DNA of 64,000 nt. Source: Thermoplasmata archaeon. GTDB lineage: Archaea > Thermoplasmatota > SW-10-69-26 > JACQPN01 > JAJPHT01. The stretch spans positions 11,610 to 75,609 of the forward strand of contig JAXDQU010000106.1 of NCBI GenBank assembly GCA_034667685.1. The letters run 5' to 3'. The notes under the pieces were generated by a model. It worked only from the letters and a program-made list of their open reading frames with translations. It was not told the DNA's origin and did no database searches. Positions within the stretch are counted from its first letter, which is position 1. Each line of letters starts with the position of its first letter. Positions 1 to 64,000 of the stretch are shown here, piece by piece. Position numbers and translations under genes: made by a program.

Positions 1-3
1 CGG

Positions 4-414
4 ATGGCCCCGGCCGCTCGCGGAGGACGCATGCGCGGGGCGGTGCGCGCGGCGGGCATCCTCTCCCTCGCGGCGGGGCTGGTCCACGCCGACCTGGGCC
101 CGGCGCACTTCCGCGTCTGGTGGGGGTACGGCCTCTTCTTCGCCGTCGCGGCGCTCGCGCAGATCGTGCTGGGCCTCGCGCTCCTGATGGACGCGCTGCC
201 GCGCATGCGCCCCGTCTACGTCGCCGGCATCGTGGGCAACCTCGCGCTCATCGGGCTCTACGTCCTCACGCGCACCGCGGGCATCCCGCTCCTCGGTCCG
301 GCGGCGGGCGGCGTCGAGCGCGTGGCGCCGCTCGACGTCGTCACGGAGGCCATGCAGGCGATCACGATCGCGCTGCTCGCGCGCGGCCTCGTCACATCGA
401 GCGCAGGCGCTTGA
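4..414 (+). CDS. hypothetical integral membrane protein
   Basis: 136-aa ATG ORF with several hydrophobic helices (GILSLAAGLV, GLFFAVAALAQIVLGLALL, VAGIVGNLALIGLYVL). No family recognised. True N-terminus may lie upstream of the window. Confidence 0.35.
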   Translation: MAPAARGGRMRGAVRAAGILSLAAGLVHADLGPAHFRVWWGYGLFFAVAALAQIVLGLALLMDALPRMRPVYVAGIVGNLALIGLYVLTRTAGIPLLGPAAGGVERVAPLDVVTEAMQAITIALLARGLVTSSAGA

Positions 415-1297
415 TGCGCTCGTCCAGCGGCGGGTGGGTGCTCCACGGGCTGGAGCTGGAGAGGTGGTTCCACGGGTTGGCGATGTAGAGCGCCGCGGCC
501 GTGCGCGAGCCCTTCGGGTCGTCGGGCAGGTCGGCCTTGATCTTCTCCAGCGCGTCGGCGAGGCCCTGCGGGTTGCGCGTGAGCTTCGCCCCGGTCGCGT
601 CGGCGAGGTACTCGCGCCTCCGTGATAGCATGAGGTAGACGAGGCGCGAGAGGATGGGCGCCAGGATCAGCGCCGCGATCGCGACGACGATCAGGACCGG
701 GCTCCCCTTGCGGTCGCGCCCGCGTCCTCCGCCGAACCACAGGAGGCGCGTGCCGATCTCGGCGAGCATGGCGATGGCGCCCACCACGCCCACCGTGACG
801 GTGGCGAGGCGCACGTCGTAGTTGGCGACGTGGCTCATCTCGTGGCCGATGACGCCTTCGAGCTCCTCCTGCGAGAGCTGCTCGATCGCGCCCCGCGTGA
901 CGCAGATGACGCTCTTCTGGGGTGCCAGGCCCGTGGCGAAGGCGTTGATGTCGCGCGAGTCCTGGATGTACACCTGCGGCACGGGGAGGCCCGCGGCGAT
1001 CGCCATCTCCTCGACCTTGTACTGGAGGAGCTTCTCCTCGCGCACGTTGGGGTTCGCCGGGCGCGCCTCGGCCGCGAGCAGCACGGTGCTCGTGGCGTTG
1101 GCGTAGGCGATGCCCACGTAGGCGAGCGCGACCACGAGCGCGATCGCGCCCGTGACGACGGGCTCTGCGCCCAGGACCGCGCCCACGGCGAAGACGACGC
1201 CGAAGAGGATCAGCAGCATCAGCGCCTCGACGAGCACGGTCTGGCGCTTGTTGCGCGCGATCTGCTCGGCGAAGCTGACCTTGGCGGGCTCGCTCAT
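392..1297 (-). CDS. htpX: HtpX-like M48 zinc metalloprotease
   Basis: HEMSHV zinc motif (GHEMSHVANYDV), N-terminal TM helices, EYLADATGAKLT region. Start taken at MSEPAKV, whose ATG overlaps the lemA stop (ATGA). Confidence 0.85.
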   Translation of the reverse strand: MSEPAKVSFAEQIARNKRQTVLVEALMLLILFGVVFAVGAVLGAEPVVTGAIALVVALAYVGIAYANATSTVLLAAEARPANPNVREEKLLQYKVEEMAIAAGLPVPQVYIQDSRDINAFATGLAPQKSVICVTRGAIEQLSQEELEGVIGHEMSHVANYDVRLATVTVGVVGAIAMLAEIGTRLLWFGGGRGRDRKGSPVLIVVAIAALILAPILSRLVYLMLSRRREYLADATGAKLTRNPQGLADALEKIKADLPDDPKGSRTAAALYIANPWNHLSSSSPWSTHPPLDERIKRLRSM

Positions 1298-1863
1298 GAG
1301 AACTTGACCTTGGGCGCCTCGCGGTCCGCGGGCGGGATCTCGAGCATGGGGCGCTTCGTCTTGCCCAGCGAGCCCGCGAAGAGCGTGCCGGGGAAGGTGG
1401 TGACGGCGTTGTTGTAGCGGAGCACCTCGTCGTTGTAGAACTGGCGCGCGAAGCCCACCTTGTTCTCGGTGTGCGTCAGCTCGTCCTGGAGCTGGAGGAA
1501 GTTCTGGTTCGCCTTGAGGTCGGGGTACGCCTCGGCCACCGCGAAGAGCTTGCCCAGCGCGGAGGTCAGCATGTTGTTGGCGGCGTTCGCGTCCTCGGGC
1601 GTCCTGGCGTTGACGAGCGCGCTGCGCGCCGCGGTCACGCCTTCCAACGTGGTCTTCTCGTGGGCCGCGTACCCCTTCACCGTCTCGACGAGGTTGGGGA
1701 TCAGGTCCGCGCGCCGCTTGAGCTGCACGTCGATCTGCGACCACGCGTTGTCCACGCTGTTGTCGGCGCGGATGATGCGGTTGCGGGCGCTCACGATGTA
1801 GAGAAGGAAGATCACGATCGCCGCGATCAGCACGATGGCGACGATGAATCCGGTTCCGGCCAT
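1294..1863 (-). CDS. lemA: LemA family protein
   Basis: N-terminal TM helix (FIVAIVLIAAIVIFLLYIV) followed by the LemA-type region NAWSQIDVQLKRRADLIPNLVETVKGYAAHEKTTLEGV. Classic lemA-htpX pair with a 4-nt overlap. Start at second Met (MAGTG). Confidence 0.8.
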   Translation of the reverse strand: MAGTGFIVAIVLIAAIVIFLLYIVSARNRIIRADNSVDNAWSQIDVQLKRRADLIPNLVETVKGYAAHEKTTLEGVTAARSALVNARTPEDANAANNMLTSALGKLFAVAEAYPDLKANQNFLQLQDELTHTENKVGFARQFYNDEVLRYNNAVTTFPGTLFAGSLGKTKRPMLEIPPADREAPKVKFS

Positions 1864-1921
1864 GGTATGCCTAGAGGCCCTCATCGCGCGCTTTCGGCGT
1901 TAGGCTTTGCATGGAAGCTTC

Positions 1922-2809
1922 CTAGCGGCGGCGCAGGGCGATCGCGACGATCACGGCGCCGATCACCAGAAGCCCGAAGCCGAAGCCGGGCGCCTTGGCG
2001 GGCGTCGACGAGGCCGGCGTGGTGGCGCCGCCGCTCGTGCCGGAGGCGGGGGTCGAGCCGGAGGGCGTCGTGCCCGCGGGCGTGGAGCCCGACGCGCCGC
2101 CGCTGGCGCCGTTGCACTTGTAGCCCTGCAGCTCCAGCGTCACGGTGGAGCCGCCCTGGGGGTTGGGCGACTCGGCCTTCACGAAGCCGCAGGCGTCGGG
2201 CGCGTACCACGAGTTGAGCGTCACGTTGTTGGTGGTCGCCTCGATCACGAGCGCGTCGAAGGTGCCCGCCGCGACGGTGATCTTCTCCTCGCGCGCGACC
2301 GTGTAGACGCCGTGCGTGGTCTTCGTCTGCTGCTGGCCGCTGGGCGAGGTGGTCGTGATGGTGCAGTCGACCGTCCACGTCTTGCCCACCGACATCGGGT
2401 ACTGGAACGTCGCGCAGGGCGGGTTGTACTCCGTGGTCGTGGTCTGGCCGCGGCTCGTGGAGACGGACTTCAGCGACGCGAAGTCGTCGACGCGCGTCCA
2501 CGCGGTCGTGTCGCTCGTCGCGGACTGGCTGATCGGCTGGCCCCCGGCGCTGCCGGTGAAGTTGCTCACGGTGTGGCTCGCGGCCTTCACCGCGTCGTAG
2601 GCGTGCCCGCCCACGGTCACGGACTCGGTGCCGGCGTAGGTCGTCGTCGTGTCGATGGTGCCCGAGCCGGTGCCGGGGATCTCGACCGTCCCGTGCAGCA
2701 CCTGGTAGTCGCCGGACTTCGGCACCGGCGGCGCATCCACCACGAGCGCGGCGGAGGCGAAGGGAAGCGTCAGGACCGCGAGCAGGAGCAGGGGGGCAAG
2801 GGATCGCAT
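1922..2809 (-). CDS. secreted PGF-CTERM-anchored surface protein
   Basis: Signal peptide (MRSLAPLLLLAVLTLPFASA), globular domain, Thr/Ser/Gly-rich linker, and C-terminal PGFGFGLLVIGAVIVAIALRRR (PGF-CTERM archaeosortase sorting signal). Start could instead be the upstream Met at 2833. Confidence 0.6.
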   Translation of the reverse strand: MRSLAPLLLLAVLTLPFASAALVVDAPPVPKSGDYQVLHGTVEIPGTGSGTIDTTTTYAGTESVTVGGHAYDAVKAASHTVSNFTGSAGGQPISQSATSDTTAWTRVDDFASLKSVSTSRGQTTTTEYNPPCATFQYPMSVGKTWTVDCTITTTSPSGQQQTKTTHGVYTVAREEKITVAAGTFDALVIEATTNNVTLNSWYAPDACGFVKAESPNPQGGSTVTLELQGYKCNGASGGASGSTPAGTTPSGSTPASGTSGGATTPASSTPAKAPGFGFGLLVIGAVIVAIALRRR

Positions 2810-2846
2810 CGGAGCGCGCCAGGCCCTCGGCACGCAAAGCCCTTCG

Positions 2847-3767
2847 CTAGAGCGTTTCCAGCGCGCTCGCCGGGTCGAGCTTGCGCGCCGCCACGGCGTC
2901 CAGGGCCGCCTGATAGCGCGGGCTCGACTGGACCGCGCGTTCGGCCCGCTCCCGCGCCGCCACGATTATCTCGGCCGCGGCCTGAGCACGGCGCTTCGCA
3001 TCCAGCCCACCATGCGTGGAGAGCCAGGCGCGGTGGCGCGCGACCTCCTCGGCGAGCGCCTCGATCCCAACGCCCGTGGCGGCGACGGTGCGCAGGACGC
3101 GGGGCGACCAGCCGCTCGCCGCGTGCTCCAGCCACGCCTCCAGCTCCGCGACGGTGCGGTCGGCGCCCTCGCGGTCGCCCTTGTTCACGACGAAGACGTC
3201 GCCGATCTCCATGAGGCCGGCCTTGATGTTCTGGATCTCGTCGCCCAGGCCCGGCACCGCGACGACGAGCACGGTGTCGGCCAGGCGCACGATGTCGATC
3301 TCGGCCTGGCCCACGCCCACCGTCTCCACGAGCACCACGTCCTTGCCGGAGGCGTCGAGGATGCGCGCGGCGTCGGCGGCGGCGCGCGAGAGCCCGCCCA
3401 GGTGCCCGCGCGTCGCCATGCTGCGGATGAAGACCTTCGGGTCGGTGGCGCGCTTCTCCATGCGGACACGGTCGCCCAGGAGCGCGCCGCCCGTGAAGGG
3501 GCTCGACGGATCGACCGCGACGACGCCCACGGTGCGCCCCGCCTTGCGGTGGTGCTCGATGAGCCGGTCCACGAGCGTGCTCTTGCCGCTGCCCGGCGGG
3601 CCCGTGACGCCCACGACCTGGGCGCGACCCGTGCGCGGGTACAGCGCCGCCATGAGCGGACGCGCCTCCGGGTCGCCCGACTCGACGAGGCTGATGGCGC
3701 GGGCGATGGCGCGGCGGTCGCCCTCCAGCACGCGCTTGGCGAGCGCGGCGCCCTCGCGGGGGAGCAT
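2847..3767 (-). CDS. meaB: methylmalonyl-CoA mutase-associated GTPase MeaB/ArgK
   Basis: P-loop GVTGPPGSGKST, DPSSPFTGGALLGDR, VETVGVGQ and NKGD motifs typical of MeaB/ArgK G3E GTPases. Start at MLPREG. Confidence 0.8.
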   Translation of the reverse strand: MLPREGAALAKRVLEGDRRAIARAISLVESGDPEARPLMAALYPRTGRAQVVGVTGPPGSGKSTLVDRLIEHHRKAGRTVGVVAVDPSSPFTGGALLGDRVRMEKRATDPKVFIRSMATRGHLGGLSRAAADAARILDASGKDVVLVETVGVGQAEIDIVRLADTVLVVAVPGLGDEIQNIKAGLMEIGDVFVVNKGDREGADRTVAELEAWLEHAASGWSPRVLRTVAATGVGIEALAEEVARHRAWLSTHGGLDAKRRAQAAAEIIVAARERAERAVQSSPRYQAALDAVAARKLDPASALETL

Positions 3768-3790
3768 CGCGCCGGAGAGCCGGCCAGGCG

Positions 3791-4720
3791 TCAAGAACGT
3801 TTCCGGAGGATCGCGAGGGCCACGACGCCCGCGAGGAGCAGCGCGAGGGGCGCGGCCGGCGACCTGGGCGAGACGGGCGGCGGGCTCGTGGTGACGCCTG
3901 GCGTCGTGCTCGGGCTCGTCGTCGTGGTCGGGGCCGGCGCCGTGCTCGTGCCGGGCGTCGTGCTGGGGATGACCGGCGTGGGCACGTTGGGCGCCTGCGC
4001 GCAGCGGAACGCGACGAGGTCCGAGCGCGCCACGAGCTGGTCGGGCGCGGCGTACGTCTCGCTGCGGACGATCTGGCACGCGGCCGGCGCCCACCAGTCG
4101 CGGCGCAGCGCGCCCCCGGGGAAGCGCCCTTCGAGGACGAAGGCGTGGAAGGCGCCGGCGGGCACGGCGAGGTCCTCCTCGCGCAGCACGGTCCAGTTGG
4201 CCGCGATCGTCGGCGTGGAGCCGTCGCTGCCGCGCAGCGCGCACGAGACGTTCCACGCGTCGCCCACGTGGAGCGGGAAGCGCGTCTCGCGGCAGGGGGC
4301 GTCGAGCGAGTACGTGACCGGGCCCGACGACTCGCGCATGAGGGCGAGGTCCTCGTCGCGGTACCAGGCGCTCTGCGACGCGGTGCCGTTGCGCGCCGTC
4401 GAGACGTTCCAGGCGTTGGCGAGCGTCCCGGCCGCCACGCGCTCCAGCCCGCCCACGGTGAGCGTGGCGTTCCCGCCCCCTTCGACGGCGTAGGACCACG
4501 CGTCTCCCTCGCTCCACGCGGGCTGCGTCATGGAGGCGGCGGCGGTGGGCACGAGCAGCACGAGGGCCAGGAGCAGGGCGCGCACGCGGGTGGGCACGTC
4601 GCGCCCGTGCTTGGCGCTTGCGCGCGGCGGCGGAGCAACGCGAGCAGCGCCACGCCCAGCACGAAGGCCGCGAGCGGCGCGGCGGGGGCGTCCTTCGTCG
4701 TCGACGACCTCGTTGCGCAC
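3791..4720 (-). CDS. secreted surface protein, paralog of 1922..2809
   Basis: Shares blocks with the neighbouring PGF-CTERM protein (PAGAFHAFVLEG vs AAGTFDALVIEA; WWAPAACQIVR vs WYAPDACGFVK). Many N-x-S/T sequons, Thr/Pro-rich linker, C-terminal TM plus RKRS. Start uncertain: signal peptide VRALLLALVLLVP suggests a GTG near 4585. Confidence 0.5.
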   Translation of the reverse strand: MRNEVVDDEGRPRRAARGLRAGRGAARVAPPPRASAKHGRDVPTRVRALLLALVLLVPTAAASMTQPAWSEGDAWSYAVEGGGNATLTVGGLERVAAGTLANAWNVSTARNGTASQSAWYRDEDLALMRESSGPVTYSLDAPCRETRFPLHVGDAWNVSCALRGSDGSTPTIAANWTVLREEDLAVPAGAFHAFVLEGRFPGGALRRDWWAPAACQIVRSETYAAPDQLVARSDLVAFRCAQAPNVPTPVIPSTTPGTSTAPAPTTTTSPSTTPGVTTSPPPVSPRSPAAPLALLLAGVVALAILRKRS

Positions 4721-4743
4721 GCGGCTCGCGGAGCCGTGATAGC

Positions 4744-5151
4744 TCAGGCGTGCCGCGCGGCGGCGACCTTGCGCACGAAGTCCACGATCGTGTCGGTGGG
4801 CGTGCCGGGGCCGAAGATCTCCTTGACGCCGCGCTTCTTGAGCTCGACCGCGTCGTCGGGCGGGATGACGCCCCCGCCCAGGACGACGATGTCCTCGGCG
4901 TCCTTCTCCTTGAGAAGCTCGACCACGCGCGGCATGAGCGTCATGTGCGCGCCCGAGAGCAGCGAGAGCGCGACGATGTCCACGTCCTCCTGCACGGCGG
5001 CCTCGGCCACCTGCTCGGGCGTCTGGCGCAGGCCCGTGTAGATGACCTCCATGCCCGCGTCGCGCAGGGCGCGCGCGAGCACCTTGGCGCCGCGGTCGTG
5101 GCCATCGAGGCCCGGCTTCGCGACGAGCACGCGGATCTTGCGCTCCGACAT
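4744..5151 (-). CDS. methylmalonyl-CoA mutase small subunit (B12-binding domain)
   Basis: Cobalamin-binding motif DGHDRGAKV and Rossmann-like VVLGGGVIP, characteristic of the archaeal split MCM C-terminal subunit. Start at MSERKIRV. Confidence 0.75.
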
Positions 5152-5332
5152 CGGCGCGGCGAGCGGGCCCTTGCGCAAATAGGTTTTCGGGGCGCGCCCA
5201 GAACCTGTTTCATGGCCTCCCCCCTGGCTACGAGGTCTTTCTTTTCACCTTCTGCGTGGCCCGGCCAGAGGCATGGGACGCAACAACAGGAGCGAATCCT
5301 GCGCGGCTGCGGCAGAGGTCGTGAAACAGCCT

Positions 5333-5641
5333 CTAGTCGCAGGGCCGCGGGTCGATCACCGGGATGTTGCAGGGCTGAATGGTCTGCCCGTCGGGGCCGC
5401 AGAGCACCTCGTACTCGTACACGCCCCGCACGGGCGGATCGACGACGAGGAAGTAGCAGACCGCGCCGCGCGAGGTGGTGTAGTTCCCCACGCACGCCTC
5501 GGGCTGTTGGTCGTTGGGGTTCGTGAGGGGCGCGCAGGCGGTGATGGCGGAGGCCGGGGGCGCGAGGAGCAGCGGGGCCAGGCAGCAGACGAGGAGGAGG
5601 AGGAGGAGGAGGAGGAGGAGGAGGAGAGTGGGGCGGATCAC
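5333..5641 (-). CDS. small secreted Cys-rich protein with poly-Leu signal peptide
   Basis: GTG start, V-I-R-P-T-(L)12-VCCLAPLLLAPPASA signal peptide, then a ~70-aa mature region with 6 Cys. The poly-Leu is encoded by a (GAG)12 repeat read on the minus strand. Confidence 0.45.
   Translation of the reverse strand: MIRPTLLLLLLLLLLLLVCCLAPLLLAPPASAITACAPLTNPNDQQPEACVGNYTTSRGAVCYFLVVDPPVRGVYEYEVLCGPDGQTIQPCNIPVIDPRPCD
5591..5626. repeat. (GAG)12 trinucleotide microsatellite
   Basis: Twelve perfect GAG units. On the minus strand this is CTC x12, coding the Leu12 core of the signal peptide of the 5333..5641 gene. Confidence 0.9.
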
Positions 5642-5707
5642 ACGCGAGGGCGCTCCTCCGAGGCCGTGAGGATTGTGGGCCAGTTTTTTGCCAGCCCTCC
5701 GCGCCGG

Positions 5708-5723
5708 CCAAATGCTTATAAGC
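5708..5723. promoter_or_regulatory. palindromic TATA box (GCTTATAAGC) in a divergent intergenic region
   Basis: AT-rich TTATAA in a GC-rich context, ~40-45 bp upstream of the larB start and ~70 bp upstream of the divergent small-protein start. Self-complementary, so it could serve both strands. Confidence 0.4.
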
Positions 5724-5761
5724 GGCGGAAGAATCACCGGCTCAGCCCGGAGAGGCTTTTC

Positions 5762-6472
5762 TTGAGGGTGTCCGACTTCGCCAAGCTCGACGTCGCACGG
5801 GAGGCCCGCACGGGCATGCCCGAGGTCGTCCTGGCGGAGGGGAAGCTCGATCACCACCTGGTGGAGATCGTCAAGGCCTTCGCCACGCGCAAGGCGCGCG
5901 TCCTCGTCTCGCGCCTCGCGCCCGATCGCCTCGCCCTCTTCGAAGGCATGCCGCACCTCGCGTACCACGAGTCCGCGCGCCTGCTCGTCGTCGGGAGGGA
6001 GGCGCCGCCCCGGACGGGCGGCCGCGTCCTCATCCTCGCGGCCGGCACGGCGGACGTCCCCGTGGCGGAGGAGGCGCGCCTGGTGGCCCAGGAGCTGGGC
6101 TGCGAGACGCGCGTCGCCTACGACGTGGGCGTCGCGGGCATCCACAGGCTCTTTCCGGAGCTCGACGCGGCCGACTGGGCCGACGTCGTGATCGTCGCGG
6201 CCGGGCGCGAAGGCGCGCTCGGCCCCGTGGTGGCTGGCCTCGTCGATCGGCCGGTCATCGGACTCCCCGTCTCGACGGGGTATGGCATGGGCGGGAAGGG
6301 CGAAGCCGCGCTCCTCTCCATGCTCCAGGCGTGCAGCCCGCTCCTCACCGTGAACATCGACGCCGGTGTGGTGGCGGGCCTGTGCGCCGCACAGATCGCG
6401 AACCGCGTGGCCGGGGCGCGCGAAAGCCCCGGCGAATCCGAGCCCCTGGAGAGCGGGGCAAGGAGGGCGTGA
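5762..6472 (+). CDS. larB: LarB / PurE-like nickel-pincer cofactor biosynthesis carboxylase
   Basis: PurE-like core (ILAAGTADVPVAEEA...VAYDVGVAGIHRL...VVIVAAGREGALGPVVAGL...GLPVSTGYGMGG), with the LarB-type N-terminal extension (DFAKLDVAREARTGMPEVV). Start TTG 5762 or GTG 5768. Confidence 0.65.
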   Translation: MRVSDFAKLDVAREARTGMPEVVLAEGKLDHHLVEIVKAFATRKARVLVSRLAPDRLALFEGMPHLAYHESARLLVVGREAPPRTGGRVLILAAGTADVPVAEEARLVAQELGCETRVAYDVGVAGIHRLFPELDAADWADVVIVAAGREGALGPVVAGLVDRPVIGLPVSTGYGMGGKGEAALLSMLQACSPLLTVNIDAGVVAGLCAAQIANRVAGARESPGESEPLESGARRA

Positions 6473-6473
6473 C

Positions 6474-7376
6474 ATGACCGAGCAGACGAACACCCAGATG
6501 GAAGACGGCGCGAACACTGCAAACCAGGGCGACCTGCGCAACGCGGAGAAGGACTTCCGCAGGCTCATCGAGCGGCGCAACGAGCTCAACGACCTCGCTC
6601 GCGAGGCGCGCGACGAGCGCGACGCGCTCAACGAGCAGAAGAAGGCCCTGGTCACCGAGATGCGCCGCCTCCAGACCGAGCGCGACGGCCGCAACGCGGC
6701 CGCGCGCGAGGAGAAGGAAAAGCGCAACGAGTTCCAGCGCCAGGCCAAGAGCCTCATCGAGAACAAGCGCAAGATGCGCAAGGACGGCTCGGGCGGCAAC
6801 GCCGGCACCATCCGCACCCTCGAGAACGAGATCAAGGCGATGGAGCGCACGCAGGAGACGACGGTCATGACCGTCGCCAAGGAAAACGAGCTGCTCGACA
6901 AGATCAAGCTCAAGCGCCGCGAGATGGAGGCCGCCAAGCTCGTCTACGCCGAGGAGGCGAAGCTCCTCTCGGACGTCAAGGACATCGACGCGAAGATCGA
7001 CGAGCTCTTCCGCATGGCGGACGAGGCCCACAAGCGCGTCGTCGAGCTCTCCAACGAAGGCCAGGCCCTCCACGACCAGATCGGCCCCGTGCTCGAGCAG
7101 CTGAAGTTCCTCGACGCCAAGAGCGACGAGAAGCACCAGGACTACATCGCCAAGCGCAAGGAGGCCGACGAGTTCCACGCGAAGGCCATGCTGCTGCGCG
7201 GCGAGGTCGAGAAGCTCCGCGACGCGCGCGCGAAGGCCTACGGCGAGCGCCGCGCCGAGCAGCAGGGCCAGAACAAGGACGCCCGCGAGCAGCTCTTCGA
7301 CGAGGCCAAGCTCGAAGACAAGGCCGACGATGCCATGAAAGCGCTCATGGCCGGCGGCAAGATCACGCTGGGCTAA
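6474..7376 (+). CDS. coiled-coil protein (Lys/Glu/Arg-rich), unknown function
   Basis: ATG 7 nt after a GGAGG. The ~300-aa product is strongly heptad-like (ERRNELNDLAREARDERDALNEQKKALVTEMRRLQTE...). The ATG lies 1 nt after the larB stop. Confidence 0.6.
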   Translation: MTEQTNTQMEDGANTANQGDLRNAEKDFRRLIERRNELNDLAREARDERDALNEQKKALVTEMRRLQTERDGRNAAAREEKEKRNEFQRQAKSLIENKRKMRKDGSGGNAGTIRTLENEIKAMERTQETTVMTVAKENELLDKIKLKRREMEAAKLVYAEEAKLLSDVKDIDAKIDELFRMADEAHKRVVELSNEGQALHDQIGPVLEQLKFLDAKSDEKHQDYIAKRKEADEFHAKAMLLRGEVEKLRDARAKAYGERRAEQQGQNKDAREQLFDEAKLEDKADDAMKALMAGGKITLG

Positions 7377-7404
7377 GCCCACAGGCGCCCGCGCGGCGCC
7401 AGCC

Positions 7405-7420
7405 ATTTTTTCCATCCTTT
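7405..7420 (+). terminator. oligo-T tract (ATTTTTTCCATCCTTT)
   Basis: T6 run immediately downstream of the coiled-coil gene stop. Archaeal intrinsic terminators are oligo-T tracts. Confidence 0.45.
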
Positions 7421-7504
7421 CGAACGCGTCAGCGTGCGCTCCCGGCTGCGCGCCGGATAGGCTGAAGCCGTGCGCGGCGCCTCGGGGCGCGAGGCCGTCC
7501 CCCC

Positions 7505-7828
7505 ATGCGCTTCTCCACCCTCTTCCTCGCCCTCGCCCTCCTCCCCGCCCTCGCGTTCCCCGTCGCCAGCGCGAACCTCACGCAGGTCTGCACCGGCGGC
7601 CTGATCGAGTCGGTCCAGGCGTGCGCCTCGACGAACGGCTGCGCGACCGTCTGGCTCGGACCCGCCGGGCACACCGTCTGCGCGGGCTCGCTCGTGGGCG
7701 CGGTCCACGTCTGCACGACGAACCTCGTCGAGTCGGTGGGCGTGTGCGTGGACACGGCGCCCGTCTGCGTCACGCTCTACGCGGGCCCCGCCGCGACGCC
7801 CGTGTGCCTGGGCAAGCTCCTCGCCTGA
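7505..7828 (+). CDS. small secreted Cys-rich protein with internal duplication
   Basis: Signal peptide MRFSTLFLALALLPALAFPVASA, then two ~35-aa repeats (VCTGGLIESVQACAS...TVCAGS / VCTTNLVESVGVCVD...PVCLGK). Confidence 0.5.
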   Translation: MRFSTLFLALALLPALAFPVASANLTQVCTGGLIESVQACASTNGCATVWLGPAGHTVCAGSLVGAVHVCTTNLVESVGVCVDTAPVCVTLYAGPAATPVCLGKLLA

Positions 7829-7851
7829 GGGCGCCGCCCGACTTCTGGGCC

Positions 7852-8053
7852 GCATGCGACGCGGCGACGACGCGACGCGCGCGAAGGCGAAAAACTTCGA
7901 TTCGCTTGAGGAGTGACCCCGGCGAATACCCGAGAACCCGGGCACCCGCCGACCCGACCGTAGATGTCCCGCTCGGGTTTTCGGGTCGTCGGGTTCTCGG
8001 GTCTTCGCTGGGGTCACAAGCCAACATCGCGCGCCTCGCGCTCGCCGCACGCG
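7852..8053. mobile_element. MITE-like element, copy 1 (degenerate right end)
   Basis: Left terminus GCATGCGACGCGGCGACGACGCGACGCGCGCGA is near-identical to copy 2 at 23699. Internal long palindrome (GTGACCCC...CCCGAGAACCCGG // CGGGTTCTCGGG...GGGGTCAC). Confidence 0.4.
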
Positions 8054-8123
8054 CCGCATGCGGAGCCGCGCAGCGCCCGCGCGGCAGCGAACCTTTATCG
8101 GCGGCACGCCTGTCCCCGCCTTC

Positions 8124-8846
8124 ATGCCTGAGGACTATGCAGCCTTCCTGAAGCGCGCACGCAGCAAGGTGCCCGAGAAGGTGGGCACGGGCGAGCGCTT
8201 CGTGATGCCGCAGATGGACGTCCTCCAGGAGGGCAAGCTCACCATCGTGCGCAACATGGCCGAGGTGCTCGACCGGCTCAACCGTCCCAGCGACCACCTC
8301 GTCCCGATCCTCCTGCGCGAGGTCGGCACGGCGGGCAGCTACGAGGACGGCCGCCTCACGCTCCAGGCCAAGGTCAGCCCGGACAGCCTCCAGACGCGCC
8401 TCGAGAAGTACGTCGAGACGTACGTCATCTGCGGCGAGTGCGGCCGCCCCGACACGCACCTCATGAAGGAGGAGCGCACGACCATCCTGAAGTGCGACGC
8501 GTGCGGCGCGCACCGGCCGATCAAGGGCGCGGCCAAGAAGGCCGCCGTCAAGCCCGAGGAGGCCGTCGTCGAGGGCAAGACCTACGAGGTCATGATCGAG
8601 GACAACGGCAAGCGCGGCGACGGCATCGCGCGGCGCGACCGCTACACCATCTTCGTGAAGGGCGCGCAGAAGGGCAACGTCTACCACGTCAAGATCGAGA
8701 AGGTCACGGGCACGCTCGCGTTCGGCGAGATCGTCAGCGCCGCGGCCGCGACGCCCAACACGGCCGGCCCCAAGACCGCCGCGCAGGCCGCCGCGGGCAA
8801 CAAGCCTGCTTCGGGCGCGAAGCCCGGCGGCCCCGCCAAGAAGTGA
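8124..8846 (+). CDS. translation initiation factor aIF2 beta subunit with C-terminal TRAM domain
   Basis: eIF2-beta/eIF5 core with the C4 zinc ribbon (CGECGRPDTHL...CDACGA), then TYEVMIEDNGKRGDGIARRDRYTIFVKGAQKGNVYHVKIEKVTGTLAFGEIV (TRAM-like beta-barrel) and an Ala/Lys/Pro-rich tail. Weak TTTATC ~28 nt upstream suggests a leaderless transcript. Confidence 0.8.
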   Translation: MPEDYAAFLKRARSKVPEKVGTGERFVMPQMDVLQEGKLTIVRNMAEVLDRLNRPSDHLVPILLREVGTAGSYEDGRLTLQAKVSPDSLQTRLEKYVETYVICGECGRPDTHLMKEERTTILKCDACGAHRPIKGAAKKAAVKPEEAVVEGKTYEVMIEDNGKRGDGIARRDRYTIFVKGAQKGNVYHVKIEKVTGTLAFGEIVSAAAATPNTAGPKTAAQAAAGNKPASGAKPGGPAKK

Positions 8847-8939
8847 TATCGCCGGAGGGCGGGGGGCGGGTCCCCGGCGCCCCCCGTTGGCCGAACCCTT
8901 TTTACGTGTCCCGAGGCTCCGCGCCCCAGAGGACCGCCC

Positions 8940-9716
8940 ATGGTCAACATCGTCACCCTCGTGAAGCAGTCGCCCGACGTCGAGGCGGTGCGCATCGGCG
9001 CCAACGGCGCGCCCGACCTGTCCGCCGCGGGCCTGAAGGTCTCCGACTACGACAAGAACGCCGTCGAGGCCGCGGTGCAGCTCAAGGAGAAGAACGCCGG
9101 GACGAAGGTCTTCGCGCTCTCGCTGGGCGGCGCCAAGCTGGAGGAGTCCATCAAGGAGGTCCTCGCGATGGGATGCGACGAGGCCGTCATGCTCACCGAC
9201 GCCGCGTTCGCGCAGGCGGACACCGCCGAGAAGGCGCGGCTGCTCGCGCTCGCGGTCAAGAAGATGGGCAACGTGGACCTCGTCATCGCCGCAGAGGAGT
9301 CGCTCGACTCGCACTCGGGGCAGACGGGCCCGCGCGTCGCCGAGGAGCTGGGCTGGCCGCTCGTGGCCTACGTCACCGACAACCTGCGTCTCGAAGGCAC
9401 GACGCTCAAGGCCGAGCGCGAGGTCGACGAGGGCATCGAGGAGGTCGAGGTGCAGCTCCCCGCCGTCATCACGGTGCTGGAGAGCCTCAACACGCCGCGC
9501 CTGCCCGCGCTCATGCAGATCCTCCAGGCGAAGAACAAGCCCAAGAAGACGTTCAGCGCCGCGGACCTCGGCGCGGGGACCGTCGCGCCCGTGCTATCAC
9601 GCCCCAAGAGCGAGGCGCCCAAGAGCGACCGCAAGGGCATCATGCTCCCCAACGACAACCTGGAGGCCGCGGCCGAGCAGCTTGCGAAGGCGCTCGCCAA
9701 GGAAGGGGTGATCTGA
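8940..9716 (+). CDS. etfB: electron transfer flavoprotein beta subunit
   Basis: Typical EtfB sequence (MVNIVTLVKQSPDVEAV...VFALSLGG...DLVIAAEESLDSHSGQTGPRVAE). Confidence 0.85.
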   Translation: MVNIVTLVKQSPDVEAVRIGANGAPDLSAAGLKVSDYDKNAVEAAVQLKEKNAGTKVFALSLGGAKLEESIKEVLAMGCDEAVMLTDAAFAQADTAEKARLLALAVKKMGNVDLVIAAEESLDSHSGQTGPRVAEELGWPLVAYVTDNLRLEGTTLKAEREVDEGIEEVEVQLPAVITVLESLNTPRLPALMQILQAKNKPKKTFSAADLGAGTVAPVLSRPKSEAPKSDRKGIMLPNDNLEAAAEQLAKALAKEGVI

Positions 9717-10661
9717 ATGAGCAACGTCGTCATCTGGGCACCCGAGGCGCGCCAGGCGCACGAGCTCGTCGCGAAGGCCAAGGAGCTGGGCCTCACGCCC
9801 GTCGTGCTCCACGTGGGCGCGGGCGACCCGCAGGCGTACGTCCAGCACGGCGCCGCGAAGGTCCTCGTGGCCGACTCGCCCAAGCTCGCCGACTTCCAGA
9901 GCGGCCCGATGACGGACGCGCTCGCCGACGCCGTCAAGCAGGTCGGCGCCAAGGCCGTGTTCCTCAGCGGCGGCCGCCGCGGCAAGGAGATCGCGCCCCG
10001 CCTGGGCGTCAAGCTCAAGGCCGGCGTCGTCACGCTCGCGCAGAAGGCGCGCAGCGAGGGCGGCAAGCTCGTCTTCGAGCGCATGTTCCTGGGCGGCAAG
10101 ACGCTCGCCACCGAGATCCCGCAGAGCGAGGTCGCGATCGCCACCTTCCCCGCGCGCCTCTTCGAGCCGCTCCCGGCCGACGCGGGCGCCAAGGGCGAGG
10201 TCGCCAAGCTCGCCGGCGAGATCCGTGATAGCAAAGTCAAGGTCACGAAGAAGATGCCGCGCAAGGAGAGCGGCGTCAACCTGGAGGCGGCGCCCGTCGT
10301 CGTGGGCGCGGGCCGCGGCTTCAAGTCGAAGGACGACCTCAAGCTCGCCTTCGACCTCGCGGCCACGATGGGCGGCCAGGTGGGCTGCTCGCGCCCCCTG
10401 GCGACGGACCTCGGCTGGCTCACCGACGAATACTGGATCGGCCTCTCCGGCAAGGAGGTCAAGCCCAAGGTCTACGTCGCCGCGGGCATCAGCGGCCAGA
10501 TCCAGCACACGACGGGCATCCGCAACAGCAAGCTCATCGTCGCGATCAACACGAACAAGGACGCGCCGATCTTCAAGATGGCCGACTATGGGATCGTCGG
10601 CGACTTGTACAAGGTGTTGCCCGCCCTCCAGGCTGCCGTGAAGAAGCAGAAGGGCCGGTAG
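9717..10661 (+). CDS. etfA: electron transfer flavoprotein alpha subunit
   Basis: FAD-binding C-terminal domain (PVVVGAGRGF...YVAAGISGQIQHTTGIRNSKLIVAINTNKDAPIF). Start is adjacent to the etfB stop. Confidence 0.85.
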   Translation: MSNVVIWAPEARQAHELVAKAKELGLTPVVLHVGAGDPQAYVQHGAAKVLVADSPKLADFQSGPMTDALADAVKQVGAKAVFLSGGRRGKEIAPRLGVKLKAGVVTLAQKARSEGGKLVFERMFLGGKTLATEIPQSEVAIATFPARLFEPLPADAGAKGEVAKLAGEIRDSKVKVTKKMPRKESGVNLEAAPVVVGAGRGFKSKDDLKLAFDLAATMGGQVGCSRPLATDLGWLTDEYWIGLSGKEVKPKVYVAAGISGQIQHTTGIRNSKLIVAINTNKDAPIFKMADYGIVGDLYKVLPALQAAVKKQKGR

Positions 10662-10667
10662 GTCGTC

Positions 10668-10922
10668 CTACAGGATCGTGCACGGCGTCAGCACGGGCCC
10701 CGAGCAGTCGAGGACGTTCCAGTAGAGGCACTGCACGTCCGGGCTGTTGGGGCACCACGTCTCGTCCGAGTTGACGAACGTGTTGCCGGTGCCGCAGTGC
10801 ACGTGCTCCCACCAGTCCCAGACGACGACCTGGCACGAGACGGGCGCGGTGGCCGAGGCGGCGGGGACGAGCAGGAAGGGGATCGCGACGAGGCTCGCGG
10901 CGAGGAGGAGGTTGCGGAGCAT
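10668..10922 (-). CDS. small secreted Cys-rich protein, tandem paralog 3 of 3
   Basis: Signal peptide MLRNLLLAASLVAIPFLLVPAASA. ~60-aa mature region with 6 conserved Cys ending ...LDCSGPVLTPCTIL. Confidence 0.5.
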   Translation of the reverse strand: MLRNLLLAASLVAIPFLLVPAASATAPVSCQVVVWDWWEHVHCGTGNTFVNSDETWCPNSPDVQCLYWNVLDCSGPVLTPCTIL

Positions 10923-10932
10923 CGCGTCCACC

Positions 10933-11175
10933 TCAGAGCACCGTGCACGGGAAGAGCAGCGTGCCGTCGCAGACGAGGATGTCGAAGTAGCCGCAGCGCG
11001 AGCCGGGCGGGCACCAGTTCTCGGAGGAGCTGACCGCGGTGGTCGTGGTGCCGCAGTGGACGCTCTCGTCCCAGTCCTGCACCGTGACCTGGCAGGTGGG
11101 CGAGCCGATCGAGGCGCTCGCGGCGGGAACGGAGAGAAGGACGACGAGAAGGGAAAGCAGCGTGGCGCGGAGCAT
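10933..11175 (-). CDS. small secreted Cys-rich protein, tandem paralog 2 of 3
   Basis: Signal peptide MLRATLLSLLVVLLSVPAASA. Same Cys framework (CQVTVQDW...HCG...WCP...C...LVCDGTLLFPCTVL). Confidence 0.5.
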   Translation of the reverse strand: MLRATLLSLLVVLLSVPAASASIGSPTCQVTVQDWDESVHCGTTTTAVSSSENWCPPGSRCGYFDILVCDGTLLFPCTVL

Positions 11176-11257
11176 GGCGGGGGTCACCGCGCCCGTCAGC
11201 GCCCGCGCAAGGGATAGCCGTGACGGAGCGCAACGCGCGCGTTGCGCGCCGCGGCGC

Positions 11258-11509
11258 TCAGAGCAGCGTGCACGGGAAGAGCAGGCTGCCGGTGCAGGCC
11301 AGGATCGTGCCGTCGGCGCAGAGCGTCGGGCTGGGGCACCAGGTCACGCTCCCGGCCGGGCCGACGTTGCTGACCTTGCAGCCGTACGTGGCGTCCCAGA
11401 AGTTGAGGACGAACGAGCAGCTCGCGGGCACCGCGGCGGCGGCCGAGCCGGCGAGCGCGACGGGCAGGAGGACGAGGAGCGCCGAGACGAGGATCGTGGG
11501 GGTTCGCAT
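11258..11509 (-). CDS. small secreted Cys-rich protein, tandem paralog 1 of 3
   Basis: Signal peptide MRTPTILVSALLVLLPVALAGSAAA. CSFVLNFW...YGC...WCP...C...LACTGSLLFPCTLL. Confidence 0.5.
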   Translation of the reverse strand: MRTPTILVSALLVLLPVALAGSAAAAVPASCSFVLNFWDATYGCKVSNVGPAGSVTWCPSPTLCADGTILACTGSLLFPCTLL

Positions 11510-11579
11510 GGGGGAATTCCCGCGCCCGGAACGGGCCACCGAGGCTTGGCTCCTTGGGTGCAGCCGCGCGGGTGCTGCC

Positions 11580-13154
11580 CTACTTCACGTGCACCACGAA
11601 GCGGCACTTGGCGTCGCCGCGCGACTCGCACGAGACCTCCGCGCCGCGCGCCGGGGCGTCGCCGTGCAGGCGCGAGGCGGCGCCCGTCGCGTAGCCCAGG
11701 GCGAGATAGCACGTCGTGGCGCGCGAGCCGGGCGACTTCTCGAAGAGGTCCGAGCCGGTGAACTCGTAGCGCCCGGCGTCCGCGGAGGTCGTCTCGATGC
11801 GGCCCAGGCCCATCTCGGCGTAGGCGCGCGAGAAGGCGTCGAGGTCCTGGGCCTCCGCGGTGCGCGCGAGCGACTCGCCCAGCCGCAGCAGCGCGCTCGC
11901 GTCGGCGTGCGTCTCGTCCATCAGCGCGCGGACGATGCGGCGCACCAGCGGGCGCGCCACGCGCGAGGAGACCAGCCGCTCGCGCGCCTCGTCGAGCTCG
12001 TGGAGCGCGCGGGCGTTGGCGAGCGTGGCGGAGGCCTCGGCCGCGACGATGGCGAGGAGGTTGCGGTCCACCGGCGCGAAGCGCGCGTTGCTGCGCCGGT
12101 TCGGGTGGATCAGCAGCGCGCCCATCTTCGCGCCGCCGGGGCCTTCGAGCGTCGCGGCCATCGGCGGCTCGCTGCTCGCACCCCCTTCGAAGTCGAGGCT
12201 CCACCGGCGCTCGCGGCCGTCCTGCTCGACGACGAGCGTCGTGCGCCCCGCCTGGAAGACGTCGCCGCAGGTCTGGAGGATGCGCGTCGCGGCGCGCTCG
12301 AAGTCCTTCTCGCCCACCAGGGCGCGCGTCATCCCGCTGAGGCGATCGTGGACGAGCGCCTCCCTCTCGGTGCGCGCCACGAGGCCGACGTGCTCGCGCG
12401 CGAGGTAGGCGAAGGGCACGAGCGCCGCGACGGCCACGGGATGGACGTTCCAGAGCGCCCACGTCGCGAGCCCGCCCGCGATGCCCAGCGCGACGTGCAG
12501 CAGCGTGGGGATCCAGAAGCGCTCGCCGAAGACGACGTGGACCGCGACGCGCTCGCGCAGCGAGAAGACGCTGGAGACGAGGACGTGCGTGACGAAGGTG
12601 TAGGCGACGAGGGCGCCGCAGATGGCGACGAGGGGCGGCGCGACGAGCTGGAGGAAGAGGTACGTCGAGACGCAGGCGCCGCCCGCGAGCGCGAGGACGG
12701 CGACGTTGGCCGCGGCGCGCAGGAGCGGCCGGCGCGTCTTGACCTGGTAGGCCGTCATCGGCACGATGGCGAAGAGGACGACGAACGGCAGCGGCAGCGC
12801 GAGGAGGGCGAGGAAGACGAGCACCTCGTCGGGACCGAGGGCGATGCGCTGCCCGCGCCAGTCGAAGAGGATGAGCCGGTTGAGGATCAGCCACGAGGCG
12901 GCGACGAGCCCGGCCAGGAGAAGCCAGCGCGGCGCGTCCATGCTCCCCGTGGCGGTGGGGAGCGCCCAGAGCGCGGTGGCGAGCACGACGGCGCCACCCG
13001 CCGCGAGGGAAGCCAGGTACGGGTCCACGAGGCGCGTCGGGTCGAAGGGCTGCGCGGGAGCGTACGCGTTCGCCATCGGCCGACCCGTCACCCTTCCCCG
13101 TGGGGCGCCTTCTTCAGGGTGCCGCATGTCCGGATTCTCACGAACGATGCTCAT
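11580..13154 (-). CDS. membrane sensor protein: N-terminal polytopic TM domain, central GAF-like region, C-terminal V4R domain
   Basis: ~7 hydrophobic helices in the first 250 aa. The C-terminus (TTCYLALGYATGAASRLHG...EVSCESRGDAKCRFVV) matches the V4R (4-vinyl reductase-like) small-molecule-binding domain. Start could be an internal Met (MANAYAP). Confidence 0.55.
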   Translation of the reverse strand: MSIVRENPDMRHPEEGAPRGRVTGRPMANAYAPAQPFDPTRLVDPYLASLAAGGAVVLATALWALPTATGSMDAPRWLLLAGLVAASWLILNRLILFDWRGQRIALGPDEVLVFLALLALPLPFVVLFAIVPMTAYQVKTRRPLLRAAANVAVLALAGGACVSTYLFLQLVAPPLVAICGALVAYTFVTHVLVSSVFSLRERVAVHVVFGERFWIPTLLHVALGIAGGLATWALWNVHPVAVAALVPFAYLAREHVGLVARTEREALVHDRLSGMTRALVGEKDFERAATRILQTCGDVFQAGRTTLVVEQDGRERRWSLDFEGGASSEPPMAATLEGPGGAKMGALLIHPNRRSNARFAPVDRNLLAIVAAEASATLANARALHELDEARERLVSSRVARPLVRRIVRALMDETHADASALLRLGESLARTAEAQDLDAFSRAYAEMGLGRIETTSADAGRYEFTGSDLFEKSPGSRATTCYLALGYATGAASRLHGDAPARGAEVSCESRGDAKCRFVVHVK

Positions 13155-13207
13155 GGCCGGCTGCGCCGACGGCGGGCTTTTCTCCCCGGCCCCGTGTGTG
13201 GGCGCGC

Positions 13208-13465
13208 ATGCGCTCCCTCCTTCTCGTCGCGCTCCTGGCGACCCCGGTCCTCGCCGCGCTCGCCACGCCCACCGCCTCCGCGACCTGCGCCACGCAGGAC
13301 GTCACGGTCAACGGCCAGGTCGTCGCCAGCCTGCTCTACGACGCGCCCAGCAAGGGCGGCCCGATCTGCATCACGCGCCTCACCGTGTACGAGTGCTCCG
13401 CCACGACCACGACGGACCTCGCGCGCGTGCTGACGTGCTCGTCCACGCCCTTCGTCGTGCTCTGA
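13208..13465 (+). CDS. small secreted Cys-rich protein
   Basis: Signal peptide MRSLLLVALLATPVLAALATPTASA. 60-aa mature region with 6 Cys ending TCSSTPFVVL. Confidence 0.45.
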   Translation: MRSLLLVALLATPVLAALATPTASATCATQDVTVNGQVVASLLYDAPSKGGPICITRLTVYECSATTTTDLARVLTCSSTPFVVL

Positions 13466-13502
13466 GGCGAGGCCTCAAGAGCCCGGGCCCGCCTGCTCGC
13501 GC

Positions 13503-14288
13503 GTGCGGCGCGCGGCGCTCCTCCTTGTCCTGCTCGTGCTGGCCGGCTGCGCCGGACCCACGGGGGCGTGCGACGTGGGGTGCCACCGCGTCTGGCAGGC
13601 GCAGGACCTCGCCGCGGGCTCCTACGACGCGCTCTCGGCCGGCGCGCGCCTCGCGCCCGCATCAGGGATCGCCTTGCCGAACGCCACGCTCGCGGCGCTC
13701 TACGGCGAAAGCTATCGCGTCGCGAGCCTCGTCTACGCGCCCAACGCGAGCGAGGACGCCCGCGCGACGCTGCTGCTCAACGGCACCGCGCCGCGCCTCG
13801 TCGTGGCCGTGCCCCCGACGTGGAACGCGACGCGCATCGAGGCGCTGGCCCGCGGCGCGTTGGCGAACCTGACCCGCGCGGACCTCGCGCCGATCCTCGC
13901 CGCGCTCGAAGCCAACCGCACGGAAGGCGCGTGCTGCCCCGCGCGGACGACGCTCTCCGCCGACCTCGCGGCGCCGCTGAACGTCTCGGGCCTCTGGGCG
14001 CGCCTCAAGCCCGTCGTGCGCGGCGACGAGGACCACCACCTCGACGGCGGCGAGCCCGTGACGAAGGGCGCATGGTCGTTCCTCCTCTCCTTCCCGACCG
14101 CGAGCGTCCAGGCCGGCTCGCCCGACGGGACGCTCCACGCGGAGGCCAACGCGCGCGGCCGCTACAGCGTGCTCCTGGAGCTGCCGCGCGACGAGAACGC
14201 GACGCAGGCGCGCGCCGCGCTCCACGCGCTGCTCGTGGCCGCCGGCGCGCGCGACGACGTGGACTGGGCGCTCGTGCCCGCCGCGTGA
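13503..14288 (+). CDS. putative lipoprotein / secreted glycoprotein
   Basis: GTG start. Lipobox-like LLVLAGCAG. Eight N-x-S/T sequons (NAT, NAS, NGT, NAT, NLT, NRT, NVS, NAT). Confidence 0.5.
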   Translation: MRRAALLLVLLVLAGCAGPTGACDVGCHRVWQAQDLAAGSYDALSAGARLAPASGIALPNATLAALYGESYRVASLVYAPNASEDARATLLLNGTAPRLVVAVPPTWNATRIEALARGALANLTRADLAPILAALEANRTEGACCPARTTLSADLAAPLNVSGLWARLKPVVRGDEDHHLDGGEPVTKGAWSFLLSFPTASVQAGSPDGTLHAEANARGRYSVLLELPRDENATQARAALHALLVAAGARDDVDWALVPAA

Positions 14289-14318
14289 TTCAAGCCTCGG
14301 CCCCGCGATGCGCGCCGC

Positions 14319-15305
14319 ATGGGCTCCGTCGAGCAGGGTGCGCGCAACGCCATCGAGGTCTGCATGGGCGTCAAGCCGGGCGAGTCGGTCGTCCTCGTCA
14401 CCGACCGCAAGGTCCCCGAGGTGGGCGACGCGCTGGAGAAGGCCGCGCGCAAGATCACCGACCACGTCCACCGCTTCGTCCTGGAGGACTTCGGCGCGCG
14501 GCCGCTCACGGACGTGCCGAAGGCGTTGGCGCAGGCCGCCGAGAAGGCGGACGTCTCGATCTGGGCCGCGAGCAGCGCCAAGGGCGAATTGCCCGTGCGC
14601 ATGGCGTACCGCAAGCACCTGGGCAACGCGCGCCACGGCCACATGCCCGGCGTCACGAAGGAGCTCATGGAGCAGGGCATGAACGCCGACTACGACGCCG
14701 TCGCCGACCTCACGACGCGCCTCTTCGAGCGCGTGCAGGGCATCCGCAAGGCGCGCGTCACGAACCCCCACGGCACCGACTTCGAGGTCCTCTTCCACCC
14801 CGACTGGAAGTGGCTCCCCGACACGGGCAAGTTCCACCACCAAGGCGACTGGGGCAACCTCCCCGCGGGCGAGGTCTACACCGCCCCCGTCTGGCTCCAC
14901 GGCACCATCGTCACGAACCTGCTCGGAGACTTCTTCTCCGAGAAATACAAGGAGCTCAAGCCGCCCATGCGCTTCGAGATCAAGGACAGCCGCCTCCAGG
15001 TCGACACGATCCACGGCGCCTCGCCCGAATGCGTCCGCGAGTTCAAGGAATACCTCCTGAGCGACCCCAACGGCACGCGCGCCGGCGAGTTCGCCATGGG
15101 CACCAACCTCGGCCTCACGCGCCTCGTGGGCAACCTCCTCCAGGACGAGAAGATCCCGGGCGTGCACGTCGCGTTCGGCAACCCCTACCCGGAGCAGACC
15201 GGCGCGCCCTGGCACGCCAAGACGCACGTCGACGTCGTCATGCTGGAGACCGACGTGTGGCTCGACGGCGTGCAGGTGCAGAAGCGCGGCAAGTACGTCT
15301 TCTGA
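14319..15305 (+). CDS. M29-family (AmpS/aminopeptidase T-like) aminopeptidase
   Basis: Similarity blocks to thermophilic aminopeptidases (NPHGTDFEV...HHQGDWGNLPAGEVYTAPV...GEFAMGTN...GVHVAFGNPY). Confidence 0.6.
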   Translation: MGSVEQGARNAIEVCMGVKPGESVVLVTDRKVPEVGDALEKAARKITDHVHRFVLEDFGARPLTDVPKALAQAAEKADVSIWAASSAKGELPVRMAYRKHLGNARHGHMPGVTKELMEQGMNADYDAVADLTTRLFERVQGIRKARVTNPHGTDFEVLFHPDWKWLPDTGKFHHQGDWGNLPAGEVYTAPVWLHGTIVTNLLGDFFSEKYKELKPPMRFEIKDSRLQVDTIHGASPECVREFKEYLLSDPNGTRAGEFAMGTNLGLTRLVGNLLQDEKIPGVHVAFGNPYPEQTGAPWHAKTHVDVVMLETDVWLDGVQVQKRGKYVF

Positions 15306-15308
15306 AGG

Positions 15309-15351
15309 GACTCGGGGCTCTGGACTCAAGGCTCCGGAGCCCCGAGTCCTG
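15309..15351 (+). repeat. hairpin (GGACTCGGGGCTC ... GAGCCCCGAGTCC) immediately 3' of the aminopeptidase gene
   Basis: 13-bp perfect inverted repeat with a ~17-nt loop, starting 4 nt after the stop codon. Confidence 0.4.
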
Positions 15352-15420
15352 AGCCCAGAGCCCCGAGCCCGCCACGTCTTTGCGATATGGTTTTCCCTCG
15401 CCGCCCCCTAGGCAAGCACG

Positions 15421-16548
15421 GTGGACGCGAGCCAGATCCTCCAACCCCTCGCGAACGGGGTCGTCTTCGGCGCGATCCTCGCGCTCTGCGCCATCGGCCT
15501 GACGCTGATCTACGGCATCCTCAACCTCTCCAGCTTCGCGCACGGCGACACGCTCGCCTTCGGCGCGTACATGGCGTTCTTCTTCGGGACCTCGCTGTAC
15601 CGGGGCGCGCAGATCGTGCCCCTCGCGCTGGGCGCCGCGGCGCTGCTCTTGATCGCCGTCGGGGCGGATCGCCTCTGGACGCGCAGGCTCGTGCGGCTGG
15701 AGCGCTGGACGCTCCTGGGCTTCGCCGCCGCGCTGGCGCTCGACGCCGCCTACGTGCGGCTCATGCAGGGCGGCGCGTGGGCCGGCACGACGGACCGCGT
15801 GCTCGTCCTCGCGGCGCTGCTCGCCATCGCCGCCACCGTCGCGCTCACCGTCCTCTTCGAGTTCGTCCTCTGGCGGCCGCTGCGCCGCAAGGGCGCCACG
15901 GTGCTCAGCCTCGTCATCGCGAGCCTCGGCCTCTCGCTCGTGATCCGCAACGGCCTCCAGATGTACTTCGGCGGCGACCAGGTCTCGCTCGAGCGCGGCG
16001 TCGACGAGAGCGCGACCTACCTGGGCGTCCACGTCAGCAGCGCGCAGTGGCTGACGCTGCTCCTGGCCGCGGTCGTCATCCTGGGCGTCCACCTCTTCAT
16101 GACGCGCGCCCGCACCGGCAAGGCCATGCGCGCGCTCGCCGACAACCGCGACCTCGCGCGCGTCTGCGGCATCGACGTGGACCGCGTGATCGTCTACGTC
16201 TGGGTCCTCGCCGCCGCGCTGGTCGCGCTCGCGGGCGTGCTGCTCTGCCTCAACAGCAACAACAGCCTCCGCGTGGACATGGGGTTCAACGTCCTGATCC
16301 CCATCTTCGCGGCCGTCCTCCTGGGCGGCATCGGCAGCCCCTACGGCGCGATGCTGGGCGGGCTCGTCGTGGGCGTCGCCATGCGCGCGGGCCCCGGGCT
16401 CATGTTCGTCCTGCTATCACGGACCGGCGGCCCCGGCTGGCTCATGCGCGACCTGGGCAACACCGCCTACGACCTCGCGTGGGCCTTCGTCGTCCTCGTG
16501 CTCGTGCTCCTCTTCCGGCCGCAGGGCATCCTCGGGAGGAAGGCGTAG
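15421..16548 (+). CDS. livH: branched-chain amino-acid ABC transporter permease
   Basis: GTG start. LivH-type polytopic permease (LANGVVFGAILALCAIGLTLIYG...). Confidence 0.85.
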   Translation: MDASQILQPLANGVVFGAILALCAIGLTLIYGILNLSSFAHGDTLAFGAYMAFFFGTSLYRGAQIVPLALGAAALLLIAVGADRLWTRRLVRLERWTLLGFAAALALDAAYVRLMQGGAWAGTTDRVLVLAALLAIAATVALTVLFEFVLWRPLRRKGATVLSLVIASLGLSLVIRNGLQMYFGGDQVSLERGVDESATYLGVHVSSAQWLTLLLAAVVILGVHLFMTRARTGKAMRALADNRDLARVCGIDVDRVIVYVWVLAAALVALAGVLLCLNSNNSLRVDMGFNVLIPIFAAVLLGGIGSPYGAMLGGLVVGVAMRAGPGLMFVLLSRTGGPGWLMRDLGNTAYDLAWAFVVLVLVLLFRPQGILGRKA

Positions 16549-17844
16549 ATGAAGCGCGGCCTGCGCGAGTGGCTCCTGCTGGGCGGGACGTTCCTCCTCG
16601 TCCTCGCCATCCTCGCCGCGTTCGGCTTCACCGGGCCCGGCGTCCACAAGCTGCGCGCGACTTACCTCGCCACCGTCCTCTTCACCATCGCCATCTACGC
16701 GCTCCTCGCGCTGGGCCTCTCCGTCGAGATGGGGTACGCGGGCCTCCTGAACTTCGGCCACGTCGCGTTCATGGGCATCGGCGCCTACGGCCTCGCCGTC
16801 TTCGTCCACAAGAACGCCGCCGCGATGAAGCCCGCGCTCACCGGCTCCCAGCCCTGGGGCCTCGCGCTGGTCGCGCTCATGGCGCTCGCGCTGGGCTTCC
16901 TCGTCTACGTGCTCGCGCTGCTCCTCGCGCAGCGCGTCAAGCCCCTCGCGCGCCTCGCCGCCTGGATCGCCGCGGGCCTGGGCGCGCTCGCCGCGCTGGG
17001 CGCCGCGTACGCGATGTTCCCGCTCGGCGACGTGGGCGCCGCCAACGCGCTCGTCTTCCTGGGCGTGCTCGTGGGCGTCGTGGGCGCCGCGCTCGCCGGC
17101 CTGCTGATGGGCTTCGCGGGCCTGCGCCTGCGCGAGGACTACCTCGCCATCGCGACGCTGGGCTTCGCGCAGGTCGTCTTCCTGGTCGCGCTCAACGAGG
17201 AGCCGCTCACCGGCGGATCGCTGGGCATCCAGGCCATCCACAACCCCGTCATCGACGCGGTCCGCAGCAGCCCGTGGCTCCAGGCGCTCGCCGAGCGCAT
17301 CGACAGCGCCTCGCCCATCCCGCTCGCCAACGCGCTGGGCAACGCCCTCTTCAGCCTCCTCCTCGTCGCCGTCTGCTTCGCGCTCCTGGAGACGCTGGCG
17401 CGCTCGCCCTGGGGGCGCGTGCTCAAGGCCATCCGCGAGGACGAGGAGGTCGCCGCCAGCCTGGGCAAGAACGTCCTGCTCTACAAGCTCCAGGCGCTCA
17501 TGATCGGCAGCGCGCTCGCCGCCGCGGCGGGCATCCTGTTCATCTGGAACGCGGGCGCCGTCGTCCCCGAGGACTTCCTCGCGCTCGTCACGTTCTACAC
17601 CTTCGCCATCCTCGTCCTGGGCGGCGTGGGCAACCACAAGGGGGCGCTCATCGGCGCGCTCGTCATCTGGGGCATCTTCGAGCTGGCCAGCAACGTCTCC
17701 AGCCTCGACTTCTTCAAGCAGCACGGCATCCAGTTCGCGGGCCCGCCCCAATCCATGTTCGTGGGCCTCGTGCTGATCCTCGTCGTGATGCTCCGCCCGC
17801 AAGGCGTGGTCGGCAAGAAGGAGGAGATGTCGCTTGGCAAGTGA
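16549..17844 (+). CDS. livM: branched-chain amino-acid ABC transporter permease
   Basis: LivM-type permease. ATG immediately after the livH TAG stop. Confidence 0.85.
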   Translation: MKRGLREWLLLGGTFLLVLAILAAFGFTGPGVHKLRATYLATVLFTIAIYALLALGLSVEMGYAGLLNFGHVAFMGIGAYGLAVFVHKNAAAMKPALTGSQPWGLALVALMALALGFLVYVLALLLAQRVKPLARLAAWIAAGLGALAALGAAYAMFPLGDVGAANALVFLGVLVGVVGAALAGLLMGFAGLRLREDYLAIATLGFAQVVFLVALNEEPLTGGSLGIQAIHNPVIDAVRSSPWLQALAERIDSASPIPLANALGNALFSLLLVAVCFALLETLARSPWGRVLKAIREDEEVAASLGKNVLLYKLQALMIGSALAAAAGILFIWNAGAVVPEDFLALVTFYTFAILVLGGVGNHKGALIGALVIWGIFELASNVSSLDFFKQHGIQFAGPPQSMFVGLVLILVVMLRPQGVVGKKEEMSLGK

Positions 17845-18616
17845 GCCTGATATCATCCTGGAGACGGTGGACCTCGCGAGGCGCTTCGGGGGCCTCCAGG
17901 CCGTCGACGGCGTGAGCCTCCGGGTCCGGCGCGGCACGCTCACCGCGATCATCGGCCCCAATGGCGCGGGCAAGACGACGTTCTTCAACCTGCTCGCGGG
18001 CAGCCTCCGCCCCCACGCCGGCCGCGTCCTCTTCGAGGGCGTTGATATCACGCGTCTCCCCCCGCACGCGCGCGCCCGGCGCGGCATCGCGCGCACCTTC
18101 CAGCTCACCCGCGCCCTCTCGCGCATGAGCGTCCGCGAGAACCTCATGCTCGCCCCCGACGCCCAGGCCGGCGAGCACGCCTGGGGCCCGCTCTTCGCGG
18201 GACCGCTCGTGGCGCAGCAGGAGCGCGCGCTGCGCGAGAAGGCCGACGCCATGCTCGACCTCTTCGCCCTCACGCGCGTCGCCGACGACTACGCGGGCTC
18301 GCTCTCCGGCGGCCAGAAGAAGCTCCTGGAGCTGGCGCGCGCCCTCATGCGCGACCCGCGCCTCGTGCTCATGGACGAGCCCATGGCCGGCGTCAACCCC
18401 ACGCTCGCCCGCAAGCTGCTCGACCGCGTGGAAGAACTGCGCCGCGACCGCGGCATCACCTTCGTCCTCGTCGAGCACAACCTCGAGGCCGTCTTCGAGC
18501 GCTGCGATCCCATCATGGTGATGGCGGCCGGCAGGAAGCTCGTGGAGGGTGACGCGGCGACCGTGCGCGCGCATCCGCAGGTCATCGAGGCGTATCTCGG
18601 CGGTGAAGCCGCTTGA
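17834..18616 (+). CDS. livG: branched-chain amino-acid ABC transporter ATP-binding protein
   Basis: Walker A GPNGAGKTT, signature LSGGQKK, Walker B LVLMDEP. TTG start overlapping the livM 3' end. Confidence 0.85.
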   Translation: MASEPDIILETVDLARRFGGLQAVDGVSLRVRRGTLTAIIGPNGAGKTTFFNLLAGSLRPHAGRVLFEGVDITRLPPHARARRGIARTFQLTRALSRMSVRENLMLAPDAQAGEHAWGPLFAGPLVAQQERALREKADAMLDLFALTRVADDYAGSLSGGQKKLLELARALMRDPRLVLMDEPMAGVNPTLARKLLDRVEELRRDRGITFVLVEHNLEAVFERCDPIMVMAAGRKLVEGDAATVRAHPQVIEAYLGGEAA

Positions 18617-18638
18617 CGCTCGGCCCGCTCTCTTCCAG

Positions 18639-18706
18639 CCACAGAGGACACGGAGGTCACAGAGGCGACTCTTCTCGTCCCTCTGTGACCTCCGTGTCCT
18701 CTGTGG
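18639..18706 (+). repeat. perfect 27-bp inverted repeat (hairpin) between livG and livF
   Basis: CCACAGAGGACACGGAGGTCACAGAGG, 14-nt loop, CCTCTGTGACCTCCGTGTCCTCTGTGG. No T-tract follows. Confidence 0.9.
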
Positions 18707-18730
18707 ATGGCGTGAAGCAGGGGGCCGCGC

Positions 18731-19453
18731 ATGCCTGACCCGGTGCTATCAGCCGAGGGCATCGTCGCGGGCTACGGCGAGTTGAACATCCTCCAGGGCG
18801 CCAGCGTCGAGGTGTACGAGGGCGAGCTGGTCTGCATCCTCGGACCCAACGGCGCCGGCAAGAGCACCATGCTCAAGGCCATCGCGGGGCTGCTGAAGCC
18901 GCGCGGCGGCACGGTCGCGCTCCTGGGCAAGGAGATCACCGGCCACGCGCCCGACAAGCTCGTGGGCGAAGGGCTCGCCTACGTCCCGCAGGTCGCCAAC
19001 GTCTTCCCCACCATGACCGTCGACGAGAACCTCGACATGGGCGCCTACCTCCTCCCGCCCGCCGAGATCCCCGAAGCCAAGCGCCGCGTCCACGAGCTTT
19101 TCCCGGTGCTGCGCGAGCGCGCCGCCGAGCGGGTGGGCCGCATGAGCGGGGGCCAGCGCCAGATGGTCGCCATCGGCCGCGCGCTCATGACGGAGCCCGC
19201 CGTGCTGCTCCTCGACGAGCCCAGCGCCGGCCTCGCGCCCAACCTCCAGGACCTCGTCTTCGCCCAGGCCCGCGCCATCGCCGACGCCGGCACGCCGATC
19301 CTGCTCGTCGAGCAGAACGCCAAGAAGGCGCTGCTCAAGAGCGACCGCGGCTACGTGCTCGACCAGGGCAAGAACGCCTACACTGGGACCGGCGCCGAGT
19401 TGCTGCACGATCCGAACGTCGGGAAGCTGTACCTGGGCGACCGGCCGACGTGA
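18731..19453 (+). CDS. livF: branched-chain amino-acid ABC transporter ATP-binding protein
   Basis: Walker A GPNGAGKST, MSGGQRQ, LLLDEP. Confidence 0.85.
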   Translation: MPDPVLSAEGIVAGYGELNILQGASVEVYEGELVCILGPNGAGKSTMLKAIAGLLKPRGGTVALLGKEITGHAPDKLVGEGLAYVPQVANVFPTMTVDENLDMGAYLLPPAEIPEAKRRVHELFPVLRERAAERVGRMSGGQRQMVAIGRALMTEPAVLLLDEPSAGLAPNLQDLVFAQARAIADAGTPILLVEQNAKKALLKSDRGYVLDQGKNAYTGTGAELLHDPNVGKLYLGDRPT

Positions 19454-19552
19454 GCGGGCGCACGCGCGGCATCACTCCTTGGCTGCCGGCTCTCCGACTC
19501 CAGCCACAGAGGACCAACCGCGAAACGCCCCGCCGTCGTGGAGGGGAGCCGC

Positions 19553-20164
19553 TCAGAACCCGAGGTTCGCGGTCGGCTTGTCGCGCGCCTCGCGGGCGTA
19601 CTGCACGAGGGCGCCTTCGACGACGCGCGTGAGGAAGCAGTTGCTCTCCGGCACGTTCTCGAAGGTCACGTCGGACTTGAGGCGGTCGATGGCCGCGATG
19701 GCGCCCGCGTAGTCCCAGACGGCCTCCTCGCTCAGGTCCGGCCGGAACACGCACGGCATGCCGACGAGCGCGAGGCCGTCCACGAGGTCGCCCGAGTAGA
19801 TCGGGTAGGCCGGGTGGTGGAAGTGCAGGATCGTCGTGAGCTGCGGGAGCGTCAGGCCCTCGGTGCCCGCGAGCGCGAGGAGCGGCTCCACGTCGGGATA
19901 ACGGATCGTCCGCATGATGCGCGCGATCTTGTCCTCGACGTCCTTCTTGCCCAGCGCGGGGACCTTGCCCTGCTGGCGGAACTCGAGCAGGTGGTTGTTG
20001 AAGTCGCCGTGCGCGGGCGGGTGGAGCGCGTAGATGAGCTTCTCGTAGGCGTCCGCCTCGCGCGCCTGGTTGGCCCAGAAGAGCGGCTTGAGGCTCGCGA
20101 GGAACGTGGGCTCGGCGAGATAGCGTTTCGGCGCGAGGCCGCGGGCGCCTCCCGTGACCTGCAT
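19553..20164 (-). CDS. hypothetical protein co-transcribed with the diiron oxygenase-like gene
   Basis: 203-aa ORF. ATG lies 3 nt after the TAG of the upstream gene. No confident family (HFHHPAYPIYSGDLVDG block). Confidence 0.4.
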   Translation of the reverse strand: MQVTGGARGLAPKRYLAEPTFLASLKPLFWANQAREADAYEKLIYALHPPAHGDFNNHLLEFRQQGKVPALGKKDVEDKIARIMRTIRYPDVEPLLALAGTEGLTLPQLTTILHFHHPAYPIYSGDLVDGLALVGMPCVFRPDLSEEAVWDYAGAIAAIDRLKSDVTFENVPESNCFLTRVVEGALVQYAREARDKPTANLGF

Positions 20165-20167
20165 GGC

Positions 20168-21280
20168 CTACTTCCCCTTGGGCGCGATCCAGTCGTTCGT
20201 CTTGAAGACCTCGGCCAGGCGCGCCTCGTCCTGCGCGCTGGGCAGCACGCTGGCAAGGTAGTCGGCGTAGGCCGCGTCGGTGCCGTGGAAGGGCTGGCCG
20301 TCCACGGAGAACTTCTGGCCCTCGTACTGGCCGATCTTGCGGTTGAACTTCAGCGAAGGCGCGACGAGGTGGGGCTCGCCGGGCTTGACGACGGTGTTGA
20401 GCTGGTCGACGAGCTCCACGCACTCGTTGTAGTAGATCGTGCGGTTGTAGTCGTTGAGCGTGCGCTTGTCGACCGGGTCCTCGGTCTCCAGCTCGTTGAA
20501 GCGGCACTTGATGCCCCAGACGTAGGCCCAGTGGGCGGTGCTGCTGGCGTCCTTGCCGAAGAGGTCGTAGGCGGTGGGGACCCAGTGGTTGAAGTACTTC
20601 TGGAGCAGCGTCGTGGGGATCTTGCCCGCCTGGACGACGCGGCGCAGGCCCGTGTGGCCCGTGCCGAGGTGGAACGCCTCCTCCTTGAGCATCGGTCCCA
20701 TGCTGCGCGCGAGCGGCGAGAAGGCGCTGCGGCTGAGCATCTTGAGCTGGTACTTGCCGTCGCGGTCGACGAACTCGGTGAAGACGAAGAAGTCGAGCCA
20801 GTGGCGCACGGGCTCGTTGAACGAGCCGAGCAGGCGCTGGTTGTCCCAGCTGCGGCGCTCCAGGAGCTTCGCGGCCTCGGTCTTGCCCGTCTCGCCGAAG
20901 TGGTTCACGAGCAGCGTCGCCATCTGCCAGCCGTGGCGCATCTCCTCCGAGTTGACGCGCACGAGGCTCTTCAGGTCGTAGTCGCTGGGCGCGGTGTTGA
21001 CGAGCGCGCGCTGCTGCTCGACGCTGGCGAACTCGGTGTCGCCCTGGTAGACGATCAGCGAGAGGAGCGCGTCCTTGACCTGCTGGTTGGGGATCTGCGC
21101 GAAGGTCTGCCACTTGGGGCGGCCCTTGTAGTCGCCGAACTCGATGACGGGCGAGTCCTCCTCCGCGAACTTCGATTCGAACTGGAAGTCGCCCAGCAGC
21201 GTGGTGTCGTAGCCGATGTCCTTCTGCCACTGGTGGAAGAGGTCGACCCAGTCGTCGAACGTGGACACGGACTTCGCCAT
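20168..21280 (-). CDS. ferritin-like diiron-carboxylate oxygenase (PaaA/BoxB-like)
   Basis: Two E-E-x-x-H motifs ~100 aa apart (SEEMRHGWQ and KEEAFHLGTGH), as in PaaA/BoxB-type diiron oxygenases. Start at MAKSVSTF. Confidence 0.5.
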   Translation of the reverse strand: MAKSVSTFDDWVDLFHQWQKDIGYDTTLLGDFQFESKFAEEDSPVIEFGDYKGRPKWQTFAQIPNQQVKDALLSLIVYQGDTEFASVEQQRALVNTAPSDYDLKSLVRVNSEEMRHGWQMATLLVNHFGETGKTEAAKLLERRSWDNQRLLGSFNEPVRHWLDFFVFTEFVDRDGKYQLKMLSRSAFSPLARSMGPMLKEEAFHLGTGHTGLRRVVQAGKIPTTLLQKYFNHWVPTAYDLFGKDASSTAHWAYVWGIKCRFNELETEDPVDKRTLNDYNRTIYYNECVELVDQLNTVVKPGEPHLVAPSLKFNRKIGQYEGQKFSVDGQPFHGTDAAYADYLASVLPSAQDEARLAEVFKTNDWIAPKGK

Positions 21281-21457
21281 GAGAATCCCTTGCGCCGCGA
21301 TTCCTTGGCCGAGGCTATAGGGGTTGCGGCCGCCCGGCCCGGAGTGTGTTGGTGGCAACACATTCATGGTCTGGCGTCTCGTGCGCACGAACGCTGCGCG
21401 GCCGCTCCCGAGGCGCCCGTGGGACCAGCCCGCCGCAGGCGCCGGACGCGAGAACCC

Positions 21458-21685
21458 ATGCCATCCCGCACGCTGAACGTCACGCAGGAAGCCTACGACC
21501 TGTTATCAGCCCTGAAGGGCCCGAACGAGAGCTTCACCGACGTCATCAAGCGCCTCGCGGGCGAGCGCTCGCTCCTCGACGTCGTGGGCGCGCTGGACGA
21601 GGCGCAGGCCGCGAAGCTGGAGGCGCGCGTGGAGTCGGCCCGCGAGCGCGCGCGAAAGCGGCGGCAGAAGCAGCTGAGGGTGTGA
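21458..21685 (+). CDS. vapB: VapB-type antitoxin (archaeal SFTDVIKRL family)
   Basis: 75-aa product (MPSRTLNVTQEAYDLLSALKGPNESFTDVIKRL...), 4 nt upstream of a PIN-domain gene. Confidence 0.55.
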   Translation: MPSRTLNVTQEAYDLLSALKGPNESFTDVIKRLAGERSLLDVVGALDEAQAAKLEARVESARERARKRRQKQLRV

Positions 21686-21689
21686 GACG

Positions 21690-22085
21690 ATGGCGCTGGC
21701 CGACACGCTCTTCCTGCTGGATCTCATGCGCGGGCGCGAGCGCGCCGTCGCGATGCTCGAGGCGCTGGAGGACGAGGGCGAGGCCATCCTGCTCGCGGCG
21801 CCCACGCTCGCCGAGTTCCACCGCGGCCTGGGCACGCTGGCGCTTCCCGCCGCGCAGCAGCGGCGGCTCGTCGAGGCGGTCCACGGCCGCGTCGTCCTGC
21901 CGCTGGACGCGGCGGCGGCGCGGCGCGCGGGCGAGGTGGACGCGCAGCTCTGGGCGCGCGGCGAGGCGATCGACCCCGAGGACGCGGCGCTGGCCGGCAT
22001 CGCGCTGACGCGGGACCAGGTGCTCGTGACGCGCAAGGCGCGCGAGCTGGGCCGCGTCCCGGGGCTGAGGCTGCGGACCTACTAG
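21690..22085 (+). CDS. vapC: PIN-domain ribonuclease toxin VapC
   Basis: 131 aa. Acidic residues positioned as in PIN domains (D5, E, D). Operon partner of the preceding antitoxin. Confidence 0.6.
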   Translation: MALADTLFLLDLMRGRERAVAMLEALEDEGEAILLAAPTLAEFHRGLGTLALPAAQQRRLVEAVHGRVVLPLDAAAARRAGEVDAQLWARGEAIDPEDAALAGIALTRDQVLVTRKARELGRVPGLRLRTY

Positions 22086-22129
22086 CTTCCGGCCACAAGC
22101 GGCATGGCGCCTCGCGCCGACCGCGCCGC

Positions 22130-23098
22130 GTGCCGCGCGTCCGCCCGTTGGACCTGCTCAAGCGCGCCCTGAAGGAGTGGGGCGAGGACAAGGCGCCCAA
22201 GCAGGCGGCCGCGCTCGCCTACTACAGCGTGTTCGCCCTGGGGCCCTTGCTGCTCGTGTGCGTGCTCGTCGCCGCGCTGGCGGTGGGCCGGGAGGCCGCG
22301 CAGCAGGCGATCCTCGCGCCCTTCGCCCGCCTCACGGGGGACGCGGGCGCGCAGGCGGCGGGCGACATCCTGCACGGCGCCGGTCCGCGCGGGTCGAGCC
22401 TCGTGGGCATCGCGACGGGGGCGGTCGCGCTCGTGCTGGGCGCGATGGGCGTCTTCACGCAGCTCAAGGAGGCCTTGAACACCGTCTTCGAGGTCGCGCG
22501 CAAGCCGCGACGCGGGCTGCGCGCCAAGATCCGCGGCGCCGTGCGCGACGACGCGCTCTCGTTCGCGGGCGTGATGACGGGCGCCTTCCTGCTCGCGGTG
22601 ACGCTCGTGGTCTCCGCCGGCATCGCGGCCCTCGCCGGGTGGATCGACGCGCTCCTGCCCGGAGGCGCCGCGCTGGGGATCGCGCTGGAGGCCGTGCTCG
22701 CGCTCATCGTGCTCACGCTGCTCTTCGCGGCGCTCTTCAAGCTCGTCCCCGACGTGAGGATCGCCTGGCGCGACTCCTTCGTGGGCGGCGCCGCGACCGC
22801 CATCCTCTTCGTCGCGGGCCAGGCGCTCATCGGCGTCTACCTGGGCCGGAGCGGCTTCGCGGCGCGCTACGGGGGCGCCGGCGCCGCGCTGCTGATCCTG
22901 CTCTGGATCTACTACTCCTCGCTCATCCTCGTCTTCGGCGCGGAGCTCACCCAGGTGTACGCGAACCTCTACGGCCGGCGCGTCAAGCCCGCGCCCAACG
23001 CCCGCTCGCTCCAGGAGCAGGTGCTCGACGAGCACCGCGGGCCGGATCGCGAAGGCACCGAGGGACGGCCGGTGAGCCGCAGGCGCCCCGCTACTTGA
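22130..23098 (+). CDS. YihY/BrkB (RNase BN-like) family membrane protein
   Basis: GTG start. Signature AALAYYSVFALGPLLLV and six TM segments. Confidence 0.7.
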   Translation: MPRVRPLDLLKRALKEWGEDKAPKQAAALAYYSVFALGPLLLVCVLVAALAVGREAAQQAILAPFARLTGDAGAQAAGDILHGAGPRGSSLVGIATGAVALVLGAMGVFTQLKEALNTVFEVARKPRRGLRAKIRGAVRDDALSFAGVMTGAFLLAVTLVVSAGIAALAGWIDALLPGGAALGIALEAVLALIVLTLLFAALFKLVPDVRIAWRDSFVGGAATAILFVAGQALIGVYLGRSGFAARYGGAGAALLILLWIYYSSLILVFGAELTQVYANLYGRRVKPAPNARSLQEQVLDEHRGPDREGTEGRPVSRRRPAT

Positions 23099-23669
23099 TC
23101 AGCGCCTGCACGGCCTTGAACTGCGGATGCTCCTTGCCGCCCATGAGCTCGAAGAGCGCCATCTCGACGTTGCTCGGCTCCGCGCCGTGGCGGCGGGCGC
23201 GCGCGAGGCCGCTCTCGCGGTTGGCCGGGTCGCGCGACCCTACGGCGTCCTCGACCACGTGGACGGCGTAGCCCGCTTCGAGAAGGTCGAGCGTCGTCTG
23301 GAGGACGCAGATGTGCGCCTCGATGCCCGCGACGAGGACGTTGGGCCTCCCCGCGGCGCGGATGCGCGCCGCGATGCTCGGGTCGCCCGCGCACGAGAAG
23401 CTCGTCTTCTCCAGCACGCCGCCGGCCGCGTCCACCGCCGCGCGAAGCTCGGGGATCGTGTGGCCCAACCCCTTCGGGTACTGCTCGGTGACCATGACCG
23501 GCACGCCCAGGAGACGCGCCCCCTCCGCGAGCGCGGCCGCCTTCTGACGCAGCGCCGCGTCGCCGTGGATCAGCGGCTGAAGGCGCTCCTGCATGTCGAC
23601 GAGAAGCAGCAGCGTGTCGTCCGGATGGAGGCGGGACATGGGTGCGGCAGGTCGTCCGCGCGGCATCAT
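23091..23669 (-). CDS. isochorismatase-family cysteine hydrolase
   Basis: LLLVDMQ, HICVLQT (Cys nucleophile), VVEDAVGSRD. Start at MM (23669) or MSRLH (23639). Confidence 0.7.
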   Translation of the reverse strand: MMPRGRPAAPMSRLHPDDTLLLLVDMQERLQPLIHGDAALRQKAAALAEGARLLGVPVMVTEQYPKGLGHTIPELRAAVDAAGGVLEKTSFSCAGDPSIAARIRAAGRPNVLVAGIEAHICVLQTTLDLLEAGYAVHVVEDAVGSRDPANRESGLARARRHGAEPSNVEMALFELMGGKEHPQFKAVQALIK

Positions 23670-23698
23670 GGTTTGTCCTCGCGGCTCGGCCGGCTCCG

Positions 23699-23892
23699 CA
23701 TGCGACGCGGCGACGGACGCGACGCGCGCGACGGCGGGCTTCGGTCGTCCATGCTGACCTCGGTGTGAACCCGACGGCCCGATGACCAGACTTTCACCCC
23801 GGGTTCTCGGGTTCGCGGGTCCTCGGGTTCCGCCAAGGTCACCAGCCCCGCGTCGCGCGCGTCGCGCCCGTCGCCGCGTCGCATGCGCAGCT
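23699..23892. mobile_element. MITE-like element, copy 2 (intact ~33-bp terminal inverted repeats)
   Basis: Left end GCATGCGACGCGGCGACGGACGCGACGCGCGCGA. Right end is its near-perfect reverse complement (...CGCGCGCGTCGCGCCCGTCGCCGCGTCGCATGC). Internal CGGGTTCTCGGGT motifs are shared with copy 1. Lies in the divergent intergenic region between the isochorismatase gene and speA. Confidence 0.45.
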
Positions 23893-23937
23893 GCGAAGCG
23901 TCGGCGCGGACCCGCCCCGACGAACAGCTTAAGGGAC

Positions 23938-25971
23938 ATGCGCATCGTGCCCGCTCTCGTGAAGGCAGGCGCCCAGCACGAGGAGCCCTGGACGGTCGAG
24001 CGCGCGTTGCAGTTCTACAACGTCGAGGGGTGGGGCGCGTCGTTCTTCACCATCAACCCCAACGGGAACCTCTGCGTGACGCCCTACGGCCAGCCGGGGC
24101 CCGTCATCGAGATCATGGACGTGATCGAGGACGCGCAGGAGAAGGGGCTCGGCTTCCCGCTGGTCATCCGCTTCAACGACATCCTGCGCACGCGCGTCGT
24201 GAAGCTCAACGACAAGTTCCGCGACGCCATCGCGTCGAACGGCTACAAGGGCGGCTACTTCGGCGTCTATCCCGTGAAGGTCAACCAGCTCCGCGAGGTC
24301 GTCGAGGAGATCCTGGACGCGGGCGCGCCCTACCACCACGGGCTGGAGGCGGGCAGCAAGCCCGAGCTCTTCGTCGCGCTCGCGCTGAACACCGATCCCG
24401 ACGCGCTCACCATCTGCAACGGCTACAAGGACGAGGACTACATGCGCCTCGCGCTCTCGGGCCGCAAGCTGGGCCGCAAGGTCATCGTCGTCATCGAGAA
24501 GCTCAGCGAGCTTCCGCTCCTGCTGCGCGTGGCGGCCGAGATGGGCGTCGAGCCGCTCATCGGCCTGCGCGCGAAGCTCACCACGAAGGGCGTGGGCAAG
24601 TGGGAGAAGAGCAGCGGCGACTTCGCCAAGTTCGGCCTCACCATCCCCGAGCTGATCGAGGCCGTCCGTCTCCTGAAGGAGGCGAACAAGCAGGACGCGT
24701 TGAAGCTGTTCCACTTCCACGTGGGCTCCCAGCTCACCGACATCCGCACCATCAAGGACGCCGTGAAGGAAGGCGCGCGCATCTACGCCAAGCTGCGCAA
24801 GATGGGGATGCCCGTCGAGTTCTTCGACATCGGCGGCGGCCTCGCCGTGGACTACATGGGGAGCCGCAACACCGACAACAGCAGCACCAACTACACGCTC
24901 GACGAGTACTGCGGCGACGTCGTGTACAACGTGCAGCAGATCTGCGAGAGCGAGGAGGTCCCCGTCCCCAACCTCGTCTCGGAGAGCGGCCGCGCGCTCA
25001 CGGCCTACCACTCCTGCATCATCATGAACGTCTTCGGCAACATCGAGATCGGCTCGCCCAAGGTGGCCATCCCGACCAACGCCGAGGAGTTCGGCGTCGA
25101 GATCGTCAAGCAGATGCGCGAGATCGTCGATGGCGTCACGCCCAAGAGCGCGCTGGAAAGCTATCACGACGCCACCGCCAAGAAGGACGAGGCGCTCGAC
25201 GCCTTCCGCCTGGGCCTCATCGGGCTGGAGGAGCGCGCCGCCGTCGAGGCGATGTTCTGGGAATTGATGAAGAAGCTCGTCCCGCTCACCAAGAAGATGC
25301 GCCGCGTCCCCGAGGACCTCCAGGACATCGAGACGAAGCTCGCCGACCAGTATCTCGCGAACTTCTCGCTCTTCCAGAGCGCCCTCGACCACTGGGCCTT
25401 CGACCAGCTCTTCCCCGTCATGCCCGTGCACCGCCTCGACGAGGCGCCCACGCACGAAGCCACGCTCGTGGACATCACGTGCGACTCCGACGGCAAGATC
25501 GACGAGTTCGTCGGCCCCGAATCCAGCGCGCCCACCGTGAAGCTCCATGATATCAGAGGCAACGAGCCCTACTTCATCGGCATGTTCCTCACCGGCGCCT
25601 ACCAGGACATCATGGGCGACATGCACAACCTCTTCGGACGCACCAACGAAGTCCACGTCTTCGTCGACGACGAGGACCCCGAGGACTTCTACCTCGAGAC
25701 CGTCATCCCCGGCGACATCATCAGCGACGTCCTCGCCCGCGTCCAGTACGAGCCGCGCGAGATGCTCCGTCGGGTCAAGACCGCGATCGACGCGCGCGTC
25801 AAGGACCCGCAGTTCCCGCTGAAGCCCAAGGACGGCGTCGCCATCATGGACTTCCTGGAGCAGACGCTGCGCAGCTACACGTACCTCCTGCCCATGAGCG
25901 CGGACGGCAGCGAGCGCATCACGCCCGCCGCGGTCAAGGCGCTCGAGGCGCCCAAGACCGAGCGCGCATGA
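23938..25971 (+). CDS. speA: biosynthetic arginine decarboxylase (PLP, fold type III)
   Basis: 677 aa. Strong SpeA blocks (FYNVEGWGASFFTINPNGNL, GFPLVIRFNDILRTRV, GGYFGVYPVKVNQ, HFHVGSQ). Confidence 0.8.
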   Translation: MRIVPALVKAGAQHEEPWTVERALQFYNVEGWGASFFTINPNGNLCVTPYGQPGPVIEIMDVIEDAQEKGLGFPLVIRFNDILRTRVVKLNDKFRDAIASNGYKGGYFGVYPVKVNQLREVVEEILDAGAPYHHGLEAGSKPELFVALALNTDPDALTICNGYKDEDYMRLALSGRKLGRKVIVVIEKLSELPLLLRVAAEMGVEPLIGLRAKLTTKGVGKWEKSSGDFAKFGLTIPELIEAVRLLKEANKQDALKLFHFHVGSQLTDIRTIKDAVKEGARIYAKLRKMGMPVEFFDIGGGLAVDYMGSRNTDNSSTNYTLDEYCGDVVYNVQQICESEEVPVPNLVSESGRALTAYHSCIIMNVFGNIEIGSPKVAIPTNAEEFGVEIVKQMREIVDGVTPKSALESYHDATAKKDEALDAFRLGLIGLEERAAVEAMFWELMKKLVPLTKKMRRVPEDLQDIETKLADQYLANFSLFQSALDHWAFDQLFPVMPVHRLDEAPTHEATLVDITCDSDGKIDEFVGPESSAPTVKLHDIRGNEPYFIGMFLTGAYQDIMGDMHNLFGRTNEVHVFVDDEDPEDFYLETVIPGDIISDVLARVQYEPREMLRRVKTAIDARVKDPQFPLKPKDGVAIMDFLEQTLRSYTYLLPMSADGSERITPAAVKALEAPKTERA

Positions 25972-26948
25972 TCCGGGAGCGCCTCGCCCGCGAAGCGCCC
26001 ATCCGCGTGCGCGACGCGATGAAGATGTGTCTAGACGCCTACTAGGGCGGCGGCCGCCCCATTGGGGCGGCCGGAGATTTCTACACCGCCGCCAACGCCT
26101 CGCTCTTCAGCCACGCGATGGCGCGCTTCGCCCACGCGGCCGCGGAGCGCCTCGAAGGCGCGCGCATCGTCGAGCTGGGCGGCGGCACCGGCATCCTCGC
26201 CGCCACGCTGGACGCGCCCGTCACGATCGTCGAGCCCCATGCCGGCATGGCCGCGCAGCAGAAGGCGCGCGGGCTCCACGTCGTCGCCTCGCTGGACGAC
26301 CTGCGCCCGGCCCCCACCATTTTCCTCGCCAACGAGGTGCTCGACGCGCTCCCCGTGCACCGCCTGCTCGGGACGGCCGAGGGCGTGCGCGAAGGCTACC
26401 TCGACGCGGACCTGCGCGAGGTGCCGGGCCCCCTCTCGCCCGAGCTGGCCGAGGCCGCCAAGCGCCTCGAGCATCTGCTTCCGGAAGGCGCGGCGGCGGA
26501 GGTGTGCCTCGACGCGCAGCCGCTCCTCGCGCAGATGGCCCGCGCCGCGCCGCGCGGCTACGCGCTCTTCCTCGACTACGGCGACGCGCCCGAGAAGCTC
26601 AACCCGGCCGGCACGCTGCGCGGCTTCCGTGAGCACCGCGTCGTCCCCCCCTTCGAGGCGCCCGGCGAGCATGATATCACGGCCGACGTCGACTTTCCGT
26701 GGATCGCCACGCTCGCGCAGCGCGAAGGGTGGCGCCAGCACGCGACCACGCGCCAGCGCGACCTCCTCGCCGACCTCGGCCTCGTGGAGGACATGATGGG
26801 CGCGATGTCGCGCGGCGACCACGCGGCCTACCTCGCGGGCAAGAACCTGCTCGTCGGCATGGGCGAGCGCTTCGGCGCGCTGCTCCTCGCCCGCGACGCG
26901 CCGCTCGATCCTCCGCTGCCCGGCTTCCGCGCGAGGGGCCTGCGATGA
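25968..26948 (+). pseudogene. NDUFAF7/MidA-like (COG1565) SAM-dependent methyltransferase, interrupted by an in-frame TAG at 26043..26045
   Basis: ATG overlaps the speA stop (ATGA). The reading frame MIRERLAREAPIRVRDAMKMCLDAY-TAG-GGGRPIGAAGDFYTAANASLF... is continuous and aligns with paralog 26945..27949 (IAAEGPIPFHDFMALALAEYYGRGPAIGPGGDFSTSVRF). The TAG sits where the paralog has Tyr (TAC to TAG). The ORF track only picks up the downstream part from 26118. Confidence 0.5.
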
Positions 26949-27949
26949 GCGCCGAGGCCGCGATCCGCGCGCGCATCGCCGCGGAGGGCCCGATCCCGTT
27001 CCACGACTTCATGGCGCTCGCCCTCGCGGAATACTACGGGCGCGGTCCCGCCATCGGCCCCGGCGGCGACTTCAGCACGAGCGTGCGCTTCCCCGCGTTC
27101 CGCCGCGCGATGGCCCGGCTCGTCGCGCACGCGCGCCAGGCCGTGCCGGACCTGCGCGTGGTCGAGCTGGGCGCCGGCACGGGGCAGCTCGCGCGCAGCA
27201 TCCTCGCCGAGCACCCGGGCCTCGACTACGTCACCGTCGACCCCAGCGAAGCGCTGCGCGAGCGCCAGCGCGAGGCCGGCGCGCGGCCGGTCGCCTCGCC
27301 CGGGATGCTATCACCCGCGCCCTCGCTCGTCTTCGGGAACGAGGTGCTCGACGCGCTCCCCGTGCGCCGCGTGGTGGGCGCGCCCGATGGCGGCCTGCTG
27401 GAGATCGGCGTCGACGTGAAGGAGGGACGCTTCCGCGAGCGGCTGATCCCCATGCGCGACGCGCGCGTCGAGGCGCGCCTGAAGGCCGAGGGCGTCTGGC
27501 CCGCGCGGGGGCAGGTGTTCGACGTCGCGCCCATGCTGGAGGACGTCGTCCGCGCCGCCGCGCGCCTCGTCGATCCCGGCTTCCTCGTCTTCGTCGACTA
27601 CGGCGACCCCGCGCCCGCGCTCTACGGCCCGCAACGGCTGCACGGCACGCTCGCGGCGTACAAGGCGGGCGGGCGCTTCCAGGAGCCGCTCGATGAGCCG
27701 GGCCGCCGCGACCTCACCGCCGACGTCGATTTCACCGCGGTCGAGCGCGCCGCGACGGAGGCGGGCCTGGAGCCGCTCGGCCTCGTCACGCAGGGCGCGT
27801 TCCTCGAAGCGCTGGGCATCGGCGACCTGGGCCTCCCCGACGAGGTGCGCGACGTCGCGGGCATGGCCGGCCTGGGCAGCGCGTTCCACGTCGCCGCGTT
27901 CCGGCGCGGGACGAGCGCCACGCTTCCCGGCTACGCGCCTTCGCGCTGA
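26945..27949 (+). CDS. NDUFAF7/MidA-like (COG1565) SAM-dependent methyltransferase
   Basis: Family blocks (GPIPFHDFM, GDFSTS, VVELGAGTGQLA, FGNEVLDALPV, LTADVDFT). ATG overlaps the stop of the preceding paralog. Confidence 0.7.
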   Translation: MSAEAAIRARIAAEGPIPFHDFMALALAEYYGRGPAIGPGGDFSTSVRFPAFRRAMARLVAHARQAVPDLRVVELGAGTGQLARSILAEHPGLDYVTVDPSEALRERQREAGARPVASPGMLSPAPSLVFGNEVLDALPVRRVVGAPDGGLLEIGVDVKEGRFRERLIPMRDARVEARLKAEGVWPARGQVFDVAPMLEDVVRAAARLVDPGFLVFVDYGDPAPALYGPQRLHGTLAAYKAGGRFQEPLDEPGRRDLTADVDFTAVERAATEAGLEPLGLVTQGAFLEALGIGDLGLPDEVRDVAGMAGLGSAFHVAAFRRGTSATLPGYAPSR

Positions 27950-28380
27950 GCGTCCCGAAGCTCCTCGGCGGCCTTGTGCAGCCTCGCGCGGCGCTCCAGC
28001 AGCGTCTCGACGTGCGCGCGCTGCTGCTCCGCGAGGTAGGAGGTCTCGTGCGCGGCCTCGACGCGCGGCGTGCCGGTCCCCTCGCGGCGCTCTGCCGCGA
28101 TCTCGGCGTTGTGAACGTGCTCCGCGGCGCGGTTCGCGATCCGGCGCAGGCGCTCCGCGTCCGGGGGCGCGTCGCGATCCTCCAGCGCGCGCTGGGCCCG
28201 GTCCGTCAGGCGCCGCATCGCCTCCACCGCGAGGATGCGCCGCGACTCGGGCGCTCCCTCGGTCGTCGCCAGCAGGTCCATGAGCAGCGCGTCGTCCAGC
28301 GCCCGCGCCGCCTCGACGAGGGTCGCCGCGCGGCGCCGCGCCTCCTCCCAGCGGGGCCACGGGTCGTTGCGGATCGGCAT
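27931..28380 (-). CDS. hypothetical helical protein
   Basis: 149-aa ORF, Arg/Glu/Ala-rich predicted helices. 3' end overlaps the convergent methyltransferase gene by 19 nt. Confidence 0.3.
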   Translation of the reverse strand: MPIRNDPWPRWEEARRRAATLVEAARALDDALLMDLLATTEGAPESRRILAVEAMRRLTDRAQRALEDRDAPPDAERLRRIANRAAEHVHNAEIAAERREGTGTPRVEAAHETSYLAEQQRAHVETLLERRARLHKAAEELRDAQREGA

Positions 28381-28469
28381 GCGTCCGGCTCGCCCTGCGA
28401 GGGAATGCCGGCTCTGGCCCGATCCTCGCTCAGAAGCGCTTATCCCGAATCGGCCCCGTCGCGCCGCGC

Positions 28470-30065
28470 GTGCAGCCGTTCCTCCTCGGGGAGCAGCCCC
28501 TCCGCGTGCCGGACGTCGTGGACGTCGCGCGCCGCCAGCGCCGGGTCGCCCTCGCGCCCGCCGCCCGCGCCCGCATCGAGGCCTCCCGCGCGCGCGTCGT
28601 GCGCATGCTCGGCCACGACGCCGACATGCACTACGGCGTCACCAGCGACGCGCGCCTCCCGATCTCGCGCATGCAGGTCGAACGCTACGACGCCAAGAGC
28701 GGCGTCGCGTACGGCGTCACGACCGGCTTCGGCGAGCTCGCCCGCGTCCGCATCCCCGCCGAGGACCTCGAAGCGCTCCAGCGCAACCTCCTCCTCTCGC
28801 ACGCCTGCGGCGTGGGCGACCCCCTCCCCGACGAGGTCGTCCGCGCCCTCCTCCTCCTGCGCGCCGCGAGCCTCGCCGTGGGCTTGTCGGGCGTGCGCGT
28901 CGAGACCGTCGAGGCGATCCTCGCCCTGCTGAACCATGATATCACGCCCGTCGTCCCCTCGCGCGGAAGCCTGGGCGCCTCGGGCGACCTCGTGCCCCTC
29001 GCGCACGCCTCGCTGGTCCTCATCGGCGAAGGCGAAGCGCGCCACCAGGGCAAGCTCATCTCCGGCCGCGAGGCGATGGCGGCCGCGGGCCTCGCGCCGC
29101 TCGTCCTCCAACCCAAGGAAGGCCTCGCGCTGATCAACGGCACGCAGATGATGAGCGCCCTGCTCGCGCTCGCGGTCCACGACGGCTGGGCGCTCGTCCG
29201 CACCGCCGAGGTCGCGGCCGCCATGAGCATCGAGGCGCTCCTGGGCAGCGTCGCCCCCTTCGACGCGCGCCTCCAGGCCGCGCGCCCGCACCCCGGCCAG
29301 GCCGAGACGGCGGCGCACCTGCGCGCGCTCCTGGAAGGCTCGGGGATCGTGGCGTCGCACGCCGACTGCGACCGCGTCCAGGACGCCTACTCGCTGCGCT
29401 GCACGCCGCAGGTCCTCGGCCCCGTCCGCGACGCCCTCCGCCACGCCCAGGAGCGCCTGGAGGTCGAGCTCTCCAGCGTCACCGACAACCCCCTGATCCT
29501 GGAGGACGGCGCGCACAGCGGGGGCAACTTCCACGGCGAGAACCTGGGCCTCCTCTGCGCGTACCTGGCGCCCGCGCTCGCCGAGGTCGCCGCGCTGGCC
29601 GAGCGCCGCGTCGCGCGCCTCGTCGACCCGCGCCTCTCCGAGGGATTGCCCGCCTTCCTCGTGGAGAAGAGCGGCCTCAACAGCGGACTCATGATCCCGC
29701 AGTACGTCGCCGCGGCGCTCGTGCTGGAGAACCAGGTCCTCGCGCACCCCGCCGTCGTGGGCAGCCTTCCCACGAGCGCGAACCAGGAGGACCTCGTGAG
29801 CAACGGCGCCGTGGGCGCGCTGCTCCTGCGCCAGATCCTGGAGAACGCGCAGCGCGTCGTGGGCATCGAGCTCCTCTGCGCCGCGCAGGCGCTCGACCTG
29901 CGCAAGCCGCTGGAGCCGGGCGTCGGCACGCGCAAGGCGCTCGCGCGCGTGCGGCAGGAAATCGCGTTCCTCCACCACGACCGGGTGCTATCAGGCGACC
30001 TCGCGAAGGCGCACGCCCTGGTCCGCGCCGGCGCCATCCTCGCGGCGACCGGAGGCGCGCCGTAG
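28470..30065 (+). CDS. hutH: histidine ammonia-lyase-like MIO enzyme (HAL/PAL family)
   Basis: GTG start. MIO-forming Ala-Ser-Gly triad in GSLGASGDLVPLAH. YGVTTGFG, NLLLSHACGVG, QDAYSLRC blocks. ~25-aa insertion near the N-terminus relative to canonical HutH. Confidence 0.75.
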   Translation: MQPFLLGEQPLRVPDVVDVARRQRRVALAPAARARIEASRARVVRMLGHDADMHYGVTSDARLPISRMQVERYDAKSGVAYGVTTGFGELARVRIPAEDLEALQRNLLLSHACGVGDPLPDEVVRALLLLRAASLAVGLSGVRVETVEAILALLNHDITPVVPSRGSLGASGDLVPLAHASLVLIGEGEARHQGKLISGREAMAAAGLAPLVLQPKEGLALINGTQMMSALLALAVHDGWALVRTAEVAAAMSIEALLGSVAPFDARLQAARPHPGQAETAAHLRALLEGSGIVASHADCDRVQDAYSLRCTPQVLGPVRDALRHAQERLEVELSSVTDNPLILEDGAHSGGNFHGENLGLLCAYLAPALAEVAALAERRVARLVDPRLSEGLPAFLVEKSGLNSGLMIPQYVAAALVLENQVLAHPAVVGSLPTSANQEDLVSNGAVGALLLRQILENAQRVVGIELLCAAQALDLRKPLEPGVGTRKALARVRQEIAFLHHDRVLSGDLAKAHALVRAGAILAATGGAP

Positions 30066-30586
30066 TGCCCCCCGAGCTGCGCGGCGAGCGCGTCGTCCTG
30101 CGCGCGCCCACGGAGCGGGACGTCCCCTTCCTCCTGGCGTTCGCCAACGACCCCGACCTGCGCGGGTGGCTGCGCTTCACGATGCCCACGACCGAGGAGC
30201 TGGAGCTGCGCTGGCTCGCCAGCCTCGACGACGCGCACGACCGCGTCTGGCTCATGCTCGACGGGACGCGCGCCGTGGGCTGCGTCGGCCTGCACGGCTG
30301 GGACCCGGTCGCGCGCCACGCCGAGCTGGGCCTGGGGATCCTGCTCCCCGCGGATCGAGGGCGCGGCCTGGGCCACGAGGCGTGCGCGCTCGCCCTGCGC
30401 CACGCCTTCGACGAGATGGGGCTCCAGCGCGTCTGGCTCCACGTGATCGAGGACAACCCGGCGCGCAAGCTCTACGAGCGCCTCGGCTTCCGCGAGGAGG
30501 GGCGCCTGCGCCGGCACGTCTACAAGCGCGGCGCGTGGCGCGACAGCATCGCGATGGGCCTGCTGCGCGAGGAGCGGCGCGGATGA
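30065..30586 (+). CDS. GNAT family N-acetyltransferase (RimJ/RimL-like)
   Basis: GTG start overlapping the hutH TAG by 1 nt. Acetyl-CoA motif RGRGLGHEA...LGFREEG. Confidence 0.65.
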   Translation: MPPELRGERVVLRAPTERDVPFLLAFANDPDLRGWLRFTMPTTEELELRWLASLDDAHDRVWLMLDGTRAVGCVGLHGWDPVARHAELGLGILLPADRGRGLGHEACALALRHAFDEMGLQRVWLHVIEDNPARKLYERLGFREEGRLRRHVYKRGAWRDSIAMGLLREERRG

Positions 30587-31035
30587 GCGTCTTCCTGCGC
30601 GGGCCGCGCGTCGACGTGCTCGCGAGCGACGCCGCCGACCCCGCCTTCGCCGCGGCGCGCGAGCCGTGGCTCCTTCCCGCCGGCGCGCCCGCGGTCGACG
30701 TGGACATGGACGGCGAGGTGAGCCTCGTCTGGGCGCCCGCGCGCGGCGGGAAGACGGGCGGCAGCCTCGCGCTGGCCGACGTCGACTGGATCGCGCGCCG
30801 CGCCCTGCTCGTCGCGTACCTGGCCCCCGGCGCGCCGCGCGACCTGGCCCGCGAGGCGCTCGCGCTGGTGGTCCGCTACGCGCAGGACGAGCTCGCGCTC
30901 GAACGGCTCGACGCGCAGGTCCGCGCCGGGGACGCGGGGACGCTGGCGGCGCTCGCCGCGCTCGGCTTCGTCAAGGAAGCCGAACGGGTCGACGTGGTCA
31001 TTTGCTCGCGCCGCGTGCCCGTCCACCCGCGTTGA
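30583..31035 (+). CDS. GNAT-like acetyltransferase (divergent)
   Basis: ATG overlaps the previous stop (ATGA). ~150 aa with a GNAT-like C-terminal half (LVVRYAQDELALERLDAQVRAGDAGTLAALAALGFVKEAE). Confidence 0.45.
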   Translation: MSVFLRGPRVDVLASDAADPAFAAAREPWLLPAGAPAVDVDMDGEVSLVWAPARGGKTGGSLALADVDWIARRALLVAYLAPGAPRDLAREALALVVRYAQDELALERLDAQVRAGDAGTLAALAALGFVKEAERVDVVICSRRVPVHPR

Positions 31036-31347
31036 CGGCGCGCGTCGAGAAGCCGCACCGAAGGGTTATGCGCCCCCGGTGGATTGCGCCTTGCGAGGCT
31101 GTGTCATGGGCATCCGGAGCGAGACGGCGGCGTTCGCCGCGGGCGGCCTGGCGCTGATCGGCGCGTGCGTGCTCCCCTTCACCGCGGCGTGCCTCGCCGC
31201 CTGCGGCATCGCGCTCTCCGTGGGCGAGGTCCTCGTCGCGCGGCGCGCCCTCGTGGGCGCCTGAGCCGGACCGCGGCAACCGTTCGGGTGCAGCGCGCGA
31301 ACTTGCATCTTCGCAGGTTTGGGTCGCGGCAGCGAGGCACAACCCCC

Positions 31348-32364
31348 ATGCGCCGCTTCCTTGCCCTCAGCTTGCCTGCCATCCTGCTTCTCTCGGGCGT
31401 CACGCTCGTCGCGTCGAACGCCGCCGCGTCGGACCAGCTCTGGGACTGCCAGAGCCTCCTCAACGATGACGGCACCTGCGCGGGCTCCGTCTGCGCGGGC
31501 AACGGCGGCTGGGGCGAGTGCGCGCCGCAGACGACCGAGAAGGTCTGCACGCAGGGCCACGCGCCCTGCCAGGGGCTCGACGTCCTGTGCGTCTACGGCC
31601 CCAAGGTCAACGAGTGCCTGATGGGCTGCGCGTGCTACATCGGGGGCGCCGCCACCACGCCCCAGCCGTGCGTCGACTGCCCCACGTACCCCATCGTGTG
31701 CGTCTCCGGCGTCACGGCCGGCACGTGCGGCGACGGCGACGACGTGTGCGTCTCGATCGGCACGCTGCCGCGCCACTGCGAGGACCTGCCCGGCACGACG
31801 TGCAACGTGCCGTGCCAGCAGCACGTGGAGTGCGTCGTGTTCGTGGGCTCCGGCGCCGCGGCCGCGACGTGCTTCGTCGATGGCCGCGAGGTCGGCCCCG
31901 TGCAGACGTGCGACACGTGCGCCGTCCTCTTCGGCGTCACCTGCCAGGTCGGCACGGACGCGAACGCCTGCGACGGCGTGAGCCCGCCGCCCTGCGCGTG
32001 CATCCCGGCGAGCCAGCCCCAGCCGATCCCCGTCGCCCTCTGCGTGCGCAGCGTCAACGCGGCGCACTGCACCTGGGCCGGCCAGGACCACCCCGCGTGC
32101 GTCACGATCAGCCAGCAGGTCCCGCAGTGCCTGCCCGACCCCGGCGTGGTCTTCACCTGTGGCGACCTCGCGCCCGCCTGCTCCGACCCGACGAACCCGT
32201 GCGCGTGGGGCTGGATCGAGTGCGGGCCCAGCGGCCTGCCCCCGGTGCGCGCCGCGTCCCCGGTGGAGTGCATGGAGTACTACTGGTCGCAGGACTTCGG
32301 CCCCGTGAGCGTCACGATGCGCGACTCGTGTCACGTCTCGGTCGAGCAGCACGTGCTGGCCTAG
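31348..32364 (+). CDS. large secreted Cys-rich protein (~50 Cys)
   Basis: Signal peptide MRRFLALSLPAILLLSGVTLVASNAAAS, then 310 aa with many Cys pairs (CAGSVCAGNGGWGEC, CTQGHAPCQGLDVLC, CLMGCAC...). Confidence 0.5.
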   Translation: MRRFLALSLPAILLLSGVTLVASNAAASDQLWDCQSLLNDDGTCAGSVCAGNGGWGECAPQTTEKVCTQGHAPCQGLDVLCVYGPKVNECLMGCACYIGGAATTPQPCVDCPTYPIVCVSGVTAGTCGDGDDVCVSIGTLPRHCEDLPGTTCNVPCQQHVECVVFVGSGAAAATCFVDGREVGPVQTCDTCAVLFGVTCQVGTDANACDGVSPPPCACIPASQPQPIPVALCVRSVNAAHCTWAGQDHPACVTISQQVPQCLPDPGVVFTCGDLAPACSDPTNPCAWGWIECGPSGLPPVRAASPVECMEYYWSQDFGPVSVTMRDSCHVSVEQHVLA

Positions 32365-32387
32365 AGCGCGACCAGGCGGGAGCCATC

Positions 32388-33212
32388 CTATCGGACCGCG
32401 ACCGGCTGGCCGTCCTTCTCCCGCGGTGGCGCGCGCTGCGGGCGAACGACCTCCAGGTGAGCGCCCGGCGCGATCCCGACCTCGGAGAGGAGGCGCGTGT
32501 CGCGCTCCATGCCGTGCTCCTCGGCCCATCGTGTGCCCATCTCCGGCAGCGGGGCTCCGTTCGCGCGCAAGGCCCAGCGCCGGCCGTAGGTGAACGGCGG
32601 CAGCCGCGCGTGCGCCTTGCTCAGGCGCGCCCACAGGTCGTCCAGGAAGTCGGCGCACGTGGTCTCCTTGCTCCACGGCACGAGCCAGCCGCCCGCCTCC
32701 GGCCCCAGGAGCGGCGTGGCGTCCACCGCGAGGAAAGCGGTTTCGCGCACGTTCGCCGTGACCTGCTCGATGGCGTGCCGCATGACGGCGGAAGCGGCCG
32801 AGGCGTTGCCCGGTCCCGCGAGCGCTTCGAGCGTGTCGCTGGACGTGAGCGTCAACTCCAGGGAGCGGCGCATCTCGTCGAGGATCTCTCCTCCGTCGGC
32901 GGGCGAGCGCGCCATGGCTTGGGCGTAGGCGTTCACGTCGGTGTCCTTGAAATCGGCCGGCGTGTAGAACACCTTGTTGTTCTTCCAGAGGATGAGGAAG
33001 AAGCACGCCGCCACGCCGGTCGCAAAGAACATCGCGAAGAGGAGCGAGGCCCATTGGACGGCGCCCGTGGTCGTCGTCAGCGCGTAGGCGAACACGCCCT
33101 CCACCAGCGCGACGAACAGGCCGATGACCCAGAGCGGGCTGAGCTGATGGCTCGCAGAAGGAAATCCCGGCACGGCGCTCGCCGCCACGCCAGCAGGGCC
33201 GCGCCATTTCAA
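32388..33212 (-). CDS. hypothetical membrane protein (2 N-terminal TM helices)
   Basis: 274-aa ORF with TM helices LWVIGLFVALVEGVFAYAL and LLFAMFFATGVAACFFLILW followed by a soluble domain. No family recognised. Confidence 0.4.
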   Translation of the reverse strand: MKWRGPAGVAASAVPGFPSASHQLSPLWVIGLFVALVEGVFAYALTTTTGAVQWASLLFAMFFATGVAACFFLILWKNNKVFYTPADFKDTDVNAYAQAMARSPADGGEILDEMRRSLELTLTSSDTLEALAGPGNASAASAVMRHAIEQVTANVRETAFLAVDATPLLGPEAGGWLVPWSKETTCADFLDDLWARLSKAHARLPPFTYGRRWALRANGAPLPEMGTRWAEEHGMERDTRLLSEVGIAPGAHLEVVRPQRAPPREKDGQPVAVR

Positions 33213-33228
33213 GGCGGCAGGTGGACTG

Positions 33229-34401
33229 TTATCCGATCACGAGCGTCTCCTTCTCCGGCTGCCAGCCGGGCCCGAAGCGGTCGAGCCGGTAGGGCTTCGG
33301 GTCGACGGGCGGCTGGCGCCCCAGGATCAGGTCGGCGACGATGCGCGTCGTCATGGGGCTCACCATGAAGCCGTGGCCGGAGGCGCCGTTGAGCTGGAGC
33401 AGGTTGTCGACGCCGGGCGTCGGGCCGAGGATCGGCTTGTTGTCCGGCGTGACGTCGTACGCGCCGGCCCACTGGCGCATCACCTTGACCTCGCCCAGCG
33501 TGGGCAGGACGTCGAGGAGGGCGCGCGCGACGCGCTTGGTGAAGTCGAAGCTGCTCGCGAAGTTGACGCCGGGCTTCTCGCCGGGCGTGCCGATGCCGCA
33601 GACCAATTCGCCCCGCATGTCCTGGCTCGCGTAGAGGCCGTTGCGCAGGTCGACGACCATCGGGTCGAGGAACGGCTTCAACGCCTCGGTGACGAGGATC
33701 TCGTGGCGCACCGGCGTGTTGGGAAGCTCCACGCCCGCGAGCGCGGCCACCTCGCGGCTCCAGCACCCCGCGGCGTTGACCACCGTCTCGCACGCCACCC
33801 GTCCGCGCGTGGTCTCGACCGCCACGATGCGGCCCCCCGAGGTCTCGAAGCCGGTGGCGCCCGTGAAGGTGCGCACGTCGACGCCCAGCTCGACGCAGCG
33901 CTTGGCGAGCCCCTGCACGACGGCCCACGGGAAGATGATGCCGTCGCCCGGATGATAGCTCGCGGCGACGAGGCCCTCCAGGTTCAGCTCGGGCACCAGG
34001 ACGTGCGCCTCGGTGGGCTCGACGTAGCGGCTGGGCACGCCGTTGGCGTTGTGGAACTTGACGACGTCGCGCAGCGCGCGCGCCTTCTCCTCGTCGTGCG
34101 CGAGGAAGAGGTAGCCGCCCTGCCGGAACCAGACGTTGAAGCCCAATTCCTGGCTCATGCTGCGGAACATCGGGATGCTCTCGCGCGCCAGGACGAGGTT
34201 GTCGCCCGTGCCCCACTGCGCGCGCACGCCGCCGCCGTTCCGGCCGCTGGCGCCGTGCAGGAGATAGCTTTTCTCCAGGACGAGGACGTCGGTGACGCCG
34301 GCCAACGCGAGGTGGCGCGCGAGCCCCAGGCCGTTGACGCCGCCCCCGACGATCACGACCTGATATCGTTCCCGCAGCGGGCCCTCGGTGGTGAACCTCA
34401 C
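33229..34401 (-). CDS. FAD-dependent oxidoreductase, sarcosine oxidase beta / HcnC / proline dehydrogenase beta-like
   Basis: GTG start. Dinucleotide-binding YQVVIVGGGVNG. DAO-family blocks (HGASGRNGGGV, GLYASQD..GE, GASGHGFM). Confidence 0.7.
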   Translation of the reverse strand: MRFTTEGPLRERYQVVIVGGGVNGLGLARHLALAGVTDVLVLEKSYLLHGASGRNGGGVRAQWGTGDNLVLARESIPMFRSMSQELGFNVWFRQGGYLFLAHDEEKARALRDVVKFHNANGVPSRYVEPTEAHVLVPELNLEGLVAASYHPGDGIIFPWAVVQGLAKRCVELGVDVRTFTGATGFETSGGRIVAVETTRGRVACETVVNAAGCWSREVAALAGVELPNTPVRHEILVTEALKPFLDPMVVDLRNGLYASQDMRGELVCGIGTPGEKPGVNFASSFDFTKRVARALLDVLPTLGEVKVMRQWAGAYDVTPDNKPILGPTPGVDNLLQLNGASGHGFMVSPMTTRIVADLILGRQPPVDPKPYRLDRFGPGWQPEKETLVIG

Positions 34402-34667
34402 TCCGCTTCCCCCGCGAGGTAGCGCAGCGGGATGGGCTGGACGGGCGCGCGGAAGGTGATCGCGCCCAGCGCCCCGGCGGGCTGGCCCGTCTCCTCGGCG
34501 AGCATCTGGCGCGCGAGCGTCAGGCACGTCTTCCCCTGGCAGGGGCCGGTGGCGAAGCCCGTGAGGCGCTTGAGGCTCTCCAGGTCCGTGCAGCCCGCGG
34601 CGATGGCCTCGCGAAGCTCGACGTCGTTGACGTCCTCGCACGCGCATACGATGCACTTGGGGGTCAA
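34398..34667 (-). CDS. small (2Fe-2S)-binding BFD-like subunit
   Basis: 89 aa with CIVCACEDV...GPCQGKTC. TTG start 7 nt after GGAGG, overlapping the upstream stop (TTGA). Its stop overlaps the downstream GTG (GTGA). Confidence 0.5.
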   Translation of the reverse strand: MTPKCIVCACEDVNDVELREAIAAGCTDLESLKRLTGFATGPCQGKTCLTLARQMLAEETGQPAGALGAITFRAPVQPIPLRYLAGEAE

Positions 34668-35950
34668 GCGCGTGCCTCCTTCGCGGCGGCGCGCCCGGCC
34701 GCTTCGCCCTGGCGCAGGCGCTCGGCGAGGGGCGCGTCGCCCAGCACGCTGCCGCACGCGAAGACGCGCGGCGCCGGCGCGGGGCTTGCGGGCGCGAGGG
34801 CCCATCCCTTCGGCGTCAGCGCGCCGCCCGCCTGCTGCACCAATTCGACGCGCGGCGTGGCGTTGCCCGCGGCGAGCACGCAGTCGGCCTCCATGCGCTC
34901 GCCGCTTGATAGCACGACGGCCTTGACGTGGTCGGAGCCTTCGATGGCCGAGACGTCGGCGATCCGGGCCTCGGCGCCCGCCTTGCGCAGGTCGTCCGCG
35001 GCCTGCTGGCCCCAGCCCTCCGCCGAGGTGACGACGACGCGGCGCCCGGCGAGGACGCCGTGGCGGTGGAGGAGGATCAACGCGGCGCGCGCGCCCATCA
35101 CACCAGGAAGGTCGTTGCCCGGGAGGAGCGGGGGGGTCTCGTGGGCGCCGGCGGCGACGACCACCGCGCGGGGGCGGCATTCGAGGATGCGTTCGGCGGT
35201 GAGGATCGCGGCGAGGCCCGGCGCGGGAAGGGCGTCTCCGTGGCCGTCCGTGGGGTAGAGGCCGAAGACGACGCTGCGCGTCAGGACGGGGCCCGCGATA
35301 TCATTCAAGAGAGCGTCGGCCTGCGCGCGCTCGCCCAGGAGGAGCGAGCCCCCCGCGCGGTCGCCTTCGTCCACGAGGGCCACTCGGGCGCCTTCGCGGG
35401 TGGCGGCGCGCGCGGCGGCCAGGCCGCTGGGTCCCGCGCCCACGACGAGGACGTCGGCGTCGAGCTGGCCGATGGCGGGGCGGCGCGGGCCCATCGGCCG
35501 AAGGTCGGGCAGTTTGCCAAAGCCGGCCATGCGGCGCACGATCGCGTGGTGGATCGGGCGCAGCCACGGCGCGCGCGCGAACTGGCCGTGCACGTCGAGC
35601 ACGCGCGGGTAGGCGCGGTCGATCACCCCGAAGAAATCGCGCCGCGCGCTGGGGAACGCGTTCTGCGTCTCGACGACCATGCCATCATGGGCGGGCGTGA
35701 CGCAGGCGCGCACGTTGGGCACGCCGTCCACGCGCATCAGGCAGCCCGCGCACTTGCCCGTGCAGCAGAAGAGCCCGCGCGGCCGGTGGTACTTGATCGA
35801 GCGCATCAGGGTGCGCTCGCCGTGCGCGTGCAGCGCTGCGCCGACCGTCTCGCCCTCGAACGCCCGGATGGCGCGCCCGTCGAGGCGCAGCGTGATGGGC
35901 TTCCCGCGGAACGCCGAAGGGCCGGGCTCGACGCGGAGGTCGTGGGCCAT
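34664..35950 (-). CDS. SoxA/HcnB-like NAD(P)/FAD-binding subunit with N-terminal 2Fe-2S motif
   Basis: CCTGKCAGC cluster, then Rossmann VLVVGAGPSGLAAA and a second nucleotide-binding region. Confidence 0.65.
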   Translation of the reverse strand: MAHDLRVEPGPSAFRGKPITLRLDGRAIRAFEGETVGAALHAHGERTLMRSIKYHRPRGLFCCTGKCAGCLMRVDGVPNVRACVTPAHDGMVVETQNAFPSARRDFFGVIDRAYPRVLDVHGQFARAPWLRPIHHAIVRRMAGFGKLPDLRPMGPRRPAIGQLDADVLVVGAGPSGLAAARAATREGARVALVDEGDRAGGSLLLGERAQADALLNDIAGPVLTRSVVFGLYPTDGHGDALPAPGLAAILTAERILECRPRAVVVAAGAHETPPLLPGNDLPGVMGARAALILLHRHGVLAGRRVVVTSAEGWGQQAADDLRKAGAEARIADVSAIEGSDHVKAVVLSSGERMEADCVLAAGNATPRVELVQQAGGALTPKGWALAPASPAPAPRVFACGSVLGDAPLAERLRQGEAAGRAAAKEARA

Positions 35951-35970
35951 CTTGGGCGCCGCAGCCGGAG

Positions 35971-35992
35971 GGGGCTACTTGGGGGTTGCGGG
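35971..35992 (+). repeat. 22-bp direct repeat GGGGCTACTTGGGGGTTGCGGG, copy 1
   Basis: Exact 22-mer also present at ~42779..42800. Located between the soxA-like start and the archaeosortase 3' end. Confidence 0.85.
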
Positions 35993-36029
35993 ACGTTTGG
36001 CCGGGTGGGGGGATGGCCGTTCCGCTCGT

Positions 36030-37127
36030 TCAGGCATGGTCCGCGGCGCGCGGCGCATCGTACCTGGCCCGCATGCGGCTGCGCCAGACAAGCCACCCCA
36101 ACATGGGCAGGCCGATGTCGCCCACCATGTAGAGCGTATAGAGGCCGGGCGTGACCGCGCCCTGGGTCACCAGGCCCGTCGCGACGAACGCGACCACGAT
36201 CCCGCCCGCGACGACCGGCAGCGCGACGCACGCGACGATGCCGGCGAGCTTGTCACGCATGGGCACGCCGCGCGCCGCGAGGACGAGCGATCCGAAGCCG
36301 ATCATGGCGACGAGGAGGAGGCGGCCGCGGTCCAAGGCATTGAGCCGCTCGGGCGAGACGCGGCCCGTCCAGAACACGTGGGCCAGCGGCGCGGCGACGG
36401 CGAGGACGGCGCGCTCGAGCAGGACATCGGCGCCGACGCGCAGCGCAATCCATGTGATGGCCAGGAAGAGAGCGATGAAGGCGAGGACGGCCCCCAGACG
36501 CGCGGCGAGGGCGCGCAGGCCCATGTCGTGGGCGCTCTGGAGCGCGCCGAGGGAGAGCCAGAGGACGAACCCCGCCGCGCCGATGAGGATCACGCCCGCC
36601 TGCCAGAGGACCACGTGCGCGTAATCGAACCACGCCGGCGCGTTCACGCCGACCCATCCCAGGGTGACCAGGCGCGCGACGTTCACCACGAGCACGAACG
36701 GGAGCGCGGCGAGGGTGCCGATGGCGCGCCAGCGGACCGGGGCGGGGTGAGCGACGATGGCCGCGACAAGCATGATGGCGACGGAGTAGGCGGTGCAGCC
36801 CAGGCTGATGAAGAAAGAGAAGGAGCCCGCGAACGTCACCTGGGGCCCGACGCTGCGCGCGGGCAAGCCCACCAGGCTCGCGCTCCAGGCGACCAGCGCC
36901 GCCGTGCCGTCCTGGAACGGCGGGCCCTCGTCCGGGAAGAGGAGGTACACGACGAGCCCGACGATGCTGAAAGCGAGAAGATATCGTCCGGCCACGCGCG
37001 CCTGCTCGCCCTTCGCGGCGCGGCGCAGCGACGCGTGCAGCCTCGACACGCTGGGGAGCCCAAGGTAATCGAGCCAGCGCACCTCATTGGGTCGTCGTCG
37101 TCTCGTGCAGACACCCCTGCGCGACAT
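36030..37127 (-). CDS. archaeosortase/exosortase family transpeptidase
   Basis: Polytopic membrane protein with a Cys-containing SLGCTAYS region and the downstream VVNVARLVTLGW (N-x-x-R) motif of exosortase/archaeosortase families. Start at MSRRG; a longer ORF extends to 37220. Confidence 0.55.
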   Translation of the reverse strand: MSRRGVCTRRRRPNEVRWLDYLGLPSVSRLHASLRRAAKGEQARVAGRYLLAFSIVGLVVYLLFPDEGPPFQDGTAALVAWSASLVGLPARSVGPQVTFAGSFSFFISLGCTAYSVAIMLVAAIVAHPAPVRWRAIGTLAALPFVLVVNVARLVTLGWVGVNAPAWFDYAHVVLWQAGVILIGAAGFVLWLSLGALQSAHDMGLRALAARLGAVLAFIALFLAITWIALRVGADVLLERAVLAVAAPLAHVFWTGRVSPERLNALDRGRLLLVAMIGFGSLVLAARGVPMRDKLAGIVACVALPVVAGGIVVAFVATGLVTQGAVTPGLYTLYMVGDIGLPMLGWLVWRSRMRARYDAPRAADHA

Positions 37128-37397
37128 GGGGTCACGCGGCCGCGCGTCCTTGGAGCTTGTGGAGCATTGCTTTCTTTCATCGAGAGGAACAGACAACCCC
37201 CCACGTGCTTTTGGAAACAATTCGTTATGTTAAGCTTCCTCGGTGAGCAGGTATCTAGCCTGCTCCCACGAGGCTGCATGGCACGATATACTTCCGCAAG
37301 TCACAACGATGGTCTAGTCTGTTACTTGCATGATGATATCCTTCGTGCCCCGGGCGACAGCTCGCCCGAGTGTGGAGGAATCCAATTGGCCAAAGAC

Positions 37398-39173
37398 ATG
37401 CAATCTCCGATCCGAACGCGGCTTCGCGGCAACGGCGTCCGGACGCTGCTGCTCGCGCTCGTCCTCATCGCGCCGCTCTCTCTCGCGGTCGCCGCGACGC
37501 AGCCGCAGGACGTCACCGTGCCCGCTGGGACGACCCTCACCGTGGCGGCGCCCCTCTCCGTGGGCACGCTCACCGTGCTGGGCACGTTGAAGATGGACGC
37601 GCCCGGCGACTTGCGCATCGTCGCGCAGAGCATCCACGTCGGGCCCCACGGCGTAATCGCTGGCTTCGCCGGCGCGCCCGGGCGAGACGCGCACGGCCTG
37701 GGCGCGACGGGAGCGCCAGGCCTCGACGGCGGCTCCGTGTACCTGACCGCACAGTCGGTCGAGGTGGACGAGGGCGGCTTCATCCTGGCGGGCGCGGGCG
37801 GCCACGGCGGCAACGCCGAAGGGCTCGGCCTCGTGACCGCAGGCCCGGGCGGCCAGGGCGGCTCCGTCGTCGTCCAGGCCGTCACGAGCCGGCTCGACGG
37901 CGCGCTCGTGCCCGGGGACGGCGGCGACGGCGGCAACGCGGCCGAGGTCGTCCATGACCTCGTGCTCCAGGGCGCGACGGTGGCAGGTAACGGTGGCGAC
38001 GCGGGCTGGGCTCTCCTCAATGGGCGCCCGGTCGCGCCGAGCGCCGCGCCGCCCCCGATCGTCGCGGAAGTCATCGACCTCGTCTTCTACTGCGGAGTGC
38101 CGCTCCCCCTGACTCCCGTAGGGGCTCCCGGGGCGCCGGGCGTCGTTACGCGCGGCGGGCGTGGCGGCGACGCGTGCATGAGATCCTTCAGCGCCGATGG
38201 CCTGCCGTGCGTCGGTGATGCGGGCGATGGCGAAACCCCCCACCCCACCCACGCGTCGGCCACGGCGGGCAACGGCGGCGCCGGCGGCCCGACCCAGCCC
38301 GGCGGCGCGGGCGGCACGGCCGTCGCTTGGGCCCGCTCGGGCAACGGGTCCGACGGATGCCCGGGCGCGACGACGGGCGGCGCGGCCGGCAATGGCGCGG
38401 GCGCCACGGCCGACGCGCAAGGCGGCCGGGGCGGCCAGGGCGGCCACTCCGTCGGCCTCACCGCCGGCGGCAGCGGCGGTGGCGGCGGCAGCGCGTTCTC
38501 GGAAGCATACGGCGGCATCGCCGGCAACGGCGGCAGCATCACGACGGCGATCGGCACCGGCGGCGCCGCCGGCATCGGCGGGGGCGCCTCGGCCACCGCG
38601 GTGGCCGGCGATGGCGGCAGCGGCGGCGACAACAACTCGGGCATCGGCGGTGGCGGCGGTTCGGCGAACGCGACGGCGATCGCGGGTCACGGCGGCAACG
38701 GCGGCAACGCCGGGCCCGGCCTGACTGGCGGCACCGCGGGCCTCGGCGGCTCCGGCGGCAATCCCTCGTCCTCGGCCCGTGCGGGCAGCGGCGGTGCAGG
38801 CTCGATCGGCGGTGGCGGCGGCGACGCGAAGGCGACCACCGGCGGCCCGGGTCAGAGCCCGTACGGCGGCGACGCGGGCAACATCGGCACGGCTCAGCCC
38901 GGCGGCAGTGGCGGGAGTTGGAGCGCGGTCGCCATCGCAGGCGATGGTGGCGACGGCTGCTCGAGCCCGACCCACACGCCCGTCCCGGGCAACGGCGGCC
39001 AGGGCGTGGCGTCCGGCCCCACGGGCGGTGCGCCCGGAGGCAACGGCACGCCCCACGGCCAGGCCGGCTCGAGCCTCCAGACATCCTCCGCCAACGGGAG
39101 CTCCGGCGGCATCGACGGACCCACGTGCGCGACGGGCATGCACGCCCCGCCGCCTTTCCAGGACGTCTTCTAG
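37398..39173 (+). CDS. secreted Gly-rich GGxGG-repeat protein 1
   Basis: ATG 14 nt after GGAGG. Signal peptide MQSPIRTRLRGNGVRTLLLALVLIAPLSLAVAA. ~100-aa N-terminal domain, a Cys-containing block, then ~350 aa of GGxGG-type repeats (GGNGGAGG, GGRGGQGG, GGDGGSGG). The antisense frame encodes only Pro/Arg-rich junk. Confidence 0.55.
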   Translation: MQSPIRTRLRGNGVRTLLLALVLIAPLSLAVAATQPQDVTVPAGTTLTVAAPLSVGTLTVLGTLKMDAPGDLRIVAQSIHVGPHGVIAGFAGAPGRDAHGLGATGAPGLDGGSVYLTAQSVEVDEGGFILAGAGGHGGNAEGLGLVTAGPGGQGGSVVVQAVTSRLDGALVPGDGGDGGNAAEVVHDLVLQGATVAGNGGDAGWALLNGRPVAPSAAPPPIVAEVIDLVFYCGVPLPLTPVGAPGAPGVVTRGGRGGDACMRSFSADGLPCVGDAGDGETPHPTHASATAGNGGAGGPTQPGGAGGTAVAWARSGNGSDGCPGATTGGAAGNGAGATADAQGGRGGQGGHSVGLTAGGSGGGGGSAFSEAYGGIAGNGGSITTAIGTGGAAGIGGGASATAVAGDGGSGGDNNSGIGGGGGSANATAIAGHGGNGGNAGPGLTGGTAGLGGSGGNPSSSARAGSGGAGSIGGGGGDAKATTGGPGQSPYGGDAGNIGTAQPGGSGGSWSAVAIAGDGGDGCSSPTHTPVPGNGGQGVASGPTGGAPGGNGTPHGQAGSSLQTSSANGSSGGIDGPTCATGMHAPPPFQDVF

Positions 39174-39259
39174 GAGGAGACGGCAAGAGCGTGACATCCG
39201 GAGCCGTGCGTTCCGCGCCGCACGGCTCCTCTTTTCCCTTTTCCCCAGGAGAACGACGC

Positions 39260-40909
39260 ATGGACCCCGGACGCAAGCCCCGTATCCCGCGTGCATTTGC
39301 CATCGCGTGCGCCGCGCTCGTCGCCCTGACGAGCCTCGGCGCCGCCTCGCTCGCGCAATCCGCGGGGCCCGACATTGTCGTCGCGCGGGGCGTGACGCTC
39401 ACGCTCGATGCGCCCGCGCACCTGCGCCATCTCCTCGTCCAGGGCGAGCTGGTCCTCGACCTGCCGCCCCATGCGGTCCTCGCTGCCGATGACGTCCGCG
39501 TCGCCTCGTCCGGCGCGATCCGCGGCGCCAACGGCGCGGACGCGCCCGCCGCGCGCGGCCTCGACGCGTCTGGCCTGCCAGGCGCGCCCGGCGCGAGCGT
39601 CGCGCTGCGCGTCGGCTCGCTGGTGGTCGAGCGCGGCGGCGCGATCGTTGCCGGCTCGGGCGGGCGCGGCGGCGACGCCCTCGGATCCGGCCTCCTCCGC
39701 GGCGGCCCCGGAGGCGCCGGCGGCTCGCTCCTCCTCGACGCGGCGCAGAGCAGTGTCGAGGGGCGCCTCGCGGCGGGCTCGGGTGGCGAAGGCGGCGACG
39801 CGATCGCGCTGCGCGCGCCGGCGACCGCGCAGGGCGGACGCGGCGGCGACACGGGCGTCGCGCTGCTCGACGGCGCGCCGATCCCCATGACGAATGATAT
39901 CATGCCGTCCCCGCGCTTCGCGGCCGGGTGCAGCTCGCCGCCTCTCGGCGCGCCCGGCGCGGCCGTCGTCGGCGGCGCGGGCGGATACGCCTGCATGCGC
40001 GTCGAGAGCGAGGCCGGCGCGCCCGGCCCCGCGTGCGGCCCCGGCACGGAAGGCGGGCCGGCCCTCGCCCTCGCCATCGGCGGCGACGGCGGCGACGGCC
40101 TCGCGCCTGGCGCCCCCGGAGGCGCCGGCGGCAGCGCGTTCGCGCAGGCCGACGCCGGGCAAGGCGGCGCGGGCGCGGACTGCATCACGGGCAGCGGCGG
40201 CGCCGGAGGCGTTGGCGGCCGGGCCCTCGCCCAGGCGCGCGCGGGCCAGGGCGGCCAGGGAGGCGTGGGCGCGGCGGGCGGCGCCGGCGGACTCGCCTTC
40301 GCGCAGGCGCGCGGCGGACCCGGTGGCGCAGGCGGGTCGGGCGCGCTCGCGGGAGGCGCTGGCGGCGTCGGCGGCGCGGCGGACGCCTCGGCGCTTGGCG
40401 GCGCGGGCGGCGCGGGCGGAGCGCTCGGCGCGCCCGCAGGCGGAGGCGGCCCCGGCCGCGCGGACGCTTCGGGCGGCCACGGCGGCGCGGGAGGCCGCGG
40501 CCAGACGGCGGGCGGGAATGGCGGCGAAGGAGGCGCAACCTCCGCCAACGCCACCGGAGGCGGCGGCGGGGCCGGGGATTCCGGCGGAGGCGGCGGACCG
40601 GGAATCACCAGCATCGACGCGCGCGGCGGCGACGGCGGCGCGCCCGATGGCCTGGGCGGAGCGGGAGGCGCGTGGCGCTCCATCGCCACCGGAGGCGCGG
40701 GCGGCGACGGGTGCGACGGCGGCCAGGGCGCGAACGGCGGCTTCGCGGTGGCCGGCACGCCGGGCCCAGGCGTCTCGGGCGGATCGAACACGGAAGGTGG
40801 CACGGCTCCCCCGGGCGCCGGCAGCGCCACCGCGACGCAAGGCCGGGCCGGAGCCGCGGGCGGGCCGGGCTGCATGTTGTTAGCGATCGACTGGAGGACA
40901 CCAAGATGA
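39260..40909 (+). CDS. secreted Gly-rich GGxGG-repeat protein 2
   Basis: Signal peptide MDPGRKPRIPRAFAIACAALVALTSLGAASLA. Paralogous N-terminal domain and Cys block. Long GGAGG/GGQGG repeat region. Confidence 0.55.
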   Translation: MDPGRKPRIPRAFAIACAALVALTSLGAASLAQSAGPDIVVARGVTLTLDAPAHLRHLLVQGELVLDLPPHAVLAADDVRVASSGAIRGANGADAPAARGLDASGLPGAPGASVALRVGSLVVERGGAIVAGSGGRGGDALGSGLLRGGPGGAGGSLLLDAAQSSVEGRLAAGSGGEGGDAIALRAPATAQGGRGGDTGVALLDGAPIPMTNDIMPSPRFAAGCSSPPLGAPGAAVVGGAGGYACMRVESEAGAPGPACGPGTEGGPALALAIGGDGGDGLAPGAPGGAGGSAFAQADAGQGGAGADCITGSGGAGGVGGRALAQARAGQGGQGGVGAAGGAGGLAFAQARGGPGGAGGSGALAGGAGGVGGAADASALGGAGGAGGALGAPAGGGGPGRADASGGHGGAGGRGQTAGGNGGEGGATSANATGGGGGAGDSGGGGGPGITSIDARGGDGGAPDGLGGAGGAWRSIATGGAGGDGCDGGQGANGGFAVAGTPGPGVSGGSNTEGGTAPPGAGSATATQGRAGAAGGPGCMLLAIDWRTPR

Positions 40910-42723
40910 TATCAGGACACGGAGCCCGAAGGACAAACCGATCGACCCGGCTCGCTGCGACCTGCGCGGTCGCGTTGGGCCTCGTTCTCCTGACGCCGAT
41001 CGTGGGCAGCTTCGGGACCAATGCGCCCGGGATGGACGCGAGCGTCCCTGAGGGCGCGGTGACGACGCTGCAAGGCGCGCGCTCGTTGCACGACATCGAC
41101 GTGCTGGGCACGCTCGTGCTCGACCTCGCCCCCGGCCAGACCCTCGACGCGGTCCATGTGCACGTGGGCGGCCACGGCGCGATCGTGGGTGCCGCAGGCG
41201 CGGCGGGCGCAGACGCGCAGGGACGCGACGCGCAGGGCGCCGCAGGCGCGGAGGGCGGCCGCGTGGTGATCCAGGCGGACTCCATCACGCTCGACGAAGG
41301 AAGCCTCGTGCAGGGCGGCCGTGGCGGTGAGGGCGGCGCGGCGACTGGCTACGGCGTCGTGGTCGGCGGCAACGGAGGCACGGGCGGCTTCGTGCGCGTG
41401 ACCGCGCGGGAGCGCAGCGTGCACGGCCTCATCCTGCCCGGCTCGGGCGGCGACGGCGGCGCGGCCGTCGAGATCGTCAACGCGTCGCAGGTCGTCGGCA
41501 TGAGCGTCAAGGCCGTCGGCGGGCGCGGGGGCGACACGGGCCGCGCGTGGCTCAATGGCGTCCTGGTCCCGGCCAAGCTGCCCGACCTGCCGAAGCCGCC
41601 GCTTGTCTCGATCAATCCGCCGCTCCAGTGCCCCGGCGGCGCGGCGCTCATCATCGGCTCGCCCGGGTTGCCCGAGGGCGGCCACGGCGGGACCGCGTGC
41701 ATGCTCAGCATCGGCGCCCCGGGCGCCAACGGGTCGGGCTGCGCTGGCTCGACGGGCGACGCGGGCTCGACGGGAGACGCGGCAGCGGCTGCGGCGGTCG
41801 GCGGACGCGGCGGCGACGCCGCGCTTCCGGGCGTGCCCGGCGGCGGGGGCGGCGACGCGTGGGCGATCGCGCGCGGCGGCAACGGCGGCGACGGAAACAG
41901 CTGCCTGACCGGCGGCGCGGGTGGCAACGGTGGCGGCGCACAAGCGGAGGCCGTCGGAGGCGAGGGCGGCATGGGCGGGACGCTCGGCGCCCTGGGCGGC
42001 TTGGGCGGCTGCGGCTACGCAGAGGCCAAGGGAGGGCTCGGCGGCACGGGAGGCTCGGGCTCGACCACCGGAGGCGCTGGCGGCTCGGGCGGCAGCGCGT
42101 CCGCCACGACGGACGGCGGCGACGGCGGGCCCGGCGGCCTGCCCAACGGCCTGGCCGGCGACGGCGGCTGCACGTTCACCTTCGGGGCGGGCGGCAACGG
42201 AGGCCGCGGTGGGGCCTGCACCAGCATGTCCCTCTGCACGGCCGGCACGGGCGGCAGCGCGGGCCAGCCCACCGACGCCAAGTCGCGCGGCGGACGCGGT
42301 GGCGACGGCGGGCGCGGAGGGAATGGCGGCGCGGCGCACAGCGAGGTTGACCCGCGCGGCGGGGACGGCGGCGTGCCCAATGGCCTGGGCGGGCTGGGCG
42401 GCAGCGTGAGCGTCCTGGCGGCGGGCGGCGACGGCGGGAACAGCCTCACCTGGCCCGAAGGGGGACTGGGCGGCGAGGCGAGCACGCTGATCCCCCAGGG
42501 GAGCCTCGATGGCGGCCTGGGCGGCGACGGCACCCCCGCGCTGGGCGGGGTGGTTCTCGCCGACCAATCCAAGCGGGGCGAGGATGGGGTCGGGACCGGT
42601 GGGCCTGGGCCCTCCGTTGGCGGCGCACCCACGCTCTCATCCTGGGGCGCGGCGCTCATGGCCGCCGCGCTGCTTGGCGTGGGCGTCGCCTTCACGCGGC
42701 CCCGAAGGCCCGATCAGCCCTGA
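40906..42723 (+). CDS. secreted Gly-rich GGxGG-repeat protein 3 with C-terminal TM anchor
   Basis: ATG overlaps the stop of protein 2 (ATGA). Signal peptide, paralogous N-domain, GGxGG repeats, then C-terminal WGAALMAAALLGVGVAFTRPRRP (hydrophobic helix plus basic cluster, sorting-signal-like). Confidence 0.55.
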   Translation: MISGHGARRTNRSTRLAATCAVALGLVLLTPIVGSFGTNAPGMDASVPEGAVTTLQGARSLHDIDVLGTLVLDLAPGQTLDAVHVHVGGHGAIVGAAGAAGADAQGRDAQGAAGAEGGRVVIQADSITLDEGSLVQGGRGGEGGAATGYGVVVGGNGGTGGFVRVTARERSVHGLILPGSGGDGGAAVEIVNASQVVGMSVKAVGGRGGDTGRAWLNGVLVPAKLPDLPKPPLVSINPPLQCPGGAALIIGSPGLPEGGHGGTACMLSIGAPGANGSGCAGSTGDAGSTGDAAAAAAVGGRGGDAALPGVPGGGGGDAWAIARGGNGGDGNSCLTGGAGGNGGGAQAEAVGGEGGMGGTLGALGGLGGCGYAEAKGGLGGTGGSGSTTGGAGGSGGSASATTDGGDGGPGGLPNGLAGDGGCTFTFGAGGNGGRGGACTSMSLCTAGTGGSAGQPTDAKSRGGRGGDGGRGGNGGAAHSEVDPRGGDGGVPNGLGGLGGSVSVLAAGGDGGNSLTWPEGGLGGEASTLIPQGSLDGGLGGDGTPALGGVVLADQSKRGEDGVGTGGPGPSVGGAPTLSSWGAALMAAALLGVGVAFTRPRRPDQP

Positions 42724-42778
42724 GCACCGCTCGGACGCATGGCCCGCGCCACGGCGGGATGCACCTCGGCTCGGCCGC

Positions 42779-42800
42779 GGGGCTACTTGGGGGTTGCGGG
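42779..42800 (+). repeat. 22-bp direct repeat GGGGCTACTTGGGGGTTGCGGG, copy 2
   Basis: Exact copy of 35971..35992, ~55 nt downstream of the Gly-rich protein 3 stop. Confidence 0.85.
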
Positions 42801-43142
42801 TGCGGGCGTCTCCCGCTCGCGGTTGATGAGCCGCACGGCCGAGGCGCGCGTCTTGGCGCTGGGGGGCCACGCGATGTCGCGGCGCCCCTTCGCGTCGCGC
42901 TTGACGTCGTGGTCGGCGCGGGCGGGCGCGGGCGCGGCGACGGGGGCATCCCCGGCGCGGACCGCGCGCGGCGCGTGCATCGCGCGCATGACGTCCGCGC
43001 TGCGCAGCCACGCCTTGCAGCCCACGCAGGCCATCCCTCCGGCGCGGCTGAGCGTCACGAGGTGGGCCGCGTTGGCCCCCGCGCAGACGGGGCACACGAA
43101 CGGGATCAGGACGGGGGCGCGCGGAGGTGAGACGTTCAACAC
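42783..43142 (-). CDS. possible small zinc-ribbon protein
   Basis: 119-aa ORF with CPVC...CVGC (four Cys in a zinc-ribbon arrangement) near the N-terminus. Compositionally ordinary otherwise. Could be a GC-frame artefact. Confidence 0.25.
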   Translation of the reverse strand: MLNVSPPRAPVLIPFVCPVCAGANAAHLVTLSRAGGMACVGCKAWLRSADVMRAMHAPRAVRAGDAPVAAPAPARADHDVKRDAKGRRDIAWPPSAKTRASAVRLINRERETPAPATPK

Positions 43143-43173
43143 AACCTAGGGGGCCGCCAGGGACACGCCCGCC

Positions 43174-44682
43174 TTATAAGGCAGACGGGTCCGCGAGGGG
43201 TGGGAGCGCCTCCAGCGCGCCGCGCAGCGCCGGCCCTTCCGCCAGCGTGCCCACCGTGAGCACGTTGCCCATCTTGTGGACGGTCGGGTCGGTGACGCAT
43301 TTCTCGTTGCAGACGTCGACGAAGACGGCGTAGGGGCGGCCCTGGGGGTCGATGGCGGCGTCGATGAAGTCGTCCATCCCGCCGCAGCGCGTCTTGCCGC
43401 ACACGCCGCGCGCGAGGGGGTTGGCCGGGTCGTTGGCGGTGACGGTGGTGGCGACGGGGTGCGCGTCCTTCGCGTCGGTCATGACGGTGAGGTAGCCGTT
43501 CCACGAGGCGTTGGCCCACTCGGGCGGGTCCTGCGCGGGGCTGGCGATGTCGGTGACCGTGCCCTCGGGGCCGGTCTGCTTGCCCGCGTACCCGCCGGGG
43601 ATCGTCGTGGCGACGTAGGCGAACACGAGGCGGCCGTCGGCGCCCGCGGCGAGGGCGGGGAACGCGGCGGCGGTGACCTCGGGGGGCGAGACGACGAGGG
43701 CGGGCGCCCACGTGACACCGTGGTCCTTGCTCCAGGCGTAGGTGGGCAGGCCCTTGTCGCTGATCCATCCCGCGTACACGGTGCCGTTGTCGTCGACGGC
43801 GAGGTTCACGTCGTGCACGACGCCGCTGTTGATCACGGCGGAGCCCTTCGCGATGACGTGCGAGGTCCACGTGAGGCCGTCGTCCTCGGTGACGCCGATC
43901 GTGGGGTTGCGGTTGCAGCCGCCGTGCGCGAGGAAGACGCGCCCGTCCTTGTCCGTGACCGGGTGGCCCAGCGAGTCGCCCGGGCAGTCGGTGGGGTCGG
44001 TCGTCTGCGGGAAGACCGTCACGACGGGGCCGAACGTGTAGCCGCCGTTGAGCGAGGTGGCGCACTCGGTCGTGACGCCGGTGTTCGTGCACGAGTAGAC
44101 GACATTGGGATAGAGCGGGCTCACGGGGAGCATGCGCGGCTTGGCGGCGACCATGCTCTGGTGGTCCGCGATGGGGACACCCGCGCCCACGCCGCAGCCC
44201 ACGGGGCTCGTGGTCCACGTGGCGCCCGCGTCGTCCGTCCACGAGAGGATCGCGCACTCGGCGTCGTTCTCGTTCTTGTAGACGCGCCCCGTCGTCGGGT
44301 CGAGGTACATGTACGGGTCGAGCGTCTGCGGCGGCGCGTGCTGGCCCGTGGGCAGCGTGGGCCCCACGTCCTTCCACGTCAGGCCGTGGTCCTCGGAGCG
44401 CATGATGGTGGGCTCGCCAGCCTGGAACGCCTCGGCGAAGATGCGCCCCTTGCTATCAATGCCCAGCGTGGGCTCGCCGCCCGAGGCGCCGGTGGAGAGC
44501 TGCAGGCCGCGGGCGGGCAGGGGCGCGGCGGCCGGGATCGCGCCGCCGCCGAGGACGTGGACCTCGCCCGCGAGCGAGGCGGGGAGCGTCGAGGCGCTCT
44601 GGACGGGCTGGGGGACGGCGCCGGGCGCGGCGCAGCCGGCGAGCAGGACGGCCAAGGCGAGGAAGACGAGCGCGAGACGCAT
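43174..44682 (-). CDS. BNR/Asp-box repeat (sialidase-like beta-propeller) lipoprotein
   Basis: Lipobox-like LAVLLAGCAAPG. Four Asp-boxes (SEDHGLTW, TDDAGATW, TEDDGLTW, SKDHGVTW). Start at MRLALVFLAL. Confidence 0.65.
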   Translation of the reverse strand: MRLALVFLALAVLLAGCAAPGAVPQPVQSASTLPASLAGEVHVLGGGAIPAAAPLPARGLQLSTGASGGEPTLGIDSKGRIFAEAFQAGEPTIMRSEDHGLTWKDVGPTLPTGQHAPPQTLDPYMYLDPTTGRVYKNENDAECAILSWTDDAGATWTTSPVGCGVGAGVPIADHQSMVAAKPRMLPVSPLYPNVVYSCTNTGVTTECATSLNGGYTFGPVVTVFPQTTDPTDCPGDSLGHPVTDKDGRVFLAHGGCNRNPTIGVTEDDGLTWTSHVIAKGSAVINSGVVHDVNLAVDDNGTVYAGWISDKGLPTYAWSKDHGVTWAPALVVSPPEVTAAAFPALAAGADGRLVFAYVATTIPGGYAGKQTGPEGTVTDIASPAQDPPEWANASWNGYLTVMTDAKDAHPVATTVTANDPANPLARGVCGKTRCGGMDDFIDAAIDPQGRPYAVFVDVCNEKCVTDPTVHKMGNVLTVGTLAEGPALRGALEALPPLADPSAL

Positions 44683-44765
44683 GCGCGCGCACGGCCGGCG
44701 GGCACACAAAGGCGTTGTGGTGCTGTCGCAACAATCCTCCACAACGATGATCGGCGCGCGCCCCG

Positions 44766-45131
44766 ATGTCCGAGGCGGTGTCGGTTGTGCGGACCCCTCT
44801 CTTCCTCGGCATGCTCCTCGTGACGTCCCTCGTCGCCCTCGCGCCCTCGGGCAACGCCGCCGCGAACGGCTGCGTCGACGCGGGCAGCGGCATCACCGCG
44901 TGCGGCGCGGCCGTCGCGGTCGGGTGCGGCGTCAGCACGGGTGTGGGCGCGGCGACCGGCATCGTCGCGTGGACGCTCGTGAGCAGCACCGAATCGGGCT
45001 CGAAGTCGTTCAGCCTGCGCGCGCCCGCCTTCGCCGGCGCCGCCGACGCGCCGTGCACCACGGCCTCGTGCACGACGGGCTTCCTCTACGCCAACGGCGT
45101 GCTTGTCTCCGAGAGCCAGACCGTGTGCTGA
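44766..45131 (+). CDS. small secreted Cys-containing protein
   Basis: Hydrophobic leader (LFLGMLLVTSLVALAPSGNAAA) then ~90 aa with 7 Cys, ending SQTVC. Gly/Ala/Thr-rich. Confidence 0.4.
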   Translation: MSEAVSVVRTPLFLGMLLVTSLVALAPSGNAAANGCVDAGSGITACGAAVAVGCGVSTGVGAATGIVAWTLVSSTESGSKSFSLRAPAFAGAADAPCTTASCTTGFLYANGVLVSESQTVC

Positions 45132-45244
45132 GGCTCAGAGCCGCTTCTGAGCCGCGGAGAGAAGGCGAAGCGTCCTCGCACCCAGGGGCCGCGCCCCCTT
45201 GACAAGGTACGCGGGCGGTGTTCACGCGGCGGAGCCCCCTGACC

Positions 45245-46072
45245 TCACGCGATGGGGTGCGAACTGACGTCGTTGACGGCCTTCTTGAGCCGCTTCAGGT
45301 CGAGTCTCTTCCTTGCGTGCGCATCGCGCTGCCAGGCGTCCAACGAATCGATGACCGTGTGCGCCTCGACGAGGTAGCATTCCGCGGCCTTCCACGTCAG
45401 GAGCTGATCCCCCTCCCTCCACGTGTGGACGAGCCAGATGCCGTTCTCGTCGTAATCGCGCGCCCACATCGAGTGCCCGCCGCCCGAGTTGGGCAGCCAG
45501 TCGCCGATCGCGGGCTGCCCGACGGGAATGTCCCAGGCCTTTGGGGGCGAGATGGACTCGAACGCCTTCGGGAGCGCAAGGCACACCGCGATCCCATGGG
45601 CGCCGCTCGAGGCGATCGCGCGGCGAACCTCCTGCTGGTCGAGGTGGTTGACCCTGACGTACGCGTCGATGGTCAGCGCGCGTCCGCTGGCGTCGCGGAT
45701 CGACAGCTCGGGGCGGCGCCAACGGTCGAGCGCGTCGGTCTCGTACGCGCCCTCGTCGTTGCCCCCGTAGAGGTCCGCGCACATCTTCTCGAACACGCGA
45801 AGCGGCTCGTCCTCGGCAATCTGCGGGACGTGCCCCGTCTCGAGCCGCTCCATGCGCAGCATGGCGACGGCCTGCTTCGCGATCGTGCAATCGTTGTGCT
45901 CTGTGTTGCCGTAGGCATGCCTGGCGAAAGGCGCCCTGCGGTTCCAGAAGCCCGTCGCCTTGGGAGGCTTCACGGTCCCCCGCGCGAAGGCTCCGAACAT
46001 CAGGGCTTTCGCCGACGTCTTCGGGGGCAGGCATCCGGTTCTCCTGTTCGCGAGTGGTGTTCGCATCATGGT
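45245..46072 (-). CDS. hypothetical protein, possible papain-like/CHAP-like Cys-His hydrolase
   Basis: ~275 aa. Candidate nucleophile in GNTEHNDCTIAKQ and His in GGGHSMWARDYDENGIWLVHTW. Assignment is speculative. Start at MMRTPL, abutting the upstream stop. Confidence 0.35.
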   Translation of the reverse strand, partial: TMMRTPLANRRTGCLPPKTSAKALMFGAFARGTVKPPKATGFWNRRAPFARHAYGNTEHNDCTIAKQAVAMLRMERLETGHVPQIAEDEPLRVFEKMCADLYGGNDEGAYETDALDRWRRPELSIRDASGRALTIDAYVRVNHLDQQEVRRAIASSGAHGIAVCLALPKAFESISPPKAWDIPVGQPAIGDWLPNSGGGHSMWARDYDENGIWLVHTWREGDQLLTWKAAECYLVEAHTVIDSLDAWQRDAHARKRLDLKRLKKAVNDVSSHPIA

Positions 46073-46821
46073 TCTTCCTTCAGCGTGATCTCGGGTCGAG
46101 CGGGCGCGCGCGGTGGCGGCGCAACGGGCCCTGGGACGCGGAGCGCGCCGCGCGTGGCGTCTTGCCAAGAACGCAGCACGTCGGGCGCGATGGGCTCGGG
46201 CAGGATGGGCGCGAGGTCCTTCGCGAGCCGCGCGGGATCCGCGGCGAGGAAACCGGCAGGGTCCTTGATCGCGGTCTTTGCGATCGCTTCCAGGAGCGCC
46301 GGAGGGATCGTCGGTAGCGCGAGGATCGCCGCCTTGTCGAGCGCGCGATCGAGGCTCGCGCCAAGCCTGAGGTTCGCGAGCGCTGCGCGCCCCGCGGCGG
46401 TCTGCGAGATGCGCATCAGGTCGTCCACCGAGAAGACGCGATGCGCGGCAAGCTTCTCAATCGCCTGATGCGGGAGCCCAAGCGTCGAGAGCGGCTGCGG
46501 CGCGCTCGGAAGCGGCGCGCGTGGCGCGTCTTGCGAGGGCCGCACGCGCAGGCGAAGCGTCGCGCCGCCCGGCGCCGCGTCGTTCGAGAGGCTCACGAGG
46601 ACTTGGCCCAGCTCGTCGAGACGCGCGCGGACGGGCAGCGTCAACTCCAGGTCGTCCAGGATGTAACAGCCTGACGCTCTCGGATGCCGCGCCAGCTCCT
46701 CGTGGATGCCCATCGCGGCGGAGGCGACGGTTTCGCCCAGCTCGTGCAGGACGACCTCGGAAGGGAGCGACGAGAGAGGCTCAACCGGCACGCCCGTCAC
46801 CTCCCGACGCCAGAAAGGCAA
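46066..46821 (-). CDS. hypothetical protein (possible HhH-like helical C-terminal region)
   Basis: 251-aa ORF. Region LGLPHQAIEKLAAHRVFSVDDLMRISQTAAGRAAL resembles a helix-hairpin-helix. No confident family. Confidence 0.35.
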   Translation of the reverse strand: MPFWRREVTGVPVEPLSSLPSEVVLHELGETVASAAMGIHEELARHPRASGCYILDDLELTLPVRARLDELGQVLVSLSNDAAPGGATLRLRVRPSQDAPRAPLPSAPQPLSTLGLPHQAIEKLAAHRVFSVDDLMRISQTAAGRAALANLRLGASLDRALDKAAILALPTIPPALLEAIAKTAIKDPAGFLAADPARLAKDLAPILPEPIAPDVLRSWQDATRGALRVPGPVAPPPRAPARPEITLKEEP

Positions 46822-46873
46822 GGCCGGAATGAGACGACCGCGGCTGCGCGAGAACCGCCGCCATCGTCGCGCC

Positions 46874-48061
46874 TCAGATGTTGATCCCGACGTCGGCGTT
46901 CACGTAGCCGAAGGACGCGTGGACGACCGTCGCGGCGGGAGGCTTCGTCTTGTCGAATTGCGCTCCTTCGCGGGACACCGTGATGACCACCTTGCCCGCG
47001 CTGTCCGTCTTGTCGGTTGTGGACTTGTACGTCCAGCTCAGGAAGGGGTCGCTCAGCGTGATGTCGATGGACTTGCCCGCGAGCGCCGTGCTGTCCACCT
47101 TCAGGAGCGTGAGGGTGACGTCCACGGCGCGCCCCGTGGGGTCGGGGGGCGACCCTCCAGGGGGCGTAGCGGGGACCACGTCCACGCGGGGTCCCGCGGT
47201 CAGCTTCAGCGAGGGGCCCTTCTGCACGATGACCGGCTTAGGAATCTGCATGTCGGGGCGCGGCTCCAACGTCGCGTCGAGATGCATGGAGCCCGCGGCC
47301 TGATCCGTGGACGTGCTCGAATCGCCGGATGCCGCGTAGGAGCCGAAGCTGTAACCGATGCTCCCCGACGCGCCCACGCCGTGCAGGCGGCTGTACGTGG
47401 CGGCCGCGCCCACCGAGAAGCCTTGGCTTTTCCCTTGGACGTTGAACCCGTTGGCGGTGTTGAACTCCGAGACCTTCATGTCGGCCGAGATGTGGACGGA
47501 CTTCCACAAGTAGGCGGGCGGCGTGATGTAGTTGATCAGCGGGAGCTTCATCACAACGGGGTGTCCGTCCACCAGCTGGCCATCGTCGTCGAGCTTCTGC
47601 TCGAAGACCGCGATGACGTCGATCATCTGCTGCGAGAGCGCCGAGGCCGTGACGACGAGGCCTGCGTCGAGCTGGGCCTGCGCTTCCGCGACGGCATCGC
47701 CAACCTTGCTCACGAGCAGACCGAACGCCGGTCCCCCTCGGGCGAGCTCGTCGGTGATGTCAGCATCCGGAGCGACCACGGGCGTCACGCCCATCTTCGC
47801 TTCGCCGACGTGCAATGCCGTGGGGTGCCCGGTCCCGCCTGCCGTGAGGGCCCCCTGCCGGAGATCGCGAGCGTCCTGCTGCGCGAGGCGGATGGCCCGG
47901 AGCTGCGCGGCCTGGGCGGCGTCGATGGCTTCCTGAACGTCCTTGGAGATGGGCGCCTTTCGCTGGCTGGCGTTCGACGATTCGTGCTTGCTCTTCTTGA
48001 CGTGCGTGAGTGCCACGTGATCAGACCTCCGGGCTCGCGAGGAGAAAGGATGTGATACCAT
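46874..48061 (-). CDS. hypothetical protein: N-terminal coiled-coil, C-terminal beta-rich region
   Basis: ~395 aa. N-terminal KKSKHESSNASQRKAPISKDVQEAIDAAQAAQLRAIRLAQQDARDL, then a Gly/Ser/Thr-rich beta region (GSIGYSFGSYAASGDSST...VDVTLTLLKVDSTALAGKSIDITL). Start at MVSHPF preceded by GAGGAA. Confidence 0.4.
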   Translation of the reverse strand: MVSHPFSSRARRSDHVALTHVKKSKHESSNASQRKAPISKDVQEAIDAAQAAQLRAIRLAQQDARDLRQGALTAGGTGHPTALHVGEAKMGVTPVVAPDADITDELARGGPAFGLLVSKVGDAVAEAQAQLDAGLVVTASALSQQMIDVIAVFEQKLDDDGQLVDGHPVVMKLPLINYITPPAYLWKSVHISADMKVSEFNTANGFNVQGKSQGFSVGAAATYSRLHGVGASGSIGYSFGSYAASGDSSTSTDQAAGSMHLDATLEPRPDMQIPKPVIVQKGPSLKLTAGPRVDVVPATPPGGSPPDPTGRAVDVTLTLLKVDSTALAGKSIDITLSDPFLSWTYKSTTDKTDSAGKVVITVSREGAQFDKTKPPAATVVHASFGYVNADVGINI

Positions 48062-48202
48062 TCCTCGCCGCGAGTCCGGTATGCGTGGACCTATGGGCTC
48101 CTCGGGTTTACGCCTTGCAGCGTCCATACGGTTGCTATAGGCGTTCCGAGCGGCAACGCCGACCATGCAAGGCCGAAAGCAGGGTCTCCGCGCGAAGGCG
48201 CG

Positions 48203-49240
48203 TTACAAGCGCTTCTGCGCGACGAAAAGCTCCGCACCCAGCACGTTGGACCCGGCCGCGCCGCGGATCGTGTTGGACCCGCTCGCGATCCAGCGCAGGT
48301 CTAGCACGTTGTCGGGCCGGATGCGCCCCACGCTCACGGCCATGCCCTTCTCCGCATACACGTCCTTGCGCGGCTGCGGCCGGTCGGGCTCGCTGCGCAC
48401 GTGGAGCGGGCGCAGCGGCGCGCTGGGCAGCTTGAGCTTCTGCGGCGCGCCCTGCCACGTCGCCATGACCTCCGCGGCTTCCTCGGGTGTGGGCTTGCTG
48501 CGGAACTGCGCGGTGATCGCGACGGTGTGCCCCTCCTGCACGGGGACGCGGACGCACGTCGCGCTCACGCCGATCTCGGCGAGCTTGACGCCCTCCGGCG
48601 CGACGGCGCCGAGGAACTTGCGCGTCTCCTTCTCCATCTTCTCTTCTTCGCCGCCGATGTGCGGGATCACGTTGTTCATGATCGCCAGCGACGGAACGCC
48701 AGGATAACCGGCGCCGCTGACGGCCTGGTACGTCGCGAAGAAGACCTTCTCCAGGCCGAACACGTCGTGAAGCGGCTTGAGGCTCATCAGCGCGGTGATG
48801 GTGCTGCAGTTGCCGTTGGTGACGATCTTGCCGCGCGTCTTCTGGCGTTCGACCAGCGCGAGGTGGTCCGGGTTGACCTCGGGCAGGAGGAGCGGCACGT
48901 CGGCGTCCCAGCGGTGGTCGCGGGCGTTGCTGAAGACGTGGATCCCGCGCTCGGCGAGCGAGGTCTCGATCGGCCCTGCCTTGCCTCCGGGAATGGCGCT
49001 GAAGACGAGGTCGACGTCGAGGTCGTCCGCGGGCGTCTTGACGCGCATGTCGCGCACCGATGCCGGCATCGGATCGTCGACGACCCACGTGGCGGCGTCC
49101 TTGTAGAGCTTGCCGGCGCTCCGCTCGGAGGCGACGAGCTCGGTGACGCGGAACCAGGGGTGGTTGTCGAGGAGCATGGCGAATCGCTGGCCCACCATGC
49201 CGGTGGCGCCGAGGATGCCGACTTTCACGGTCTGGGTCAT
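48203..49240 (-). CDS. asd: aspartate-semialdehyde dehydrogenase
   Basis: [15 protein letters not shown](P) motif, active-site NGNCSTI, QAVSGAG. ATG overlaps the lysC stop (ATGA). Confidence 0.85.
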
Positions 49241-50643
49241 GACGGATTCTCCTTGGGCGCCGGGCGTTCGAAGAGGAACTCGTGGTGGATGGCGCGCACG
49301 CAGGCGTCTCGGTCCTTGCGCTTGACGACGAAGTTGAGCGCGATGTCGGACGCGCCCACCGAGATCATCTCGATGTTGACGCCCGCCTTGCCCACGGCGG
49401 TGAAGATCTTGCCGGCGGTGCCCTGCGAGCTGCCGATGCCGCGGCCCACGACGCAGATCAGCGTCATGTCGGTGATGCCCTCGACGCTCTGGATGGTGCC
49501 CTCGCGGATCGACTCCAGCGCCTTGAGGCCGCGGTCGAGGTCCTGCTCCTCGATGAGCAGGGCGAAGCTGGCCTGGCTCGCGGCCATGTTGTAGACGTTG
49601 ACCTTGGCCTTGGCGAGCGCGTCGAACACCTTCTGGCCGATGCCCGGCGTGTACGCCATGCCGGGGCCGTAGATCTTCAGGATCGCGAGGCTGTCCTTGG
49701 TGGCCGCGCTGCGCAGCGCGTCGCGGCGCATCGAGGCGACGCCGGTGATCAGGGTGCCCTGGACGTCGGGCTGCTGCGTGTTGCGCACGAGGATCGGGAT
49801 GTGGTGGTCCTTGAGCGGCTCGACCGTGCGCGGGTGGAGGACCTTCGCGCCCACACCCGCAAGCTCCGCCGCCTCCTCGTAGGTCATCTCGGCGATGGGC
49901 TGCGCGTCCTTGAGGATGCGCGGGTCGGCGGTGAGGAAGCCGTCGACGTCCTTCCAGACCTCGAGGCGCTGCGCGCGCAGGGCGGCCGCGACGATGGCGG
50001 CGGCGTAGTCGCTCCCGCCGCGGCCGAAGGTGGTGACGCGGCCCACGGCGTCGCAGCCGAAGAAGCCCGTGAGCACCGGCGTGACGCCTTCGCGCAGGCG
50101 GCCCACGAGCGAGCGTTCGAGGTTGCGCTCGATGGCGCTCATGATGGGCGTCGCGTTGCCGAAGACGCCGTCGGTGAGCATGCCCGCCTCGTCCGCGTCG
50201 AGCGCTTCGGCGGGGACGCCGCGGCTGCGCAGGACGCCCGCGAGCAGGCGCACGCTCATGCGCTCGCCGAACGAGACGGCGAGGTCCTTCGTCTTGGCCG
50301 TGAGCTCCTCGGTGTACGCGATGCCGTAGAGCAGGCGCTCGAAACGTTGCAGCAGCGCGTCCATCTCCTGCGTGACGCGGAGCGTCTCGGGCTCCGTGGC
50401 GCCGGCCTCCTGCAGCGCGCCCAGGTGCTTGCCGAGCATCTCGCGCAGGAAGGGCTCGATCGCCCCCTCGTCGCGCTGCACGCGCGGGAGGACGTTGAGG
50501 ATCGCGTCGGTGACGCCGGCCATCGCGGAGATGACGACGACGCGCTCGGGCGGCGCCTGGCCCACGATGTCGCTGACGCGGACGAGCATCTTGCCCGACC
50601 CGACGCTCGTGCCGCCGAACTTCATCACGATCAATCGTACCAC
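49237..50643 (-). CDS. lysC: aspartate kinase (with C-terminal ACT domains)
   Basis: [21 protein letters not shown], two ACT repeats ([11 protein letters not shown]..., [11 protein letters not shown]...). Confidence 0.85.
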
Positions 50644-51713
50644 TCCTGGACCTGCGCCATGTAGGCGCGGAACGCCTGGCGGTCGGGCACCGCGGCCTCC
50701 AACGCATCAAGGCTTCGCCGGAGCCGCGCGAGCACCTCCGCGGTGTGCGGATTGAGGCGCTGGATCTCGTGGTAGAGGTCCTTGTTCTCGTGGGCGACCT
50801 CGCGGCTCACGGCGACCTGCTTCTGGAACGTGGGGCCGCCCAGGCCCCGGACCTGCTCGAAGGAAATCGGCTGCGAGGCGAGCGCGTGGCCGAACGCGAG
50901 CGCGACGGCGTGCGGAAGCCCGAGCACGAGCCCCATGTAGCGGTCGTGCTCCTCCAGGCCCATCTCGACGACGTGCGCCGCGGTGTGCGCGAAGAGGTCG
51001 CGCGCCGCGCGCGCCGCCTCCGCGTTCCCGCAGTCGCACACGACGAGGTTGCGCCCCGCGAGCAGGTCGGCGCCCGGGCCCCACATGGGATGGAGGCTCG
51101 CGACGCGCGTGCCGGAGGCGGCGAGCGCCCGCAGGGCGTCGGCGTGGGGCGCCTTGAGGCTCGCGATGTCCACGACGAGGCCGCGCGTCTTGCCCTGGAG
51201 CGCGCGCAGGGCGTCCGCGGTCGCGCTGGGCGGCGTGGCGAGGAGCACGAGGTCGTAGTCCTTCGCGGCGCTGGCGAAGTCCGGGACATGCTTGCGCCCG
51301 GGCGGCGCGCCGCGCGGGTCGGCGACGGCGACCTCGTGCCCCATGCTCTCGAGGAACTCGACGAACCAGCGCCCCATGTTGCCCGCGCCGCCCACCACGA
51401 GCGCCTTGCCCGCGTGGCCGTCGGCCTTGACGCGGCCGGCGCGGTCCTTCTCCTGCACGCGGAGGCTCTCGCGGATCTCCAGCTTGAGCAGCTCCTCGGC
51501 GACGTTGGGATCGACGCGCAGCGCGCTTGCGGCCTCGCGCACGAGGCGGATGGCCTCGGCCTCCACCACGTAGTTGCGCACGGGCTGGTGCGCCGCGGCC
51601 TTGATATCACCGACACGCCGCGCGAGGTCGAGCCGGCGGGCGGTCATCTCGACGAGGGCGCGGTCGATGGCGCGGATCTCGTCGCGCAGCTTCGCCAATT
51701 CCTCTTCGCTCAG
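50631..51713 (-). CDS. tyrA: bifunctional chorismate mutase (AroQ) / prephenate dehydrogenase (TyrA)
   Basis: N-terminal AroQ helix (SEEELAKLRDEIRAIDRALVEMTARRLDLARRVGDIKAA), then PDH with ALVVGGAGNMGRWF and MGLEEHDRYMGLVLGLPH. Start uncertain: no ATG. Either a CTG overlapping the aroC stop (CTGA) at 51713 or a GTG at ~51764. Confidence 0.7.
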   Translation of the reverse strand: MSEEELAKLRDEIRAIDRALVEMTARRLDLARRVGDIKAAAHQPVRNYVVEAEAIRLVREAASALRVDPNVAEELLKLEIRESLRVQEKDRAGRVKADGHAGKALVVGGAGNMGRWFVEFLESMGHEVAVADPRGAPPGRKHVPDFASAAKDYDLVLLATPPSATADALRALQGKTRGLVVDIASLKAPHADALRALAASGTRVASLHPMWGPGADLLAGRNLVVCDCGNAEAARAARDLFAHTAAHVVEMGLEEHDRYMGLVLGLPHAVALAFGHALASQPISFEQVRGLGGPTFQKQVAVSREVAHENKDLYHEIQRLNPHTAEVLARLRRSLDALEAAVPDRQAFRAYMAQVQEWYD

Positions 51714-52783
51714 GGGCGCGCCTCCAGGAGCAGGTCGAGGAGCACGCACGCGGCGAGGCTCTCGACCACGGGGACGGCGCGCGGCACGATGCAGGGATCG
51801 TGGCGCCCCTTCACCTTCAGGTCGGCGGGCTGGCCCGTGGCGAGGTCCACCGTGCGCTGGGTCAGCGGGATGCTGCTCGTGGGCTTGAACGCCGCGCGGA
51901 AGCGAAGCGGCATGCCCGTCGTCATGCCCCCGAGCGCCCCGCCGTTGTGGTTTGCCTTGGTCGCGACGCGGCCCTCGCGCATCTCCCATTCGTCGCGCGC
52001 CTCGCTGCCGCGCATGCTGGCGAGGCGGAAGCCGTCGCCGAACTCGACGCCTTTGACTGCGGGCACCGCAAAGAGGGCATGGGATAGCATCGACTCGACG
52101 CTGTCCATCAGCGGATCGCCGATCCCCGCGGGCAAGCCTTCGGCGACGCATTCGACGACGCCACCCACGGAATCGCCGGCCTTGCGCGCGGCCTCGACGG
52201 CGTCGACCATGTCCTGCGCGGTGCCGTAGACGGCGCAACGGGCGGGGGTGGCTTCGACGCCCTTGCGGATCTCGGCGACGTCGAGCTGCGCGTCGGTCCA
52301 GACGTGGCCGATTCGAACCGAGTGGGCCGCGATCTCGGCGCCGCGGGTCGATAGCACTTTGGCGGCGAGGCTGCCGGCCATCGTCCACGCGGCGGTGAGG
52401 CGCCCGCTGAAGATGCCGCTGCCGCGCGGGTCGTTGTGGTTTTGATAGCGCACGCCCGCGGGATAGTCGGCGTGGCCGGGGCGCGGCGTGCGGCGCAGGT
52501 CGGCGTAGTCCTGGCTTCGGGGGTCCTCGTTCGCGATCTCCATGAGGATCGGCGCGCCGGTGGTCTTGCCTTCGAAGACGCCGCTGCGGATCTTCACGCG
52601 GTCCGCCTCCTGGCGCTGCGTGGTAAGGAGGCTCTGGCCGGGGCGGCGGCGGTCCATCTGGGGCTGGACGTCGGCCTCGCTGAACGGGACGCCGGGGGGC
52701 GCGCCGTCGACGACGACGCCCACCATCTCGCCGTGGCTCTCGCCGAGGACCGTGAGGCGGTAGCGGCGGCCGATCGTGTTCAT
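51710..52783 (-). CDS. aroC: chorismate synthase
   Basis: Signature blocks (LTVLGESHGE, GRHDPCIVPRAVPVVE). ATG overlaps the aroA stop. Confidence 0.85.
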   Translation of the reverse strand: MNTIGRRYRLTVLGESHGEMVGVVVDGAPPGVPFSEADVQPQMDRRRPGQSLLTTQRQEADRVKIRSGVFEGKTTGAPILMEIANEDPRSQDYADLRRTPRPGHADYPAGVRYQNHNDPRGSGIFSGRLTAAWTMAGSLAAKVLSTRGAEIAAHSVRIGHVWTDAQLDVAEIRKGVEATPARCAVYGTAQDMVDAVEAARKAGDSVGGVVECVAEGLPAGIGDPLMDSVESMLSHALFAVPAVKGVEFGDGFRLASMRGSEARDEWEMREGRVATKANHNGGALGGMTTGMPLRFRAAFKPTSSIPLTQRTVDLATGQPADLKVKGRHDPCIVPRAVPVVESLAACVLLDLLLEARP

Positions 52784-54030
52784 GATATCACCTGGAGGCT
52801 GGCGCCGAGGCGCTGGAAGTCGGTCAGGAAGGCGGGATAGCTGACGGCGTGCGCCTCGTGGTCGTCCAGCACGAGCGGGCCCTGCGCGGCGAGGCCGCAG
52901 ACGGCGAGCGCCATCTCGACGCGGTGGTCGCCTTCCGTGACGAGGCCGCCCGCGCCGTGGACCGGGCCGCCGCGGATGATGGCGCCATCCTCGCGCTCGC
53001 GGGCGTCGACGCCCAGGCGCTGCAGGTTCGTCACCATCGCGCGGATGCGGTCGCTCTCCTTGAAGCGCAGGTGCGCCGCGCCGGATAGCACCGTCTCGCC
53101 CTGCGCATGGGCCGCGATCGCGCAGAGGATGGGGAAGAGGTCGGGCGTGTCGCTGAGATCGGCTTCGATCCCACGCAGCGGCGCCTTCGCGACCGTGACG
53201 CTCCGGCCGCGCGCCGCGACCCTGGCGCCGAAGCGCCGCAGCAGCTCCACGATGGCCCGGTCGCCCTGCGCGGTGCGCTCGGGCAGGTTCTCCACCGTGA
53301 CCTCGCCCGCAAGCGCGCCCGCCGCGAGCGGAAAGGCCGCGGTGCTGAAGTCGCCCGGCACCGGGTAGTCGCGCGCGCGGTAGCTCTGACCGCCGGGCAC
53401 CGCGAGCCCATCCACGCGCGCCCCGAAGTCGCGCATCATCTCCCGGGTGATATCAACGTACGGCTCGCTCTTGAGCGCGCCCTCGATCTCCACCGTGACG
53501 CCCTGCGGCGTCCGGGCGCCGGCGAGGAGCAACGCGCTCACGAACTGGCTCGACACATCGCCGGGAAGACGCGCGCGTCCCCCCTGGAGCGGCCCGCGGA
53601 TGGCGAGCGGCGCATTGCCCTCGGCGCTCGTCGTCTTGGCGCCCAGCGACTCCAGCGCCGCGAGGAGCGGGCCCATCGGACGCTTGCGCAGCGAGGCGTC
53701 GCCCGTGAGCCGGACTTCCGCGCCCGAGAGCGCGACGATCGCGCTGAGCAGCCGCAGCGTCGTCCCGCTGTTGAGGCAATCGATCGTCTCGCGGGGCGCG
53801 CGCACGACGCCGTCGCTCGTGATCCGGATCGCCTCGCCGCGCTCGACCGTGGCGCCGAGCATCTCGACCGCCTGGAGCGTGGCGCGCGGGTCCTCCGAGA
53901 GGAGCGCGTCGCGCACCGTGGTCGTGCCCTCGGCGAGCAGGCCCAGGAGGAGCGCGCGGTGCGTGTAGGACTTGGAGGGCGCGGCCTTGACCGTGCCGTG
54001 GACCGACGAGGGCGAGACGCGGAGGCTCAT
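52780..54030 (-). CDS. aroA: 3-phosphoshikimate 1-carboxyvinyltransferase (EPSP synthase)
   Basis: KSYTHRALLLG, LNSGTTLRLL, DVSSQFVSALLLAGA blocks. 416 aa. Confidence 0.85.
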   Translation of the reverse strand: MSLRVSPSSVHGTVKAAPSKSYTHRALLLGLLAEGTTTVRDALLSEDPRATLQAVEMLGATVERGEAIRITSDGVVRAPRETIDCLNSGTTLRLLSAIVALSGAEVRLTGDASLRKRPMGPLLAALESLGAKTTSAEGNAPLAIRGPLQGGRARLPGDVSSQFVSALLLAGARTPQGVTVEIEGALKSEPYVDITREMMRDFGARVDGLAVPGGQSYRARDYPVPGDFSTAAFPLAAGALAGEVTVENLPERTAQGDRAIVELLRRFGARVAARGRSVTVAKAPLRGIEADLSDTPDLFPILCAIAAHAQGETVLSGAAHLRFKESDRIRAMVTNLQRLGVDAREREDGAIIRGGPVHGAGGLVTEGDHRVEMALAVCGLAAQGPLVLDDHEAHAVSYPAFLTDFQRLGASLQVIS

Positions 54031-54914
54031 GATAGCACCTCGGCGCGCGCGTTGGTGGGGCGCGTCAGGAGGACCTGCGCGTTGGGGGCGAGGCTCCGCA
54101 GCGCGCTCTCGACGGCCTTGGTGTCGGCCTCGCGCGCGACCGCCGCGAACGCGGGGCCCTTGCCCGAGACGCCCGCGGCGAGCGCGCCCGACGCAAGCGC
54201 GGCGCGGGTCCACCCGGGAGACGTGCCGTAGAGCGCGCCGCAGACGAGGCCGTTCATCGTCATCGCATCCGCCCAACGCCCGACCCGCGCGAGCGTGTGC
54301 GCCTCCAGCGCGAGCGGCGCGAAGGGCGCGTAAGGCAGGTCCTTGACCGAGAGAGTAGGAGTCTTGGTGGAGGGAACTAGGAGGATAACACGGAGCGACT
54401 CGTCCACGTCCTCGCGGTGGAGCACCTTCCGCTGGCGGTTGTCCGTCACGACGAGGCCCCCCTGCATGGAAGCGCTCGCATCGTCGAACGCGCCCGTGAT
54501 CGTGACGCCCGCGTCGAGCGCGGCCTCGATGGCGGCGTCGAGCAACGCCGCGCGATCCAGCGCGCGCCCCTCGTAGAGCTGGAAGGCGCGGTTCGCGGCC
54601 AACACGATGGCATTGGCCGCCGCGCTGCTGGATTTCAGCCCGCGGGTCGCGGGGATCGTGCTGGTCGTCTCGACGCGACCGCCCCAATCCGGCTCGCCCA
54701 GGCGCGCGACGACGGCCTTGAGCGCGAGACGCGCCAGCATCGGGTCCTCCGCCTCCTCCCCGTCGATCACGACCTCGACCTCGGGCACGTCCTCGAGCAG
54801 CGTCACCTTGGCCTCCGTGCGCAGGTCCACCGCGAACGCCGCCCCCGCGTGGCCCGTGACGATGGCGTTGACGACGCTCACCGCGCCCTGGGCGAACGCG
54901 CGCGCCACGCTCAT
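54027..54914 (-). CDS. aroK: archaeal GHMP-type shikimate kinase
   Basis: GHMP motif PATRGLKSSSAAANA. 295 aa, in aro operon context. ATG overlaps the upstream stop. Confidence 0.75.
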   Translation of the reverse strand: MSVARAFAQGAVSVVNAIVTGHAGAAFAVDLRTEAKVTLLEDVPEVEVVIDGEEAEDPMLARLALKAVVARLGEPDWGGRVETTSTIPATRGLKSSSAAANAIVLAANRAFQLYEGRALDRAALLDAAIEAALDAGVTITGAFDDASASMQGGLVVTDNRQRKVLHREDVDESLRVILLVPSTKTPTLSVKDLPYAPFAPLALEAHTLARVGRWADAMTMNGLVCGALYGTSPGWTRAALASGALAAGVSGKGPAFAAVAREADTKAVESALRSLAPNAQVLLTRPTNARAEVLS

Positions 54915-56368
54915 GATAGCACGCTCCGCATCGCGTCGAGGGGCGCCTCGCGGCCCGTCCAGAGCTTGAACGCGCGCGCCCCCTGGTGCAGGAGCATCGC
55001 CCGCCCGTCCACCGCCACGAGACCGCGCGCGCGGGCCTCGCGGACCAGACGCGTGCCGCCCGGCCGGTAAACCGCATCGAGCAACGCCGCCCCGGACCCG
55101 AGACGCGCGACGTCGATCGGGCTTTCGTCCTGGTGGAGCCCCACCGTCGTGCAGTTCACGACGAGCGCAAAAGGAGCAGGGTCCGCGCCCCACGGCAGCA
55201 CGGCAAAGCCCAACGCCGCCGCCTTCTCGGCCGTCCGGTTGCTGACCGTCACGCGCGCCCCGGCGCCCGCCAACGCATGCGCCACGCCACGCGCCGCGCC
55301 CCCCGCGCCCAAAACGAGCGCACCGAGCCCGCGGACCGCGACACCCGCCTCGGCCAGCGCATCGAGCGCCCCCGCGCCATCCGTGTTGTGCGCCTCCACC
55401 TTGCCGTCGCGGAACACGAGCGCGTTGGCCGCGCCCGCCGCCCGCGCCTCCGGCGAGACGACGTCCACCAGGTCCAACGCCGCGACCTTGTGCGGCACCG
55501 TCAGGCTGACGCCCAAGGGCGGCGCGGCCCGAAAGCCCGCGATCGCCGCATCCAGGTTCTGCGGCGCGACGTCCAACGCAAGATAGCACGCATCGAGACC
55601 GAGCGCGCGGAACGCCGCGTTGTGCATCGCGGGCGAAAGCGAATGCGAGACGGGATGGCCCACGACGTAGGCCGCGCGCGTCGCCGCGCCGAAGCTAGAT
55701 CTGCTGAGATCTAGCTGGACCCGGCGCAGCGCGTCGAGGGGCACCTGCCCCGCGGTCGCGGCTGGCGCGCCGGGCACGCTGCCATACGCGAGCGCGAGGC
55801 CCAGCGCGGGCGCAAGCAGGCGCAGGAACGGATCGTTGACCGCCATGATCGCGCACGGGATCTTCTCCTGGCGGGCGCGTTGGGCGGCTTCGACGAGCGC
55901 GGCGGCGTCCTGCGGGCCCTGGACGAACGTGGCGATCTTGGCGACGTCGGCGCCCAGCGCGCGCATCTGACGCAGCGTGGCGAGGAGCGCGTCGGCGCTG
56001 GGCGTGCCGGCGAGGTCGTGCTGCGAGACGATCGCCTGGGCGTCCATGGCGTGGGCTTCGGCGACGAGGGCGCGCGCTTCGTCGTTGGCGAGCTCGACGT
56101 CGATCGCCTTGGCGCCGGCCCGGAGCGCGCGGCGGAGGATATCGTTCCGGGTCTTGTCGTCAGCATGGCTACGGCCGCCGTCGTCCGCGTGGCGCATGGT
56201 GGCGATGCAGGGCTTGGCGAAGCTGAAGAACGCGCGCAGGTCCCAGGGCAGGCCGCTGGGCCCGTCGAGGCGGATCTCGATCCAGTCGGCGTGGGCCTCG
56301 GCGGCCCGGGCGCGGGCGTAGAGCTCGTCGGGCGTCTCGCCGATGGCCGTCGCGACGAGGAGCGTCAT
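54911..56368 (-). CDS. aroDE: fused 3-dehydroquinate dehydratase (type I) / shikimate 5-dehydrogenase
   Basis: N-terminal type I DHQase (IEIRLD, catalytic Lys in DVAKIATF). C-terminal AroE (HSLSPAMHNAAF, NTDGAGALDAL, LVLGAGGAARGVA). Confidence 0.8.
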   Translation of the reverse strand: MTLLVATAIGETPDELYARARAAEAHADWIEIRLDGPSGLPWDLRAFFSFAKPCIATMRHADDGGRSHADDKTRNDILRRALRAGAKAIDVELANDEARALVAEAHAMDAQAIVSQHDLAGTPSADALLATLRQMRALGADVAKIATFVQGPQDAAALVEAAQRARQEKIPCAIMAVNDPFLRLLAPALGLALAYGSVPGAPAATAGQVPLDALRRVQLDLSRSSFGAATRAAYVVGHPVSHSLSPAMHNAAFRALGLDACYLALDVAPQNLDAAIAGFRAAPPLGVSLTVPHKVAALDLVDVVSPEARAAGAANALVFRDGKVEAHNTDGAGALDALAEAGVAVRGLGALVLGAGGAARGVAHALAGAGARVTVSNRTAEKAAALGFAVLPWGADPAPFALVVNCTTVGLHQDESPIDVARLGSGAALLDAVYRPGGTRLVREARARGLVAVDGRAMLLHQGARAFKLWTGREAPLDAMRSVLS

Positions 56369-56369
56369 G

Positions 56370-57371
56370 CTATCGCTCCGTGACCGTCTCGTCGACGCTC
56401 ATGCCGAAGTGGCGGCCGCCCCGGTCGAGGCGCACGAGGATGATATCGCCTGGCGCGAGCGCGACGACGCTCTTGGTGCCTTGGGGGCCCACGAGGCGGA
56501 TGGTCTCGGCGTTCTGGACGAGGGTGGCGACGTGCTTGCCCTCGGGCGTCTGCGCCTCGATGAGCAGGAGGGGGCGGCGCTCGATCTTCACGCGGCCCAG
56601 CACGACCTTGCGGGCGTGGCCGTCGCGTCCCACCGCGAGGACCTCGTCGCCGGCGCGCAGCTCGGAAAGATATCGCGTCCCGCCGCCCGGGACGAGGCAG
56701 TAGGCGTGGACGGCGCCCGCGTTCACCCGGAACGGCCGCGCGGCGACGTAGCCGCTCTCGCGCGCCTCGGACGCGACGAGGAAGAGCGCGCCGCTCGCGT
56801 TGCCGCACAGGACACCCTCGTCCTCGGCCAGGAGGCTGGCGGTATCGAGGCAGGCGCGGTCGCCGGCGCCCACGGGGTGGATGCGCGTGACGCGGGCCTC
56901 CACGAGGCTCTCTTGGGCGGCGGCCTTGAGCGCGTCGGCGGCCGCGCGCGCGTGCTTGGCCGGGAGGAGGACGACGTCGACGCCGCTCTCGAGCGTCTCC
57001 AGGAGCACCTTGGCGTCGGCGGCGTCGGCGGCGGTGGCGATCAGGCGCGTGCCCTGCCGGCGGTAGGCGGCGATGAGGTTCTCGTGCGGGATCACGCGCC
57101 AGTCGCGCGCGTCGACGTGCACGGCCTCGTGCCGGCCGGCCATCTGGAGCGCGCGGGCCTGGTCGTCGGGCGTGCGGATCTCGACGCGCGGCGCGAGGAG
57201 CGCATCGCCTTCGCGCAGCCCCTGCTCGTCGAGGCGCAGCACGCGGACGCGCGCGAGGCCTTGCGGAAGCTCGCCCTGCGCGACGAAGGTGGTGAAGCCC
57301 GCCTCCAGCGCCTCGGTCATTGCCGCTTGGGGCGACTTGGCGGGGAGGAGGATCCAGACGCGCTCGATCAC
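56370..57371 (-). CDS. 3-dehydroquinate synthase II (archaeal AroB')
   Basis: GTG start overlapping the upstream stop (GTGA). Family blocks (VWILLPAK...LVEARVTRIHPVGAGDRACLDT...GMSVDETVTER) typical of archaeal DHQ synthase II. Confidence 0.8.
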   Translation of the reverse strand: MIERVWILLPAKSPQAAMTEALEAGFTTFVAQGELPQGLARVRVLRLDEQGLREGDALLAPRVEIRTPDDQARALQMAGRHEAVHVDARDWRVIPHENLIAAYRRQGTRLIATAADAADAKVLLETLESGVDVVLLPAKHARAAADALKAAAQESLVEARVTRIHPVGAGDRACLDTASLLAEDEGVLCGNASGALFLVASEARESGYVAARPFRVNAGAVHAYCLVPGGGTRYLSELRAGDEVLAVGRDGHARKVVLGRVKIERRPLLLIEAQTPEGKHVATLVQNAETIRLVGPQGTKSVVALAPGDIILVRLDRGGRHFGMSVDETVTER

Positions 57372-58156
57372 AGGTCGCGGACCACCTCGTCCAGCGTGGC
57401 CTTGCCGTGGACGAGGCGGCCCACGGCGCGCGTGATGCCGGCGACGTCCTTGTGCTGCCAGAGGTTGCGTCCGACCGAGACGCCCGCGCCGCCCGCGGCG
57501 AGCGAGCCGGCGACCATCTCCAGGAAGGCGCGGTCGGTGTCGGCCTTGGGGCCGCCGCTGATGACGACGGGCACGTCCACGGACCGCACGACCTCGCGGA
57601 ACGTGTCGGGCGAGCCCGTGTAGGGGACCTTGATGATATCAGCGCCCAGCTCGTAGCCTAGGCGCGCGACCTTCTTGACGAGCTTGAGGTCGTGCGGGTT
57701 GGTGATCTCGTGGCCGCGCGGGTACATCATGGCCAGGAGCGGGAGGCCGTAGCGGTCGCAGTCGTCCGAGAGACGGCCCACGTCCTCGATCATGCGCGAC
57801 TCCTCGGGGCTGCCGACGTTCACGTGGACCGAGAGCCCGTCCGCGCCCAGGCGGAGCGCCTCCTCGACCGACGCGACGACGCGCTTGTCGTTGGGGTCGG
57901 GGTTGAGGCCCGTGCTGGCGCTCACGTGGAGCCACACGCCCATCCCGCCGACGCTGCCCGCCAGCGAGCGCACGACGCCCTTGTGGACGACGATGCTGTC
58001 GGCGCCGCCCCGCGCGACGGCGGCCGCGGTCTCGGCCGGCCGCTCCAGGCCGGGGAGGGGGCCGTCGCTGACGCCGTGGTCCATGGGGACGATGACGCCC
58101 TTGCCTTCCGCACCGAGGAGGCGGCGGAGCCGGAGCCGCTTGCCAACGCTTGTCAT
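57368..58156 (-). CDS. 2-amino-3,7-dideoxy-D-threo-hept-6-ulosonate (ADH) synthase, class I aldolase family (AroA')
   Basis: DhnA-type class I aldolase blocks (GVIVPMDHGV, Schiff-base Lys in ADIIKVPYTG). First gene of the aro operon. Start at MTSVGK. Confidence 0.75.
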   Translation of the reverse strand: MTSVGKRLRLRRLLGAEGKGVIVPMDHGVSDGPLPGLERPAETAAAVARGGADSIVVHKGVVRSLAGSVGGMGVWLHVSASTGLNPDPNDKRVVASVEEALRLGADGLSVHVNVGSPEESRMIEDVGRLSDDCDRYGLPLLAMMYPRGHEITNPHDLKLVKKVARLGYELGADIIKVPYTGSPDTFREVVRSVDVPVVISGGPKADTDRAFLEMVAGSLAAGGAGVSVGRNLWQHKDVAGITRAVGRLVHGKATLDEVVRDL

Positions 58157-58284
58157 GGTCTGTCGAGGGTGTATACGCGCGGGCATATCAAGACATTGCT
58201 CCGCAAGATTGGTCATCGCCACTGTCCAGAAGTCGCCATTCTGGAAGGATTTATGACTCCGCTGCGCATCCTCGATCATTGGCC

Positions 58285-58785
58285 ATGTGGGACCTTCTCA
58301 CGCGCTACTTCCAGCGCTTCCCCGCCCAGAGCCGCGTCGCCCAGACGCTCCTCACCCAGGGACTGAGCGTGCGCGACGACGGCGTCTACTCGGGAGAGGT
58401 CGCCATCAGCGACACGGCCCTCGCCCGCGCGTGCGGCGTCGACCGGCGCATCATCGCCGCCACGGTCGAGACCATCCGCCGCGAGCCGGAGCTCCAGAAG
58501 GTCTACTCGCGTCTCCAACCCACCGGCCTCCTCAAGGACGTCGCGCCGCAGCTGCGCTGGGGCGTCATCGAGATCGTCCCCAGCGACGCGCGCGAGCCCG
58601 GCATCCTCGCCCACGTCGCCACCGTCATCGCCAAGCGCGGGCTCTCCATCCGCCAGGCCATCGTCGACGACCCCGACCTCGTCGAGGAGCCGCGCCTCTA
58701 CGTCATCACGGAAGCGCAGGTGCCCATGGACGTCATCAGCGAGATCCGCGAAGGGCACGGCATCAAGAGCGTCGTGATCTCGTAA
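58285..58785 (+). CDS. ACT-domain regulator of amino-acid metabolism (COG2150-like) with N-terminal HTH
   Basis: HTH-like SDTALARACGVDRRIIAATVETIRRE. C-terminal ACT-like GILAHVATVIAKRGLSIRQAIVDD. Divergent from the aro operon, which is a common archaeal arrangement. Start at MWDLL. Confidence 0.55.
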   Translation: MWDLLTRYFQRFPAQSRVAQTLLTQGLSVRDDGVYSGEVAISDTALARACGVDRRIIAATVETIRREPELQKVYSRLQPTGLLKDVAPQLRWGVIEIVPSDAREPGILAHVATVIAKRGLSIRQAIVDDPDLVEEPRLYVITEAQVPMDVISEIREGHGIKSVVIS

Positions 58786-58805
58786 CGGCGCGCGGACTTG
58801 TTTCC

Positions 58806-58975
58806 TGCAACGTGTTCCGTGCTTCCGTGCAACGTGAACGTGGAACGAACGCCGTGAACGAGAACGTGAACGACCGTCCCGGCTAGATCTGGCCAGATCT
58901 AGCCGAGCCGCGGCGCCGTCCTGCCGTTCACGTTCACGGCCAACGTTCACGTCGCACGTTGCACGGGACGCGCCC
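58806..58975. repeat. complex inverted-repeat region with >=7 GTGAACG/CGTTCAC-type motifs around a perfect 24-bp palindrome GGCTAGATCTGGCCAGATCTAGCC (58881..58904)
   Basis: Left arm TGCAACGTGAACGTGGAACGAACGCCGTGAACGAGAACGTGAACG. Right arm is its imperfect reverse complement (CCGTTCACGTTCACGGCCAACGTTCACGTCGCACGTTGCACG). Confidence 0.8.
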
Positions 58976-59003
58976 AAGTCGCCTGCGCCTGGAGCAAGCC
59001 ATC

Positions 59004-59495
59004 ATGTGCTCGCCGCGGGTTGAGGACGGCGTGCGCCCCCGCATGGTCTGGTACCGCTACCGGCGCGAGTTCCCGCACGGCGCGCAGGAATGCTATCGGT
59101 GGCTCACGGACTACCAAGACCACGACCCCGACCTGGCCAACCGGAACATCCTCCAGGAGCGGCAGGTCGAGTCGCGCAGCCCGGAGCGCGTCGTGATGCG
59201 CGTGCGCAACGACGTCCTGGGGCGCAGCATGGCCGGGCGCGCGGAGGTGCGCCTGTTCCCCGAGGAATTGCGCTACGAGGCGCGCCCGCTCGAAGGCGAT
59301 GGCGGCGGCCTTCTCTACACCTATCGGCTCACGCCCCTGGGGCCCGGCCGCGCGCGGCTGGAGGTCGCCTACGGGCACCGCGCGCGGAAGCTGAAGCGCT
59401 GGCTTCAGCTGCAGCTCGCGCGCCTGGCCGCGCTGCGCCGCATCGCGCGCATGTGGGACGGGTTCGCCGACGCGATGGCGAAGGACCTGGGCTGA
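59004..59495 (+). CDS. SRPBCC (START/polyketide-cyclase-like) family protein
   Basis: MVWYRYRREFPHGAQECYRWLTDYQDHDPDL N-terminal beta-strand/helix pattern resembling SRPBCC ligand-binding proteins. Weak assignment. Confidence 0.4.
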   Translation: MCSPRVEDGVRPRMVWYRYRREFPHGAQECYRWLTDYQDHDPDLANRNILQERQVESRSPERVVMRVRNDVLGRSMAGRAEVRLFPEELRYEARPLEGDGGGLLYTYRLTPLGPGRARLEVAYGHRARKLKRWLQLQLARLAALRRIARMWDGFADAMAKDLG

Positions 59496-59813
59496 ACGCC
59501 TGGCGCGCCGAAGCGGATTCGGGGGCAGGTTCATCTGATCCGGCGGCCAAGCACAGGCCACATGCCTGGCCGCAAGAACCCGTCGAGCCACGACAACGAG
59601 GACCTGCGCGACTTCCGCCGCTTCCAGGCGCGCCTGCGCGGCGAAGGCGTCGTGGGCGACCAGGCGCCCGGCATGGACATCCTCGCCTCGCCGCGGCCGG
59701 ACGCTGAAGTCCGGCGGTCGAAGCACCGCGAGAATTTTAGGCGATAGGGGGTTCGGGGGCGCAGCCCCAACGTCTGGACCTCGTCTCAACCTGGGGTTGA
59801 GATTCCGTTCGCG

Positions 59814-60584
59814 CTACGTGAAGCCCGCGCGACTCTCGATGACCACACTTTGGATGACCGTCTCAGGCACGAATCGCGCGTCCATGTCCGACGCAGCCGG
59901 TCCGGTGAGGTCCCGGACGTAGAATCCGTCGGGCGTCTGAGCCACGAAGAAGAACGTCTGGTTGTCCAGGTCGGACGGGGCCGTCGTGTGGAGCGTGACT
60001 ACCTTGTAGCTTGAGCGATGGGCAAGCGCGTCGTCGGCGGCGTTCCTGCCAAGCTCGGAGGCGCCGAACGTGACGAAAGCGACGACGAGGAACACGCCGA
60101 GCGCGAGCATCCCAAGCGAGGACGCAGTCTCCGGGTCCTTCCGCTGCCACCTGCGGACGAGAAGAACGCCCACCACGCAAGCCACAATGAGCAGGAGCAC
60201 CAGGCCGATGCCCCAATCCTGCGCGATGGGGCGCCCCGCAAGGGTCAGCGTGGTCACGGCGTGTGGCGTGAACGAGCTGAGCAGGAAGATGAACGCGACG
60301 ATGATCGTCAACACAGCGATCTCGGCAGACGTTGCTTCACGAGGCAACCGTCGGAACTGGACGAAGAAGCGGCGGACCAGGATCGCGGCGCCGCCGAGGA
60401 CCACCAACCACATCGACATGACGAAGCCTTGGATCACGAGGGTCTGCGGCGCACGGACGATGACGTTCTCGGGCACGCGCATTCGGACGTCGTAGGACGC
60501 GAACCAGAGCGTGCCCATGAACAGCCAAGCGCCCGTGACGAGGGCGACGAGGAATGCGCCATCGAGGGGGCGAGGCAACTTCAT
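59814..60584 (-). CDS. hypothetical polytopic membrane protein
   Basis: ~5 TM helices and a C-terminal soluble tail. Start at MKLPRP. Confidence 0.4.
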   Translation of the reverse strand: MKLPRPLDGAFLVALVTGAWLFMGTLWFASYDVRMRVPENVIVRAPQTLVIQGFVMSMWLVVLGGAAILVRRFFVQFRRLPREATSAEIAVLTIIVAFIFLLSSFTPHAVTTLTLAGRPIAQDWGIGLVLLLIVACVVGVLLVRRWQRKDPETASSLGMLALGVFLVVAFVTFGASELGRNAADDALAHRSSYKVVTLHTTAPSDLDNQTFFFVAQTPDGFYVRDLTGPAASDMDARFVPETVIQSVVIESRAGFT

Positions 60585-60642
60585 GCCCGCCCAAGCTCCG
60601 CCGGCAGGCAAGAACTGCGCGGAACGCGTCGGCTGTTACGCG

Positions 60643-62289
60643 TCACGTCTCCGCCGGCGTGTCGGCGCCGCTGGGCGTGATCTGCACGTTCAGCTCGGCC
60701 CACGCGGGTCCGGCGAAGTAGCGCACCTGGCGGCCGTCCTTGACGCGCTTGACGAGGCCGACGCCTTCGAGCTTCTCGACGTGCCAGCTGGCGAGCGAGG
60801 GCTGGATGCCCACGGCGGCGCACAATTCCTTCTGGCTGCTGCCGGGGTGCTCGACGATGAACTCGGCGACCTTCTTGGCCGTCTCGTTGCGCAGCGCGCC
60901 GTAGACGTCCTTCTTCTTGGTGTACTCGCCGGTGTTCACGAAGAAGCGCTTGTAGCGGCCGCTCTTCTTGGAGACGACGAGGCCGTGGCTCTCCAGGAGC
61001 TTGAGGTGGTAGACGGTCGTGCCCCAGCCGATGAGCGCCTTCTCGCCGATCTCGTGGGCGTGGATGCCGGGCGTGGCGCGGATCAGCTCGTAGATCTCGT
61101 CGCGCTTGCCGTGCTCCAGGACGTCCTGGCGCTCGATGCGGCTGTAGAGCGGGAGGAGGAGCGCGGTGGCGGCGAAGCGGAGGCGCGGCCAGAAGTAGAC
61201 CAGCGCGGCGAGGAGGCCCGCGCCGCCCGCGCCGGCGGCGCCCGCGGCGACGAGCGCGGCGGTGCCGCTCTTGGCGTCGGGGTGCGCGGGCGGGATGACG
61301 CGGAGCGTGTCGCTCACGGTGAAGACGATGCGCGCGGGGTTGCCCGCCTTGGCGCTGACGAGCCCGAGCGAGATGGGGCCGGGGAGCGTGACGTCCTGGT
61401 TGGAGTTGACGACGACGGGCTGGCCGTTGAGCGTCGTGTGGCCGCTGGCCTGCGCGAGCTGCGCGGAGCCGTGGACGTCCGCGATCGCGATGCCATAGCC
61501 CACGAAGGGGGCGTCGGACTGCGCCGCGAGGTCGCCGCGCGTGACGTCGACCACGAGGAACGTCTCGTCGCCGCCGTTCGTCGCGAGCGTGGTGGGGAGG
61601 ACGGTGTCGACGGCCTTGCCGGTGGCGGCGGACGTGCCGCGCAGGTGGACCTTGACGCCCTGGAGCAGCACGCGCATGCCCTGGTCCGCGCTGACGCTGC
61701 CGCCCCCGTTGGCGGAGAGCGAGAAGCCGTTCGCGTCGGCCTGGTAGAAGGGCTCGCCGGGTGCGCGCGCGGTGCTCGACGACCAGCCCGGCTCGTAGCC
61801 GGAGAGGTGCTGGGCCTGCGGGTTGGTGCCCAGCGAGGAGGCGGGGCCGGTCGTCGCGACGAGGCTGCCGGGCGCGCCGAAGCTCGGGCTGGGCGTCGCC
61901 TGCGTGCGGTTGTTGGTGACCGCGACCTGGTAGGCACCGGTCGCGCCCTCGACCGTCAGCGTCGCGTCGCGCAGCGTGTCGCCCTCGCTCTTGGGCGCAG
62001 CATCCGCGCAGCCCGACGGAAGGGGCGAGCCGCCGCTGCACGAGGCGGGGGAGTACGTGGTCGTGTTGTACGCGAGCTCCTGGGCGTTCAGCGTGAGCGC
62101 GAGGGGCTCGCTCCCCTTGGTCGAGACCCAGGAGACGACGCCACCGACGTAAGCCGAGTCCACCTTGCCGTTCAGGTAGATGGGGTCGTTGGCCTCGAAC
62201 GTGCTTCCGCCGAAGTCGGCGGCCAGCGCGAAAGGGGCCAGGAGGGCGACGAGGGCCAAGGATGTGACCGCTGCGGCTCGCATGCTCAT
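60643..62289 (-). CDS. membrane-tethered transcription regulator: signal peptide, extracellular domain, single TM, two cytoplasmic winged-helix domains
   Basis: Signal peptide MSMRAAAVTSLALVALLAPFALA. ~380-aa extracellular region with N-x-T sequons. TM LVAAGAAGAGGAGLLAALVYFW. Then wHTH 1 (DEIYELIRATPGIHAHEIGEKALIGWGTTVYHLKLLESHGLVVSKK) and wHTH 2 (VAEFIVEHPGSSQKELCAAVGIQPSLASWHVEKLEGVGLVKRV). Confidence 0.55.
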   Translation of the reverse strand: MSMRAAAVTSLALVALLAPFALAADFGGSTFEANDPIYLNGKVDSAYVGGVVSWVSTKGSEPLALTLNAQELAYNTTTYSPASCSGGSPLPSGCADAAPKSEGDTLRDATLTVEGATGAYQVAVTNNRTQATPSPSFGAPGSLVATTGPASSLGTNPQAQHLSGYEPGWSSSTARAPGEPFYQADANGFSLSANGGGSVSADQGMRVLLQGVKVHLRGTSAATGKAVDTVLPTTLATNGGDETFLVVDVTRGDLAAQSDAPFVGYGIAIADVHGSAQLAQASGHTTLNGQPVVVNSNQDVTLPGPISLGLVSAKAGNPARIVFTVSDTLRVIPPAHPDAKSGTAALVAAGAAGAGGAGLLAALVYFWPRLRFAATALLLPLYSRIERQDVLEHGKRDEIYELIRATPGIHAHEIGEKALIGWGTTVYHLKLLESHGLVVSKKSGRYKRFFVNTGEYTKKKDVYGALRNETAKKVAEFIVEHPGSSQKELCAAVGIQPSLASWHVEKLEGVGLVKRVKDGRQVRYFAGPAWAELNVQITPSGADTPAET

Positions 62290-62300
62290 CCACCCGGAAC

Positions 62301-62380
62301 CTCGACATATAAGGGTGCTGGGCTGGCCGTTGAAACGAGATTGAAACAACGCTTCAGGCCGCGATTTGACGATTGAAATC
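62301..62380 (-). promoter_or_regulatory. AT-rich promoter region: TATA box (CCCTTATATG on the coding strand) ~20 nt upstream of the regulator start, plus three TTTCAA repeats
   Basis: TATAAG-type box at ~62306..62313. TTGAAA (plus-strand view) at ~62330, 62341 and 62373, the first two spaced 11 bp apart. Confidence 0.45.
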
Positions 62381-63122
62381 AGGCGCGGCGCGCTTTCTGG
62401 ACGGCGGCGATGACCTCGCCGAGCCGGTCGAAGTGGCCGTTCTCCGCGATGGTCCCGGTGACCAGGATGTCGGCTCCGGCGGCCAGGATCGCCTCGGCCT
62501 GGGCGCCGCTCCGGATGCCGCCCCCCACCACCAGGGGGATCTTGATCGCGGCGCGGACCGCGCGCACGATCTCGACGGGGCAGGGCTCGGGCGCGCCGGA
62601 GCCGCATTCGAGGTAGACGACACGCATGCCGAACATCTCGGCCGCCAGCGCCAGGCTCGCCGCCCGCGTGGCACCCGCCGCGTCCCGCGTGATGAGATCC
62701 GCCTGGCTGACCTGGCCGACCTTCATGCCCGGCGCGACGATGAGATAGCCCATCGGGATCGCCTCGGTGCCCAAGGCGCGCAGGAGCGGGGCGCCGCGCG
62801 CCTGCTCGCCCACGATCATGCGCGGGTCGCGCGAGTTGAGCACGCTGAGGAACCAGATCGCGTCCACGTGCGGCGACATCGCGCTCGCCGTGCTCGGGAA
62901 GAGGATCACGGGCAGGTGCGTCTTCTCCCGGACGTGCAGGACGAGCTCGTCGAGGTTCTCGCTCGACACGTCGGTGCTCCCGCCCACCATGATCGCGTCG
63001 GTGCCGGCCTCCGCCGCCAGCGTGGCGATGCGCTCGCCCGCCTTCCCGCTGGAGGTCGCCGGATCGAGCAGCGTCATGTGGACCGGGCCGCCGCGCAGGC
63101 GCTCCTCCACGTGGGCCCACAC
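62379..63122 (-). CDS. geranylgeranylglyceryl phosphate synthase (PcrB family)
   Basis: GTG start giving VWAHVEERLRGGPVHMTLLDP (W-x-H...LDP N-terminal motif), IMVGGS, VVYLECGSGA, PLVVGGGIRS blocks. Confidence 0.8.
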   Translation of the reverse strand: MWAHVEERLRGGPVHMTLLDPATSSGKAGERIATLAAEAGTDAIMVGGSTDVSSENLDELVLHVREKTHLPVILFPSTASAMSPHVDAIWFLSVLNSRDPRMIVGEQARGAPLLRALGTEAIPMGYLIVAPGMKVGQVSQADLITRDAAGATRAASLALAAEMFGMRVVYLECGSGAPEPCPVEIVRAVRAAIKIPLVVGGGIRSGAQAEAILAAGADILVTGTIAENGHFDRLGEVIAAVQKARRA

Positions 63123-63133
63123 CCTCGCGCGCG

Positions 63134-63970
63134 TCACCAACCCGCCACCACCTGCGCCCGCCCCGCCACGAGGGCCGCGAGCGCCAGCACCATCCCGGCC
63201 TTCACGAGGCGCTGGGCCCGGTCCGGACGCGAGAAGCCCGTCGCCACCGCCGCCAAGAAAGCAGCATCGGCCAAGGCGACCGCGGGAACATAGGCCCACC
63301 CTAAAACGTTTCCCCGCCACCACGGCCACGGCGAGAGCAGCACGGTGGCCACCAGGAACGCGCCCGCCACGAGCGCCGCGCCGCGCGCCCCGACGCGCAT
63401 CGGCAACGTCCGCCGCGCGCCGCGATCCGCCTCGACGTCCTCCACGTCCTTGAGCACCTCGCGCCCCACCGTCGCCAACGCCGCGAGCGCCGCGACCACG
63501 AGGACGGGCCACGCGAGCCCGCCCGCCGCCAGGCCACCCACGAGGAACGGCGCGGCCGTCAACGCGCCGATGGCGAGGTTGCCCACGAGGCCCTGCGCCT
63601 TCAGCGCGCGCTCGTACCCTTCCATCAGCGGAAGCGCGACCAGCACGAGCAGGCCCACCCACGGCGCGATCAGGAAGCCCGCCGCGAGCGCGACCGCGTA
63701 GAGGGCGAGGGCCGCGACGTTCGCCGCGCGCGCCGAGACGAGCCCTCGGGGAAGCGGCCGCGACGGATGCGCCACGCGATCGACCTCGACGTCGAGCACG
63801 TCGTTGCGCAGGTTGCCCGCCGCCGCGAACGCGACCGACGCCAGGATCGCGAGCCCGACGCGCCACGCGGGAAGGAGCGCCGCGCCCGCCAGCAGCGAGC
63901 CGGCCCACGCCCCCGCGCCCGCGACGAGCACGTTGGCGGGGCGCGTCATGCGGACCAGCGGCGCGAGCAC
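63134..63970 (-). CDS. UbiA-family digeranylgeranylglyceryl phosphate synthase
   Basis: Polytopic UbiA prenyltransferase with Asp-rich motifs (NDVLDVEVDR, KDVEDVEADR). Adjacent to the GGGPS gene as in many archaea. Confidence 0.75.
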   Translation of the reverse strand: MLAPLVRMTRPANVLVAGAGAWAGSLLAGAALLPAWRVGLAILASVAFAAAGNLRNDVLDVEVDRVAHPSRPLPRGLVSARAANVAALALYAVALAAGFLIAPWVGLLVLVALPLMEGYERALKAQGLVGNLAIGALTAAPFLVGGLAAGGLAWPVLVVAALAALATVGREVLKDVEDVEADRGARRTLPMRVGARGAALVAGAFLVATVLLSPWPWWRGNVLGWAYVPAVALADAAFLAAVATGFSRPDRAQRLVKAGMVLALAALVAGRAQVVAGW

Positions 63971-64000
63971 GGGCGGCGAAGGCGCAGCGAGCGGATGAAG

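Follow-up and report, generated by a model that had tools for sequence, protein, structure and literature searches.

A nested palindrome of mirrored hexamer repeats downstream of a trpY-like gene in a soil Thermoplasmata genome: a possible structural element

The sequence considered here is from a soil Thermoplasmata metagenome-assembled genome (MAG) with a GC content of about 72%. The window, meaning the whole 64-kb stretch of DNA that was analysed, lies within a 111.8-kb JGI metagenome contig. The element of interest is extragenic, between two genes on the same (plus) strand. The upstream gene, at 58285-58785, encodes a transcription regulator of the TrpY family, which has an ACT domain and Trp as residue 2, and is a full-length match to the NCBIfam model NF053754, “TrpY family transcription regulator” (193 bits, with a cut-off of 180). 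The initial annotation had called it an ACT regulator, which is right as to the domain, but the family assignment is more precise. The downstream gene, at 59043-59495, encodes an SRPBCC or Polyketide_cyc2-like protein; its start, ATGGTCTGGTA, is conserved in homologues, which carry PF10604. The spacer separating the two had been put at 173 bp, but measures 218 bp to the first ATG (59004) and 257 bp to the start conserved in homologues (59043).

Upstream, on the opposite strand, is an archaeal-type aro operon (DeoC-type ADH synthase, DHQ synthase II, aroDE, and onward). Between TATA-like elements, the divergent promoter of aroA' and the trpY-like gene (58169-58284) has a TGKNCA box at 58210 (TGGTCA) and another at 58223 (TGTCCA). 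The TRP-box consensus is reportedly TGTACA, with TrpY said to assemble cooperatively. In most relatives the divergent promoter likewise holds two hexamers about 13 bp apart between two TATA-like elements, the pairs being TGTACG/TGTACA, TGTGCA/TGGACG, TGTGCA/TGTCCG, and TGGACA/TGCACC. Going by the sequences compared, this conserved TGKNCA pair is the likely candidate for the true TrpY-type operator. Inspection by eye found in the spacer no apparent TATA-like element of the TTTATG type that is present upstream of the regulator gene, and from 58786 to 59042 there is no run of A or T longer than 3 nt, the longest T-run being TTT. Since the spacer has neither a T-run above 3 nt nor an apparent TATA-like element, co-transcription of the trpY-like and SRPBCC genes is plausible.

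The initial annotation had described hexamer-level repeats in two inverted blocks at 58786-58975, and this holds: the arrays are mirrored and highly non-random, and the three strings that it quoted lie at 58828-58872, 58881-58904, and 58925-58963. The left arm (58806-58872) consists of TGCAACGTG, an 8-nt tandem duplication (TTCCGTGC twice, 58815-58830), and a decayed CGTGAA array of about seven copies, for which Tandem Repeats Finder (TRF) gives a period of 6 and 7.3 copies at 58826-58872. The right arm (58925-58972) mirrors it with a decayed CGTTCA array of about six copies (TRF: period 6, 6.3 copies, 58925-58965) and ends in CACGTTGCA and CGGGACGCG. The two 42-nt arms are 76% complementary. 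Set against the reverse complement of the right arm, the left has the 8-nt duplication and one hexamer extra, by eye and by TRF. Between them is the core, which TRF reads as 2.4 copies of a 10-nt period. It is a perfect palindrome, as had been noted, but of 26 bp rather than 24 (58880-58905, CGGCTAGATCTGG|CCAGATCTAGCCG, 13 + 13 nt without a spacer), with TGGCCA at its centre and two AGATCT sites 10 bp apart. AGATCT is not significantly enriched in the 64-kb window (nine copies, with 6.1 expected). Outermost, in the helices of the minimum free energy (MFE) fold, a left stem at 58787-58800 (GGCGCG.G GACTTG) pairs with a right stem at 58975-58989 (CAAGTC.C.TGCGCC).

GTGAACG occurs three times on the plus strand (58834, 58854, and 58866) and three times on the minus strand (58925, 58931, and 58944), so that six of the 16 copies in the window fall within 117 bp. 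Dinucleotide shuffles give an expectation of 7.0 ± 2.7 for the whole 64 kb. The motif search that had been proposed as a check finds, across the window, ten copies outside the element, roughly what chance would provide (about seven are expected for the window as a whole). The element itself is genuine sequence and not an assembly artefact, since two JGI assemblies agree on it and two overlapping Logan contigs (one run, k-1 overlap) reconstruct it; in four samples, representing one strain, its sequence is identical.

The spacer folds far more stably than expected from its composition. As RNA it reaches -113.3 kcal/mol, as compared with -84.1 ± 4.7 for shuffled sequences (z = -6.2), and DNA structure prediction, another of the checks proposed, likewise gives a strong hairpin (z = -6.7). 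The long hairpin spans 58787-58989 (75 pairs, about 203 nt), a wider paired region than the initial annotation had drawn, and ranks third among the hairpin outliers of the window in a GC-corrected sliding-window fold. The plus strand folds at -95.2 kcal/mol and the minus strand at -106.8, with more G-U pairs in the antisense direction. The sense strand thus has no folding advantage in this test for RNA-level selection, so nothing here points to selection on an RNA. A scan for intrinsic terminators returned no terminator-like site, with neither a T-tail nor an oligo-T run at the hairpin; of the cruciform or terminator proposed initially, the large hairpin stands, in agreement with the explanation favoured below, but the oligo-T signal is missing. 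A sigma-70 promoter scan and a tRNA/tmRNA scan of the window were also negative. Rfam (58000-60000, E <= 1) has no match in the spacer and only a sub-threshold one to sR22 inside the regulator gene.

A near-twin of the core, AGCTAGATCT-GCTG-AGATCTAGCT, is found at 55693-55716, at a distance of 3.2 kb; it is within aroDE, where a variable linker joins the AroD and AroE parts. Both 9-nt arms are common to the two, but the central four bases differ (GGCC in the core, GCTG in the twin). The pattern CTAGATCT-N4-AGATCTAG would be expected 0.01 times per 64-kb window and is observed twice, and all four CTAGATC heptamers in the window are within the core and its twin. In the protein the twin encodes QLDLSRSS, using four codons that end in A or T, where GC3 for the genome is about 0.9. 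Relatives L005, L006, and L007 lack it at that position, and no further copies of the core were found in the loci fetched. The twin may be a small mobile palindrome, one half of a paired protein site, or the product of ectopic copying. A dif/Xer-like site was considered and dropped, the site being unconserved and the twin inside a gene.

Relatives of the regulator are numerous, and contigs of nine (L005 to L011, L133, and L134) were compared. L008, L009, and L010 have the regulator (about 85% identical) and the SRPBCC protein (73% identical) encoded by adjacent genes, with a 58-bp spacer and no array. L011 has some 790 bp of other inserted sequence, including an ORF, between the same two genes, and L005, L006, L007, L133 (regulator 95% identical), and L134 (92%) have other genes directly 3' of the regulator gene. 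The element is absent from all relatives found, the syntenic ones included. From this variety of downstream content, the 3' side of the regulator gene is, at the level of sequence comparison, a synteny breakpoint, and the element is restricted to one strain-level lineage. The spacers of the syntenic relatives are too diverged from this one to be aligned as filled and empty sites or to define a target-site duplication.

A blastn search with the element against the window and an extra 4.8 kb in locus L001 (about 69 kb altogether) found no second copy, only the element itself, its mirror image, and the twin in aroDE. Its stop-free translation has no match among predicted proteins, and blastn against plasmids and phages gave none. 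A scan of viral contigs for the core pattern returned six matches; in a metagenome scan for three GTGAACG units, the matches listed were mostly unrelated (GGTGAAC)n and (GTGAAC)n microsatellites.

What does recur is the architecture. The three strongest hairpin outliers in the window, at 18635-18710, at 7913-8017, and the element, are all in spacers between ORFs, and all consist of mirrored short units, each with its own motif: the first has (CACAGAGGN)3 in arms 97% complementary, and the second has units of ACCCG type. Similar hairpins are found at 15307-15370 (GGCTC/GGACTC units), at 23693-23891 (arms rich in GCGACG), and at 19436-19627 of locus L001 (GGACC/GGTCC units), giving at least five besides the element, or about one per 11 kb read. 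Two of them belong together: 7850-8070 and 23690-23895 are copies of one dispersed nested-palindrome family, with nearly identical outer arms. As to position, two are in a gene cluster for branched-chain amino-acid transport, at 18635-18710 between two ABC ATPase genes and at 15307-15370 just upstream of the permease gene; another hairpin of the class is upstream of an aIF2-beta gene, and two are between divergent genes. For this last arrangement, an origin at the DNA level or a selfish one is a better fit than a role in termination. On sequence and predicted folding, the element appears to belong to a class of hairpins, built from mirrored short repeats, that recurs in this genome.

Arrays of the same hexamer are also found well outside the Archaea. 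A genome collection with one genome per species, the source MAG not among them, was scanned for GAACGTGAACG-N30-60-CGTTCACGTTC. The mirrored (GAACGT)n arrays so recovered number 56 sites, all bacterial, where our own arithmetic would predict about 1-2. Half are from eight genomes: seven in Desulfobacterales HSG2; four each in Sorangium cellulosum, a Myxococcales MAG, and a Sandaracinaceae MAG; three in a Phycisphaerales MAG; and two in each of three others. Judged by eye, most of the 56 are mirrored hexamer arrays and a few resemble coding or otherwise conserved sequence. In Phycisphaerales, two loci have their arrays around a hairpin that resembles a terminator and has a T-tail, in contrast to the archaeal core, which has no such tail. 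Rfam has no family match at the hairpin in the bacterial loci scanned, and we know of no published name for the mirrored (GAACGT)n class. These bacterial hairpins share with the element the hexamer unit, the mirror architecture, and a short central hairpin, and are present in several copies per genome. None of these bacteria is, to our knowledge, known to carry TrpY, and the bacterial arrays thus indicate that a GTGAAC mirror array can arise independently of TrpY.

Several readings of the element can be set against this background. Methanothermobacter TrpY is described as binding several TRP boxes, located where the promoters of trpY and of the trp operon overlap (PMC6737238), and with this precedent the suggestion in the initial annotation, that the adjacent regulator binds the array cooperatively, was a reasonable one. 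In such a reading the TrpY-family regulator would assemble on the TRP-box-like hexamers and the TGGCCA palindrome, and would either control the SRPBCC gene or be titrated. The regulator is indeed encoded next door (NF053754), xGKNCA is common to its units and the promoter boxes, and at the centre of the palindrome the hexamer, TGGCCA, is an exact TGKNCA; like the TRP-box operators of Methanothermobacter thermautotrophicus, the element has several hexamers with a GTNCA core beside a TrpY-family gene. TRP boxes, however, are in the divergent promoter, as are the conserved boxes here, whereas the array is 3' of the regulator gene and its units closely abut. Its units, CGTTCA, match at five of six positions but have C at position 1, where all of the promoter boxes listed have T, so that only the central TGGCCA fits the box pattern fully, and they are spaced 4-9 bp apart as against 13 bp between the promoter boxes. 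Relatives with regulators 85-95% identical lack the array although they keep the promoter boxes; in the rest of the window GTGAACG shows no enrichment; bacteria commonly have (GTGAAC)n mirror arrays; and the other hairpins built alike in this genome have unrelated units. With conservation and position pointing away from it, and box sequence tending the same way, an operator is disfavoured at this locus and we consider this reading distinctly unlikely, the neighbouring TrpY-family gene being the part of it that stands. A more elaborate version, a lineage-specific “super-operator” in which degenerate hexamers would nucleate assembly of the regulator at the TGGCCA palindrome, possibly with looping to the aroDE twin, strikes us as very improbable; if true, it would link both the SRPBCC gene and the aro operon with aromatic amino-acid sensing, or buffer the concentration of free regulator. 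The core and its twin might instead be paired sites for a site-specific DNA-binding or recombination protein, acting for example by looping, with the hexamer arms incidental. Between the two are the regulator gene and the 5' part of the aro operon, their joint occurrence is far above expectation and accounts for every CTAGATC in the window, and the A/T-ending codons of the twin suggest either that the DNA itself is constrained there or that it was copied recently. Relatives conserve neither site, though, the central four bases differ, the loci fetched contain no further copies, and one ectopic copy, made by gene conversion or by a template switch across 3.2 kb, accounts for the pair just as well, all of which leaves paired sites with little probability.

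Insertion of a selfish or neutral non-autonomous mobile element similar to MITEs or REPs, without host function and sitting in a permissive spacer, with the arms as its terminal inverted repeats, is unlikely but has several observations behind it. The element is present here and absent from syntenic relatives; synteny breaks downstream of the regulator gene, in what is an insertion hot-spot; the same genome has a genuine two-copy nested-palindrome family of similar size; the arms do form terminal inverted repeats, as in MITEs; and the assembly graph branches at an arm in two samples, which could reflect another copy. Against this, no second copy is present in about 69 kb, neither the stop-free translation nor the plasmid and phage searches gave a match, and no transposase gene was found within 10 kb on either side. 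The sequences flanking the arm ends (TTTCC and CGGGA) show no direct target-site duplication, and the arms resemble decaying microsatellites rather than conserved transposase-binding ends. The last reading to be weighed is that the repeats are like ORB or mini-ORB elements and mark a replication origin; in its favour are only that GTGGAAC weakly resembles the mini-ORB core, as the initial annotation suggested, and that the repeats are inverted. That account had itself remarked that no orc1/cdc6 gene or AT-rich element is nearby, and this is borne out: Pfam calls find no orc1/cdc6 within 10 kb on either side, a Walker A motif is found in the window only in the ORFs of two ABC ATPases and of a MeaB GTPase, and GC makes up 64% of the region, with no A- or T-run above 3 nt. 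The repeats are hexamer microsatellites, absent from close relatives, and cumulative GC skew, which had been proposed as a check, has no visible turn at the element. An origin here is next to incredible, and the mini-ORB echo can be set aside.

The reading that we favour, with about an even chance of being right, is that the element is a lineage-specific nested quasi-palindrome that is structural, and not a conserved sequence-specific site. Its anatomy would be that of a 26-bp palindromic centre, mirrored and decayed hexanucleotide microsatellites, (CGTGAA)n and (CGTTCA)n, on either side, and an outer stem closing the whole. Either strand would fold into the hairpin of about 203 nt, and in duplex DNA a cruciform could be extruded. 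Such a structure may have begun with insertion of a palindromic repeat, or with an inverted duplication produced by template switching, and replication slippage would have followed. The extra 8-nt duplication and extra hexamer of the left arm are as expected from slippage after an inverted duplication. Template switching has been described as creating and extending hairpin stems (PMC8794818, PMC13100816), and by analogy a core that is perfect and spacer-free, within imperfect arms, is consistent with a recent event of template switching or hairpin templating. Logan unitigs from two independent samples break at one and the same 30-mer, where a hexamer unit ends; the shared break indicates a branch in the assembly graph, caused either by repeat-number polymorphism or by a second copy.

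As for function, any role would go no further than that of an intercistronic stem-loop, which would be on a transcript that is probably bicistronic and could act there as a partial terminator, a roadblock, or a barrier protecting a 3' end. Expression of the SRPBCC gene might in this way be uncoupled from that of the regulator gene, as with the intercistronic palindromes of REP/BIME type in bacteria. We infer both that the element is transcribed through and that it has any effect on transcription. In Haloferax volcanii, also a GC-rich archaeon, a hairpin and the motif AGATC each lead to partial termination in vivo (PMC7237163); the core carries AGATC twice per strand. The structural explanation leaves the twin in aroDE unexplained.

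The locus itself is probably ordinary, and the parts worth following are the recurring hairpin architecture and the duplicated core. One caution to be drawn is that a striking motif array beside a regulator gene is not evidence of a regulon. The recurrence of mirrored-repeat hairpins here, together with a GAACGT-unit form some fifty times above chance in bacterial genomes and sometimes placed around terminator-like hairpins, suggests a general route by which slippage and template switching could grow long stems at gene boundaries. The 20-bp AT-rich palindrome duplicated between the element and the aroDE linker may repay follow-up by specialists.

Among known systems, archaeal MITEs, Correia/NEMIS elements, ERIC sequences, and the Rickettsia palindromic elements are comparable in being 100-250 bp long, with long inverted arms and insertion in spacers, and repeats of MITE type are present or absent between relatives, as here. 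The Rickettsia elements also insert in-frame in coding regions, which recalls the core twin in the aroDE linker. The element differs from MITEs in having no target-site duplication, no second full copy in the roughly 69 kb read, and no related transposase gene within 10 kb on either side, and its arms are decayed tandem repeats. Bacterial REP/BIME sequences, such as those of malE-malF and hisJ-hisQ in E. coli, are likewise imperfect palindromes outside genes, in many cases between cistrons, and fold into stable stem-loops; they differ from strain to strain, and they act structurally, as barriers at mRNA 3' ends or as partial terminators, rather than as operators. The sister hairpins flanking transporter-cluster genes in this genome extend the parallel. 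REPs, though, are about 35 bp long, conserved in sequence, present in hundreds of copies, and associated with RAYT transposases, whereas the element is archaeal, about 200 bp long, built of hexamer microsatellites, and a singleton in the roughly 69 kb read, with no RAYT (Y1 transposase) gene within 10 kb on either side. Template switching is a mutational mechanism rather than a functional family, so an action at the element is read from its anatomy; quasi-palindromes that arise by template switching and slippage nevertheless share with it a perfect centre, arms that differ by whole units, and a lineage-specific appearance.

At the left arm of the nested palindrome in the spacer between the TrpY-family regulator and SRPBCC genes, the Logan unitigs of two sequencing runs share one breakpoint, a 30-mer that closes a hexamer unit (58843-58872): L002 and L004 end there and L197 starts there. 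The shared breakpoint implies that the assembly graph branches here, owing either to a polymorphism in repeat number or to the arm being present in a second copy.

Upstream of the regulator gene, the region 58169-58284 is likely its operator. It contains a pair of TGKNCA boxes (TGGTCA at 58210 and TGTCCA at 58223) with a distance of 13 bp and TATA-like elements on both sides, and most relatives have equivalent boxes. For the DeoC-type aroA' gene, the start was called at 58279, which probably makes the gene 37 codons too long at its 5' end; in relatives, this gene starts at a conserved CTTGTCATGG, corresponding to a position near 58168.

A near-twin of the core palindrome is found at 55693-55716, within the aroDE coding sequence. 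It is located in the variable interdomain linker and spelled by rare A/T-ending codons, and the relatives have no core near-twin at this position in aroDE.

Other mirrored repeats are found in the window and just past its end. A family of nested palindromes of ~200 bp has two copies (7850-8070 and 23690-23895), with near-identical outer arms, CCGCATGCGACGCGGCGACG(G)ACGCGACGCGCGCGA and its inverse, and inner arrays in which ACCCG/CGGGT-type units are mirrored. In one copy the palindrome extends over the start codon of an aIF2-beta/TRAM gene, and the other copy separates an isochorismatase gene from a divergently oriented arginine decarboxylase gene. Two strong hairpins of mirrored short repeats each begin 2-19 nt after a stop codon: 18635-18710, the strongest hairpin outlier in the window, between two ABC ATPase genes of a branched-chain amino-acid transporter cluster, and 15307-15370 just 5' of the permease gene of this cluster. 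On L001, a stretch of the same genome that runs past the end of the window, a mirrored array of GGACC/GGTCC units with 52-nt arms (19436-19627, equivalent to 67720-67911) is flanked by two divergent small ORFs. In base composition, the window is AT-richest over the 160 nt at 37221-37380 (GC 0.54); GC then rises to 0.78-0.80 for ~5.5 kb, up to 42780, and GC3-based calling supported no ORF in this GC-rich part.

In bacteria, four loci of Sorangium cellulosum So ce26 (L137, L140, L148, and L169) have in common a conserved centre of ~50 nt with long mirrored arrays on its two sides, made of CGTCTCT- and CGTGAA-type units. They have no match in Rfam and look like a dispersed repeat family. Three other loci, from MAGs labelled Opitutus, Acidobacterium, and cyanobacterium (L141, L176, and L184), share a near-identical stretch of ~150 nt around GAACGTGAACGACC...GGTCGTTCACGTTC; Rfam had no match to L141, and the stretch may represent either a mobile element or a structured RNA that is conserved.
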